A stretch of DNA of 63,865 nucleotides, counting the filler, from Perkinsus chesapeaki ATCC PRA-425 (Eukaryota; Protista; Perkinsozoa): assembly GCA_013115145.1 (NCBI GenBank). It is 9 parts of 9 records of this genome, joined end to end, with 100 filler letters (N's around TTAATTAATTAA, not from the genome) between each part and the next. Parts side by side here need not be neighbours in the genome. Positions count along the whole stretch, not along the records: positions 45,977 to 53,507 come from JAAPAO010001022.1; 8 more parts are not named here. One strand, given 5' to 3'. Below are positions 1 through 63,865 of the stretch, one piece after another. The notes under the pieces were generated by a model, which worked only from the letters and a program-made list of their open reading frames with translations, was not told the DNA's origin and made no database searches. Each line of letters opens with the position of its first letter. Position 1 is the stretch's first letter. A program made the position numbers and the translations under genes.

Positions 1-102
1 CGCTATGCATAGCTGCAGCACCCAGCTGTATGAAACATTGGAAGTCATTACGCTGGTGCAGTTTAGTTATTTTACCCCTATCGACCACCCCCCTCTTCCC
101 CC

Positions 103-1119
103 ATGGCAGCCCCAATTGATGCAGCTCTCCAGGAGCTTTATCTTTCGTTAGGTACTCCCGTCGATGTCCGCGAAGCTTTCACTGGTCTCGGTCTTACGTC
201 GGTTCCTCTAATTGGTGCCATTTCTGATGCGGACCTCCAAGGTGCCTTTGCAGATGCCGACATTGTTAATCGAACTTCGGCGTTTGCTGCCAAGGCTGCG
301 GCTGTCATTTCGGTCAATCGTCAAGATGGTGTTGGTAATGCCTCTCAACAAGATCAATTGTTGTTACAGTCTATTGAGGCGGCTAAGGTGTTGTTTAAGC
401 TCACGCCACCACCTGAGGCTCTGCCTTTGTCAAGGCATTTCCGTAAGTTGCAGTCATCACCTCTGAGCTTTGTGGATTTAGGAGAAATGATCAATTCGGC
501 TGCTTCAATCAAGTATGAAGTAGATTTGAGAGGTTCACTCGTCGCCGTTCAGTCTACAACCCGGCAAGCTAAAATCTCTTCTACTGCTGATTGGTATTCT
601 TGCTTTATGAGGTATGCAACTGCTTTATTATTGATATCCTCTCAACAACGTCCGGATAACTTCTTCATTGATCCTTTTTCTATTATGGTATATGTTGGTA
701 GGGTATTACGTTGTATGGCTATTCATGGTGTTGCGGTTGGCTATGAGTATGATAAAGCTCATCGTCAACGCCTTCATGGTTGGTTTCTGGAGGCGGATGG
801 GTCTCTATCTGCTGCTGATCTTTTCCGGAGGGATAGAGATCCTTCGTTACTATCCTATATTGTTTCAACGTATTCGGTTACTGGTTCTACACAGAAGTCT
901 TCCAAAAACGTTATGAGTGTAGCCGACAAATCCTCTAATAAACGTAAAGTTTGTTATAGTTGGCGTGATTCGAAGACGTGTATCTATGGTGATAAGTGCA
1001 TCTATGCACATATGACTGTTTCTAATAATAATGGGCAACCTTCTAAACGTAGCAATGGTAACTCCATTAACTCTAAGGCCATAACTTCTGAAGGGTCTCT
1101 GTCATCAAGAACAACTTAG
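103..1119 (+). CDS. Gag-like ORF1 of the YR retrotransposon, with C-terminal CCCH zinc finger
   Basis: 338 aa; CYSWRDSKTCIYGDKCIYAH = C-x8-C-x5-C-x3-H; lies upstream of RT. Confidence 0.8.
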   Translation: MAAPIDAALQELYLSLGTPVDVREAFTGLGLTSVPLIGAISDADLQGAFADADIVNRTSAFAAKAAAVISVNRQDGVGNASQQDQLLLQSIEAAKVLFKLTPPPEALPLSRHFRKLQSSPLSFVDLGEMINSAASIKYEVDLRGSLVAVQSTTRQAKISSTADWYSCFMRYATALLLISSQQRPDNFFIDPFSIMVYVGRVLRCMAIHGVAVGYEYDKAHRQRLHGWFLEADGSLSAADLFRRDRDPSLLSYIVSTYSVTGSTQKSSKNVMSVADKSSNKRKVCYSWRDSKTCIYGDKCIYAHMTVSNNNGQPSKRSNGNSINSKAITSEGSLSSRTT

Positions 1120-1346
1120 GCCTCACTCAGTCTAGTAAGTTACCTTCATCTGTTTTTGATTACTAAGTAGTTTCTTTGTAATCTTGTTGTGTTTGTGGCT
1201 TTCGCATACCTTCCCATATTTACGAACATACTTTGTGTATGTCCTGGGAATCGTTCGGGTATCGGAAGTCGGAGGGTCGTTCTTCTATGTGATAACGGCT
1301 GGTTTTGTCATTCTCTGTTGAGAAGTTAATACTTTGGTTTTGTGAT

Positions 1347-3494
1347 ATGTCTGTTCATCACATACAGCGTCAGAGCTTTGTGAGGAAGGTTTCAGCTGGT
1401 GAGACGATTGGCGACTACAGTGACCCTCAGTTTGTACGAGATATGTCCATCGAAATGGTCCATCAGTCTCGTGCTGAGGAGGCTGCTAACTTTCAGGATG
1501 GTTCTTCAGTCAATGCCTGCCTTCCGGGTTCAAAACCTTCTTTGGCTAGATCGCAACTGCCCCTTCTATCTCTACTGGTATCTTGTATTGTATCTTCGTC
1601 CCTTCCAACATTTTGTGACTCGATTGTTGGCTCTCCATCTCCTGATGAGCAAATCATATTACGAAGGAAAGTTGCTTCAGTGGTAGATGATATTTTGGTT
1701 CGTTTACCTGAGAGAGGTGTGGATGTATCAGTGGCTCGTGTTGGTGGTTCTCTCCGTCCACATATTCTTGGCGCTCTCTTGTCTGAAATTGACGATCCGG
1801 AATCGCATCTTCCTCCTGAGAGTAGTTTGGTTGTGGCTTTGGATGGTGGTGTTAATATTGGCTATCATTCTACGATTGTTACTACTGGTCTCTACCCTCC
1901 CTTTTCTGCTAAATTATCTCCTGATGAGCCTTTAAAGTTGGTTTGGTCTACGACTAACTATAAATCAGCTGAGGGAGATTTGGCTCCGTTGGTTGATGAG
2001 GTTCTTCGTGATGAAGTTTCTTCCGGTTTTCTGTTACCTGTTACCGAGTCACAGGTTCAACATGTCTGTCGTCTAGCTGCGATTCCCAAGAACGGGTGCT
2101 CTGGTCCAACCGTGCGGTTAATCTCAGATCATAGACGTAGTGGTCTAAATGGTTTATTATCTTGTGATGAGAGTTGTGCCTTACCATATCTTCGAGACCT
2201 TTTATTACTCCTACATCCCATTACTGTCACTGGTCATAGTTTGACTTCGATACAGTTGGATATATCCCACGCCTTTAGGACGATTCGGGTTAGTCCTAGA
2301 GATGTTCCTCTGTTGGGTGTTCATCATAAAGATTCATTTTATTTGGACCTGGCTTTACCGTTTGGCCTTCGGAGTAGTCCTTATTGGTGGAATAGGCTGT
2401 CTTCAACTATTCACCGTGTCATGTCGGTTTTCGTACGGTTGAGTGACCTCTCGCAGTCGGTTCGTGAAGGCGGTTTAACGTATGTTGATGACGTTAGTTA
2501 CTTTACTGAGTTCGAGAGTAGGTCAGGTGTGATCCTAGCTCAGCTCTGTGTTTTATGGACCTTATTGGGTTGTGATGTTGCTTATCATAAAGTAGTGGTA
2601 TCCCGTTTCTCTATTCCTGGTACGGTCACTAAAGTTCTTGGTTTTTCTCTATCTCGTGGTATTTGCGGTAGGATCCTTCTGGAGATTCCTCAAGAGAAAT
2701 TGGATTTGGTGTCTAGTCAGCTTCATGATCTTTTAATTGCTCATGAGGTGTCTTCTTCTTCTTTGTCTAAGTTGTGTGGTCGTCTTCAGTGGATGAGTCA
2801 GTTGGCTCCGTTCATTCGTCCTTTCCTTGCATGTTTCTACGGAGCTTCTGCTGTTGCTCAACGTCGTAATTTACACTATTTCCCTGTCTCTTCTAAATCT
2901 TCTCTCCGTTCATCTGCTCAGCAAATATCTTGTTATATATCTGATTCTCAAATTTATCGTTTTATTTCTGTCATTGGTGGCAGTTGTGTATCGTTTAATC
3001 CTACAGTAATCACGTGTGATGCCTCTACTTCATTTGTGGCAGGTTTTATTATTTGTAATTCGCAATGCGTCTACAAATTTCGTTTTAATATTCTTGATTT
3101 ACCTTTGTTACTCCGTGCTACTTTGCTGCGTGATGCGTCTGCCCCGTCTTCTCGTGATATATCTCGTTTGGAGGCGTTAGCTGCTGGAATTGCTTTACTG
3201 CAAGCTGTTGCACTGGTTGATTCTGTTGTCTGTCCGATTATTATTCGTTCGGATAACATTGGAATTGTGCACATGTTGCGCAAGTGTTATTCTAGAGATT
3301 CAGCTTTACATCCTCTATTCAAATTGTTGGCCATGGAGGTATTTTCACGTAAGGTATACGTTTTTCATATAAGGACCCACGATAATATTTTAGCCGATAA
3401 GCTCAGTCGAGGTTGCTCTTGGGATTTCGGTTTAGAGGTTAATGTATGTCCTATTATTGAACGTATATTTTCAGTCTATACTTCGTCTTCGTAA
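1347..3494 (+). CDS. Reverse transcriptase + DIRS-type RNase H (first ATG 1347; frame open from 1305)
   Basis: RLISDHRRSGLN, QLDISHAFRTI, LPFGLRSSP, catalytic YVDD; RNase H acidic residues in TCDAS, LEALA, RSDN, NILADKLSR. Confidence 0.93.
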   Translation: MSVHHIQRQSFVRKVSAGETIGDYSDPQFVRDMSIEMVHQSRAEEAANFQDGSSVNACLPGSKPSLARSQLPLLSLLVSCIVSSSLPTFCDSIVGSPSPDEQIILRRKVASVVDDILVRLPERGVDVSVARVGGSLRPHILGALLSEIDDPESHLPPESSLVVALDGGVNIGYHSTIVTTGLYPPFSAKLSPDEPLKLVWSTTNYKSAEGDLAPLVDEVLRDEVSSGFLLPVTESQVQHVCRLAAIPKNGCSGPTVRLISDHRRSGLNGLLSCDESCALPYLRDLLLLLHPITVTGHSLTSIQLDISHAFRTIRVSPRDVPLLGVHHKDSFYLDLALPFGLRSSPYWWNRLSSTIHRVMSVFVRLSDLSQSVREGGLTYVDDVSYFTEFESRSGVILAQLCVLWTLLGCDVAYHKVVVSRFSIPGTVTKVLGFSLSRGICGRILLEIPQEKLDLVSSQLHDLLIAHEVSSSSLSKLCGRLQWMSQLAPFIRPFLACFYGASAVAQRRNLHYFPVSSKSSLRSSAQQISCYISDSQIYRFISVIGGSCVSFNPTVITCDASTSFVAGFIICNSQCVYKFRFNILDLPLLLRATLLRDASAPSSRDISRLEALAAGIALLQAVALVDSVVCPIIIRSDNIGIVHMLRKCYSRDSALHPLFKLLAMEVFSRKVYVFHIRTHDNILADKLSRGCSWDFGLEVNVCPIIERIFSVYTSSS

Positions 3495-3589
3495 GTTGGG
3501 AATCACAAACGTTTTATCATTCTATTTACCTATGGTTGCGTTGTCTTTTCTTTTTCCCAAGTTCTCTCTGATTGCTCTGGCTTTCTTTC

Positions 3590-4918
3590 ATGGAAGATCC
3601 TCTCACGTTCCTTGGTTCGGATTCGCCTTTATCTGTACCGATTCGTCGGTATAAGTTAACCTCCTGGAACCTTCTGGCAACTTTGCAACCGGCAGATTTC
3701 CGGTTGGTCTCTAATTCTCTATCAGAAGTTGATCGTGCATCCTTTGCGCGTCTCTGTATCCGTGCTCGTACCTGTGTCTCTTTGTCTGGGTTGACGACAT
3801 TTTCCCCAACTCGATTTGATACTTCACCGCCTCCAGTTGTTCGTACTATTTCGAAACAACCTGTTTATCCTGTGCGCAAGAAAAGATCTGTCGGCATTCT
3901 TTGGCAACCTCCACAAACAAATGTCTTGCCTCCTGTTTTGTACTCTGAAAGTTCTGAGAACTTAGATCCGGAGATTGCGTCTTTTCTTACATCTGGTCTG
4001 GAGTGGAGTACGAGGAAACAGTATTCCAATGTTGAACGTCTTTATAGGGAGTCTCTTTCCCCTTCAGAAATTGCTTTTCCATTATCGGGTAATACTCTCT
4101 GTAAGTTTATTCGACATTTAAGTTTGGCTAATTATGCTACATCTACTATTGAATCTTATTCTCGGTCTTTACGGGCTTTGAATAAGAGATTCGGGTATAC
4201 TTTGTCTCCTGCTGCTGGTTTTCTGGCTTCTACTGCTCTGCGTGCAGCCCGAAAGCGGGGTACAAGCACTATATCTCAATCTCGTGCTTTTACCGCAGCA
4301 GAGTTGGAACGACTTGCCTCATACGTGGGTTCCTATTCTGTGGATATTAAGGTTGCAGCGATTCTCGCCATCTTTGGTTTGCTTCGTGTCGATGAAGTAT
4401 TAAGCCTGAACTATGAGGATGTTTCCTTCTCGGGTTTCGGTGAGGTTTCCTGCCATATGAAGGTGGTTATCAGAAAGTCGAAGACTGATGGTGTTGGGAG
4501 TTTTGAGGAGATTACCCCTAAGCAAGGTCAAGTTGTATGTGTGGGTTGCACCTCTAGTGCGGCTGTATGCAACCACTCTTTATGCCCCTTCCATAGGGTT
4601 TTTGTATTCGTCTCAAGCCGTTTTCCTCCCCCTACTCTTACAAAGTCATCACCCTTGTTTCAGTCAAAGGATGGATCTAGGTTGAAATACAAGGATTTCC
4701 TGGCAGGTTTGCGCCAGATGACTGGTGCTACTGACATTGGTACCCATAGCTGCCGTAGAACGGGCTGTCAGCTCTTGTATCAGAGTGGTTGTGATATATT
4801 ATCTTTACAGGAATATGGTCGCTGGCGTTCTTCAGCGGTTAATACTTACTTGGTTGGTGCAACTCTGAGTCGTGCTCACAGCTACTCGAGCCGCATTTTA
4901 AGAGCTATAGATCAGTAA
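3590..4918 (+). CDS. Tyrosine recombinase (first ATG 3590; frame open from 3572)
   Basis: GLLRVDEV (R), KSKTD (K), HSCRRTG (HxxR), GRWRSSAVNTY (W...Y): complete catalytic set. Confidence 0.93.
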   Translation: MEDPLTFLGSDSPLSVPIRRYKLTSWNLLATLQPADFRLVSNSLSEVDRASFARLCIRARTCVSLSGLTTFSPTRFDTSPPPVVRTISKQPVYPVRKKRSVGILWQPPQTNVLPPVLYSESSENLDPEIASFLTSGLEWSTRKQYSNVERLYRESLSPSEIAFPLSGNTLCKFIRHLSLANYATSTIESYSRSLRALNKRFGYTLSPAAGFLASTALRAARKRGTSTISQSRAFTAAELERLASYVGSYSVDIKVAAILAIFGLLRVDEVLSLNYEDVSFSGFGEVSCHMKVVIRKSKTDGVGSFEEITPKQGQVVCVGCTSSAAVCNHSLCPFHRVFVFVSSRFPPPTLTKSSPLFQSKDGSRLKYKDFLAGLRQMTGATDIGTHSCRRTGCQLLYQSGCDILSLQEYGRWRSSAVNTYLVGATLSRAHSYSSRILRAIDQ

Positions 4919-5133
4919 GATTACTTTGTTCGACGAAGATTGTTGGAGAGTGAAACTCTTGTAGAGATTCCCCGTGCTTTATCCATCGTAGGGTGGTTAT
5001 TCGTTGGTATTAAGTGTGTTTCAGAAATATGTTCATAATCTCGCGTTATAGTTGTTGTTAACATTAGTACGGTCGCCACTTGTTGGTAACATTACTGCGG
5101 TTAGCCCACAAATACTGAAAGTCTCCTACAGCA

Positions 5134-5277
5134 TGGGTTTGGGGCTGGTGGGAGGAAACCTCAGGTGGCCAGCACTGCAGAATTAGCAGGTGCTGGTCAT
5201 TTGAGGTTAGGCCAAGGCAGACCTCAACCCCACTGGCTGACGGTCTACCTTGTCAGCCCCACACCCACATCCTCCCA
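5134..5277 (+). other. GC-rich multi-helix structured element (function unknown)
   Basis: 17-bp stem 5159-5175/5190-5206 with three G-U pairs; 5134-5147 pairs with 5254-5267; 5149-5156 pairs with 5270-5277; GGCTGAC/GTCAGCC hairpin 5235-5258. Confidence 0.6.
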
Positions 5278-5334
5278 GAGCAGACTAACAACGGTAGTGC
5301 GTAACGATCCAAGCAAAGGCACACAGTGGGATAA

Positions 5335-5403
5335 TACTGGAACCGAGAATCGAACTCGGGACCTACTGCGTGTTAGGCAGTCGTCATAACCAACTAGACC
5401 ATT
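5335..5403 (-). tRNA. tRNA-Val(AAC), 5' end cut by the contig gap
   Basis: Minus strand AATGGTCTAGTTGGTTATGACGACTGC-CTAACAC-GCAGTAGGTC-CCGAG-TTCGATT-CTCGG-TTCCAGTA; intact anticodon and T arms. Confidence 0.85.
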
Positions 5404-5503
5404 NNNNNNNNNNNNNNNNNNNNNNNNNNNNNNNNNNNNNNNNNNNNTTAATTAATTAANNNNNNNNNNNNNNNNNNNNNNNNNNNNNNNNNNNNNNNNN
5501 NNN
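5404..5503. other. Artificial contig linker; same linker at 10716-10815, 27877-27976, 45877-45976, 53508-53607, 55561-55660, 60566-60665, 62481-62580
   Basis: Identical 100-nt N-run with central TTAATTAATTAA (stops in all six frames), eight times. Confidence 0.98.
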
Positions 5504-6778
5504 GGGCCCTTGCTCTGCCTCTCTCCCGTTGATAGTTCTTCCGTAGTTTATCCAGTGTTGGCGTCCACCACTCCTTCCTGTTGTTGTTGTAGTAGTTGTT
5601 GTTGTTGTAGTTGTTGTAGTTGTTGTAGTTGTTGTAGTTGTTGTAGTTGTGGTAGTTGTTGTAGTCGTAGTAGTTGTTGTAGTTGTAGTAGTAGTTGTTG
5701 TAGTAGTAGTTGTTGTCGGGGTGGAAGTAGTAGAGGTAGTGGTCGGAGATACAGTTGTTGTGGGAAAGGGAGGACAGGGATCGGTAGGACACTGCAAAGC
5801 CCTATTATCCCACTCTACGAACCTGTCGCCTCCGAAGTCCCATATCTTAAGGGTGCCTGCCTGATCCATTCTAAGGGCCCCTGTTCCACTGTTGACAAGC
5901 TGATTCGGCTCGTGACCAGCTCCACAGTTACCAGCAATTAGAATAGGATCGTTACATGGCCAATTCGCACAGTGCTTATAGACTGAGTCATCAGAGCTTC
6001 TATAGTAAATATAGTCTTGAGTAACATCTGCAACGTCAAATCCGAGTCGACCTTGAACGAAGAAGTCATATTCAAACTTTCGACTTGATTTGAACGGTGT
6101 CCACCTTACAAGTCGAGCATTCTCGACGGGACCTTGTAGAATATAAAGATCACCTCTCGCATATTTAACGGCTAATGGTTGATAGAGATGAGTGTCGTCA
6201 TCAATAGCTTTACCATCACGATGGCCAGCAGCCCTTCGCTGTTCGAATCCAGGAGTTGATGGATTGTAACGGTACACTTGGTTATTCTTTTTATCGCTCG
6301 CAAATAGAAAATGAGAAGACCTATCGAAGCCAAGGCCGGTGAACTCATATCTATCGTCTGCCCTCCGGATAACTTTATATTCGCCTTCTAAGGGTGGTAC
6401 CGTATTGCCAGGAGTACCATACATACGAATCTCATTATCAACTATAGCAAATACGAAGATTGCGCCCTCCCCTTGGTGGTAGACGTCAATTGATTCGGTG
6501 CGGTTTGTAAATACAACGTCGGTAGTCTTTCCGGAATAGTGTACACGCCAAACTTTGTAGTCACCTGTTGCCTTCTCTTCACCAGCTACATACCAATCAC
6601 CGTAGTCATCGAATGCAAAGTCTACCATTCGCACACCACCTTCAGGGAGGAAACCCTCGCCCATGGTTTCCTTGGAGTATATTACCGCCGCCTGGTGAGT
6701 TTGGCACCAATCCGCCTGGGCTGACGCATATAAGGCGTTCTGCAATACCACAAGGAGGAAGCATGTGGCAAGCCCCAT
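5504..6778 (-). CDS. Secreted NHL-repeat-like beta-propeller protein with poly-Thr mucin stalk (3' end lost in gap)
   Basis: Hydrophobic N-terminus MGLATCFLLVVLQNALYASA; blades such as GLGFDRSSHFLFASDKKNNQVYRY and IAGNCGAGHEPNQL...MDQAGTLKIWD; long Thr run at about 5580-5760. Confidence 0.7.
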
Positions 6779-7650
6779 TCGATAAGGTCACCTATGTTAC
6801 CTTCAACGGATAACAACGCTGAGGATAGAAGGATATTCGGGGAGCAACCGTGGAATATTGCTGAGCGCGACTACCTGCCGGAGCAGCTAGTGAAAAATAC
6901 ACAACACTGGACACGACCCAAGGCTCTGTTTTATAGGAACCAGTAGGCTCGCCTCATCGGGGCCGAAAGCTATGGCGCCACTGGATCCATTCGCACTGGA
7001 CGGATGCGTTGTCGAATAGCTAAGCTCCTTTGCTGAACAATACTCCGCTTCTGTTGTGCATTTCAGTTATCACCATGGCGCCATTACCCCCTCAAAAGCT
7101 AATTGTTCAACGCTACACAAACTTTATATACTACAAACGAGGCGAGGACTAGCTGCTGTATGTCAGTTTACCTGTGGAATGGCCGGGTGACGGCTTGAGA
7201 AAAAGGATTTTGTGACCGCCACCGCGACAGCGCATGCGTGCATGTTCGGTTACATTCGTGGCACTAGCTCCTTTTTCCGTTGTTATCGTGGTTCCTGGGC
7301 AAATCCTTGGATAGAATCCTACTTCTGATTTATGAGAGTACACGACTCACACAACAAGCTCAGTTTTACCATTGGTTGAACTTTCATGAAGGGGTGAGTC
7401 ACCCGGGGTGACGTTGGCCGGGCCTGCTGGGATGCTCTTGCAGAGGAATTTACCATGCCGCAACTCGTTCCACGGTACGAGAGAGCCTCACGAAACCTCT
7501 CACGTAGCGCGTTTGCGCTCCGCCCGTTCAGTGGAAAGCTAGGAAAAGACTATCTCCATTCTTGAGGGGATAACTCTTGTGGAGTCAGGCCCACTGGGCC
7601 TGGCCCAGCTCCCACGGGGAGTCCAAAGGAGCCTTGTCACACTCAGGGAG

Positions 7651-7722
7651 TGTCGCGGTATCAGTCGATGAACTCTGTAGAATAACACAACAAAGAAGTT
7701 TGAGCCAGAATACCAATACTAC
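7651..7722 (-). mobile_element. LTR terminus of the gypsy family at 53608-55560 (probable solo LTR; far end not located)
   Basis: 67/72 nt identical to 55489-55560, starting at the same TGTCGCGG terminus; no PBS beside it. Confidence 0.8.
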
Positions 7723-9573
7723 GACCCTTGGACAATAGGTACAAGCGCAATAACTGCACTTAAGTTCTGCACCAATCTATGTGTACGCAAACACAATTCC
7801 TCCGCGCAATTAATCGATATTGGGCCCGAGTCGAGCCGCTCGACAGCTATAAAGGGAATGGCGAAGGTTTAATCCATCAGACACCAAGTTGTGGGGATAT
7901 CAACAATATAGCAAGATGGGGATCAATCTGGACCCACAATAGGAGCTGCGCCACACCGTTTGCGTCTACGTCTTCAATCAGGAAGTGGCTACTGTATTGA
8001 GGCCTTTGCGGACGACCTCATGATGAGGTCCTCATCCGCAGCATCCCCTTGGAATCAAGAGCTGTATAATTCTGCTGAGTGTGTTTGCTCCGATAGGCTG
8101 GCGACGGATGGTGCTCGCTTGCCCCGCGCCGCCGCGGTATTCTTTCCTTAATGACTGATACAGCGGCGACCATGCCTTCCTTATGACCGAGCGGCCGGTC
8201 GCTCCTTTCTATTTCTTGATCGGGTCTCTACTCGTTCAATCGCTCTTCTCATACCCTATATCGCCCAACTATACCTATCTCCTTCTACAACTTACACCTA
8301 TCGGTAGCTCGCATGTCCGACTGTTCACATGACTGCCGTAGTACTCCGGTATGCGGGCTATCTGGCAGGAAACATTCCAACTGAACTGCTGTACTTCGTG
8401 GCCCTGGTAAGAACTCCAGCAGTGCGTTGTAGGATCATCTACGTCCTCTTCAACTTGCGTGTGTGTGAGTTTATAGTCCAACGCCAAAAATGGCTGAATT
8501 AGTCTATCCATTCTATGTGAAACTGCTGAGAGAGTTTACACACATATACTTGTACAACTTGCACTTGCATTCTCTCGCACCCTCTCCAACTTGCATTCTA
8601 GATTCTAGACGGCACATCGCCTATGATTCTCGTGAGATATCCTTGGATCCACTCGCTCATTGTTCAGGTTAATAGTGTATAGTGTTGTAGCTTTCCTGAC
8701 TGGACCATTCTCCGCAAGTGTTTGCTACTTTCTCCAGGGCACAGGAAGTGCTCACCGACCTCGCAAAAGGCCTCTGTCGCACTGCCGGTTTCGGGTTGGC
8801 AGGGCTGAAAGTCTTAGTGAACTCCTGTATGGCCTTCTGCCCCAAAATACAGTAAATATTCGTCATCCTTTCACGCTTTCAAAGGACGAGCGAATACTGC
8901 TACCGACACTCGACAGGTATTACCGGACAGTTAATACCGGTATTGATATAGGAACTTGAATACTACTGCGGTATTGGAAACAGTGTAGTTGCGTACTTAA
9001 CGTTTGCCTTATGAAGTACCTTCCTTCGGCTTGCGCTTTCGGTTACGGCCTAGTCGAGATTCTATAACCTTCCTTTTTCTTAGTTAGCATTACGAACACA
9101 ATGCACATGCGATGGATGCGGAAAAGAGATGAAGGCGATGAAACCGGCGACAGTTGCGAGTTCGCACTGAAGCAAATGCTCCATATGCCATAAAAAGAGA
9201 AGTTGCAGATACGTTGTACCTTGCATATAGGGAATACTAAATACCCAGTTTAGGACTGAGCTACATTATGATGGATAATTAAGGGAATACTAATACTAAG
9301 GATATATGATACGAACAACAGTAACTGAACTGTCATAGACAGCTGTAGTAGTGGAATGCAGTACCATCCCACTTGCAGCGATCAACTTCGTTCACGAAAA
9401 AGAAGCGCAAATGAAGCGTTACGTATAAGAAACACTCGATCTTTCGATCACATCCGCATGGCGGATGGAAAAGGTATATAACTAAGAGGCGATTCTTCAG
9501 TGAACTTCGCGAAACCTAGCTCCACCGTAAATTATTGGTCGGTGGAAGAAGAGACATCAGGCGAGTCAGTTTA

Positions 9574-10662
9574 CTAGGCGATACACGAACAGTGCAAATT
9601 GGTACCAGAGCAGATCGGGGGTGATTCCCAGTACTTGCAGTAGCTACCGGTATAGTGTGAACAACAGAACTGATCGCCGTCATGACAGTCACGAGCGGGA
9701 GAGGTATATGCATCAGTCGATGTGGTAGGTGACATTGTACTAGTCCAGGAGGAGGATCCAGTATTGCTGTGCGCAGTAGTAGTGGATGAAGTTGTAGACT
9801 GAGGAGACGTCTGACCATTGCAAGAACATAAAGTATTGCTATGCGAACAGGTGGAAGGCAATTCCCAATATTTGCAGTAGCTTCCAGGAACCTCTAATGA
9901 GCAAACCTCATCACCTTTGCTGCAATCAAAGGAGCTGGTAGGAATGCTCTTTGTCGTCGATGAAACAGTTGGTGATGTTGTCGACGAAGTTGTGCTTGTT
10001 GTAGTGGTAGATGAATGGTCAGGGTTGGTGGTAGCACTACTACTGGTTGTAGTTGCAGATTTACTAGCTGTTGAAGACGTAGTCGAACAGGAAGGGGTTT
10101 CACGACAAGAACACTCTATATTGGTTCCTGAACACACCGCAGGAAGCGCCCAATATTTACAATAACTTCCGTGGTAGTGGGAGCTGCAGAAATCATCACC
10201 ATCACTGCAGTCGATGGGACCGCATGAGTTGGTCGTCGTGATTATTGTTGTAGATGAACTTGTTGGAGTAGTCGTGATGCTTTTTGCCGTAGTTGTTGAA
10301 CTTGAAGGACTGCGGGTGGTAGCGATAGTCGTAGTTACCGTCCTGGTAGTAGAACTGTGCACCGTAGTGGAAGATGACGATGTCGTTGATCCTGAAGCAT
10401 TACTTGTCGTCAAGGGAGTCGCAGAAGTCTCGGTTGTACTCGTCTCCCCGCACGAACACGGCAAGTTTGTTCCTGAGCAGACTTGTGGGAATTCCCAATA
10501 TTTACAGTAGCTTCCCTCGTGGTGCGATCCACAGAAAGCATCCCCATCACTGCAATCAATCGGTCCACACGAGGCCGTAGTGTGTGTGTGTGTGTGTAAC
10601 TTGAAGGTAACCCGTGACGCTTCAGTGCGTATTACGGGAAATAAAAAAAAAGTGCAAACCAA
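9574..10662 (-). CDS. Ser/Thr-rich mucin-like protein with four Cys-rich GSYCKYW modules (true start uncertain, near contig end)
   Basis: Four copies of DC-x2-GD-x2-C-x5-GSYCKYW-x2-P-x2-CS-x5-CSC separated by S/T linkers. Confidence 0.75.
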   Translation of the reverse strand: MVCTFFLFPVIRTEASRVTFKLHTHTHTTASCGPIDCSDGDAFCGSHHEGSYCKYWEFPQVCSGTNLPCSCGETSTTETSATPLTTSNASGSTTSSSSTTVHSSTTRTVTTTIATTRSPSSSTTTAKSITTTPTSSSTTIITTTNSCGPIDCSDGDDFCSSHYHGSYCKYWALPAVCSGTNIECSCRETPSCSTTSSTASKSATTTSSSATTNPDHSSTTTTSTTSSTTSPTVSSTTKSIPTSSFDCSKGDEVCSLEVPGSYCKYWELPSTCSHSNTLCSCNGQTSPQSTTSSTTTAHSNTGSSSWTSTMSPTTSTDAYTSPARDCHDGDQFCCSHYTGSYCKYWESPPICSGTNLHCSCIA

Positions 10663-10815
10663 ACATCATCACCCATTTAGCCGCACTAGATACCTAGGCT
10701 GCAAACCAGTCGAGTNNNNNNNNNNNNNNNNNNNNNNNNNNNNNNNNNNNNNNNNNNNNTTAATTAATTAANNNNNNNNNNNNNNNNNNNNNNNNNNNNN
10801 NNNNNNNNNNNNNNN

Positions 10816-13800
10816 CACCATACCCCTCCTCCTCCTCTCTATATCCCCTATTCCCCTCACCATACCCCTCCTCCTCCTCTCTATATCCTCTACTCCCCTC
10901 ACCATACCCCTCCTCCTCCTCTCTATATCCCCTATTCCCCTCACCATACCCCTCCTCCTCCTCATCTTCATCACTGATCTCCTGTACCTCGCCATAATAC
11001 AGTCCCTTCTCTCCAACACCGTCACTAGACTCTCCTTCGCTCCGGTAGCTCCTACCGCCGTAAGGATCATCGTATGACATTCTATCTTCCCCATAATACT
11101 CCCGATCGTTCCCGTATTCCTCACCGAGGTCCATCGGAACTTCCCTCAGGTTACGGTCTGGCTCTTCATCCTCCACCAGGGGAGATACCTCCTCAATCCT
11201 TCGAGGCACATCGGCTCCCCTCGATTCCCTCTGCCAGCTGTCCCCAAGGCTCCTACGTGACTGTGATTTCTTCGCCACTGTAGCAGCAACAGTTGGTAGC
11301 TGCGGCAGAGACCAATCCGCCCACTCTCTCTCCCCTCCTCTTTTCGCCGGATAGGTTGATCGTAGTTCACCATCACCCTGCTGCTGCCTATCATCCAAGT
11401 CTTCATCCGCACCGCTTAAGTTGGCATCCGAGGTTATCTTCCCGGCTTCTTTCTGTCGCCTTCTGGCAGTAACTTCACACGAACCTCCGTCTTCCAGGGT
11501 GTCAAGCCTCACTCTGCTGCATCTGCTTGCTAGACATTACCGAACTCTGCAGCAGCTGACTCACCTCAGTCCCATCTCAGGCTCATCGTCGTTCTCGAAT
11601 GATATGGATTGTTGGACTCTGTCATCTACACAACCGCATGATAACCAGGTCAAGTGAATCAGCACTAACCCTGCTCCTTAGTCCTCATCGTATCAGTCCA
11701 CCCTCGGCTCAGCCTGACCACATCTCTCCGACCGCATCGACAAGCCTACGACTAAGCTACTACCTGCTCCCCGTATTCTTCACCATCGGTGATCTGCTCA
11801 GGTATCCGGATGCACCCGTCGCTTCGTTAGTATCACGTACTCCTGAAGCTGCTAGGCGTTCCAGAGACCATCCCCCGACTCCATCACCAGGCGTTGCCCT
11901 CGAGACAACAGGTAGCTGTTTATTAGTGAGCTCGTCCAGCGCCTTCCTCTGTTGCCTTATACGATTTAACTTCTCCGAAAGGGAGTGCATGCGGCTCCCG
12001 GTAGGCGGCGTCGTTGTTGGCATTCTAATCCCCCCACTCTGCCCTCGGCATGGGCCGGTCTCTTGTTGTGTGTGATTGACACTAATTAACAAAACACACT
12101 TGAACAAATAGGACGCAATTATCCTTTTCATAACATCATCATCAACAGACATGCTGCTCACCGCCATAAGACGGCATAAGACCTACTAACTTGACCTAGG
12201 AAGCAGGTCGATGTCCCACGGCTTCATGCCCCTATGAACAGCTGAGCAAATGTCACGGCAAGTAGGGAGCTTCACCGGAGGGTAGTTGGTCCTGCGGGGC
12301 GTGAACACAGCCACTGGTGCCTAATAAAAGCCGACATCTCCTACACCCGACAACTGCTCTGTCCCACTCTAGAAAAGGTCCCTCGAGAGATCGGCGGTGG
12401 CCCTCGCCGATTCACATAAACCGACGCAGGTAGCATGTTGTTGATGGATGGCGTATGGGCGATGGATGCCCTGGCGCTCTGTGGGGGCCGGTCTGGCGAA
12501 GAGGGGAAATCAGGGAGCTTAACCATCTACAGGAGGAGCTCACCTTCCAATCGAGGAGTGACCATTCTGATGCGCGGTGACGATTGTGCCGACATGACAC
12601 TGCGGCTGGTGCTATTAAGAATAGCCGAGTGCTCAGATATCATCCTGTTCATTGCGAACCGGAGCGAGAACGCTGATCGTTCGATATCCCTGAGGACAGC
12701 AACAGCAGTAGCCATCCGCGCATCTTGCCGCACTGTGTAGATTTACCGAATATCTTTAACCATTCCCTCCAGCTTTTCGCGTGTGGTTGTTAGAACTGTG
12801 GTTACCTTGGTGTCCTCTGGCAGTGTAGGGACCACTGTGCAGGGCGAATCCATTGGAGTGTTGTTAACAAGGACCGTCTCCTCACCTGACCATAGCGCGG
12901 TCTGGAGATCAGACTTAGAGATAGCGAGAATTAAGGTATTTACGTTATATGTGAAGATCAGTAAGATATACTCACCATGGAGAGTTTACAAATATTCAAC
13001 ACATATTATTAACATAGTTCTTATAATATTAATCAATTTCCTAGTACTATTAATACCACCTACTTTTCATTCTCTCCACCGCAGTGACTGGCGAGGCCTT
13101 AGGGCTGCTCTTTGGGGCACTTGCCACAGACCTCCCACTTCGTGGTGAAGCCGGAACTTCGGCCACAACAGACTGATCGGAGACGTCACAATCCCTGTCC
13201 CCCACCACCTAGTACTGGTGATGCTCCACTGAGGGCCGGCGTTGACCTTCCCGAATGCCCTCCACTCACGGTTCCGCCACCGCCGCCGCCGCCGCGAAGC
13301 CTCGGGGATATCAGGGAGCCCTCTTCTACACGAGGCTGCCACATAGACAGGCTACTATATGTAAGCGCCTTAACTCAGGCTTACCGATGCTGGTGCGGTC
13401 GCCTGTGGGATGGCTGCAGCTCTCTCCGCCACGGTGGCGGAAGCGCGCTGCTCCGTGAGCCTGACGGCGATCGCCTCAGATCTCGAACAACCCTGCCGTT
13501 CCTACTCAGACTCCACTTGGATAAGCTCGGCTCTTATCTCATCAATCCATCTCTCCATCCTACACACCACCCCTGGAGAGTCCAGCTGCCTCGTAACGCT
13601 CTGTGGCGTCATGGTTGGGGCTGGAGTCTGCCGCAAAGACTGAGACCCTATCGCAGAGGCCGCCTTCCATACTACCGGTCTAGCCTGCTCCTCCTCCTCC
13701 CCAATGCTCACTGATGACATCACTTCCCTCTTTGGTTGATACGTGAACCCTAAGAGACCCTCCCAACAGGAACGAGCTGTCAGCTTCCTACCTGGTACAG

Positions 13801-14174
13801 GGCCTTGCGATCGGCTCGGAGGGGCTGATACGATCGGTACCCCTCGAGTGGTCGGGCGCTTACGGACAGGCGGGGACAGTGCGAGTGGCCTAGGACCTCT
13901 TAAACCTGTGGGAAGTCTACATGCTAGCATCCCCCCTCAGGCCCCTACTGAGCCTCTTCTCTCTAGCAAGCCTGGCCCGCTTAACAGCAGCTTCTATACC
14001 CTTCTTCATCCGGGGGCTCAGCTCAGCAGCATTCTGAGAGGCTCCCAATCCAGAGGAGCCCGAAGATCGCCTACAAAGGAGTATCTTTGAGCTAGAGATG
14101 ATGACACTACTCTCTTCCGGATGCGATGAACTTAGGATTAGGCGAGGCAAACATGTAATAAAGCAAAGGCCCAT
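10816..14174 (-). CDS. Hypothetical multi-exon gene(s); last exon (10816-11512) is acidic and carries a 42-bp repeat encoding EEEEGYGEGNRGYR
   Basis: Chain of minus-strand ORF pieces (13917-14174, 13502-13930, 13067-13342, 12527-12733, 11760-12167, 10816-11512). No recognisable domain; exon structure not resolved. Confidence 0.4.
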
Positions 14175-14953
14175 CCTATATGATAAGTCAGATTAATGCC
14201 CATGAACGGACACCGACCAGAGTCGGGGAGTGGTACAAAGGAAGATGCAATTGGGCAGCGCGATAATTTAATTCCGTCCCTCGAGCATGCGTAGCACTAT
14301 TTACAGGGTACTTCTCAAACTAGGTCACATGATGCTTACACGGCTGTTCAATTTTGCCTGCTTTCATGCTAAAGGTTGTCGGTTCGATCCAAAGCGCCGG
14401 CAGTTAAGCAACTTCAACGAACGCGACGTTAACTGCTTTTCGTGAATGGATTTTCACGGATTTTGCTGTGACCAGTGCGGCGGCGTTCAAAAGATTTGAG
14501 AAATAGATTTTTCCGATTGTGTGAAGAGTACAGCGATGCGCGCTGGTGAGCTTGTTTGAATTTTGAAAGTATCTATTTGAATAACCTTCAGCCTAGGATA
14601 TCCGAAGAAGGATTAGGAGATTACTAGGATAGACATAGAACGAATTCATCTTTGTGAGAATCCTTCAGTTATTGTTTGGACTAAGACGCCGCTTTGTAGA
14701 CCCTTCCTCGACCATTTTAGTAATCCCTCCTCGATAATCAAGTGACGCAGTTCCTTCAAGCCGTTGGAGATGGAAGTGCGCGATAGCGCTGGGAGAGTGC
14801 AAGATTGCAAGATATAGCGAAACTAACCTTGCCCGCCGCCCCTCTGTCTCAGCTCGATAGAGTCATTAAACTATCACGTGTTCTGTATTTGACTATTCTA
14901 TTATGGCATGGTATGTAATAGTTCATTTGATAGTTACCTAATTCCTGCTTCTA

Positions 14954-16782
14954 ATGAGCTCCGACTCAACTTTCTTCGACAAGTACGCTCCCCTTTTCCA
15001 GACTCACGCGACTGGCAAGGTAAACAAGTTCTACTTCGGTCTGCGGCTTTGTGCGCTCAAGGCATCTCCGCTGGTAGGGAGACTACTGACTTGCTTTCAG
15101 GAGCCTGAGTACGAGCTTCTCTCTAAGGAGGGCGTTTCCGTTGTTAAGGGGCCCGATGGACTTGACTTCCTCAAGGTAAGGATATCAACCTCTTTTGCCG
15201 TCGCTTGTTCTTAATACTTGCCTTATAGTGGAATAGAGTATGTGTTATTCAGGTTGAGCCTGAGGCTATCGCCAAGCTCACCCAGACCTGCATCAAGAAT
15301 GTCGAGCATTACTTCCGTAGCGCCCATCTCGAGCAAATCCAGAAGATCCTCAAGGATCCCGAGGCCTCCGCTAACGATCGTTTCGTCGCCATGGAGTTGT
15401 TGAAGAACGCCTGCATCTCCGCCGGCCTTGTTCTTCCCTCTTGCCAGGATACTGGTACCGCCTGTGTCTACGGTTACAGGGGTGAGCGTGTCCTTACTGG
15501 CGGCGTCGATGAGGAAGCCATCACCAAGGGTGTCTATGATGCTTACACTCAGGACAACCTTCGTTACTCCCAGGTTGCTCCTTTGAGCATGTTCGAGGAG
15601 AAGAACACTGGTTGCAACTTGCCTGCCCAGATTGAACTTTACGCTGGTCATCCCGGTGATGAACTTGCCTATAAGTTCCATGTTATCGCCAAGGGAGGCG
15701 GATCTGCTAATAAGTTCCAGCTCTTCCAGAAGACCAAGGCCTTCCTCAAGGAGAAGGAATTCGAGAGCTTCCTCATGAAGGAGATTGCCCACTTCGGTAC
15801 CTCTGCCTGCCCTCCCTATCACATCGCCGTTGTTATTGGCGGTCAGTCTGCTGATCAGACCATGAAGACTGTCAAGTTGGCTTCCACCAAGTACTATGAT
15901 GGTCTCCCGACCAGCGGTGATGAGACCGGTCGTGCCTTCCGTGATCTCTACTGGGAGGAGAGGCTCCTCAAGAACTGTCAGCAGCTCGGTATTGGTGCCC
16001 AATTCGGTGGCAAGTACTTCGCTCATGATGTTCGTGTTGTCCGTCTTCCTCGTCACGGTGCTTCTTGCCCCGTCGGTCTTGGTCTAAGTTGCTCCGCCGA
16101 TCGTCAGTGCCTCGCCAAGATCACTCCCGAGGGTGTCTTCATTGAGAAGCTCGAGAAGAACCCTGCCAAGTACATGCCCGACTTCGGTGGTGACGAGAAC
16201 AAGGCCGTCAAGATTGACCTCAACTTGCCCCAGAAGGAGGTCCTAGCCACTTTGAGCAAGTACCCAGTTAAGACCCCTGTTTCTCTTACTGGTACCATCA
16301 TTGTCGCTCGTGATATCGCCCATGCCCGTATGATGGACATGCTCGAGAGCGGTAAGGGTCTTCCCGACTACATTAAGAAGTACCCTGTGTACTACGCCGG
16401 CCCCGCCAAGAAGCCTGATGGAAAGGCCTCTGGTTCCTTCGGTCCCACCACTTCCAACCGTATGGACCCCTATGTTGAGCCCTTCCAGGCCAACGGTGGC
16501 TCTATGATCATGATCGGTAAGGGTAACCGTAGCGATGTTGTTACCGAGGCTTGCAAGAAGCACGGTGGTTTCTATCTCGGTTCCATTGGTGGTGTTGCCG
16601 CCATCCTTGCTGATGAGAGCATCAAGAATGTCGAGTGTCTCGACATGCAGGAGCTCGGTATGGAGGCTGTTTGGAAGATCGATGTTGTTGACTTCCCTGC
16701 TTTCATCATTGTTGATGATAAGGGTAACGATTTCTTCAAGATGGGCAACGCCAGCGAGCAGAAGATGACTTTCTCTAACTAA
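14954..16782 (+). CDS. Class I (Fe-S) fumarate hydratase, copy A; exons 14954-15019, 15101-15175, 15253-16782
   Basis: [33 protein letters not shown] motifs; two phase-0 GT-AG introns restore the frame. Confidence 0.95.
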
Positions 16783-17583
16783 TAGGCTTGCACTCACAGA
16801 ATTAAGTGAGTTACCGGAATTGGTTTAGTTAGTCTTCGTCTGTTGCCTCCGTACAGCTGGCATACTCGACAGAGATTTCCCGGTTGAACTATTCTTTGAT
16901 TGCTGTAGCCCTCTGCGGCGGGCAATGTGATATATTTACCCATTCATCATCTAGTTGCCAGTAAGGCATTTACTTCATCGTAAAACAACGTTCTAGTACT
17001 CTCGATGTACTTTATCGAGTCGTCTCGTGTTCATCATTAGTGGGGGAAGGGCTACCTCAAATCCTAAGCTCAAGTAGACACCGTGACACAGAAGGTAGAG
17101 CTCCTCGTCCAGGGCCATTATCATCACCGTTAAGCTCCACGAAGTCAAATACTAGAGCTCAAAGCATACGCCATAACCAAGCCACGACCCAAGCACATGA
17201 ACAGCACGAGCATCTATACCTCAACATGGAGGATCTACATTGGAGGTTGAGCAGCAAGCTAATAGGAAAAAATAGAAGTGAACATCATAGCGCCTCCTTT
17301 TACCTTGGCCGATAATACAGCCACGCTAAGAGCGCAGATAGGGGCGCTATTTTAGCTTCAGAGCGAGATTAGCGGTATTTGCAAAGTTTGCTCCATGCTA
17401 CTCATAGTATTGCGCTAAGGTTCCTCAGCGGAATCTAGCGCAGCTACGGGCTAGAACCGGCGTCAACGACACAGCGATGTGTCAACGGTTGAGTAGTGTT
17501 AGCTGTTTCATGGTGTTCACGTATAAGGGGATCTCCAGCAAGGTTTATTGTCAGTAGTTTCTTGTAAACCACCACCCGCAGGC

Positions 17584-19390
17584 ATGAGTCCTCAAGTTCG
17601 ATCAGCCTCCTCTTTTACTTTCGACAAGTACAGTCCGCTGTTCCAGGAACACGCCAATGAGAAGGTGAGCGCTCTTCATTTTAGTGTTAATGGAAATTCA
17701 TTTTAGACCGTCGAGTACGAACTTCTCAGCAAGGAAGGAGTGTCAGTCGCAAAGGGTCCCGATGGATTGGAATTCCTCAAGGTGAGCAAAACGGAGCAAC
17801 TTTGCGGTTGGCCGTATATGTCGGAGATGCGTTTCGTTATGTGATGGTTCCTTCTTTCAGGTCGAACCTGAGACCATCGCCAAGCTCACCCAGACCTGCA
17901 TCAAGAATGTCGAGCATTACTTCCGTAGCGCCCATCTCGAGCAAGTCCAGAAGATCCTCAAGGATCCCGAGGCCTCTGCTAACGATCGTTTCGTCGCCAT
18001 GGAGTTGTTGAAGAACGCCTGCATCTCCGCCGGCCTTGTTCTTCCCTCTTGCCAGGATACTGGTACCGCCTGTGTCTACGGTTACAGGGGTGAGCGTGTC
18101 CTTACTGGCGGTGTCGATGAGGAAGCCATCACCAAGGGTGTCTATGATGCTTACACTCAGGACAACCTTCGTTACTCCCAGGTTGCTCCTTTGAGCATGT
18201 TCGAGGAGAAGAACACTGGTTGCAACTTGCCTGCCCAGATTGAACTTTACGCTGGTCATCCCGGTGATGAACTTGCCTATAAGTTCCATGTTATCGCCAA
18301 GGGAGGCGGATCTGCTAATAAGTTCCAACTCTTCCAGAAGACCAAGGCCTTCCTCAAGGAGAAGGAATTCGAGAGCTTCCTCATGAAGGAGATTGCCCAC
18401 TTCGGTACCTCTGCCTGCCCTCCCTATCACATCGCCGTTGTTATTGGCGGTCAGTCTGCTGATCAGACCATGAAGACTGTCAAGTTGGCTTCTACCAAGT
18501 ACTATGATGGTCTCCCGACCAGCGGTGATGAGACCGGTCGTGCCTTCCGTGATCTCTACTGGGAGGAGAGGCTCCTCAAGAACTGTCAGCAGCTCGGTAT
18601 TGGTGCCCAATTCGGTGGCAAGTACTTCGCTCATGATGTTCGTGTTGTCCGTCTTCCTCGTCACGGTGCTTCTTGCCCCGTCGGTCTTGGTGTTAGTTGT
18701 TCCGCCGATCGTCAGTGCCTCGCCAAGATCACTCCCGAGGGTGTCTTCATTGAGAAGCTCGAGAAGAACCCTGCCAAGTACATGCCCGACTTCGGTGATG
18801 ATGATAACGAGGCCGTCAAGATTGACCTCAACTTGCCCCAGAAGGAGGTCCTAGCCACTTTGAGCAAGTACCCAGTTAAGACTCGTGTTGCTCTCACCGG
18901 TACTATTGTGGTGGCCCGTGATATCGCCCATGCCCGTATGATGGAGATGCTCGAGAGCGGTAAGGGTCTCCCCGACTACATTAAGAAGTACCCTGTGTAC
19001 TACGCCGGCCCCGCCAAGAAACCAGCTGGAAAGCCTTCTGGCGCCTTCGGTCCCACCACTTCCAACCGTATGGACCCCTATGTTGAGCCCTTCCAGGCCA
19101 ACGGTGGCTCTATGATCATGATCGGTAAGGGTAACCGTAGCGACTCCGTCACTGAATCTTGCAAGAAGCACGGTGGTTTCTATCTCGGTTCCACCGGTGG
19201 TGTTGCCGCCCTTCTTGCTGATGAGAGCATCAAGAATGTCGAGTGCATCGATATGGAGGAACTCGGTATGGAGGCTGTCTACAAGATTGACGTTGTTGAC
19301 TTCCCTGCTTTCATCATTGTTGATGATAAGGGTAACGACTTCTTCAAGATGGGCAACGCCAGCGAGCAGAAGATGACTTTCAGCAAGTAA
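17584..19390 (+). CDS. Class I (Fe-S) fumarate hydratase, copy B; exons 17584-17664, 17707-17781, 17861-19390
   Basis: Same motifs and same intron positions as copy A; different N-terminus and intron sequences. Confidence 0.95.
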
Positions 19391-20122
19391 ATGCTGTTGG
19401 TAAATCGGGTTGCTGCTAGTATTGTTCAACAACAAGAATGATGCATCATTGCTCATCGTGAGGTGCGAGTGCTTGTCTAGTGCAGTTATATACAATTTAT
19501 GACATTGCAGTAACGCTTTTTTCAAGTTGTGTCCGTGGGACAGCAATCAGCTGTGGTTTGTGTTACAGATGTAGTTAACGGGAAAAGCATCTCGCCAAGG
19601 GAAAATATGCTCACTCTTTACAGTCGGTCGACGCCAACGAGCATAGTCACTTCATACAGCTTGCAAGACATTTCCTGAGAGTGACGTGCAGATGGCTGTC
19701 CGCCACCTGAAGCGATTGCTTTTCTATATGGCGCATTTATGGATCTCCTGTACGGACCCCTTTTAATCTCCTGCGAGTGCGTTCTGCCTCCTAAGCCGTC
19801 TACGTATAGTGAGCACTGTCCAGTAAGCACCGTTCACGTTGCAAGCCAGTGTCTTTGAAAGGCGACAAATTGACGAACATTCCAGTCAACGTTAGACTTC
19901 TTGCAACTCTATTCAGTATTCTACTTCGCCACAGACAGGGGTGAACCCGCCGAGCATTCTACTTCGCCATAGACACGGTAAACCCGCTGGGTTCCAAATC
20001 GACCAAGCTTGACCTCCACTATTCAAACGAAACTAAGAATTGATTAGGAAACTCAGTGAACTGAAAGTAGTATAATTCAAGGTATGAGGCACGGCCTTGG
20101 ATCTTGGACCAGGAAGCCTCCC

Positions 20123-21485
20123 TTATGGAGACCACTGCTCGGCGTCTGTCCAGTCCTTTCCAACATAAGCTTTCACCCAGGTAGGTTTAGACGTTTCCAA
20201 GTCCTTGCGATCAACCAGTAGAGCATCGAGTGACTTATCTAGCTCGTCGCCCATATGCTCCTGAATCCTTTGGCCGATCACAACCAGCTTGTCGACCTTG
20301 CTAGCCATCTCTGAGGGGCAGTCCGTCTCAACCAATTGGAATGACTTCTCGACACCCTGCAGTAGATATCTCTTGCCGTCGCCAGAGATGAGCATCCCTT
20401 TAACTCGAAAGACTCTATTGTTGTTAACAAAGTCTTGCAGCCATGAACGGAACTTTTCAACGTCCATGGCTACACCTTTTGAAGCTGGATAAGGTCCGCT
20501 CACTGCGCAGCTGCATACACCGTCTCTCCATGGCTTATGCTGAGGCACGTCGTTGAGGTCTCCAGGACTTGTATAAGTGCCGCCTTGCGATCGGAGAACC
20601 TCCTCCATGGGGATGTCCGAGTGAACGGTTTGCACTATATTGCAAACGGGGTTGATCGACCGAATAGTCTCTTCAATCTGCTTCACAGTCTCCTTGTTTA
20701 CTAGATCACACTTGTTCACAACAACGAGATCGGCGAACACCAACTGTTGTATGAGCTCAGAACTCCTCGGATCAGTCACCCGTTGGTATTGCTCGGTGAA
20801 GTTGGAGGCGTCTACCAGGGTGATAACCTTACGGAGAACGATGCCCTCTGGAGGCTGGGCCACGAGCCCTTGAACAACAGGACCAGGAGTAGCCAGTCCG
20901 GTCGTCTCTAGAATAATCTGACACAATGATGAATGGCAGCACCAAGGCGTTTTAACCAGAAGAGATTCACGTAAATGAGCTATGTGTGCGCAACGAGTGC
21001 GCTATGTGTGCGCTATGTGACAACTGCCCTCCTACGTACTCCATTGACAGGATCATCCGGAGGAGCTTCGAGAGCTTTCCTGCCGAGTCCCTCGAGCTTC
21101 GACATAAGATCATTCCGCAGACTGCAACAAAGGCATCCGCCACCGAGCTCGTAAACGGTGGAGCAATCTCCGCTGCTTCCAGTTGCGTAATCGTCTGGAA
21201 GCTCACTGAGGTGAGAGAAAGGCATTCAGACCGTTTGGTAGCGCTAAACCGTTTAGCCTAAACGTTGTGGAGGCCATAAACAGGCACACCATCCTTCGGT
21301 GACCATCGACTGATGCTTATGACTAAGCACACTTACCTCACGCTTATACCGCCTATTTCGTTGTTGAGCACGAAGAATCGGCCCTTGTTCTCTCTCAACA
21401 TACGCGAGACCAACGTGGTCTTGCCAGAACCGAGGAAACCAGTAAGGATCCACAGGGGTGTCGACTTCGGAGCTTTTGCGGACAT
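20123..21485 (-). CDS. CobW/COG0523 (ZNG1/CBWD-like) metallochaperone GTPase, multi-exon
   Basis: ATG 21485 [24 protein letters not shown] (Walker A), [25 protein letters not shown]-terminal FRVKG. Confidence 0.9.
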
Positions 21486-21874
21486 TATAGGTGAAACAAA
21501 ATCAACTTATCATCAAAACCAATCAAATCACTGCCGAAGCGGAAGACTCCATGCCGCGCTTATCAGCTCGAAGAAGCTCTGCGCATGCGTGCAACCATCA
21601 CAATATCACAGGAATCTACTATCATTCAAATGATAACATTCTATGTTATGGGAACGAGATTGAGACAGAGCGGGAGTTGAGTTAATAATACTGGTAACGC
21701 AGCATAAAGTAGATAGATCACGGATAGGAATCACATCCGCAGTTTTGCATCATGGTGAAGCATGGCTGATATCGAGGATCGAATTGAGCAGTCTCGCCTT
21801 CTGCTCTAAGAGCCAGCTGTTGAATCCCTTCGAGGACTCCTGGTATCGGTCAACTAACTCCTTCTCTGTTACGC

Positions 21875-24800
21875 TCATTTTATGATGCAAGTCCTCCACC
21901 TGAAAGCACGAAATATTGTTGTGAAAGCCGAATGATCGCGCCCTGAACCAGCCGGGGACAGCTTTTGTGTTGAGCTTCGTATGGGGAAAAGAATCTTGTG
22001 AAGACTGCCCACTTCGGCACTCACCATCCTCGAGCTTTCATCCTCTTTTCCCGTCCAAGCCGTCTCTTGTGCAGACAAAGCGGCCTTTATATCTGCCTTC
22101 TCGGCCCTCATCCTGGACAAGACATATTACGACATCGTCAACTACACGCACCACTCACTTTTTGAGAACCTCAGGGAGATTATCCAGTCCGGTGAAATTC
22201 CCTGAGGTAAGGTCCCTCACGTATTTTGCAGGCATCTAATACACATCGATTGCACCCTACCCTCGGTCTTGAGAACTTACCTCCTTCCCAAGGTCGGCGA
22301 TTTGATTCTGGATATACGACAGCTCTTCCGTGATACTGTCCTGGTCCGAGAGGCGTACAGTCTCGTCCCCGAGCCTTTTCATCTCCTTCATCACGAATGC
22401 CTCCAGGCCATCCACGGCTTTGATAGTGGAGTTATCAGTGGCTTGAGTTGATCGAATTCGTGCCTCGAAATCCCTACGGATGATATTCATCGAGAGTATC
22501 GCGGATTCCCGATCTTACGCCAATGCGCTGGCCACTCTTTCCTCCATGCCGCGAGCCATGGCCGCATTACGCGATACATTCGATTTATATTGTTCTATCT
22601 GGATATGCTCGGTACTGAGCTCGATACTTCTTTGCTTCAATAACTCAAACGCATGCCGCTCAGCATTCGCAAGATATTCCTGCAACCTTGTCACGTTTGG
22701 TGCGATCGACTGAAAAGAGTAAGTTCATAAATGAAGGGAACCTTCCTTGGAGAAGTAACGAGGCTGCCACCTGCTATACGGAGCGATCGGCAGCAAATAG
22801 GTGACAGCACATTCAGCTCACACAGTAACGGTGACTTACGGAGCTCTCGATCTCTGCCTGAAGCTGTAGCTTGCTCTTGTTCAAGTGGTCTTGAAATTGC
22901 CTCCTCACCGTTTCGATATCTTGCTCGGTTTGTGATGCCTTGTCCCCCGCTGTAGCGGCATAACCAGCCATCTGAGCGTGATGCCAACTCTCAATGGCCC
23001 AGAGCCTTATATCCCTCGCCTGCTCACCTGCTGCGAAAGCCGCGCAGCCTCCGTGTCTCCCCAGTTGCCGAACGCTTCCCCGCTTGACTTCAGAGTTTCT
23101 AGAGTGCCGTTCATGCGTTGAAGTACACCCTTAAGCCATGCAGAATCTGAGTAGTAAGATTTGAAATGTATAAGACTTTCGCTACATTCGACTTACCTCT
23201 GTTGCTCTTAGCCTCGACTGTCTCTATTCTGTGGACCTCCTCCCCTTGCAGCTCTACCAGCTTTGCCTTAGACTCGTGTATGTCACTAACGTCAAAGGAC
23301 TTCATCTGCTGGATTTGTGATGCTATCACAGACTGAACCTGAATGCTAATTAACTCAAGTAAGCGAATATTCATAGCAGCTTACTGCTCGCATCGCAGCC
23401 TCCATGCTTCGTAGAAGGCCGTTGGCGAAGGCCTTCAAATCGTCACTATTAGGTCCCTTGACCTGATAACAATAGAAATGGCATGGGGTGCATAACGCCG
23501 AGCGTAGGCAGCATTAGGAGTTGCATCATCAGCTAGTGGAATGCCTTACACGTTGAATCTGCTCTTCCATATATTGCTTGAACCCAGCCAGATTCCTCTC
23601 CTCCTCCATTTCTCTTCTACTCATATCCGCAGCTACGTCTTGCGACGTGCCTGGGTCTAGCAACTGACAAGGCGATGTGCCGTTTGGTACGAAGGATGAC
23701 TGTCTTACTCTGCCACTCAGGAGCTTGAGCGGAGCGGTGTCCCAGCCGTATCGTTGCTTAGCCACCATTTCCTCGACTGTTTCCACTTGTCTACTTGCGG
23801 CCTCTCCGGACTTTGCCATCTTACCGAGCGCTGTTTCCAATCTGGAAACCTCGCCTCTGCTGGCGCCATCCTCAGAGCTCAGCTGACGCATGCATAAGCA
23901 GGTAGATATGTTAGTGGTATCGCTTACCCATGAGTCCAGTCCCTTGGCCACAGCCAGCAAGAGCTGCTCCATCTTATTCTGTGTCCCGGCCACAACGGCA
24001 CGAGGGTCGATGCCAACATCTTTCGAGGCTGCCTGTTCCGAAGCCAGAACGTTACTCAGCCTTCGCTTAACATCAGACCACTCCATCTGCATCAACAAGC
24101 ATTAGGCCAAAAGCACCGAGGGCAGAGCCTCACCGTAAGATTGCTTGACTGCTCGAGTAGAAGGTGATGGCCCCTTTTCACTTCCTCGGCTACTAAGGCG
24201 AGACCTTTGGCCACGGACCCCAAGAGCATCTGGAAAGAACGGTAGGTTGAGTACAGGATAAACCACTCCTCACCAGGAGATGACCAGAATACATATTAAG
24301 CGACGCAGTAGAGTTCGCCACTTCCTCCTTCACAGCTCTCTCTCCGTCGGGGACAATCTGGACGAGGTCATCATCAAGGCTTGATCCCAGGCCGTGCACA
24401 GCAGCGTTCATCTCGACCTGATCAGCGACAGTGAACCGACATTCTCAGATATCGGCCGCGAACCTACCCCAAGGAGCTTGAGAGCCTTGTCAGTATCATC
24501 ACGTAACAGGTCAATGGACTTCACCGCACCATCGTTCCATTGCTTGGCAGCCGCCTCAGCCTGACCTTGATTCTGTCGAATTCCGCGCAGTCTTCTATTA
24601 GCCCTTGTGGATTCTAGCAAACCAGAGGTGCTCAGGAGCCACACGCGGAGCCTACCCTCCACAGTCGCCTCAATCCTCTTTCCATCTGCGGCAGCCTTCT
24701 CTATTTCATCACCGTATGCCTTCTGCATCTCCCTCTCCAGAGCCGATATCCTGGAAGAGCGACGGTGCAATAATCAACCTCAGCTGCAAAGCCTCACAAT

Positions 24801-26953
24801 TGATTAGTGTTATCAGCCAGCGCCGCCAGCTGTCGGACAAGCTCAGGTAGCGCCGTCCGATTGAACTCGGCCACTTTACCCAATATACCAGCCGCCCCTG
24901 AGGTCGCCATCCTCTCAGTGCGCTCCAGACTAGATCGTATGCTGGCCTCAGACTCCTGCACGATCTAAACGACAGCAGCACCAATGCCCATCGGGCCAGT
25001 TACAGTCTCACACACCTGCTCCTCGGTTCGCAACTTCTGTAAGGCTTCGATTGCCATCTTGACCGCTAGATTTCTAGCATCCCTCAAGACCCTATCGCTG
25101 CTGGCATTCACGCTGCCGGCGTGGCGTTCGTTATCACTGTAGGAGACTTCCGTTATGCTGAGTTTGGAATGTCCGCCAGTAAGAGCTGCTAGTAGCCTTA
25201 CTTTCTCAAAGCGTCAAGCTTGACCAACTTTTCTTCCTCGGTCGTGTGGAGGTTTTTCTCTAAAAGCCCTACCAAGGCTCTTACTCGATCCTCTCGCATG
25301 GCCCCTTGTGAAAGCAGAAGGCTCAGTTCCTTGGAGAACGCTCCGACAGCCTAACAGGGCGCTGTTTGCAAGTGACATAGTTTCCGCCTTACCTCAGCTT
25401 CAACAGCCCCTGACAGGCGCTGGAGGGCCGTACGAGTGGCCGCCACCCGAGCATTGTTGGCAGCCAGCTGATCTGGTGCATTTCGAGCCATCCACTCTAG
25501 CTCCTGCAGATAGTAAGGATCGTGTCGGACCACCACCAAAGGCATATGAGCGATATTCAAAGTCTTGAAAGCCGACGCTTACGTATTGAAGCAAGATACT
25601 CGCTGCAAGCAACAACAGATGAGAAACGTACTTACCTTCTCAGCGTCCCGAGTAGATTTGACCGCCTTCACTAGGGCCTGCCGAACGACCTCCCTCTGGT
25701 CCAGCAAATTCCGTTCGAAGCCCTACCGAGCCCCAATAGTGGCTGCTAGTCAGGCTGGGGGAAGTGACTCACCGTAAAAGCCTCTCGTGCGTTGTCGTTC
25801 AGCCTGCGAGACTCCTTCCGCAGCGAGAACTCAGACGCGAGCATGGCAGTTGCGAAGGCCCGGAAGATGAGAAATGACTTCGTGTCGAGCTCCTGCTTTT
25901 GCATTCCTGTCTGCCTTGCGAGCTCCGCCATCATTCGCCGTGTCTGAAGGGACATCGCCACTAACTCCCCCCATCAACCCGCAATAAGAGCCGTAGTTCA
26001 AACATTTGATACCGCAATAACAGTAAGGCAACTCACTTCTGTGTCCAACGCTGCCTCCTGCGGGCCGATGTCGATCCTGTCCCGAGATCTGGCCTCAGCA
26101 AGCGCGACGTCGAGCTCAGCTCTGGATTCTTGTTCCAAGCGAGGTAGATAGTTTGTCATGATATCTACGGCTGCGCCTTTCAAGCTAATAAAAATGCTAA
26201 CAGCACCTTCGACGAAAGCCTGCATTGCTTGGGATCTCGACGATGTCTCGTTTGCTTTTTCCATGGCCTCGGAAATGACAGAGTCAGCAATGTCCTTTAT
26301 CTGGCCAGCTGTGCTAGCCAACTTATCTAGCGGGGCGTCAGCTAGATTGGTTCTGATACAAAGAGCAACGTGCTTCAGTGTTGCCTGCAGTGCGACAATC
26401 ACATCTGATGCGCTTTGCCGTCGAGGAGGTGCAGTTGCCCCGTGGTCTTATCTCCGAGTGTTTTGCCGATGTTGTTGAACTTCTCCGCGTACTCGGTCTC
26501 AGCCTGAACACCGGTGCGTCTATGGGATCAGCTAGCCACTCAGAGGCCCGACGGAGACCGACTCTGCAAGCTCTCTGCTGCTATGTGTGTGATTACGGAA
26601 CACCCATTTTTGGTACACAATATTTTCAAAGCCCCTGCGAACGATATTCCGTACTGCTCAGTCGTAGATGTACTTCACACTAGTTCGGAGTATCTCAGTC
26701 GAAGATCCTTACATTCGACAGCTGAGCTCGTCCAGATTCTAGCAACTCCGACATGCTGCGGAACACATCTTGGGCCGCCGACCGAGCAGCACGCGCAGAC
26801 GGATTTTGCGATACAGCCTGACGAGGTAGGAGATGAGACAACACTCGAGAACAGCGGTGGAGCCACCAGTTCATTGGTAAGAGCCCGTATATCTCTCGCT
26901 GCTGCAGCTGCTGTGAACTTCAAAGATCCGACCCTAGTCAAACGTTCGCTCAC
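21875..26953 (-). CDS. Large multi-exon hypothetical coiled-coil-like protein (one or more genes)
   Basis: Many short minus-strand ORF pieces rich in E/K/A/L/R helical sequence, separated by GT-AG introns; no recognisable domain. Confidence 0.5.
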
Positions 26954-26973
26954 AGCAAGCGTTGCATGTGATG

Positions 26974-27839
26974 CTACATTGCGTCATCTCCAATGGCCTG
27001 GCTGATCTCTGGGAGGCCAGTGAGGAAGCCCGAAACCCGAACTTGCTGAGCCTCGGTCATGATCTTATCGATAGACTGGAGTTGTGATGGTACCCAGGAG
27101 GTCATATCTGATAACGAAGGCAACGACGGATACTTCCGATGGCTTAGGCGCCAATTCCTGCACTCACTGTCTGACAGCTCCCTCACTTTAGCGTAACGAG
27201 CTGCTTGGCACGCCGCATTGCAGAAGATGTTGGTGTTGTCGCCTTCAGTGAACTTCTCTCTCAGTTCTGACATAAGGAGTACCAATAGGGGGCGAAACGC
27301 GATACGTACCTGGAGCTAAAGAAGGTAAGGTAGTTGTAGTCGTAGTCGTAGTCGTAGTCGTAGTCGTAGTCGTAGTCGTAGTCGTAGTGGTAGTCGTAGT
27401 CGTAGTCGTAGTCGTGGTGGTCGTTGTGGTCGTAGTGGTTGTAGTGGTTGTAGTAGTTGTAGTGCTCGTTGTCGCTTGCTGGATATCTAAGAAACAGGCG
27501 CCTCCCATCATAGTCTGTGGGCCCATCACAGGCTTGGATATTGAAATTGGGTTATCGAGATGACAAGCGTCGGTGGCTGAATGTGGCGCTGGATCGAGCT
27601 GTTTGATCAACTTGGCTGAGCCCAGTTAGCTCTATGTCAACTGACTTTCTTGGTTTTTCATTCGAACAGGCGGAGTGACCCACAAACGATGTAGGTTGAA
27701 CAGATACGGCGAGCTTTATTTTAACATGAGAAAGTCTTTCATTCTGATGTATCAAGCACGCCCGCAATCTAACAGGTGAGATCTTATCCGTAGGCCTCTG
27801 ACCTACATGTATTAGCATCGCACATAGCTTTCCTTGCAT
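26974..27839 (-). CDS. Poly-Thr mucin-like protein, spliced (5' part uncertain, near gap)
   Basis: Thr run at about 27325-27475; a short GT-AG intron near 27268-27310 joins LPSLAP to ELREKFTEGDNTNIFCNAAC in frame. Confidence 0.55.
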
Positions 27840-29067
27840 AGTCTAATGACTGTCCAGGAATGAATCCCAATTGTTTNNNNNNNNNNNNNNNNNNNNNNNN
27901 NNNNNNNNNNNNNNNNNNNNTTAATTAATTAANNNNNNNNNNNNNNNNNNNNNNNNNNNNNNNNNNNNNNNNNNNNGTCTCCTAGTATCCCTACAGTTAA
28001 TCTACAAGTGTTTGGTTACGAGTACCCCGGCTACAGGTATCCCGTAACACTGTTACCCACTGGAAGAACTTAAGGAAAAACGTTGGCGCGCTAAGAAATC
28101 CGTATCTGGTATAAATCGCTCAATCGTGTATAATCGTTACAATATCTCCTCATTTCTACTCGTGAAGTGTTTTACTTCACGTGTATCCCTTATCTGTCAC
28201 ACCGATGAGTTTGGTCCATTCCAAAGTAAAATGCTAAAATTATTGTCAAATAGGAACCAATCTTACTCGATCCAGCTATTACTCGTAATAGATTTTCTAT
28301 TCAAAAAGATTATATACAAATTTACCAGGCGCAGCTTGTAGTTAAAGGATAGGAGATCCGTGTTAGGTGAACCGATGCGATATTATTTCATTATCTCTTC
28401 TCAAGTGCCGCTGGACGGGTGTAAAGGGTGTCCCATAACTTTTCAATAAATTTCGAATGTGTATTTTGAGACATTTTCAAATATGCTACCAAAACTCAAC
28501 CATTATCAAACACTTCCTGGTCGGGGAGACACTCTCATTCGAAATTGAATCTTAACTTTACACGCATCGAGGCTTCCGTGGTGAGACAGTATGAAAAGGT
28601 TGACTATTTATGGCCAATCTCCTCGGGTTTAACGCCTAAAGAGCCATTGGACATGTCGCATCTGTGATTTATAAAAACTATTTATCAGTCGCAAATTAAA
28701 TCCACCACCGCTAGCCACCTCTTAGGGCCTGAGTTAGATCATATTCTTTTCAAGGTCTTTCCGAGCTTCATCTGGCTATGGACAGAGATCCCCCTTACGG
28801 GAAGATATAATAGAATCTTCGCTGGAAGTGTGATACTTCACCACAAGGAAACATCAGTTGCACTATCTTCGTTGGAAGCATCTGGTGATGGTATATGATG
28901 GGATGAATGAGAGTATTATATTACCATTGAGGTTATACCGGGCGGTGGTACAGGAGGGGACGGGTGTCGGTGTCCTGCTGATGTCTCCGCTACTGTAACA
29001 ATTCCAGTCTGAGGGACCTGCGTTGTCACCACCAATATATTATCACTTGTAGGTTCCTTTTGCTCTA

Positions 29068-31941
29068 ATGACCGAGTCATCCAAGGACGGCCCGCCTACT
29101 AAAGAGGATGCAACAACACCACGCACCTGGCGGCCTCCATCAGCCAAGTTCGATCCCTGGCGAGGGAAACATCTTTCCCATGGCCGAATGCCCCGAAATC
29201 TTCCTGCACCCCCTAAGAGCAGGGCCGGCGCTGATCTACCAGCTTACTCTGTCAAGGACAAGTTGATCGAAGCCTTGAACGCTAGGAATGTGGTCTTGGT
29301 TACTGGTGCCACTGGCAGTGGTAAAACTACCCAGATACCACAGATGATCCTGGATGAGGCACGGTCTCGAGGGGAAGTGGTGAACGTGGCTGTCACACAG
29401 CCTCGGCAGGTTGCAGCCATCAGTGTTGCTCAGCGAGTGCGAACCGAACGTAAGTGGGATTCAACTGGTCCGGTTGGATTTAGTGTTAGAAATAACACTA
29501 GCTTGCCGAATGGGACGGAAAGTGGTTCGATATTGTATTGTACAGAGGGCACATTGCTCGCTCGAATGTCGGAAAATCCATTGCTTTCGGGAGTGTCCCA
29601 TCTCATTCTTGATGAGGTCCACGAACGTACCAAGGAGATGGACGTCCTGTTGACTTTGGTAAAAACATCTCTGCTAAAGGAGACCGGTATTAAGGTCATC
29701 CTTATGTCGGCCACTGCCAACGTTCGACAATTTATGAGCTATTTCGGCCACAAGCTTATCCAGAAGGAAGTCAATTTGGTGGCTATACCTGATACCAATT
29801 ACGAGGTCAAGGACTACTATCTCGAGGATGCCTTCAAGATCCTTAATTGGGCACCAGATGATAAGGATGCGGACGACTTTGTGGACATCGGTGACAGCAT
29901 GCGTTCCGAGAGAATGCCGTGTGAAGATAAAATCCCTGAGACCAAGCTCGACCGAAATTCTGAGGATTATTGGGCCGAAGCTGCGGCACAGGAATTCGAT
30001 TTGACTGTTTTGCCGACCCAACTGATTGAGCAACTGTTGTTGTACATCGAAGCTCAGGAGACCTATCAACCGAGTGAGGGCGGAGCGGTGCTTATATTTC
30101 TACCGGGTCTCGGCAGCATCAACAAATTGATACATTACTTAACTGAGGTGTCATCGGAGCAAGCATTGTTCAAAAGACGATTTAACTTCATACCGCTCCA
30201 TTCAAAGACGGCCGAACAATACACCAACGATGTCTTTAAGGTTAATACTGATAGAAGGAAGATTAAATGTGTTATTGGCACTAATATCGCTGAGACATCT
30301 CTTACGGTGCCGGACTTAACCTACGTCATCGATTGCTGCAAGCAGAAGGTTAAGACCACTCCTACGAGGCTGGAGGTCTGTTGGACAGGTCGATCGAACT
30401 GTATACAGCGTCGAGGTCGAGCTGGACGAACTCATGAGGGTATATGCTTCCACTTGATACCTAAGAACAGGTTCAAATATGGCTTGGCAATGAACCCCGA
30501 TCCGGAGATGACGAGGATGCCTATGATTGATATATCTCTCAATTTGCTCACCTTGGCGAGGGGAGATGCATTCCAATGGCTGCCGTGGTTTTGTAAGGCC
30601 ATGCCTGATCCTCCGAAGCCAGAGGCGGTCAGATTGGCTGTGTCGCAGTTGGTGAGCGTTGGTGCGGTTGACAAGGAGACCGGCCTCCTCACTGAGCTTG
30701 GTCGAACACTGTCACGGTTCCCTGTTGGCGTTTATACCGCACTTGGTCTCATTGCAAGCTCGATACTGTTCGATTCTGCCGAGGGCATTTATATAAGTGC
30801 ATCACTGTGTGCTCTACTGGAGATGGAGGATTTGGAGGCCAACACGCAAAGGCCGGGCGACATCGACAATCCTAAGAAGGTTGACCCGGCGTCGCTACAT
30901 CGGATGGGCTGCCGAGAACTTTGGCCTAATGAGGGGCAGATACAGACACCTTTGCCGGACCAGTTGGACCTTTTGAGATTCTATCTCGAATGGGAGCAAG
31001 TGTGGTTTGAACGCGGAGTGAGGAGTGCGAAGGAATATTGTAAACGGAGGGACATGAAGCATTCGAGCTTCGAGAGGGTATGGCAGGACAGGAATGCCAT
31101 GCTCGACATCCTCTGTGATCGTGGCCTGGCCGCCACCGAACCCGCGGCAGATTTCGTACCGGGTGGCCGGTCGCCTATGGCAGCTATCAAGGAGAATATG
31201 TACACGCTTGAGTGTGTGTTGGCTGTCCTGTGTGGTCCTAATTATGGACAGGTTAGTATGAAGCGAAAGATAGCCATCGATGTCGATCACAAGACCCTCA
31301 ACTGTGGCAGCTGGTCGTTGATGGGGACAGCGAACGCCAGGGTTGTTCCGGGACAAATTGTGTTATACACTCACAGGCTCGATGTCTGGCCGCCGAATCA
31401 GCCGGCGGCGAGGTGCATTGCGAAGCTGATATGTCCTATCAATACCGTGACTTTCATTTTGGGCTCCTCGGTGAACATAACTTCTCAGAAGAGAGCTGGC
31501 AGCATGATCTTCGTTGATATCTTTGTCGATAATAACAAGATGTTCGGAGGCAACCTACGTACGCAAGAACTGTTGAAGTTGCGGAAGCATTTCCAACAGG
31601 CCATGAAGGGCCTCGCGAAAGATCTGGCTGATGGCGGTGACGTCCTCGATCCCACTAAGGATCTTATACGGCGAACGAGATCTAGGATAACTCGAGCGAT
31701 TAAGGGGGAGCAATTACTCGATTATGAGCAAGAGCTGGAGATTGTTGGTTTTCCTAAGGACGCTGCATCACATGCCGGGCTGGTCTATGGTAATCACAAC
31801 GCTCCTGCTCGGACCAATCCAAAGCCAAAGAAGAAGGATGACGATAGTGGTGGTGGAGAGAAGCGAAGAGGGCTGCCACCGGGGCATACAGCTAAGAACA
31901 ATCATCGAGGTGGTAATGCTAAACATCGCCCTCGTGGTTGA
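29068..31941 (+). CDS. DEAH/RHA-family RNA helicase (DHX36/DHX57/YTHDC2-like branch), single exon
   Basis: GATGSGKTT, TQPRQVAA, DEVHER, SAT, TNIAETSLT, QRRGRAGR; HA2-like C-terminal region. Confidence 0.93.
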   Translation: MTESSKDGPPTKEDATTPRTWRPPSAKFDPWRGKHLSHGRMPRNLPAPPKSRAGADLPAYSVKDKLIEALNARNVVLVTGATGSGKTTQIPQMILDEARSRGEVVNVAVTQPRQVAAISVAQRVRTERKWDSTGPVGFSVRNNTSLPNGTESGSILYCTEGTLLARMSENPLLSGVSHLILDEVHERTKEMDVLLTLVKTSLLKETGIKVILMSATANVRQFMSYFGHKLIQKEVNLVAIPDTNYEVKDYYLEDAFKILNWAPDDKDADDFVDIGDSMRSERMPCEDKIPETKLDRNSEDYWAEAAAQEFDLTVLPTQLIEQLLLYIEAQETYQPSEGGAVLIFLPGLGSINKLIHYLTEVSSEQALFKRRFNFIPLHSKTAEQYTNDVFKVNTDRRKIKCVIGTNIAETSLTVPDLTYVIDCCKQKVKTTPTRLEVCWTGRSNCIQRRGRAGRTHEGICFHLIPKNRFKYGLAMNPDPEMTRMPMIDISLNLLTLARGDAFQWLPWFCKAMPDPPKPEAVRLAVSQLVSVGAVDKETGLLTELGRTLSRFPVGVYTALGLIASSILFDSAEGIYISASLCALLEMEDLEANTQRPGDIDNPKKVDPASLHRMGCRELWPNEGQIQTPLPDQLDLLRFYLEWEQVWFERGVRSAKEYCKRRDMKHSSFERVWQDRNAMLDILCDRGLAATEPAADFVPGGRSPMAAIKENMYTLECVLAVLCGPNYGQVSMKRKIAIDVDHKTLNCGSWSLMGTANARVVPGQIVLYTHRLDVWPPNQPAARCIAKLICPINTVTFILGSSVNITSQKRAGSMIFVDIFVDNNKMFGGNLRTQELLKLRKHFQQAMKGLAKDLADGGDVLDPTKDLIRRTRSRITRAIKGEQLLDYEQELEIVGFPKDAASHAGLVYGNHNAPARTNPKPKKKDDDSGGGEKRRGLPPGHTAKNNHRGGNAKHRPRG

Positions 31942-32216
31942 TGTGCTGCCCTTTGTCTCATTGTACTGTTCTAATCGATGCTACACTGTCTCTACTTTTC
32001 ATTAATATCACCGGATTGAGTTGATAAAGTTAATAAACTCATCACGTGGAGATTTCGATGTGGATAAATGCCGCTCGTTTTGCCGCCATTCTTTCGCTGA
32101 TGATGCGTTCCTATTTTCCCTAATTTCGACCCCTTTCGTTGCCTTTTACTTTAACAACGCAAGCAGAGGATTGGATAGGAAATTTGACGTGTTGGTAAGG
32201 ATCGCTAGAAGTCTTC

Positions 32217-35205
32217 TTAGCGCCTGCGAGCTTTACCGTTCCGAGTCGATTGATGATCTGATAATAATCTTCCATTCCGCCGTATCGATGCTCACTCTCT
32301 ACCTTGTTTTCGCTTTTGTCCCGCACTACTCAAGGGAGCCTCTTCTCCGTCATCTTCCTCGAAATCGCCAAAGTCGCCTTCACTCAAATCGTCTTCGTCG
32401 GCGTCATCGAAATCCCCAAAGTCATTATCTTCCTCATCAACGTCCTCATCAACTTCCTCGTCGTCATCACCGTCGGAGGCAGGCTCCTCTTCTTCATCAT
32501 CGGAGCTTTCACCTGACAATATAGTGTAATGGTTAGCGAGTTAGCCTTCCGTTCATCCATCCCTAGTTCGATCCCGGGATATGTCGGACCTCGAGAGTCG
32601 TTTGCATTCCCGAGACGAAGTGGAATGTCTCAGAAAATGGAACATGAAACGTATGCGGCCTCTATATTCCTTCCAACCCCCGAGTGCCATTATTCTATTA
32701 CCCTCCTCCTCCTCAGTTGTTGTCGAGTTGAGCGGCAGTATAGCTGTCAGCTTCTGCTTAAGATACACTTTGCACACTTGCCGCCGACCTCGATAAACAT
32801 AGGCAAACCGACCAAGGCCACAGACGTATATGAGATCTCCCAAAGTGACGATGCCGCGGATCGAACCCATCATCCCCGAGAACCCTCGTACGAACGGCAT
32901 CATCGACTTCGCGTACTTCAGATGTGCCAACCGTCCAGCTAAGATGAAAACAATATAAGCGAGATGCCGGGCCGAGCGTATGCCTTTGTAGATTGACATC
33001 TCAGAAAAAGAACTATCAAAGTCATTCCCAATTTGCCTGCCTCCAAGCGTCATTTAAATCCGTGGCGCGCGACGGAAATTAAGTTGAAAACCTTCCCGGA
33101 CACTTTCGGAACTAATGAGCGTGCCATTACGGAGCTAATAGTATGCTACTGTAACATCACTTAAGTACTTAGACGCTGCAAATAAGGGAAATAATAATAC
33201 GGCATCTCCATACATTAAAATATCAGATAGCCGCTTTTATATCGTTAAGATCTGGAATATCTCCTAATAGCCTGCTCATCCCAGTGAAGTAGTTATTACC
33301 TTTGCCAGCACGCGCAGGGGTGACAATCTCATCTTCATCAGTCAACTCCAGTAACTTCTTCGTGCTCAATGCCATCAATGTGCCAACAGTATCACCGATA
33401 TATAGCAGTTTACTGGACTCATCATGGAACATTCGAGTGACAGGTCGGCCCCTGAAGACGAGGTTACACCGATGCTGCTGAATGTGATGATGATGATAAG
33501 CATTACTTGGTGATCGATTGGCCTGTCGAATGGCTGGACATCTCGGTAACGAAAGTGAGAGGGAGCTCCAGCAGTGGGCGACGTCGTGATCTGAGGTATA
33601 CGCTTGTCTGGTGTAGTGGACAAGGTGGTGTATTGTTAGCCGATCCACCCTGGTTCAAAACTCGGCTGGTTTATTATATTACCCTTCTCCCTCCTTCACT
33701 AAATACGCTCTTATTTTGCCTTGGTTGTCGGCCATCACCACACAATCCGACGAAAGCCATTCTATAGCAGTGACATCGAATTCAACCTGCGAAAGGAAAT
33801 GTCGTGTGATCTGGGAATCTTCCTTCGTGGTCCTTCGATTTCCAGTGAGCGGGCTCGAACTCCTCGCGACGCTCACTGTCTGCAGCAAAGCCTTAGTTGA
33901 AGCTTTGCCTCTCCCAGTTTTCCCAGTCCCCGTATAACCACCTTCAGATCGAGTTTAGAATCCTGCACATTCCTTCCTCGCCATATAGTCTTGCCCTGTC
34001 TGTCCATTAGTCTAGGGTTGGCACCATCAGATGATACTGTCATGACCTCACTGTGGTCACTACCAGGGCGAATGGCACAGACCTGAGACGAATCTAACAT
34101 GCTTCAACCTTAGATACGCAGACCATTAATGAGCGAAACCTATAATATTCGGTTTCGGTAATGGTCGGTCGATTGAGAGAATGGCACTGTGAGATGAACG
34201 CCTCAATTCCACTTCGTTATCATCAAACATATTTCCTACTACATCCTTACTTGCAGTAAATAGCTTATCACCCGAAATGTGTAAATCGTACATGACCTCA
34301 AAGAAGGGTATCGCAAAGCAAGCTCTGCTCCCTCGTGGTCTGTTTGTAGCCTTCTATGCCACATTTTACCTTAACCGTGGAGCCAAGTGATGCCTTTGAT
34401 GTCGCTGATGTCTCCTCACTTCCATCATCATTGATAGTAAGCCACGTACCATCGCCACTGATGAACTGAGAGAACGGCAAAGGTGAAATATAATAGGGAG
34501 TTTGTAGTGCGTGTTGGAGTTAGCAAATTAACAATGTTCAACAACTTATAATGGTCGAGATTTCCGACAGCCTGGTGTTAAAAGAAATTTCTAAATGAAC
34601 GGATAACAGCGGGACGATAGTTCTGAAACGGTATTACCGAAAGCTTGCCATTCTCCCAGAAGGCCTGTTTGACGTCATCACTGGTTTGTACAGTCTTCAG
34701 TACAGCCCAGGAATCGGAATTGGTGTTATCGATAAGCTCGATTCTGCCACAGGACCGTACTAGGGCAAATCGAGTCTCTTCTCCAGGAGGGCACGCCTGA
34801 GATGGTGGTAATGTACATTGGCGGGTTGTATATATGTATTATAGTGTTTACATAGTATTTATATAAATATCAATACAGTATTATGCCATGTTATATAATA
34901 ATACATCTTAGTCCGAAATGAACGAAGTTGAAAAATAGTCTCTCTGAGATGTTTCTAAACAGAACGCCCGAATTCCGCGCGGAGTTTCGAGTGAGCCTAT
35001 CGAGTTTGTTCGAACACCCTCAGAAGCCAGAGGTCTGCTGCACCGAATAGCCCTTATAGGTGGAACCGTTTCTTCCATATATTACCCAGATAATCTGGGT
35101 GACTGCCTCACCGAGGGCTTGTGTTCCCAATCTACGGCCTAGCTTTTGTTGGGCTCCGAGGACCTCCTTCACAAGACCTGTATCATCACCGACCACGAAA
35201 CGCAT
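32217..35205 (-). CDS. WDR74: WDR74/NSA1 60S biogenesis WD40 protein, multi-exon, acidic tail (stop position approximate)
   Basis: MRFVVGDDTGLVKEV start; WRGRNVQDSKLDLKV; GMMGSIRG...CGLGRFAYVY...KVYLKQKLTAIL resemble Nsa1/WDR74 motifs as I recall them. Confidence 0.8.
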
Positions 35206-35266
35206 GGTGGAATGAAGGTAAAACCTATATAGAAACAGGTGAGGTGAGAAATAAAATGCTAAAAAA

Positions 35267-35335
35267 CGCCGCGGGCAGGAATAGAACTCGGATTCTTAGA
35301 TTATTAAACGTAAGCCGTAACCACTGCGCTAAAAT
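35267..35335 (-). pseudogene. Degenerate tRNA-like sequence between the divergent WDR74 and GALNT starts
   Basis: A-box TAGCGCAGTGG, B-box-like CCGAGTTCTATTC, then T6; acceptor and anticodon stems do not pair. Confidence 0.5.
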
Positions 35336-35431
35336 TACTCTGTAATTTTATTTCCTATTTCCGTGTGTGTTTCTCTACGCCCCCATTATGATACCTCATC
35401 TTCAATCCTCAGAGCCTATTGTTTTTCCAGG

Positions 35432-38400
35432 ATGGCTTCACCAAAGTCTTCTTCCCGGGCATCACATAAGCCCCACAACCCCCGAGCCCGCCGCGCCGCC
35501 CTGTACCGTGTCGGCCTTCTATGCATCCCTCCTATTATTATATCTCTTCTAGTGTATGGTACTACCAACTTTGCTTTGTTGCTGATAACTCTAGTGGCTG
35601 CGGCCGCGTCGGTTTTATTTGACATGGTCCGTCATAAGAGCAGATTGATACCGTTTCCTGTTTACCTCATTGCTGTATGGGCTCTGCAAATTCTTGTTAT
35701 TGTATTTCTATCCCGGCAAGGTTGGTCAAGCGAAATACTGGCAAATCCATTAGCAGGCCTGCCTGCTAACGAGGCCAAAGTGAATGCTGGTTTGAGGGGC
35801 CCTGGGGTGCCTCCGCCGGCCGACCAGGAATATGGAATTCTTATCGATACAACTTTGGATGAGAACGGCCAGCATCCACCGGTTGACTTCGCTAAGTTTC
35901 CGACCGATATTAAAACGATCTCTGTGGTGCTAGCCGCGCATAACGAACAAAAGTACTTGGAAAGGACCTGTGAGTCTATCTATGCTGAAACGCCGAGTGA
36001 TATATTGAAGGAAATCATTGTGGTGGATGACGCCTCGGAACCGCCGTTGAGGAGGTATCTTAAGAACTATCCCAATGTTAAAGTTATAAGGCATACTACT
36101 AGACAAGGGTTAATTAGGAGTAAAACTGATGGTGCTAATGCAGCTACAGGAGATATGGTAATATATAGGGGGACTGAGAGAACTAGGGAAGTAGTAATCG
36201 ACTAACGGAGAGGTAGTTTATACCGGAAAGATACCCTTTATATAATTGATACACGATTTCGCATAAATACCATCATTGTGGATATGGTATGGAATAATAT
36301 TGGTATAGTAGGTAATATTATGATTATCATTAGTGTAAGGAATTATTCTGTTACTTATATTTATTGACCAATGTCTGTCACTGTCGTAGAGCGCGGCTCT
36401 TCAGTGGGTTGCAGACGTATCTAAATTATTGACGTTAAATGCGAACTCTGATCTATTTATCACTTTCGCGCTGGACTGTTAGAGGCTCATGCCTCTTCCT
36501 TAATCAGGTGGTCTTTCTGGATGCTCACGTTAAGCCCGAGCCTAACTGGGCCCAACCGTTGATAAGGCACGCTAATATCAACTATAAAAGGGTTGTTGTA
36601 CCGGTTATACCGATTTTGAATGGGGAAACCTGGGAGGTAAGATGCTATAAAGGATATAAGCTGGAATTGGGGTATAATAGATACAAGATTCGAGCGCGGG
36701 GACAAAGATGATGTTCGATTGGGGGCTTGGATTTAATTGGTTTGAAGATGGCAATGATTTGGTAATAATGGGAGGTACGGTATACATTGTTATATAACAC
36801 AGAGGCGCGTTTTCAAGTGCTATGTACATTTTATAGAAGTGTAGAGGAGGGAGCGGTATGAAGCGGCTCTATTAGCTGAACAAAAAATGCTGAAAAATGA
36901 GGGCAGTTTGGGGAAGGTTGAAAATCTATTATTTTTACTAAAAATAAAACTTTTTACTAAATTCTACAATTCTTCATAATTCGGGAATTTAGTAGTGCAT
37001 TCTGGCGTTGTTCGGCAACATTGAAGTTTGAATGTATTATGGCAGTTGGGCTTGAGACCTGGGAGGTGCGAGAGGTGCGGCTTATCGTTCCTGCTCAAAC
37101 ACATTTTTGGGGGAGCTCGGAGGTTTATCGATGAAATACCGTTGCTCGGCTTGGTAGATTTGGCAGGATTCACTAAGTTGGATCAGAGTGAGGCTTTGCT
37201 TATCTATGATTTGACGGAAATATGGTATAATTAATATTGTTATAGGTACCAGTAATGTCCGGTGGTCTATTGGGTATTACTAAAAGATGGTGGTATGAGA
37301 GTGGAGAATATGATAATGGAATGTTAATGTGGGGGGCTGAAAATATTGTAATAATTAAGGATACTAGATGGGATACAAGTCAATACTAGCAATACTTATG
37401 TTATCATTTGATACAGATATATAGCATTAGAAGCGATACAGTTGTGCCACAAGGGACAGAAAGGCGAATCGAAAAAGTTGAAAAAAATCGACATGAAATT
37501 ATATATGAGGGGTTTTCTGGACAACAACTGTCCTTGGAAGGTTGTGAGGACATTCCACTGGGCTTGTAATTTGTCTTTGAGGTTTCTTAGAGTTTAACAA
37601 TTAAAGCCTATTAATTTATCGTATTGTATTGGGGCATTGTTCGTTCCTTTGAGTTTAATTCATTTCGGGATTGTGTAGATAATGGGTATACACATAATAC
37701 ATTGTTCATACAGTCCGACGCGATAAAATTGAATATTCCCTATTCCACTCGATAGCACTCAATATTAAGTGAGGAATCGAAAAAATAGGAAATATTCTTT
37801 TTCATTACGTCTGGCTGTACATGAAGTACAATATAGATGATATATAACTATTTGTAGTATAATGTCGTTGAGGGATGAATAAATTATAAAGTGATAGATG
37901 GGAGGAATGGATATGTAATAGCAGGAAAAATACGTACATGGGGATAGGGTCCCCTTTGTACTCAAATCATATGTTTTAAATAATGTATTATCTCCCTTTT
38001 GTCTAGGAGCAATCAATAAGGATATGGTTATGTGGTGGGGAGATATATGTTGCGAGGGATTCTAGAGTTGCACATGTAATAAGGGAGAGAAGATGGACAA
38101 TCTGATGGAAAAACCGAAAAATGGTAGTTTTGTTGATTATTACGGAGGGAGTGTAAAGCTACTTTATTAAGAATGAAATCGATTTCATTATTAGCAAGGG
38201 CTGGGTGAATGGTGGATCTTAATGGTGTTTCCACCGTATAGTAAGATATACATATAATAGCTAATATATGGTATATTACCTATTATTAATACGTATATCT
38301 TAGTGTACTGTAGGAACACCATTGAAATATCAATCAATTATATATTATATATGATTATTGGTATCTTTAGGTCAACTAAGGTTTTTTGTTCTGGACCGTC

Positions 38401-39960
38401 ATGGTGGCTCTCGTGCTATCTAGTGTGGTTTTTGGAAAGGCTTTCCTGTTTTTACGGTTTTTCTATCAGGTTTTCCGTCCTACCTTTCCCTATAAGATAG
38501 ATAATACTCAAGTATATTATAATAAGATAAGAACAGTTGAGGTTTGGTTTGATGATTATAAGGATTACTTCTATTCGGCCGACCCATATGCAAGTAGTAA
38601 AGGATATAAGAAGGTTGAGAAGTAATGTATATTATAGGTTATTATTTTATAAGCTGACGATATTAGTTTTAATATTTAATTTAAGTATATAGACTAGACC
38701 CTCAGTAGAGGGGTACAAATATCTTTTATATAGGAAAACCTATTTGACGTCGTTCAGCTAACTTGTATGCTCGATGCTCTGGCGGCAGTTTCCAGGCTAC
38801 ATCCAAGCCAGGCAGGCTCGGGCGCAGGAGAATGATAGTCTATAATGTAGTTTAACTTAGGGAGAATAAATTTAATCTAAAGGCTAGCATATTGTTGAAA
38901 CTCTATCACCATGTCATTTCATGAATTTTGATTATTGTAAATTCTTTGAAAATCGTATTCGGAAGAAGCCTCTTTAGGTTGTATGTCAAACACAGTGGAC
39001 TGCTCCTTCTATAGAGTCATTGTATTGGGTGTTTTCAGAGGGTTTGAGGGAAAAAGCAATGGCTGGTGGAATAGAGGATAGATTGAAGTTTAAGAAGGAT
39101 ATGCAATGCAAACCATTCCAATATTATGTGGACAAATTCCGGAAGGTAATAATCCAATATGGATGATAATACTGTATAATAGGCTCGAAAGGTTTCTATC
39201 TCAACATAGTGAGAGTGGTATATTAGATTTTCAAAACACTGTGTAGGAAATCTAAAGCCCACTTAATTACAATGCCGTTGAATTTTACTATTTCATTATT
39301 ATGAGGGATAAGGTGAAGATTGAGTCGAGGGAACGTTTTGTAGGTGGTGATATAAATGAATCCGCCGGAAATGTGCATGTATGATATAATCAATCAGGTG
39401 ATCGATTTTGTCTTTGATTCTAGGTTTTCGAAATGAAGGGCATGTTGGCATCTGATGCCTATCTTATTAAGGATGATAAGTCTGAGTTGTGTGTATCATC
39501 TGGTGGATATGATGGTACTAAATTGGTATTGAGGAAATGTAATGAAAAGGATGAGTAATAAAAGGGGAAAGGGGGGGAAGGGGGGATATAATAAATGAAG
39601 TCGAGTTGGGATAAATTTTAACAAATGTAGTTGTCGATATGAATGTATATATTAGTAACATATTATAGCTCAATGTATGTATATGATAAACAGATAGTAA
39701 GTAGCAATAAGTAGTTTAAGGTATAAGTAAATGTAAAAATGACAAGATAATTGAGTAATAGTGGTATAAGTTTTAAGTGTATTTGCATAGATAAAGTCTC
39801 ATGTGCTTGAATGTATTAATTCCTGTTTGAAGTGTTTTTGTTATTTCAGGAAGCAGCGATGGAATGATAACCCAGGGAAGGCTATTAGGAACCATGCCTC
39901 AGAGTCGTGTATGGATGCTAATGCTGGTGTGGCTGATAAACAGGGAATGACGTTAATAAC
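35432..39960 (+). CDS. GALNT: Polypeptide N-acetylgalactosaminyltransferase (GT27) with ricin-type lectin tail; further exons possibly to about 40650
   Basis: N-terminal TM segments; ISVVLAAHNE, EIIVVDDAS, GLIRSK, FLDAH, MSGGLLGI, GEYD..M.MWGAENI, VFRPTFPY, EVWFDDYK, CKPFQYY spread over exons. Confidence 0.9.
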
Positions 39961-41700
39961 GTAATAATAGAAGGGGGGGAAGTTACTACTGTTGAATAGT
40001 ATTTATATAAATATGACTCCAAGATGGCGGTATACACGTATCAGCTTATACCGATCATTCCCTCAACATTACGTGTTTTATCATTTAGCAGTTTATTAAC
40101 TAGGATATATAAATGGCAGTAGTTGTAATAAACCAGTGATGTGCTTCTCGCTTGACTTTTTGTGGAACGCCGGAAAATTTCGCGCAGTAGAATTAGGGTA
40201 ATTATCCGGTATTGGCCGGGATGAGTCAGGCCTTGCGTGAAGGGTTGTGCCCTTTGGTTGGTTGTGTGACACCCTTTATCTGGCTTGTACGTTTTCTTCT
40301 GTTGATTATCACGTACAGCGCAATTTCTTGAAATGGTTGGTAGGTACTTCTGTATGATGAACAATGCTAACCAAAACTTCCAGGTTGTAAATGGGATGGT
40401 GAGTATCTTTATCGCACTGTGAAGATTTTAGTGGTATTTCTCAGATACAATGGCAAGGATGGTGTGCAGAGGCGGAGCCTGTTGAGGGGGCGGAATTGAA
40501 GTTTACTGAGTGTTCGACGGGATTTTTGAGAAGTAAGATATTTTTGAGGTTGGATGGTGCGTGTTGGGTGTGGAGACATGAGTTCTTGAAAATAGAACCT
40601 GTTATTGGAAGTGCGGGACTGGTATCTTGGAAGGGTTCTTAAGGAGAGCTTTTCCGCATAGAGTTGAGATATAACGTACTATCTTATAAATGTTATAGAG
40701 CACGGGCTGGCCAACTGCCAACACAACAGAAGGGGACAAAGCGAAAGATTAGTTCCTCGAAAAGCCTATGTATACGTACCGATCCAATGATCGATAGCTA
40801 TAACAGAAGCTACATATCACTCATCAGTATGCCAATCAAAGGGACACCACGACTACTTTGTGGCAATGAGAATCTTTCGCTGTCGATTTCCCTTGTCGAA
40901 TTGGTTACCGAGGGAACATTTCCGCAGTTGAAATTCATTTGATGCTCCTTCTGGTTTGGACGCATTAGGGAGAGTCATTGATCTTGGAGAAAAGCATTTC
41001 TGTGAGGCAGGAAGGCTCCCTGTCAACGCAACCATGTTGTGGGGCTGTCGTTAATGTGTCGTTGAATATCTTTATAAAAATAATTTGTATAATTTTGTGG
41101 CGTATCTTTCAGGTCGAAAAAATAACTTTGTTATAACAGACAAGAAGAAAATGGAGGCGAAGAAGGGCGATAAATGAGGGCGTTTCTTGCGCGCCACGAA
41201 ATTCAGATGTGACTCCTGGGGGTCTTATAACTATTCACCACCACTACGGTACTTTGAAAAATTTAAAGCCGACGGAGCGATGCGTTATATTGTCAATTTT
41301 CGTGGGGACGCGGCTCCGGTTTTATCATCTTTGCAGTTTTTAATTTGTCATGAGCAATTCGCAGATGTCTCAAAGAGATAATGAAGGTAATAAGGGAAGG
41401 ACTTGGGAATGTGTTGTATAATGAAGGAAACGATTTTAGTGAGTTCTTCAGCTAAGTCTGACTTTCCGGTATTAATTTGGATATTTATATAATATATATT
41501 AATTAATGTTATTACAGTATATAATATGGTATTGATACTTCAGTATATTTCGTATAATATTGATACTGTATGGCTGATGGCGAGTAGTATTAATTATACA
41601 TGAACATTAAAAAACTCAAATGATCAGGAATTGGAAAAATCTTTGACGGTTTAAATATATTGATATTAATCAAAATGACAAGAATTATCAACAAAAATAG

Positions 41701-44700
41701 TTGTTCATGCCTGTTGTTCTTTACTTGCTTTTCTCGGGGCCTTCGGGTCGAGGGAGTCCTCTCAAGATTTCCCTTCCAATGAGCAAGACCCTGCCAAGAG
41801 GTATCAAGCACCGTACGAATTGCCTGATTATTTGTCGTATTAAAAATCAAAAGAGGGGATTTCAGGTTCATCGGAGGGGAACAGGTCGCTGGGAGGGCAG
41901 CTTGGAGCGTTCCAATCACATTTGATTAAGAATCCCGACGTAGGGTGAGTTGGGCTATGATGTGGGGAAGGAGTGGTATAGGTGATGGAACAGATGTTAA
42001 ATACACCGGTAATGCAGACGGTATTGCAAAATGGAGATATGTTGACAAGTTTGGTAGTAGGGGAAGGGATACGCACTATGAAGAATATCTTTGTAATCGC
42101 ACTGTGAAGAATATCTCTACTTTTGCACTATGAAGAATATCTTTACTTTCGCACTATGAAGAATATCTTTACTCCCGCACTATGAAGAATATCTTTACTT
42201 TCGCACTAAGAAGAATATCTTTACTTTCGCACTATGAAGAATATCTTTACTTTCGCACTATGAAGAATATCTTTACTTTCGCACTATGAAGAATATTTTT
42301 GGCGTAACTCTCCAAACTTCCTTTTTCAGATCTCAATGAATGGCCAAATCCGGAAGTTAATGGAAGAAAACCCAGAGCTTGAGAGGATGCTCAATGTACT
42401 ACCAACCTCCCGCGAATCTTCCTAGCTTCAACCTAAGATATTCTCAGGACCCCTCAGTATTGAAGGCATCCTCGGAGGCCTTTCAGAATCCAGCGGTTGT
42501 TCGCGAACTTATTAGTAGCACCGAGACCGCCATGGCGAATATTGATGGGACCGTGCCGGGGGGATATAAATCATTGAAGGAAGTTTATAAGTTATGTTCG
42601 GAGCAAACCGGGGACGAAGGTCGAGGTGAAGGATTGATAAAGTGATGATAGAAGTGTTATTTAGGGGTCGAAGGGTGTATGGCAGCACCGCAGTTAGTGG
42701 AGAGGAGGTAGGGTGGGGGGATGGGAGATTAGTGGGGACGGGGGACGGGGGACTTGGATTTTACGGAGTGAGTCGGAGTGTCGATCTGGAAATATATTAC
42801 TTTATATATGTATATCTTGAATATGTGATAATATTATCATTTATGGTATTATAATATCTTAAACATATTATTAAGATTACTAGTAGGCATTCAGAGTTGG
42901 TTCAACTTCTTCTTCTTCTTAATAATAATAATAGTCTTATACAGTACCTTTATAATGTCCTTCCATATTACTATCTTATGTGTTGAAGACTGAGAGTGTT
43001 GGTAGACTCCAACGGGAGTAACTATCAGCATTTTTCGGGTTTTGAGTATTCGATTGGACATTTGCACTCTTTCGTGAAAATGTTATGTTCGTAATCGAGC
43101 TGTTTGATTCGGGGTTTCGGGAAGGAGACGACGAACAGAAAAATTATGTAATTATTGAAGGCATTCGGATTTTCAATTAAAACTTTGTGCTTTGTTAAAA
43201 CGAAGTTTATCTTCGGCGAATGGGGTTCATCGCGGGAGATAGGCATTGTTATGATAGGGTTTAATTGTGTTTTAGGGAAGCAGGAGATGATACGGAGGAG
43301 CTGGGTGAATTATCTAAGGCACCGGAATGGGTGGACGAATTTGATCCTTCGGCAATGGCAGCGATGATGCAGGTAAGGAGCGGTATGAAATGAATGCGTG
43401 GATTAATTCAATTAAGTAGAGTGAATGACATCATAATTAATTTAATTAAGTGAATAAAGCAAAGTAAGTGACATCATAATTCAGTCAATGATGATGCCCT
43501 TCACTTGGCGCGATTTTCAAAAGTCTGTTGTCAGCATTATCGTGCAGAAATGCATCGAAGTGAGTTTAAGATACATATCACGATTTAGGGCAACTAAAGG
43601 GGATGTAACGTTATTTAATAAGAATAATGATATTATAATATTTAACTCCAACAATGCATTATTAATGATTACTCATAACATTTCTGAGCACTCATTACTA
43701 CTATTACTATTACCAATGATTCCTCCGTACAATTCTGAGCACTCATTACTACTATTACTATTACCAATGATTCCTCCGTACAATTCTGAGCAATCATTAC
43801 TACTATTACTATTACCAATGATTCCTCCGTACAATTCTGAGCACTCATTACTACTATTACTATTACCAATGATTCCTCCGTACAATTCTGAGCACTCATT
43901 ACTACAATTACTTTTATGCGCCAACTAAAGCATCATTAGGTTTATTAAAGGGTTTAAGTAGTGATTTAGGATCCTAATATGCATCAATTGATGGCGTCAC
44001 TGTTCCGTAGTGCGGAGAATGCTCATAAGGTTGGGGCACGGACGAATGAAGAGAGTAGGATGTGTTGTGTTAGGCTGCTCTCTTGACTGTATCCCAGGTT
44101 CGAGTTGTCCGTCTTTGAAGCCATTCTGTGAGGCAAGTCTATTGCAGCAAATGTTCGACCCGAAGACGTTAGAAGTAATCTAAAAGTCAAACGTGGCGTA
44201 TCACGTGAAGAAGAAAGGGTGTCAGTATTCCCAGTGAGAAATAATTAGTATGTCGGAGGGACGTCACGATAATATAATTATCAATGATGTGAAAGGCGGA
44301 TGTGGTGAAACGAGAGAAAGATTGGCGTTAGTCTGCCGTGCAAAATAACAGAGATACAGTTGAGTTTGGCACTGTCACCACGATCCGGTGATGCTGTTGT
44401 AAGGATGATTAATCATCTCATGTTAGAGTATGTCAAAGCTTGAAGGCAGTATGAGCTTATTGGACTCGAATAGCATACCTGAAATAGGTAGCTTTGTTTA
44501 GTTAAAAATGGTGATGATAATTGCCAGGCGAAGTGACGAAAAGTGGCGGCAAAGTCGGCCCCAAGATAAGCGGCTTGTCGCTGTCATCTCCGGCGGCTAA
44601 CTTCGAGCAAGTAATAAGATACGAGGTTTTTTCGTTATGCATTAATTTGACTTAGTCGTTTTCGAGTTTTATCGATGCCCAGAACGAGAATCCAGAAGTG

Positions 44701-44889
44701 CTGTATAGGACCCAATTGAATGCATTGAAGAGCTCTGGATTCGAGGATGTTGAGAGGAATATAGCTGCATTAAAGAGAAGTAACGATTCTTTGGCCCGGG
44801 GGATTCTTGGACGATTGAGAACAGTAAAGACACGTCCAGTCTGTTGTAGTACTAGTATTGTTATTATTATTAATTCAGGTATTAGTTAG
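41701..44889 (+). CDS. Ubiquilin/DSK2-like protein, multi-exon (ends approximate)
   Basis: STI1 exons RKLMEENPELERMLN|DPSVLKASSEAFQNPAVVRELISSTETAMANIDGTVPGGYKSLKEVY (about 42330-42600); UBA NPEVLYRTQLNALKSSGFEDVERNIAAL (about 44685-44780); weak UBL-like segment 41701-41860. Confidence 0.8.
42073..42300. repeat. 26-bp minisatellite, about 9 copies, intronic
   Basis: GCACTATGAAGAATATCTTTACTTTC recurs with period 26 (42073, 42099 ... 42281). Confidence 0.95.
43680..43912. repeat. 51-bp minisatellite, about 4.5 copies, probably intronic
   Basis: ATTCTGAGCACTCATTACTACTATTACTATTACCAATGATTCCTCCGTACA tandem units. Confidence 0.95.
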
Positions 44890-45976
44890 TAACTTATAGC
44901 TGAATTATTAATAACTAATAGTTATGTTGTGATTCATTAGACTATTATACAATTTCTATATTGTCTCTTATTTATTATGTTATTATTTATTTTCGGACTG
45001 CTAGGAGAAGTGCTTGGAAATGATAAGTCATTGAAGTTTGGTACTCGACTTGTCTTTCATAAGATAACAAGTCATTTAACTTTTCATTGTTATTATAAGT
45101 TTGTCAGGTAACGGTAATGTTAATCGGGCTATTGATCTGTTAATTGCTCATGTCAATGATCCACATCTGGGTGAAGATTATGACACTGGTGATTGTTAGT
45201 AAAACTAGTAGGGTTGAGTTATAGTGGATAGTATGGTGATAGCAAACTTCTGTAGTTGTTGATTTGATAATTGTTATTCATTATTATGAGTCGATTCGAA
45301 TGTCTACTTGGCTACCATCCTCACTCTCCTATTTCTCCATAGTACGTATATATTTGTTAAACAATACCACTACGGGCGAGACTTTTCATTTTCAATATTA
45401 ACCTTTCCTGTCGTAGAGGGTCCAGGCGAAGGTGTTTGTGTGTTCTTGGTGGTAAAGTCTCGTCGGTCTCATATGTGTAATTGGGTGTTCATATTCTTTA
45501 TATCGAATATTGTGTTAATAATTAGATTGCACATTCATACGGTTGGCTACTGGATTTCATAGCATAATAAATACATTTTTCGGATATCTTCGATGAGTCT
45601 TTCATCGAAGCTATAAATATCAACACTGATGATTCAACAGAAGGCCACTCAAACGCAAAAGGGAGTCACAACAGATAGACAGAGTACATTACGTACCTAC
45701 AGCAGCTCCCAGCTCGCTGCTAGTATACAACATTAGAGAGGGGTGTGGGGGGGGGGGGGGGGGTGGGGGGGTTTTTTTTTGGGTTTGACAGAAGGCGATA
45801 TCGTTTTTTGTGGAAATTTTTGGTTGTCCCAGCCCGGTGTTGTAAGGTTTAATTTTGGTCAAATTCGTACCTGTATNNNNNNNNNNNNNNNNNNNNNNNN
45901 NNNNNNNNNNNNNNNNNNNNTTAATTAATTAANNNNNNNNNNNNNNNNNNNNNNNNNNNNNNNNNNNNNNNNNNNN

Positions 45977-46047
45977 TCCACGGCCGAGAATTGAACTCGG
46001 GTCTCCTGCGTGACAGGCAGGAATACTAACCTCTATACTACCGCGGA
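45977..46047 (-). tRNA. tRNA-Asp(GTC)
   Basis: TCCGCGG-TAGTATAGAGGTTAGTATT-CCTGC-CTGTCAC-GCAGG-AGAC-CCGAG-TTCAATT-CTCGG-CCGTGGA; full cloverleaf, ends at the contig edge. Confidence 0.92.
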
Positions 46048-46066
46048 ACTGACCAGATTATGCCTT

Positions 46067-47873
46067 CTATGTAGGAAGTCTTCCGGAAGTCCACGTTGTC
46101 GCAGGTGTCGCTTGCACATCATCGGCAACAAGCTCTGATTCCTCGTCTGGGGGGGGTGATCTTGGAGGTAGTCCTTGCAACGGACGTAGAGAAACCATAG
46201 CAGCATAGAACAAACAGTTCCCGTCACCTTTGACGTTTGCTATATTGAACTTGCTCTCCGGGTCTGGCCAAGTGTAGGCAACAGACTCGTCGGTTCTCAC
46301 CCAGTAGGAAGGGATGTAGTCAGTAGTACTCGCGGGCATATTACTGTAGTATACGTATGGGACTCCCATAATGGGAGGTTGTAATATTTTGCCGCTAAGT
46401 CCTAGTGGTACATCCTTGAATACCCGACTTTTGTCCGCGGTTCCTGTGTACAACACTACATGGGTGACCAATTCTCACCGAATCTAGACAAGATGTCTTT
46501 CATCGCTGAAGCGTAGGTGTTGAAGGTTCCAGGGGCTTCCGCGCCTGCGGGGAGGTACCCTTTCTTCACAGAGTAAGATAGCATTCCCGTCTTGTCCTTG
46601 ATACGGTTGAATGGACGCTTCCAAGCAACCTCTCTGTACAAGCGTCGTACTATCTCATCTCTGAAGAGCACTCCACCGTAACTGGTGTCCTCGCCAGACG
46701 CCTCTGAAGCGGTCGCCTGGCTTTCAGGAGTGTTCACGCTATTTGCCGACCCAGCTACCCAGCTCATGCCCCAAATCCCCTGACTCTAGATGTCGCTTGT
46801 AGAGTCTGGAGAAGTGCAAGTATGCGTCTCGACCCTTGTCGAACAACTGCTGCGCTATGGAATTTGTCTCGCCGAACAAATTTATCAGGTAAGCAGAATA
46901 GTGCTGGAGGTTTTCTGGCAGCGGGGAGTTGTTGTCACCCACCGCCAGATTAAGCTTTTCTGCTACCGTCAAAAAATAATCGACGAGACTAAGGTAATCC
47001 TTGTAGTCTACAGTAGTGTGCGACACATCTGGGTAGGAGTCGAGACTAATCTTGTTACGGTCGAGGACCCATTGTAGGGCTTGGGTGACCGAAGGGGAAG
47101 AGCGTTGAACGACGTGGAAACGCAACTCTATCCGATAGCCACCAACGTCCTGAGGGTGCAGGCGCGTAAGACGGGCATAGAGGCCACGTAGGTTGTCAAG
47201 CAAAGAGCGAAACGTTGCACGCGAGGTCGCTATACTGAATTGCGCCCGGCCTAAGGCCTTAATTGCGCGACGTAACCTTAAGTAAAAGGTATGCTCAATG
47301 CCGACTACTGGCCAATCGGCATTGTGATCCGTGTACGTTGTTACGAACTGTACCGTACCAGTTTCCAACCCACCTAACTTATCTAATACACGAAATTGTT
47401 TTTTGCTACGCGCAGCGTGACGGAACAACCAAATTTGACCGGCAGGCACTGTCAAGCCTAGGTCATAGATGGTGCCGCCATTGCGAAGAGTATCGCTGTG
47501 CGCGTAAGCAGAATGACGAGTTGCTATGCTGGGACGAAGCTTCAGCTTCATCCCATACATAGCTATATACAAGATATACATATATAGGCAGAGAAAAGTA
47601 ACCGCAGGCGTGGAGTGCATTGTAGAGGACTCTGGTTTCGCAATTGAATATACCAGAGATAACCGAGTTCTCGTTCGGATTAGGAAAGATCATGAGACCA
47701 GTGAATCTTAGATAATCGCAGAACGCAGTCTTCGGAAATGTATCCTCTACATACAAACCACACGGGGCGGAAGCCAAGCCGATGAGGGTCGCCGGTAGGT
47801 CTCGGAACCGGAACCGGTATTCGGTAGTCAAGGTCATATCTAGAGTAGGCGTCATTATCAGTTGAGGATTCAA
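46067..47873 (-). pseudogene. Frameshifted ORF, arm A: unknown GGYRIE domain + N-terminal half of an OTU-like cysteine protease
   Basis: ORFs 46739-47620, 46456-46767 and 46067-46471 are collinear homologues of 51317-52712; KGDGNCLFYA is an OTU Cys motif; TGGTCACC junction near 46470 is a 1-nt frameshift relative to arm B. Confidence 0.75.
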
Positions 47874-47893
47874 TCAACCCATATCAACCTTTA

Positions 47894-48200
47894 CCCCACC
47901 TACTCTGAATAATTAAATTTTCTATACCCTAGTACTCCCCACCTACTCTAAATTATTAAATTTCTATACCCTACTACCCAATACCCACTCTGAATAATTA
48001 AATTTCTATACCCTACTACCCCCCCACCTACCCTAAATAATTAGATTTCTAAACCATACTACCCCCCAACTACTCTAAATAATTAAATCTCTAAACCCTA
48101 CTAGTACCCATTTACTCTAAATAATCAAATTTCTGTACTCTATTACCCCGCAACTACTCAGAATAATTGGATTTTATACCCTACTACCCTCCCCCAACTA
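47894..48200. repeat. Degenerate ~41-bp tandem repeat, about 7 copies
   Basis: Consensus near CCCCACCTACTCTAAATAATTAAATTTCTATACCCTACTA. Confidence 0.85.
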
Positions 48201-48699
48201 ATGCTAAGAAATACCCTTGTGGGTACTACTACCCCCCTACAAATTGAATAAATGAATTGAAACCCAAATGAATTGAACAAATTTCATCTACACTACAATT
48301 GTGTTAGTCCCCGGGTCCCAACCAATCCAACCAATATAGTAATACATTGCATTAACAATGCTTTTAAGTGCGTGTTGTGACGTGTCTGGCTTTGTTTTCA
48401 CGTGTTCCACTTTGCCACACACTTCGCACGTATACCTTAGTTGATTGTACGGGATGTTATCCATTTAAAAGTAATAAAGTAATAAGTCAAGAATATGAAA
48501 TACCTGGGTAACTGTAAAGGTCTCCCTTTGTACTAGGTCGTATCGGACCTCCTCGCAGACTCTGTAAGCAAATACCTGGTTTGACATGAGTGAAAGATGA
48601 AATAACTTGTGTATGCGTGTCTATTTCATTTTTCGCGGTCGCCTTTCAATCTACAATAATATGCACTCAAAATAATATAAAACGATAACGATAATTTTT

Positions 48700-48948
48700 T
48701 TACTTTAGATTGGGATCATTTAATATATCCAACCATTTTCCTTTTCCGTGCCGTTTTACTCCAGTCACCAGGGAATTGATTTCGTAGATCACCCATTCAC
48801 ACTGATCTTGGGAGTTGTAGACATCGATATATTCTGTTGATGGCTCCTTGGGGGATGGTGGAGTAGGTTTACTACCGCCAATAGTAGCTGCACGTGGTCT
48901 GTTTTCAGACCAAAAATAATGCGCGGGTGAACTCAGATCACAGATCAC
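48700..48948 (-). CDS. Telobox-like single Myb domain fragment (helices 1-2)
   Basis: EWVIYEINSLVTGVKRHGKGKWLDILNDP resembles the TRB/TRF-type pattern W-x2-EE-x2-L-x2-GV-x-KHG-x-GKW-x2-IL-x-DP; third helix not found in frame. Confidence 0.6.
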   Translation of the reverse strand: MICDLSSPAHYFWSENRPRAATIGGSKPTPPSPKEPSTEYIDVYNSQDQCEWVIYEINSLVTGVKRHGKGKWLDILNDPNLK

Positions 48949-49219
48949 TGATCTGTAGGACAGTTAAACTACAGTATATTATTACATTAATTTTCCTTAC
49001 TTATTGGTATTGAAATATTATTGGTGTTCATTTTACGGGGTGATGGTAAATCAGTTAGACTGAAAGTTAGCAATGAAGAATAGGACAATATAGATACTTA
49101 CCCTCCAACCCCCTCATCCCCCGCAACCACAACGACCCTAGCATGCCTCGCTCCTTTAAAACTTATGCCCGTTAACTGGCGAGAAGAGAAGATCATGCCG
49201 AGTGTTGGAAACAGCGTGA

Positions 49220-49327
49220 TCGATCAAAACTTCACGCACGGCCGACAAATTACGCCAAAAATGGCGACGTATGAAGGCTAATAAAGAATTGCCAACTACA
49301 CTAGCGAGAGAGAAATCTCCCAACTAA
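49220..49327 (+). pseudogene. Myb/SANT third-helix-like remnant
   Basis: SIKTSRTADKLRQKWRRMK resembles RT-x2-LKDKWRN; preceded by an in-frame stop. Confidence 0.35.
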
Positions 49328-51269
49328 CCAGACTCTTCTGCAATAAGAATTTAATTACTAGTATCACTTAAATTTGTTATTAAGAACTATTGTTTTGCGT
49401 TAACTTCCGACTAACTATTACTGTCAACAGGTTATTATTCTTGAATAATGTCACAAGTCTACGACATGCTAGTAAAAAAAATCAATGTTAATGGGCGAAT
49501 AAGATTGTTCCCCATATGCATCGCTTGCCAGGAAGAGGAATCCTCTTAGAGAATAAGGATGTGCTTGGTAAACGATAGTACAAACATTGAACACGTTACC
49601 TCAAATTACATTATAGGTAACGATATTACACCTGAATATCAGCAACGTATGAATCTTCGTAAACCATCAATGGTAATTGCACAAGTATGTACCGATGAAG
49701 AAAACAGTGATGATGATGTTGATGTAGAATCCATACCGGTAGATGTCACTGGAAAAGGTAATCAATTTAGATATTACTAGTGATAATTCCACACCACACA
49801 GATACGACACATAACGATGACAATCGTCATCTTCATGACATGGTTGGTAATGACAATGATAAATCATCAGAGAAATACGAAGTGGTCTATCGTATAAGAG
49901 AGAGCAGGCATTATTCTATGAAAGTGTTAAAGGTGAACATCAACGAACTACGTACATTTCTGATAGATGGAGTTGATGACGATAGACTACGGCTCTGGCG
50001 ATACCCCCTATGGGACAAAGATGGAGAGACCATCGTAAGAAGATGCCCCATGAAGAATCTACTTGAACAATTTGATGAACCTGAGATTGTCACTACAGGA
50101 GCAGTCCCGAAAAGTATCAAGTTATTAACGATTACAGACTATGTAAACATTAAATACGAAGAGTATAAAAATCTCACTAAGCATCAAAGTATTGATATAT
50201 TGGTCAGCTGTAGGGGTCGCACAAATGAAGCGGCAAAGGTAATGGACCATATAACTGAACTACCTTACAATAAAGATTGTTGTATTCTACAGTAGAATTT
50301 CTACTGCTCGTAGCTATGGATGGTTTAATAAATGATTACGCATATGTCATGTATGACCAATATCTTCGAGAGTTCGGGAAAATAGCAGAGGAGCAACGCA
50401 TCCCCATAATGCTCGTCTTTTACTTATGGCTACGTTTGCAAAAATCGACAAGACGAGTTAGTCAGTACATTCGAAACTTACACAAGTAACTTTCGAATCG
50501 ATCATCAAACTTTAAACAATTTAATTTACCTTTTGCGTAGTGTGTTAAGTTTTAATTCATGTTCTTATAAACTTAGAAAAAGTGTTATACATTATAGTGG
50601 GTGAATTACTATTATGTCACCGTCCTCTGAAGATCCGGATGAATTTCTGGAACGCACGAATCCTAAGATGCAGAAGACATATAAGAGCGGAGCTGCATCA
50701 AATGTCATGACACCTGATAGATATCAGAAATGTGTTCGATCAAAAAAAGATTCTACTACTGGCTAAATCGTACTTTCAATAAAATGGTAAGTAATACCTG
50801 AGTACTATGATTATTAATATTATTCTCTCAGAATACCGCTGTCCTTATTATTCAACACTTAATCTCATGGATGGTATGGAGAGTTCAGGGACCTACGTAA
50901 TAAAGGCTATGCATCGTATATTTTAAATTCCTATCAAGGTTTGATGAAACCGACAAGTATCGGCAAGTTAAGTGCCGCATCAATGAAGAGCAACGAATTA
51001 CCAAGCCTTTCAATCAACCTCATCTTCACTTCCCACAGTTCTGCATATGGCGTTAATAATCGTAACACTAAGGGTTTAATCTATATCATTGCGCATGTAT
51101 AATGTACAGACAGTAACTACATGGGTTCCGGCTAATTGAAGCAGAGCAATGGATTCCCATCCTACTTGTGTTTTACTTGTGACTACATTTACATTAATGA
51201 GAGACGTATTGAACACTATATTCGTAACATATAGAAATAAGTAACAACGCTATAGTAGTAACGAGAGCG

Positions 51270-52882
51270 AAACTATTTACGATATCGGTAAAATCTTCAA
51301 AACTGATGACATTTGGTTGCTTCGTCGCACTGTCCAGAGTAAGAAGCAGTACAGAGTCCTGGACAAGCTGGGCGGGCTTGACTTTGGAACTGTACAATTT
51401 ACTACTTCTTACTCGAAATCGTGCGATAAGTGGCCTGTCATAGATGTAGAACATACTTTCTATTTTCGTTTACGCCACGTAATCAGGGCATTGACTAGCA
51501 TGGACTTCAGTGTGTCTCAAACGCGCCACAAGTTCCGTCAACTGCTAGCCAACTACCGAAATCTACATACCAAGCTTTCAAGGGTGGATAAAAAGGATGT
51601 TGGCGGATACCGGATTGAATGCCGTTTCCACGTGAAAAACGTATCAACTCCTTCCATCCAAGAAGCTGTAGACTGGTTACTGGCACGTGGTAAGTATAAC
51701 CTCGATTCCTATCCAGACCTTCGAACAGTTAAATTTGCGGACTATCTGAGTTTAACCGACAAGGCACTCAAAGCCGCAGAGAAACTTGAACTGGCCAGTT
51801 GGGACAACAGAAATACCTTCCCTAAGGACCTCACATATTTCTCTGCTTATTTGATTAACTTGTTCGGGGAGGCCAATAGTTACACACAACAAAGGTCGCG
51901 AGGCTTATCACTTTTATTTGCGTATTTATAACGAGGACGTTACACTACACGAAACCCGCCCTTCCACACCTCCCCCAGTGGGAGAGGTACAACCGGAAGA
52001 CCGCGAAGTCTACACACCCGAAAGGGCGAACACTGGACCAGCGGCAGTGAGTAGCGACGTCAATATACTAGACGACAATTTGGCGCTAACCCTCTACAGA
52101 GTCGTGAAGTGGCGCCGACCCTTTTCTGGAGCTCAAAATAAGCAAGGACTAATTGCTTACAGCCTAAAAAAGGCGGCTCAAAAGAAAGGGAACAAGTCGG
52201 TGTCACAAGCTTTCAAGTCCTACGCCGATGCTATGCAATATATTATCTCCCAGTTCGGTGCAGGCTGGAGAGCGCACGTTGTTCTGTATGGAGGAAACGC
52301 GTCAAAACGTCGTGTATTTAGGGATGTTGATTGGGGATTTGATGGCAATGTGTTGCAACCCGCTCATGAGTGGCGCAACATGCCCGCTCGAGCAACCGAC
52401 ACATTCCCGACGTACTGGTGGAGAACAGAAGGACCAGGACAAGGACACTATACGTGGGTCCTGCGTAATAAAGAGTTCTACCGCATCATCGTTCCTGGCG
52501 ATGGGTCTTGCCTCTTTTACGCAAACTCTGTCTCAGCCAATGCTCTTCCTGGGAGGTTGCCAAGCTGTATACGCGACAAGAACGTTGAGGATTTCCCGTT
52601 AATTCTCCGCCACGAAGTCTGCAACATTCTGCAGAACAACCCTCCTCTACAGGACAGTTGGGAAGCAGAGTGTCCAAGGCTTGGGCGGGAGAAAGAGAGT
52701 TGTCGGTCATAGCGACCATTTTCAATCGACGGGTGGTAGTACTTCAGCGTACCAACGGAACGTCTCGCGACCTTCACGAGGTACAAGCCTGGGGCAACGC
52801 CACTCGAGAAGTTGATCCACTCTGCACCTACTATGATGGCACCTGCCATTATAGTGGCCTCATCGAGAAGCGTAAGCAGTAG
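51270..52882 (+). pseudogene. Frameshifted ORF, arm B: unknown GGYRIE domain + complete OTU-like protease
   Basis: ORFs 51317-51931, 51918-52712 and 52658-52882; PGDGSCLFYA (Cys), WAGEREL..IA..F.RRVVV, YYDGTCHY (His); frameshifts near 51890 and 52660. Confidence 0.78.
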
Positions 52883-53178
52883 GTTTACTTCCTCGGTTGT
52901 GTAGGTGCGGTTGAACCTGTGTAGGGTTCCTTTGTTACGTTTCTTTCCTTTGTTTCCTATTCTTTGCATGTTCTACTCTGGCCACCTATATCGCTTTATA
53001 TTATTCTGTGCATTACTAATATCTTGCTGTCTTGCAATATGAATAACATTTGAGTTCAGCAGTCAATTAATGGGGGAGGGGTAGTTACAGAAAACTAGAG
53101 GGGAACAAAACGAAACAATCTGAGTACAGAAACCACGCCTCACTTTTACAACACTAGGGAAACAATAAACATTATAGT

Positions 53179-53252
53179 GACATTTTAGCTTAGCTGGTTA
53201 AGCACGCGTGCTGTGACGCAGAAGGTCCCGGGTTCGAATCCCAAGGGTGACT
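53179..53252 (+). tRNA. Degenerate tRNA (isotype uncertain; Val-like 3' half, apparent GTG at the anticodon position), probably a pseudogene
   Basis: D arm GCTT/AAGC, GGTTCGAATCCC, then T5; anticodon, T and acceptor stems are imperfect. Confidence 0.55.
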
Positions 53253-53607
53253 TTTTAAACACTTTTCTACTTGTCGTTCTCCTAGGTGCTACCCACCCTA
53301 CCCAGTATACTTCATAACCATATATCTCAGTAACCACGCATTTTCAATACATCAAACTCCGCCCACGTATGCTACTGAACCTCCTCTATAACATAGCCGA
53401 AAAGAAACGAGATTCAAATACGCAGCAATGCATGTATACCATCAGACCTGTCCCCACTCACCAAATTCACAGCAGGGTCTTTCTTCCGACCAGCTCCTGC
53501 CATCTGTNNNNNNNNNNNNNNNNNNNNNNNNNNNNNNNNNNNNNNNNNNNNTTAATTAATTAANNNNNNNNNNNNNNNNNNNNNNNNNNNNNNNNNNNNN
53601 NNNNNNN

Positions 53608-54175
53608 CTCTGTCAACGGCGTCCAACGCATCTCGCATCAACCATGGAATACCAGGCGGGCCTGCCTTAGTATTCCTACCGATAATACGCACCGGTTTCT
53701 CAGAATACATAATATCTAACTGAAAATGTTTCAAAAAGTCGTGCCCCAGAATCACGGGGAACGCTAAGGATTCTACAATAAAAGCTGTAATCAGGAAGGG
53801 AATCTTCGAATCGTCAGCAGCGGGGCGAATTCCCTCACCAACCCCTGCAGCCGTAAACAGATTAATCGCTAATGTTGCAACACCAATAATTTTACACGAC
53901 GACTTATCTATCGTAATCAAAGACGGTCCATTCACGGGACTAATATCACACCCTGCGGGAATCATATCACGTGCTACCATTGTGGCACAGCAGCCAGTAT
54001 CCACGAGGCAGCGTACAGGGCCTACAGACTGGAAATTTGACACAAGTGGTACAAACAAAAACAGACCAGAATTATTTCCGAATGGGTACAAAGTCAATAC
54101 TTTCTTATCACTAGGGGTCAAGACTTTAGCGGTTGGCGACCGCGGGCTGCTAGGCGGCCGCCCCACTAATTTCCC
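53608..54175 (-). CDS. Retropepsin (start of pol), -1 frame relative to gag, partial
   Basis: CLVDTGCCATMV catalytic DTG and VILGHDFL motif. Confidence 0.88.
54135..54175 (-). promoter_or_regulatory. -1 programmed ribosomal frameshift signal
   Basis: G GGA AAT heptamer (54175-54169) in gag frame, 6-nt spacer, 9-bp stem GGCGGCCGC/GCGGTCGCC with 10-nt loop. Confidence 0.8.
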
Positions 54176-55443
54176 TGCTCCGGCGTCACACCCTTCTTAA
54201 CCTTCTCCAATAGGGCTTGACGCTCAGGACACGAGCGGGACAAGTGAGCAGTAGATCCACAGATATAACAACCTTCACTGAACTTCTTATGGGGGCAGTT
54301 ATAGGATGCATGCTTCCCCTCACAAAGTCCGCACGGCATAAGCTGTCTCCTGGGCTGCGCGGGTCCAGCACGCATACCCCTGCCGTTGCCACCGGGACTT
54401 TGTTGGGTCTTGAGGATATCCTTCAGCGAACCCAGCAGCGCATTCTGGGACGTGTGCATAGCATTGATAGCCTTAGTCTGCGATTCAATAAGCGAAGCCA
54501 ATTGCTTGTCGTTGTCCGGGGGAGTCTGCGCAACCGCCGCGGGGCACGCGTGCTCATCCTCGGTCACGGCCGCCGCAGCGTGCCTTATTGCCCGAGTCTG
54601 CTTTCCCCTGTAGTCCTCAATAATGTGGCAGACATCAGTTACATCCTTGGGACGTCGTCTTCTCAAAACCGGCTTGGCTCCCTCCGGGGCACACGCAATA
54701 AGACGATCCAGAAGCATACGACTCTTGACCAAGGGGGGAAGCTTCTCGTCCACCGGCAACATCTTATCGTACTCCTCAAGGGAGCGTTTCAGAATGGCCA
54801 TGAACTGACTAACATGGCCCTTACCATCCCAGGATAGAGCATGAAACTTCTCCAAGGCCTCGTCGGGACGAATCAAGTCAAAGAGTTGTAACATCATCTC
54901 GCGATCAGCCGTGAAGCTCTTCTTCCCAGCGTTCTCGTCCCAAGTATCAAAATAGGAATCCCTGAAGAAGCTGCCTAGTCTCTCGGCCATCATACGATCA
55001 TCCCAACCGGCCGCTTTAGCATCCGCCTCAAATCGGCGGAACCAGTTTCTCAGATCGGACACTCCATCATATCTCTCCGGCATCTGGGCAGTGACCACCT
55101 GTAGAGTCTGGCCGATCAGGGTAGGCGTCAGGGTATCCCCCTTTCGCGACAACACACTCTGGTTGCCGTCGTCGACAGGTTCCGTAGCAATACTTTGGTG
55201 CTTCAACGTCGGGGTAGCTTGAGGGGGCGACCTCTCCTCCAATACGCGATTGTAGTCCTCGGCCGCGCGCCTCGCAACTTCGGCCGCGTGGTTAGCCGCC
55301 GCCTCCCCTAACTCGAGACGAATAAACTCGTCATAGGCTTCCCGAGCTGCTTCCTCAGGATCCCGGCGCACCAAGGGGGCCCGAGGGCCGTCCCCCTCTG
55401 CCTGGGGCAAAGGAGGCGTAGAACCAGAAGCTGAACCGACCAT
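54166..55443 (-). CDS. Gag polyprotein
   Basis: PERYDG..DLRNWFRRFE capsid-like motif; CYICGSTAHLSRSC (CCHC) and CGLCEGKHASYNC knuckles. Confidence 0.88.
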   Translation of the reverse strand: MVGSASGSTPPLPQAEGDGPRAPLVRRDPEEAAREAYDEFIRLELGEAAANHAAEVARRAAEDYNRVLEERSPPQATPTLKHQSIATEPVDDGNQSVLSRKGDTLTPTLIGQTLQVVTAQMPERYDGVSDLRNWFRRFEADAKAAGWDDRMMAERLGSFFRDSYFDTWDENAGKKSFTADREMMLQLFDLIRPDEALEKFHALSWDGKGHVSQFMAILKRSLEEYDKMLPVDEKLPPLVKSRMLLDRLIACAPEGAKPVLRRRRPKDVTDVCHIIEDYRGKQTRAIRHAAAAVTEDEHACPAAVAQTPPDNDKQLASLIESQTKAINAMHTSQNALLGSLKDILKTQQSPGGNGRGMRAGPAQPRRQLMPCGLCEGKHASYNCPHKKFSEGCYICGSTAHLSRSCPERQALLEKVKKGVTPEQGN

Positions 55444-55473
55444 ACCGTAGTTGCAGTTGTTCGTAACAAGGAG

Positions 55474-55482
55474 CTGCTACCA
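55474..55482 (-). promoter_or_regulatory. Primer-binding site complementary to the initiator tRNA-Met 3' end
   Basis: TGGTAGCAG 6 nt after the LTR end; eukaryotic tRNAi-Met commonly ends ...CUGCUACCA. Confidence 0.8.
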
Positions 55483-55660
55483 GAAAGGTGTCGCGGTATT
55501 AGTTGATGAACTCTGAAGAATAACACAACAAAGGAGCTTGAGCCAGAATACCAATACTACNNNNNNNNNNNNNNNNNNNNNNNNNNNNNNNNNNNNNNNN
55601 NNNNTTAATTAATTAANNNNNNNNNNNNNNNNNNNNNNNNNNNNNNNNNNNNNNNNNNNN

Positions 55661-56326
55661 TTGCTGTTGCTGGTCACCAAAGCCTCCGTCTTGCTGTTGC
55701 TGGTCACCAAAGCCTCCGTCTTGCTGTTGCTGGTCACCAAAGCCTCCGTCTTGCTGTTGCTGGCCACCAAAGCCACCGTCCTGCTGTTGCTGGTCACCAA
55801 AGCCTCCGTCCTGCTGTTGCTGGTCATCGCTCTGGTCCTGTTGTTGGCCACGGAAACGGCCACCAAAGCCTCCGTCTTGCTGTTGCTGGTCACCAAAGCC
55901 ACCGTCCTGCTGTTGCTGGTCACCAAAGCCATCGTCTTGCTGTTGTTGATCCTGATCGTCTGATCCTTTTACAGCTTCATGTACTCTACCAGCAATATCA
56001 GCTGTCTTGTTTGCAGCGTCGGTGACCTTCTCAGCGGCACCATCGCCACCTACAAAAGAAAGTTGCCAATTCGCTGACCAGAATCGGTGTCAGTTCCTTA
56101 CCTATCTTATCAACAGCTGACTGTATGTTATCATCTTGCATCACATTAGCTGCATCTGACATACAATAAGCCATGATTCTCGCCATGTCAATATGTATCA
56201 GTTACCATCGGCCGCTTGTCTAACTTCGGTGGCCTTATTGGCAACTTCATCGACCTTCGAGGTATCTTCGTTGTCCTTAGAAAAGACGTTCTTAACGCTA
56301 TCGGCAAAGTCGTTCAATGCGCCCAT
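55661..56326 (-). CDS. Spliced hydrophilic protein with (DGGFGDQQQQ)n repeat from a 30-bp unit; 3' end in gap; absent from the ORF track in this frame
   Basis: ATG 56326 MGALNDFADSVKNVFSKDNEDTSKVDEVANKATEVRQAAD; later exon ...VKGSDDQDQQQQDDGFGDQQQQDGGFG... Confidence 0.7.
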
Positions 56327-57433
56327 TTCAAAAATATAATTATATCAAACTTACTGTGAAAGTGTGCATCAACCTAAGATTCCCCGAAATACTATATAGT
56401 GCAGCTCCCTACACAACAGGCGTATCTTTTTAGAGCTTGTCACAGAGGGTTAAGCTCTCATTGCACAACTGAGGAATCCTATGAAGACCATTTAAGACGG
56501 ACCAACAATGCACCCACTGGCGTGTCACAAGCTTTTGATGTGTTTCGCTATGTGGATTTTGAATTCTAAGTCGGTGCCGTTTAGACTCGTCGAAACGTCC
56601 GTAGACGCGCAGAAGGCGGAGCGAAGCGCGCTATGTTTGGCTTTTTCCGAAATCAGTGTGAACGCAAGCACATACTGTTCGCACTCGACAAAGCACCACC
56701 TAAGGGATGGGTAGCATCTCTGATATTGCCTCCCTGTTATGGCCGGCGAGGATTCATCTGTTCCGCAGCATAGAGGAATCTTACCCAAGATTGGTCTGCA
56801 CGCTCAAGTTCAGGAGCTCGAGGTTACCTCCAACCTAAGATTCTCGGTAGATGTTGCTGTGGTAGACGTTGATAGCCGAGACTTTGCGGACGTCTCGGAA
56901 GGAGGCAGAGACGCTTAGGACCGCTAGGAGCCATCGGCAGCAATCGGGAAGCTTGAGAACCGCAAAAATTGGGGAAGCAGTGGAGAACATGAAAAAAGGG
57001 ATTGCTCGACGTGGGTTTCGTTCGACAAATTAATTATAGAAATAACCGTAATTGACTTTGCCGGAGGTCCGCAAATTTTCTATAGAGCTGCTAACCTATT
57101 GTGCATCTTTGAGATATTGTTGTCAGATATCGTGGAAAGGAAGAGTACATTAGTAAGGTTCATCGACCAGCAAAAGGATGTGAACGAGAAAATAAGGAAA
57201 CATATTGACATCCTTCGAGATGATAATGTCCACACCAATTCCTCCTCCATTGCATCTTGCCAGCATTTCAGGCCTCATTACAGCAGACTGTAATTAAGCT
57301 GCAGCGGCGACTTAGAGAGGTCGACCTAGCTCTCGGTGACTGAGATCATGTCTAGAGTATCTTAGTCGTATATCAGAAGCACGCTTCGAGCTTAGTGTAT
57401 CAATTCCGATCGTATTAGTTTTTTTCTATCCAA

Positions 57434-60152
57434 ATGTCTTATCGTATCCCTGCCAGTGGTGGCATGTTCGTATTTGGTTTGCTGTTTAGTGCCGTCTTTG
57501 GTGAAGTCAGAGAGGTGGAGTTCCACTCCTTTACTCAGGTAAGCCTCAGGTCATCTTTATCTTGTTTACCTCGAATAGAAACTCTCTAGAGACCATCACC
57601 GAGACTTTTCTGCGGTAACCTAATGCACTCCTTGAGGCAATTTCCTCCGAAATTTCTTCATAGTAGAGTTTCCGTGATGCCCCTAGTTTGGAATTGATTC
57701 GCAGATTTCCCCGTCTATCATGAGTATAGTGATTTCGGCTTTATGACCATTGCCCGGCTAAACTGACAAATATAAAATTGCAATGTGGTAACTTATTACT
57801 ATTATTATTTTTGAAGCCTCCTCCTTTTTGACGCTTCAGCGGTTTATATCTCTCTAAGACGTTTACCCCCGTCACGGAACTCGCCCGTACGGCGGAATTT
57901 CAAGGATCAGTATTGACTAGCGCATAATCATAATACGCTTTATCTTTCATATTTGCTATTGTTGAGGGGCTCACTCTGCTCACCTGCGTGGAGCACTAGA
58001 GCCGTGCTGTTGATCTGCTGTTAGGCGAATGTGCGTTGTTCAGGAAATGGATTTCCACAAATTCACTTCGCGATGGGATAGCATTGGGACCTGTCTCCCC
58101 GAACACAACCACATAGTTCTATCCCCGAGGGCAGCAGACAGATACGGTGCTTTGTGGAATAAGTAGGAGACGAACGAGACTATATGGAAATAATAATGCT
58201 GTTATTTCGAAGGTTCCCGCTGCACACCAACGACTTCGAGGTGGAATTTACGATCCTGTCGGAGGCTCCACGACAGGGCGGCGACCCGGCTCATGAAGAG
58301 GTGACAATTTTAGGGAATGTTGGGAACTACTCCAGCTGCATTAGGGCTTTGCATTCTGGTACGTGTACGATAATGCATCCTCGGGCTATGACGATTTGGT
58401 GAAGATTACGGAGGGAACTACGGACAAGCTGAAGGATATGGGTGGGGCACAAGTTCGAACCCCGGATAGGGCATTTTTTGTGTGGCAGGAATGGGCATGA
58501 TGGGCTACAAGAACAACTTTGATGGTGTTGGTGTATTTTTCGCGAACAACAAGTTCTCTGAATCCGGCGAAATGGTGCTCAAGCCAAGCGCCTCAATTAT
58601 TATCAATGATGGTGGGCAGAGATTCGACCGGCAAAGAGATCTTCCCTCGGGTAACCGCAGTCATATGTCCGTCAACAGTGAAATATGTAAATCAGGTCAC
58701 GGCTCATATTGGAGCTTCCGTAACACTAAGTTGAAGGTAAGGATCAGGATGCAACCAAATGACGTGTTGGTGGAAGCTAAGGCGGAGGTGGGCAGGATTT
58801 GGGGGAAATGTGGTATAAATTATGCTGTTATAGAATCAAGGTTGGGTTAAGCTGATTGAACATAAGATAGATAATGACAGATTACGTTTGAAGCCGGGAG
58901 GGTAGGTCAGCGATGCTGCGGTGCGTCGGTGTAGCTAGAGGTGTCAGGTACATTGGTCTTACGTCAATGGTGGGCAACTCCCCGAATCAGCCATCCTTTC
59001 GCGCGGATCTCATCGGCATCCAGGATCTCCACGTCAGAAATCACGACAACAGTATGATGTAAGTTGTAATGTGAGACGGTGTGTATGTTACTCTGGTTGG
59101 TAGTGGTGGCGCCCCCAAGGTGGAATTCAAACCTTATAGACCAGTTCAACACATAGACTTCCTCGAGGAGAATAATGGTATAGTCGGGACGGGGAAATGT
59201 CAATAATAGTGGCGATTTTTGGGCTTGTTCTTTTTAACGAATTTTCCATACCCCTTCAAACAGAGCTTGTCCAGTTCAGACTCGACAAACGAATTGTAAG
59301 TTGATTAGATTTGCTTACCTCTATCTTTGCTGAGGTGGCGACTTGGCTCGCTGGAGATTTCTGAGATCTGGGTGGCCGATCGATATTATCAAGTATAGCA
59401 ATTTGAGCTTTAGTCGAATAACTTGAATTATGACGTGGAAAATGTGATGTGATGATTTCTGTCAGGTGGAGGGAGCAGTCAGGGAACAGTGATAAATGAT
59501 CTAGTACGAGCGGTTTATAGTGTCATAACTGGATTGGAGCCAATGAATTCTATGGGAGAAAGGACCATTAAAGAGCTACAGGTAGGATTTACGTTCATCC
59601 GTCGAACGACCCGGGTTCGATCCCCGGCATGGGTATTTTATTGGTAGGCAAAACTCGACACACTACATCAAGAGATGACAGACTTGAAAGAAGCTGTGGA
59701 GTCCATTGGCGGAGGGAATATGGCAGAGCAATATCAAACGCTGAGGAACGAACTTGTCCAAGTTTCCCGCGAGGTAGTACTTTAAGCTGCGCTCGTTGCT
59801 GTGGTGGAAAGCGCTTATTAGACGATGCGGTCGAACTTCGAGAAGAGGAGAAGTCTGGAGGAGCTCTCAGAGCACGCTCAAAAGATTGTAGGGGAGATTG
59901 GGTGGGCTGGCAGGGAATGATGGGTGTCAGGGATCACTTGGAGATGTATCTGGCAAGATCAAAAATAAACTGGCGAGTCAAGGAAACACTTTATGTAATA
60001 TAGCTCGGGATCGAACCCGATACCTTCCGATTGGTAGCCGTGGATGTTCCCTTTTAGTCTATTTGGCTGTTGCGAGTCTCGTCGCGGTTTTGGTGGTGGG
60101 CAGTGGTGTTTACGCCAAGTTCAGAAGGCTGGAGAAGAAGCATATGTTGTAA
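57434..60152 (+). CDS. L-type lectin cargo receptor (ERGIC-53/VIP36/Emp47-like), many exons
   Basis: Signal-like MFVFGLLFSAVFG then HSF; GALWNK|FPLHTNDFEVEF; GFAFWY; GYKNNFDGVGVFF; GYIGLTS; coiled-coil stalk; TM segment; KKHML tail. Confidence 0.85.
59582..59635 (+). pseudogene. tRNA-Glu-like 3' fragment inside lectin intron 59582-59647
   Basis: Perfect T arm CCGGG-TTCGATC-CCCGG, acceptor strand CATGGGTA, then TTTT; remnant TTC anticodon region. Confidence 0.65.
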
Positions 60153-60492
60153 CCATCATTCACTTGGTCATTCACAATGATGACATTGTATTTTTTTGTT
60201 AACCATGGACCGCACCGGTTCATCTGAGCATTATTGGGCTCGACGCTCCTCATTGCTCCTCTCGCATTACTGCTTTCCATCCCTGGAGTTGCGTTTTGAA
60301 GGCGGCGTACTGTCGTTCATGGTGATGGTAAGCCTTCATCATTCTGCTGGAATCTCTTCACTGTATTGCCAATCTACTGGTGGACGACTCATGAGGGGAC
60401 GTCTGTTATGTGTAATCCCTCGAAGTACTTCTACTTTCGACATCACCGAACATGGATAACCAGCTATTGCCAAATTTAATGGAGTTATAGTG

Positions 60493-60565
60493 TTATTTTT
60501 ATATCATTACATTTATATATTATTTTCATATCATTACATTTATATATTATTTTTATATCATTACA
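60493..60565. repeat. 27-bp AT-rich tandem repeat at contig end
   Basis: TATCATTAC recurs at 60502, 60529 and 60556. Confidence 0.85.
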
Positions 60566-60665
60566 NNNNNNNNNNNNNNNNNNNNNNNNNNNNNNNNNNN
60601 NNNNNNNNNTTAATTAATTAANNNNNNNNNNNNNNNNNNNNNNNNNNNNNNNNNNNNNNNNNNNN

Positions 60666-62480
60666 GAATATTCAAAAGATCAGATCTTTGCATGATATAC
60701 AAGAACAATGGGCGTGAGGGCCCCAAGGCCTGGAGACCCATTGCTCTCATGTCGTGCCTTGGTAAATTCATTGAGCTTGTTATTAAAAACAGACTAGTCC
60801 GAAGTCTAGGATGCCCACCACCATCTGCGCACGGATACTGTGCGCACAGAAGCACAGTAACCGCTGTAGAACATATCACAGGTCTATCTTACAATCCGGA
60901 CAATGAAAGAATGGTCACCACCACCTTTGATGTATCGGCAGCTTTTGATAAGATCTCTTTTGACCATATCATTAAGGAAGTTGTAGCACTGACAGATACT
61001 CCAGCTTGGGGAAAACTTATAAGCTCTTACCTCCATGGAAATAAAGTGGTCTTAGATAACGACCACACATTCAGGGTTGCAGGCGTCGCGCAAGGAGGAG
61101 TGCTTGCGCCAATCTGTTTCGCCTTATCCACGTGGCGTATGGGCACGGAAGTATCCACACTGACCGGACCCTTTAACATAAGAATCGCGCTATATGCTGA
61201 TGATATCTGTGTAAGAATCACAGCAGCCGGCATACTTGGTCTCATCCAAGGGCTTCAGAAAACAGTAGATATCATCATGGCATGGGTAGTGAAAGCTGAC
61301 CTACAGCTAGACCCTCAGAAAAACGAGGCTATCACAGACAGTCAGAGTACAACTGATCTGCTGGTAGACGAACTAGCTAGTACAGATCTCGAGTACATTG
61401 GGAACAACATAAAGCCAGAAATAAAATGGCTTGGAATCTGGCTCAACCCGAAAGGAAGCTGGAGACTACATATTGAACACGCTTTCGGAAAAGGCAAAAG
61501 AGCAATGTATATACTGAGGCGTATCATCGGACGGGACAGAGACATCGACCCAAAGCTCGCACTGCTCGGGTGGAAGGCACACGTGGTACCCACTATACTG
61601 TATGGGTGCGAGCTATGGGGAGAGGTGGCCAGATACAAATGGTTTATTGATAAGTGTACTAAACTGGAAGCTAGCTTTTCTCGCCTCATATTCGGTCTGG
61701 TGAAAACCACACCGACGGTATTTGCAGCAAGACTACTGGCGTCATTGGCAGATCCCATTTGGGTTCAAACCAGAGTGAGATATGCTAGCTCCAAGCTCCA
61801 TAAGAGAAAGCTAGTACCCATTAACTTACCACCTAGGGTAGAACATTACCTGGAAGACTGGGGAGTAACCAGTATAAAAGACAGAGAGGTACACAACCTA
61901 GACAACTCATTAATCACAGACCCTGAAAACTTAGGCAGAGCAAAAATCATAATAGGTGATGGCAGTCCACCAAAAATTGATTCCGGAAACACTCTGTGCT
62001 TCTACTCGGATGGATCAGTCATAGACAGAGGTAACACCTCTGCGAAGACCGGAGCCGGAGTCGTCAGGTTGGCTCCGGAAAGCCCACTAGGGTACGAGGG
62101 ACGTTCATACAATACCGGAAACAGCTCCAACATAGCACAATGTGAACTGGTTGGAGTTGAGCGCTCGATAGCATGGGCCAATGAAATAGCCCCATCACAG
62201 GCGAACCTTGAAAACCTCTATGTATGTCTAGACTCGCAGGCAGCTCTACGATCGATACAGAAAGCCTTGACTGGTAAAACATGCACAGAGCTAATAACAA
62301 GTATCATTGAAGAAGTTCATAGATGGACAAACACAGGGAACAAAAGAGTGTATCTTTGGTGGGTGAAAGGACACCAAGGACACATTTATAACGAGCTCAG
62401 TGACATATACGCAGGTCGTGCGGCAAGACAGGCAGCTGGAACAATCCAGCGACAGGTAAGGATACCTCGATCTTTCACCA
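60666..62480 (+). mobile_element. Non-LTR retrotransposon fragment: RT + RNase H (I/Ingi/Tad-like architecture), truncated by gaps
   Basis: WRPIALMSCLGK, FDVSAAFD, GVAQGGVLAP, YADD, KWLG; RNase H YSDGS, CEL, DSQAAL, WVKGH...NELSD. Confidence 0.92.
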
Positions 62481-63791
62481 NNNNNNNNNNNNNNNNNNNN
62501 NNNNNNNNNNNNNNNNNNNNNNNNTTAATTAATTAANNNNNNNNNNNNNNNNNNNNNNNNNNNNNNNNNNNNNNNNNNNNTCAACTTTTGGAGTGTGTTC
62601 GGGTTTCGGGTTTGAGTATTCCTCCCGCACTCCCGTGTTCGATGGGATTTTACTGCGCTGGTGGAGGATCTCCTGCGTATGTCCTCAAAGCGAGTTTTGC
62701 ATTGCAATTTTGCCATGCTGACAGAATAACTGCTACAGTAGATTTGATGTGGCCTTTCCTGATAGTAAATGATCGTTTATCCACACAGCGCAGCGCTAGT
62801 AGTGTTTATTGTAGAGGCGACTTCGGATTAACCTTGCCGGTAGCATGTGGCGAACTCCCCCCCGTATAACTCTTACATGATCAACCCTACGACGCCACGA
62901 CTTCGAGTCTCTTCAAGGCTCTGTTATTCGGAACAACTTATTCCCACAGGCAAACATGGGAACTTCCAACTGTTCTTGTGTATCGATCGATGTCAGCCTC
63001 TCATTGATAGTGTTTCGTTGCACATTGAGGCACCCTCCTGCATATGCAATATTAAGTTAAATCACGCCGCTGATTGATACTATTTATAGTACAAGGTAGT
63101 TTCGGTGGCTATCCTGAATTTGCGCCACGTATTAAGTGGATATACTAGATTCTGAGTCTGCTAATATTCCTCTAAGAGGAGTTGGACTATCATTAGAAGA
63201 GGAATCCTTTTTCAATGATTGTACTTTTGCTTTTTCTGTGGGATCCTTGAACAGGATGGTAGTTTGATACAGAACTTCGAATTTTGCTTCTCCAGAAATA
63301 TTGAAAATACTTCAGAATCTGAAGTTCAGGTCCACATTTGTTTCATTGGGAGTCGGTGATGGGATATGGGTCTGAACATGTTGAATCCTACTCACCTGTG
63401 CTGAGTGACACTTCACCATATGTAGCCTTGTTCTCTCTGCTTCTTTGACTAGGAGATACCTAGATATTATTTATTATCTATTAATAGATATTATTTATTA
63501 ATAGACACGAGCGATCTACTCTCTGAGCATCTATACGTAGAGCAGGACTAGCTGCCAAAGCGGCAACCCCTTATGTCCCCGGTACATTGACCATGTCGAG
63601 CCCATAATAACCTTCGCTTGACCATTTTCTCGAGTCAGAATTATCCTCCTCGCGGAAATTATCACTCATTGAGCGACAACGAAGCGGCACCATACTTTGG
63701 CAAAGCATCGGGTACTGATGGTTCTGTGCTGAGTACGGAAGTACAGTAGTCTACAACATACGAATTCCCGGTAGCAAGGGCCGCAAGCTAC

Positions 63792-63860
63792 TGTCACCAC
63801 AGTGGTGACACCACTGTTACTAACCGTGACAGTGACTAACAGTGTCTGTTACTAACAGAC
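63792..63860. repeat. Cluster of three adjacent short palindromes
   Basis: TGTCACCA-cag-TGGTGACA; CACTGTTAC-taacc-GTGACAGTG; GTCTGTTA-c-TAACAGAC. Confidence 0.7.
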
Positions 63861-63865
63861 GACTA

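Follow-up and report, generated by a model that had tools for sequence, protein, structure and literature searches.

An outward-facing pair of OTU-protease gene copies, probably an old inverted duplication in decay, on a contig of Perkinsus chesapeaki

Gene content and symmetry of the contig

The window analyzed is a 63,865-nt stretch (filler included) from Perkinsus chesapeaki, a parasite of clams, in which positions 45,977-53,507 are one whole contig of 7,531 bp. Two diverged homologous series of ORFs face outward from its centre, arm A (minus strand, 47873 to 46067) and arm B (plus strand, 51272 to 52882), as the first-pass annotation had described. BLASTP alignment of the core ORFs gave 106 identities over 194 residues (55%, E 4e-76), in agreement with the earlier estimate that about half of the residues are shared, and tblastx showed the arms to be colinear across about 430 aa. 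DNA likeness between the arms was limited to two ~40-nt stretches, and no similarity outside the coding sequence was found by blastn. Both arms require changes of frame, also as claimed; translation revealed frame changes alone, and no in-frame stop codons, within the homologous segments. The features identified are summarized in Table 1.

Table 1. Features of the contig, in positions of the window
Feature	Position	Strand	Evidence
tRNA-Asp (anticodon GTC)	45977..46047	-	Rfam RF00005 54.4 bits, E 7e-10, model positions 1-70 of 71
Arm A last piece: end of mid domain and OTU Cys box	46067..46471	-	Translation; external-family HMM E 4.4e-6
Arm A mid domain (WKRPF...YSVKKG...AMKDILSRF)	46456..46767	-	HMM E 2.8e-34; frame differs from that of its neighbours
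Arm A orphan core (YDLG...GGYRIE...AYLINLFGE)	46739..47620	-	55% identical to arm B; external-family HMM E 5e-101
Arm A N domain (RFRDLP...ASAP...FCDYLR)	47598..47816	-	tblastn with P0002 residues 36-108, 51% identity; HMM E 2.6e-20
42-bp minisatellite, 7 copies	47894..48189	.	TRF score 350-365; repeat family D1
Short ORF with CEVCGK...H motif	48291..48464	-	By eye; Pfam zf-CCHC_4 E 0.034
PTPPSP segment, then first two Myb/SANT-like helices (W..YE...L..GVKRHGKGKW..IL)	48703..48963	-	Pfam HTH_CHD1_Hrp3
PTPSSP segment, then broken Myb-like remnant	49084..49324	+	Pfam Myb_DNA-bind_5 E 0.013 at 49220-49324
Orphan ORFs upstream of arm B (171 aa and 70 aa)	49780..50495	+	ORF reading
Arm B orphan core	51272..51892	+	77% identical to P0002; HMM E 7.5e-90
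Arm B linker, mid domain and OTU Cys box	51888..52712	+	HMM E 1.7e-46
Arm B OTU C-terminal half with His box	52658..52882	+	Pfam OTU PF02338 23.0 bits, E 1.2e-4
tRNA-like relic: A-box/D-arm-like motif, B-box/T-loop, T5 run	53187..53256	+	Read from sequence

The contig is mirror-symmetric about ~48986: each side shows the same succession of landmarks, from the PTPxSP segment through Myb and core to the Cys box. From centre to core, arm A measures 1525 nt and arm B 2297 nt, a difference that roughly equals a 753-bp duplication inside arm B. GC content is coding-like in the arms (0.49-0.50) and 0.37 in the centre.

Arm A is interrupted near 47590-47570, where a TA-rich stretch parts the N domain from the core, near 46767-46745 and near 46470-46462. 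Its mid domain is 71% identical to that of the P. marinus relative P0003. The OTU Cys box, GDGNCLFYA, lies at 46202-46228(-) and the ORF ends ~45 aa beyond it; a motif search found no His box and tblastn with the relative P0004 no further OTU sequence, confirming that this OTU domain is cut midway. Between the coding region of arm A and the short zinc-finger-like ORF lies the minisatellite (GC skew -0.44), in a place equivalent to that of the PPGESIT repeat of the relative P0005. The two longest relatives, P0005 and P0010, carry a CxxC...H...C zinc finger at their N-terminus, of which the short ORF, judged by its motif, may be a weak counterpart; its match to the family HMM was non-significant (E 7).

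Arm B has breaks near 51893 and near 52673. The former opens the piece carrying the linker and mid domain, and three residues conserved in the relatives are missing there. The family HMM, run over arm B, detected no N domain upstream of the core. The 3' part of the orphan ORFs located further upstream is directly repeated at 51093-51246 (50340-50438 against 51093-51191, 58% identity, E 3e-8 by tblastx), and these ORFs, for which no Pfam match was obtained, may be what remains, after decay, of the N-terminal region in the arm B unit. An Atlas match of the same ORFs to a Crinkler N-terminal domain (0.84) is a lead only.

That each arm ends in an OTU motif was corroborated by motif search, the Cys box GDGxCLFYA being common to both (GDGSCLFYA at 52497-52523(+) in arm B). 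Only arm B keeps a His box (CHYSGL, 52844-52861), within a C-terminal half that is reachable solely via the break near 52673, where ~88 nt are missing compared with the sister copy P0004 (97-100% identical). This piece scored just below the Pfam OTU cut-off of 23.3 bits, and the PDB sequence that matched it best was OTUD5 (E 0.19), in an alignment spanning the His box. The weak matches to Pfam OTU, Otubain, OTUD5 and EschOTU are concordant, with the Cys and His boxes in the right order.

On either side of the centre, a PTPxSP segment (48850-48867(-) and 49105-49122(+), mirror-symmetric) precedes a Myb-like remnant, as previously noted. The remnants themselves gave real matches on both sides, albeit sub-threshold ones: the minus-strand copy, which has a stop before the third helix, scored 25.6 bits (E 1.2e-5) where the HTH_CHD1_Hrp3 cut-off is 27 bits, and the plus-strand copy keeps its third helix, SRTADKLRQKWRRMK, with the first helices scattered over other frames. 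The suggestion of a Myb-X-OTU product was weakened by P0005 and P0010, both of which start with the zinc finger instead of a Myb domain.

A Perkinsus-restricted family and its orphan core

In a full HMMER scan of 1.84 billion (1.84e9) representatives, relatives, both proteins and fragments, were confined to Perkinsus, and none were found in JGI metagenomes or IMG/VR. At a minimum, P. chesapeaki encodes them at six loci and P. marinus at two; the first-pass annotation thus correctly considered a repeated gene family, of which more than the two copies on this contig exist. The P. marinus copies (P0003 and P0009, 70% identity) are of the A type, while B-type copies occur elsewhere in P. chesapeaki (P0002 and P0004). 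Phylogenetic analysis grouped arm B with P0002, united the P. marinus copies, and placed P0005 and P0010 as a deep sister pair. Most relatives are fragmentary gene models, several of them on short contigs. The family is best read as lineage-restricted and multi-copy, ending in an OTU-type cysteine protease.

The arm A core was modelled with confidence by AF2 (pLDDT 80.5, pTM 0.76), but a fold search gave no convincing match among solved folds, and its fold is unlike RNase H/DDE, Rep or RT. Intact family members would most likely be deubiquitinase-type proteases tethered to DNA or chromatin. Targeting would depend on the zinc finger or Myb domain at the N-terminus and catalysis on the Cys/His pair of the OTU domain, with the binding of a substrate or partner presumably left to the orphan domains.

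tRNA sequences and the origin of the arms

The tRNA-Asp reported after arm A was verified on the same strand, 19 nt past the stop, well above the Rfam gathering cut-off of 29 bits and lacking only the discriminator base, cut off by the contig edge. ARAGORN missed this gene, probably because it touches that edge. The degenerate tRNA claimed after arm B fared less well: a D-arm/A-box-like motif (GCTTAGCTGGTTAAGC), a B-box (GGGTTCGAATCCC) and a T5 run are present, but neither ARAGORN nor Rfam, even at E<=10 in a 201-nt search, called a tRNA, and no cloverleaf was obtained, the 5' acceptor strand being unpaired with the 3' one and the fold no better than shuffles (z = 0.47). The only bona fide tRNA beside the arms is thus tRNA-Asp, which adjoins a truncated arm end and not a natural terminus. 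In P. marinus some tRNA genes are present in hundreds of copies (Kojima and Jurka 2013, PMC3706591), so that a tRNA on a 7.5-kb contig rich in repeats is not very surprising. The tRNA-Asp and the relic are best read as part of a tRNA-rich, repeat-rich neighbourhood typical of Perkinsus genomes and are not demonstrably a property of the family, whose link to tRNAs is based on one locus.

Taken together, the contig probably carries one gene unit of this family that was duplicated long ago in inverted (head-to-head) orientation, with both copies decaying. In such a unit a PTPxSP/Myb-like segment and perhaps a zinc finger would come first, followed by a repeat tract; the N, orphan core and mid domains would lie next, and an OTU domain would form the C-terminus. 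Decay would have brought three frame breaks and the loss of the OTU His-box half to arm A, and to arm B the loss of a detectable N domain, a ~750-bp internal direct duplication and two frame-breaking deletions. The frame breaks could stem in part from misassembly or from short introns, and "decaying" would then be too strong a word; the Myb-like remnants may come from neighbouring genes distinct from the arms. Two observations also count against this reading. The two co-oriented tRNA-type sequences at the outer ends of both arms are somewhat above random expectation. In addition, nearly all annotated family members are fragmentary or on short contigs, and decayed family fragments are also present in raw-read assemblies (P0006 and P0014), a pattern that also fits a selfish repeated element.

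The first-pass annotation had indeed raised an undescribed tRNA-associated mobile element. The arms would then be copies of an element integrating beside or into tRNA genes, whose product is the Myb/zinc-finger, orphan-domain and OTU protein, and either the core would be a novel recombinase or the element would be mobilised in trans. Mostly broken copies in two species, the near-identical second arm B copy P0004, the co-oriented tRNA-type sequences and the domain order all point this way, as does the relic, where the 5' acceptor is replaced right at the TAGCT A-box sequence, the insertion place of Perkinsus Dada elements (A-box insertion, TSD TAGCTC; PMC3706591). P0004 is, however, perhaps simply an allelic haplotig of a polyploid genome, tRNA-Asp is intact, the missing 5' half of the relic was not found on the contig, and beyond the coding sequence the arms are dissimilar at the DNA level. 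Pfam searches of every piece and of the relatives revealed no transposase, RT, integrase or Rep, and neither these enzymes nor a YR signature were detected by Pfam, PDB profile or fold searches, consistent with the earlier failure to recognise RT, DDE, YR or HUH signatures. A repeat search of the contig found no TIRs, LTRs, other terminal repeats or TSDs. A mobile element is accordingly a doubtful explanation, though one of some weight.

It is quite unlikely that both arms are functional host genes, a divergently transcribed pair of paralogues in which short introns, or indel errors in the draft assembly of a polyploid genome, explain the breaks. Such a pair would account for the lack of in-frame stops, the coding-like GC of the arms, the position of the break near 46760, which falls within a variable linker at a place given an intron in the depositor's gene model (P0001), and the location of two breaks in low-complexity or short-run sequence. 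It does not fit the ~88 nt missing from the arm B OTU, the conserved residues and frame lost at ~51893, or the absence of the whole His-box half in arm A; an intron at the 47580 break would delete residues conserved across all relatives, and the P. marinus gene models are fragmentary too. OTU proteases are common among viruses, and Atlas feature matches of P0002 include RdRP (0.93) and viral "replication protein" clusters (0.92). An endogenised viral gene, combining an OTU protease with replication-associated domains of an unknown Perkinsus virus, is nevertheless very improbable: the P0002 scores lie inside the chance range stated for the tool, with shared-feature counts <170, relatives are absent from IMG/VR and from outside Perkinsus, Pfam found no viral hallmark domain, and the fold search no polymerase or Rep fold.

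Comparison with known systems

Dada DNA transposons of P. marinus (Kojima and Jurka 2013, PMC3706591) come from the same genus as the family and are the known elements tied to tRNA genes. Their insertion site is the A-box sequence TAGCTC, and the arm B relic loses its tRNA character just upstream of TAGCT. Dada elements, however, have a DDE transposase that contains CCCC and CCHC zinc fingers, and they sit within split tRNA genes, in contrast to the intact tRNA-Asp beside arm A; their described targets are Ile, Leu, Gly and Tyr, without Asp. The family motifs are absent from the published Dada transposase alignment.

Ginger1 and Helentron transposases are known to carry OTU domains (PMC2836005), a further point against the reading as a duplicated gene unit. 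Helentron/Helitron proteins combine an OTU protease with zinc fingers in a eukaryotic mobile element, but the Rep (HUH) and helicase domains were searched for and not found on the contig or in the relatives. Ginger1 (Bao, Kapitonov and Jurka 2010, PMC2836005) is likewise multi-copy and has the same order of N-terminal zinc finger, large central domain and C-terminal OTU. A Gypsy-type integrase as in Ginger1 (YPYY, H2C2, DDE core, GPY/F) was undetected here, the core model lacks an RNase H fold, and no TIRs were found.

The Perkinsus OTU domain is very divergent from OTU proteases and deubiquitinases (PF02338; human OTUD5), its Pfam score being obtained on one piece only, and it is fused to ~600 aa of Perkinsus-only orphan domains, both copies here being broken. 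With these enzymes it shares the Cys box D-G-x-C-L-F, a His box H-Y near the C-terminus, and a W-x-G-x-x-E-L element between the two.

Two homologous arms on one contig

The piece studied (45977-53507; 7,531 bases) makes up the whole of a short contig in the draft genome of the perkinsozoan clam parasite P. chesapeaki. GC content is ~0.50 in both arms versus 0.37 in the centre. The first-pass annotation had described two homologous, frameshifted ORFs pointing outward, and both the homology and the frameshifts were borne out. The core ORFs of arm A (minus strand, 47873 to 46067) and arm B (plus strand, 51272 to 52882) share 106 identities over 194 residues (BLASTP, E 4e-76), and tblastx aligned 47473 to 46193 (-) colinearly with 51272 to 52532 (+). 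Since this colinearity is seen at the protein level and blastn detected only two 40-nt stretches of similarity between the arms, the duplication is old, with conservation at the level of the protein. In three-frame reading, the frame of arm A shifts in a TA-rich stretch near 47590-47570 and again near 46767-46745 and 46470-46462. Arm B has two such shifts: one near 51893, where it also lacks three residues common to all relatives, and one near 52673, where ~88 nt are absent compared with P0004, a sister copy of arm B (97-100% identical) located on a 10.8-kb contig. All searches used the arm pieces on each side of the frame breaks separately. The identified features are summarized in the table.

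Features identified on the contig, in order of position
Feature	Position	Strand	Remarks
tRNA-Asp, anticodon GTC	46047-45977	-	RF00005, 54.4 bits vs gathering 29, E 7e-10
OTU Cys box GDGNCLFYA	46202-46228	-	Arm A
42-bp minisatellite, 7 copies, 79% matches	47894-48189		Between arm A coding region and zinc-finger-like ORF
Myb/SANT-like remnant	48703-48963	-	HTH_CHD1_Hrp3, 25.6 bits vs 27, sub-threshold; helices 1-2 only
Myb-like remnant	49220-49324	+	Myb_DNA-bind_5, E 0.013; helix 3 only, SRTADKLRQKWRRMK kept
Orphan 171-aa ORF	49780-50295	+	AT-rich centre
OTU Cys box GDGSCLFYA	52497-52523	+	Arm B
OTU His box CHYSGL	52844-52861	+	Arm B only; aligns to OTUD5 His box
tRNA-like relic	53187-53252	+	D-arm/A-box GCTTAGCTGGTTAAGC, T-loop/B-box GGGTTCGAATCCC, T5 run

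By word search, the longest ORF of arm A is 100% identical to 'hypothetical protein FOL47_000253, partial [Perkinsus chesapeaki]'. Compared with 52366-52879 of the window, the depositor's model of P0004 (FOL47_010800) starts in the wrong frame and skips the OTU Cys box, and it also loses part of the C-terminal half to splicing. Gene models annotated for the Perkinsus OTU family are unreliable. The 10.8-kb contig carrying P0004 may be an allelic haplotig of the arm B locus.

The OTU motif reported for either arm was found again, and both Cys boxes show the D-G-x-C-[LF]-F pattern that serves as the catalytic-Cys criterion of PF02338. The reading frame of arm A stops ~45 aa past the Cys box and 19 nt before the tRNA, and no more OTU sequence, His box included, was detected in arm A before the contig end. 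Pfam OTU (PF02338) scored 23.0 bits on the C-terminal piece of arm B alone and 18.4 bits on P0004, both below the gathering threshold of 23.3. The best PDB sequence match of the arm B C-terminal piece was OTUD5, aligned via its His box, and the Cys-box pieces gave weak matches to Otubain (arm A) and EschOTU (arm B). The OTU domain is thus a predicted one, assigned by several concordant weak matches with no single strong one among them.

The PTPxSP segments, one before either Myb-like remnant, are symmetric about a mirror centre at ~48986. The core motif YD[IL]G lies 1525 nt from this centre in arm A and 2297 nt from it in arm B. Upstream of the arm B core, 50340-50495 is directly duplicated at 51093-51246 (offset ~753 bp, 58% identity, tblastx E 3e-8), and this duplication, close in size to the difference, accounts for what arm B has in excess between its Myb remnant and its core. 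Based on the mirrored PTPxSP and Myb-like remnants and on these distances, the inverted duplication probably took in the complete unit, with the Myb-like segment at one end and the OTU at the other.

Myb-like remnants had been noted on either side of the centre; they are indeed present with their PTPxSP segments, but as weak matches. The minus-strand remnant ends W..YE...L..GVKRHGKGKW..IL. The two are complementary, the part lost in either being the part kept by the other. A Myb-X-OTU product had also been proposed; it is weakened, as P0005 and P0010, two relatives from P. chesapeaki, start with a CxxC...H...C zinc finger and not with a Myb domain. Upstream of arm A, a short ORF at 48291-48464 bears CEVCGK...H by eye; as a family zinc finger it was rejected as not significant (family profile E 7). 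The minisatellite of arm A shows a strong C-over-G strand bias (GC skew ~ -0.44), and at the equivalent place P0005 has a coding repeat, PPGESIT. Inside the arm A coding sequence (47787-47817, minus strand), Rfam returned an L31-Actinobacteria ribosomal leader at 28.9 bits versus a gathering threshold of 35 (E 0.017), which in this eukaryotic sequence is almost certainly a chance match.

The 171-aa ORF of the centre has no Pfam match; it may represent the N-terminal region of the arm B unit in diverged form. Among Atlas clusters it comes closest to the N-terminal domains (ubiquitin-like header) of Crinkler effectors (score 0.84); a Crinkler identity was rejected, as the Atlas score was accompanied neither by a Pfam match nor by a literature link to Perkinsus.

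A Perkinsus OTU family and its core domain

A profile built from alignment A3, which comprises the N, core, and mid domains, was used in HMMER to scan the full set of 1.84 billion cluster representatives. The real matches were all from Perkinsus: P0005 (857 aa), P0010 (511 aa), and P0002 from P. chesapeaki, and P0009 from P. marinus. Two fragments from read assemblies, P0006 and P0014, also matched the profile, and a further P. marinus relative, P0003, was found by word search. The other profile matches were multi-stretch alignments to long repetitive animal proteins, and no relatives of the family were found in JGI metagenomes or IMG/VR. With relatives at several loci in P. chesapeaki and P. 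marinus, the earlier suggestion of a repeated gene family is supported. An HMM built from the external members only recovered every piece of arm A (E 2.6e-20, 5e-101, 2.8e-34, and 4e-6) and both pieces of arm B (E 7.5e-90 and 1.7e-46). An N domain in arm B was rejected, the best stretch reaching E 0.35 with the same HMM. In the tree, arm B groups with P0002 (96/97) and P0003 with P0006 (99/96), P0005 and P0010 form a deep sister pair, and the placement of arm A between arm B/P0002 and P0003/P0006 is not settled.

The N, core, and mid domains of all members lack a Pfam match, and the PDB profile search was likewise empty. The AF2 model of whole P0002 was poor (pLDDT 46) and yielded nothing informative when searched. 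The core domain alone folds well (pLDDT 80.5, pTM 0.76) and is modelled as four strands, helices, two more strands, and a C-terminal helical bundle. RNase H2A chains were the top Foldseek rows for both models (E 0.03-0.4, TM 0.08-0.16, rmsd 14-21 Å; TM ~0.15 for the core model), and no RNase H-like chain occurred among the best 50 in an exhaustive VIA search of the core. An RNase H/DDE fold was rejected as unsupported on these values and its absence from the VIA list. The best VIA match had Z 6.5, and many SRPBCC/Bet v 1-type helix-grip proteins gave Z 5-6.5 over core residues 1-160, all below the noise guide of Z 7-8. Leads from the Atlas to Rep_trans and RdRP found no support in Pfam, the PDB profile search, or the fold search and were discarded. 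The first-pass annotation had recognised no RT, DDE, YR, or HUH signature. As modelled, the core matches no known fold convincingly, and DDE/RNase H, Rep, and polymerase folds found no support in the Foldseek and VIA searches.

tRNA sequences at the arm ends

Of the two tRNAs placed after the arms by the first-pass annotation, the one at arm A was upheld. This tRNA-Asp(GTC) lies on the strand of arm A, 19 nt past its stop, and covers positions 1-70 of the 71 in the Rfam model, the discriminator base alone being cut by the contig edge; it was missed by ARAGORN. The contig edge at 45977 falls one base short of the tRNA 3' end, which suggests that the assembly broke within a repeated tRNA context.

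After arm B, no detector calls a tRNA. The sequence at 53187-53252 was not reported by ARAGORN, by Rfam at E<=1 over the whole piece, or by Rfam at E<=10 when 201 nt were searched, and its fold is no better than that of shuffles (z-score 0.47). The sequence has a degenerate anticodon arm and a T-stem with two broken pairs, and its 5' acceptor strand is unpaired. This is a tRNA relic and not a gene. Over 53187-53200 the relic stops resembling a tRNA directly upstream of TTAGCTTAGCTGG, which is the A-box position of the reported Perkinsus Dada insertion (TSD TAGCTC; PMC3706591). Upstream of the relic no Dada-like sequence was recognised. A reading of the relic as one half of a split tRNA was rejected, there being no matching 5' half on the contig.

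Possible origins and comparison with Dada and Ginger1

We consider it fairly probable that the two arms are a decaying inverted pair from a multi-copy OTU family restricted to this lineage. Judged from domain order alone, intact members would be a DNA- or chromatin-tethered deubiquitinase-type protease. The tRNA-associated mobile element proposed at first pass, a novel selfish element linked to tRNA genes, can point to the one real tRNA adjoining the end of arm A; the arm end beside that tRNA is truncated, however, nothing else was found in favour of the proposal, and we regard it as unlikely. Still more doubtful is its specific form, in which the family would be the protein of an undescribed Perkinsus-specific selfish element residing beside or within tRNA genes, with a Myb/zinc-finger DNA-binding head, a core of new fold that would serve integration or recruit partners, a C-terminal OTU protease, and no recognisable DDE, RT, YR, or HUH enzyme. 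The remaining weight falls on intact genes masked by assembly errors or introns, or on a viral origin.

The lineage-restricted family adds a small, genus-restricted group in which a divergent OTU is predicted to be joined to domains that fold with confidence but cannot be assigned. The contig also gives an example, from a draft protist genome, of a decaying gene pair in inverted orientation, and the depositor's models of the family members are fragments. A lineage-specific, putatively DNA-tethered deubiquitinase family may be of interest for parasite biology. If linkage to tRNA genes were true genome-wide, this would be a second, enzymatically unrecognisable tRNA-linked element and a new route of safe-haven targeting.

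Dada are, to our knowledge, the only tRNA-targeting DNA transposons, and Perkinsus is already a host. A tRNA-targeting element in Perkinsus is thus nothing new in itself. The Dada transposons of P. marinus insert in tRNA-Ile, -Leu, -Gly, and -Tyr genes at the A-box TAGCTC, and some tRNA genes of this species occur in hundreds of copies (PMC3706591); tRNA genes are therefore common neighbours of repeats in Perkinsus. Dada elements are recognised by a DDE transposase that has zinc fingers of the CCCC and CCHC types and by insertion inside a small-RNA gene with a 6-bp TSD. In a weak, motif-only comparison with the published Dada transposase alignment, the motifs of the OTU family returned three unrelated chance strings only. 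Whereas Dada inserts inside small-RNA genes, the tRNA-Asp beside arm A is uninterrupted, and on both counts membership of the family in Dada was rejected.

Ginger1 elements have a Gypsy-like integrase (H2C2 zinc finger, DDE core, and GPY/F) upstream of the OTU and TIRs of 40-270 bp. Pfam gave no rve/integrase match in any arm piece or relative, and no TIRs were found on the contig, where, apart from the coding 40-mer that both arms share, the only inverted repeats are two short AT-rich pairs. Integrase features, an RNase H fold, and TIRs were thus not found for the Perkinsus OTU family; what it has in common with the Ginger1 transposases is the same order of a zinc finger, a large domain, and a C-terminal OTU (PMC2836005).
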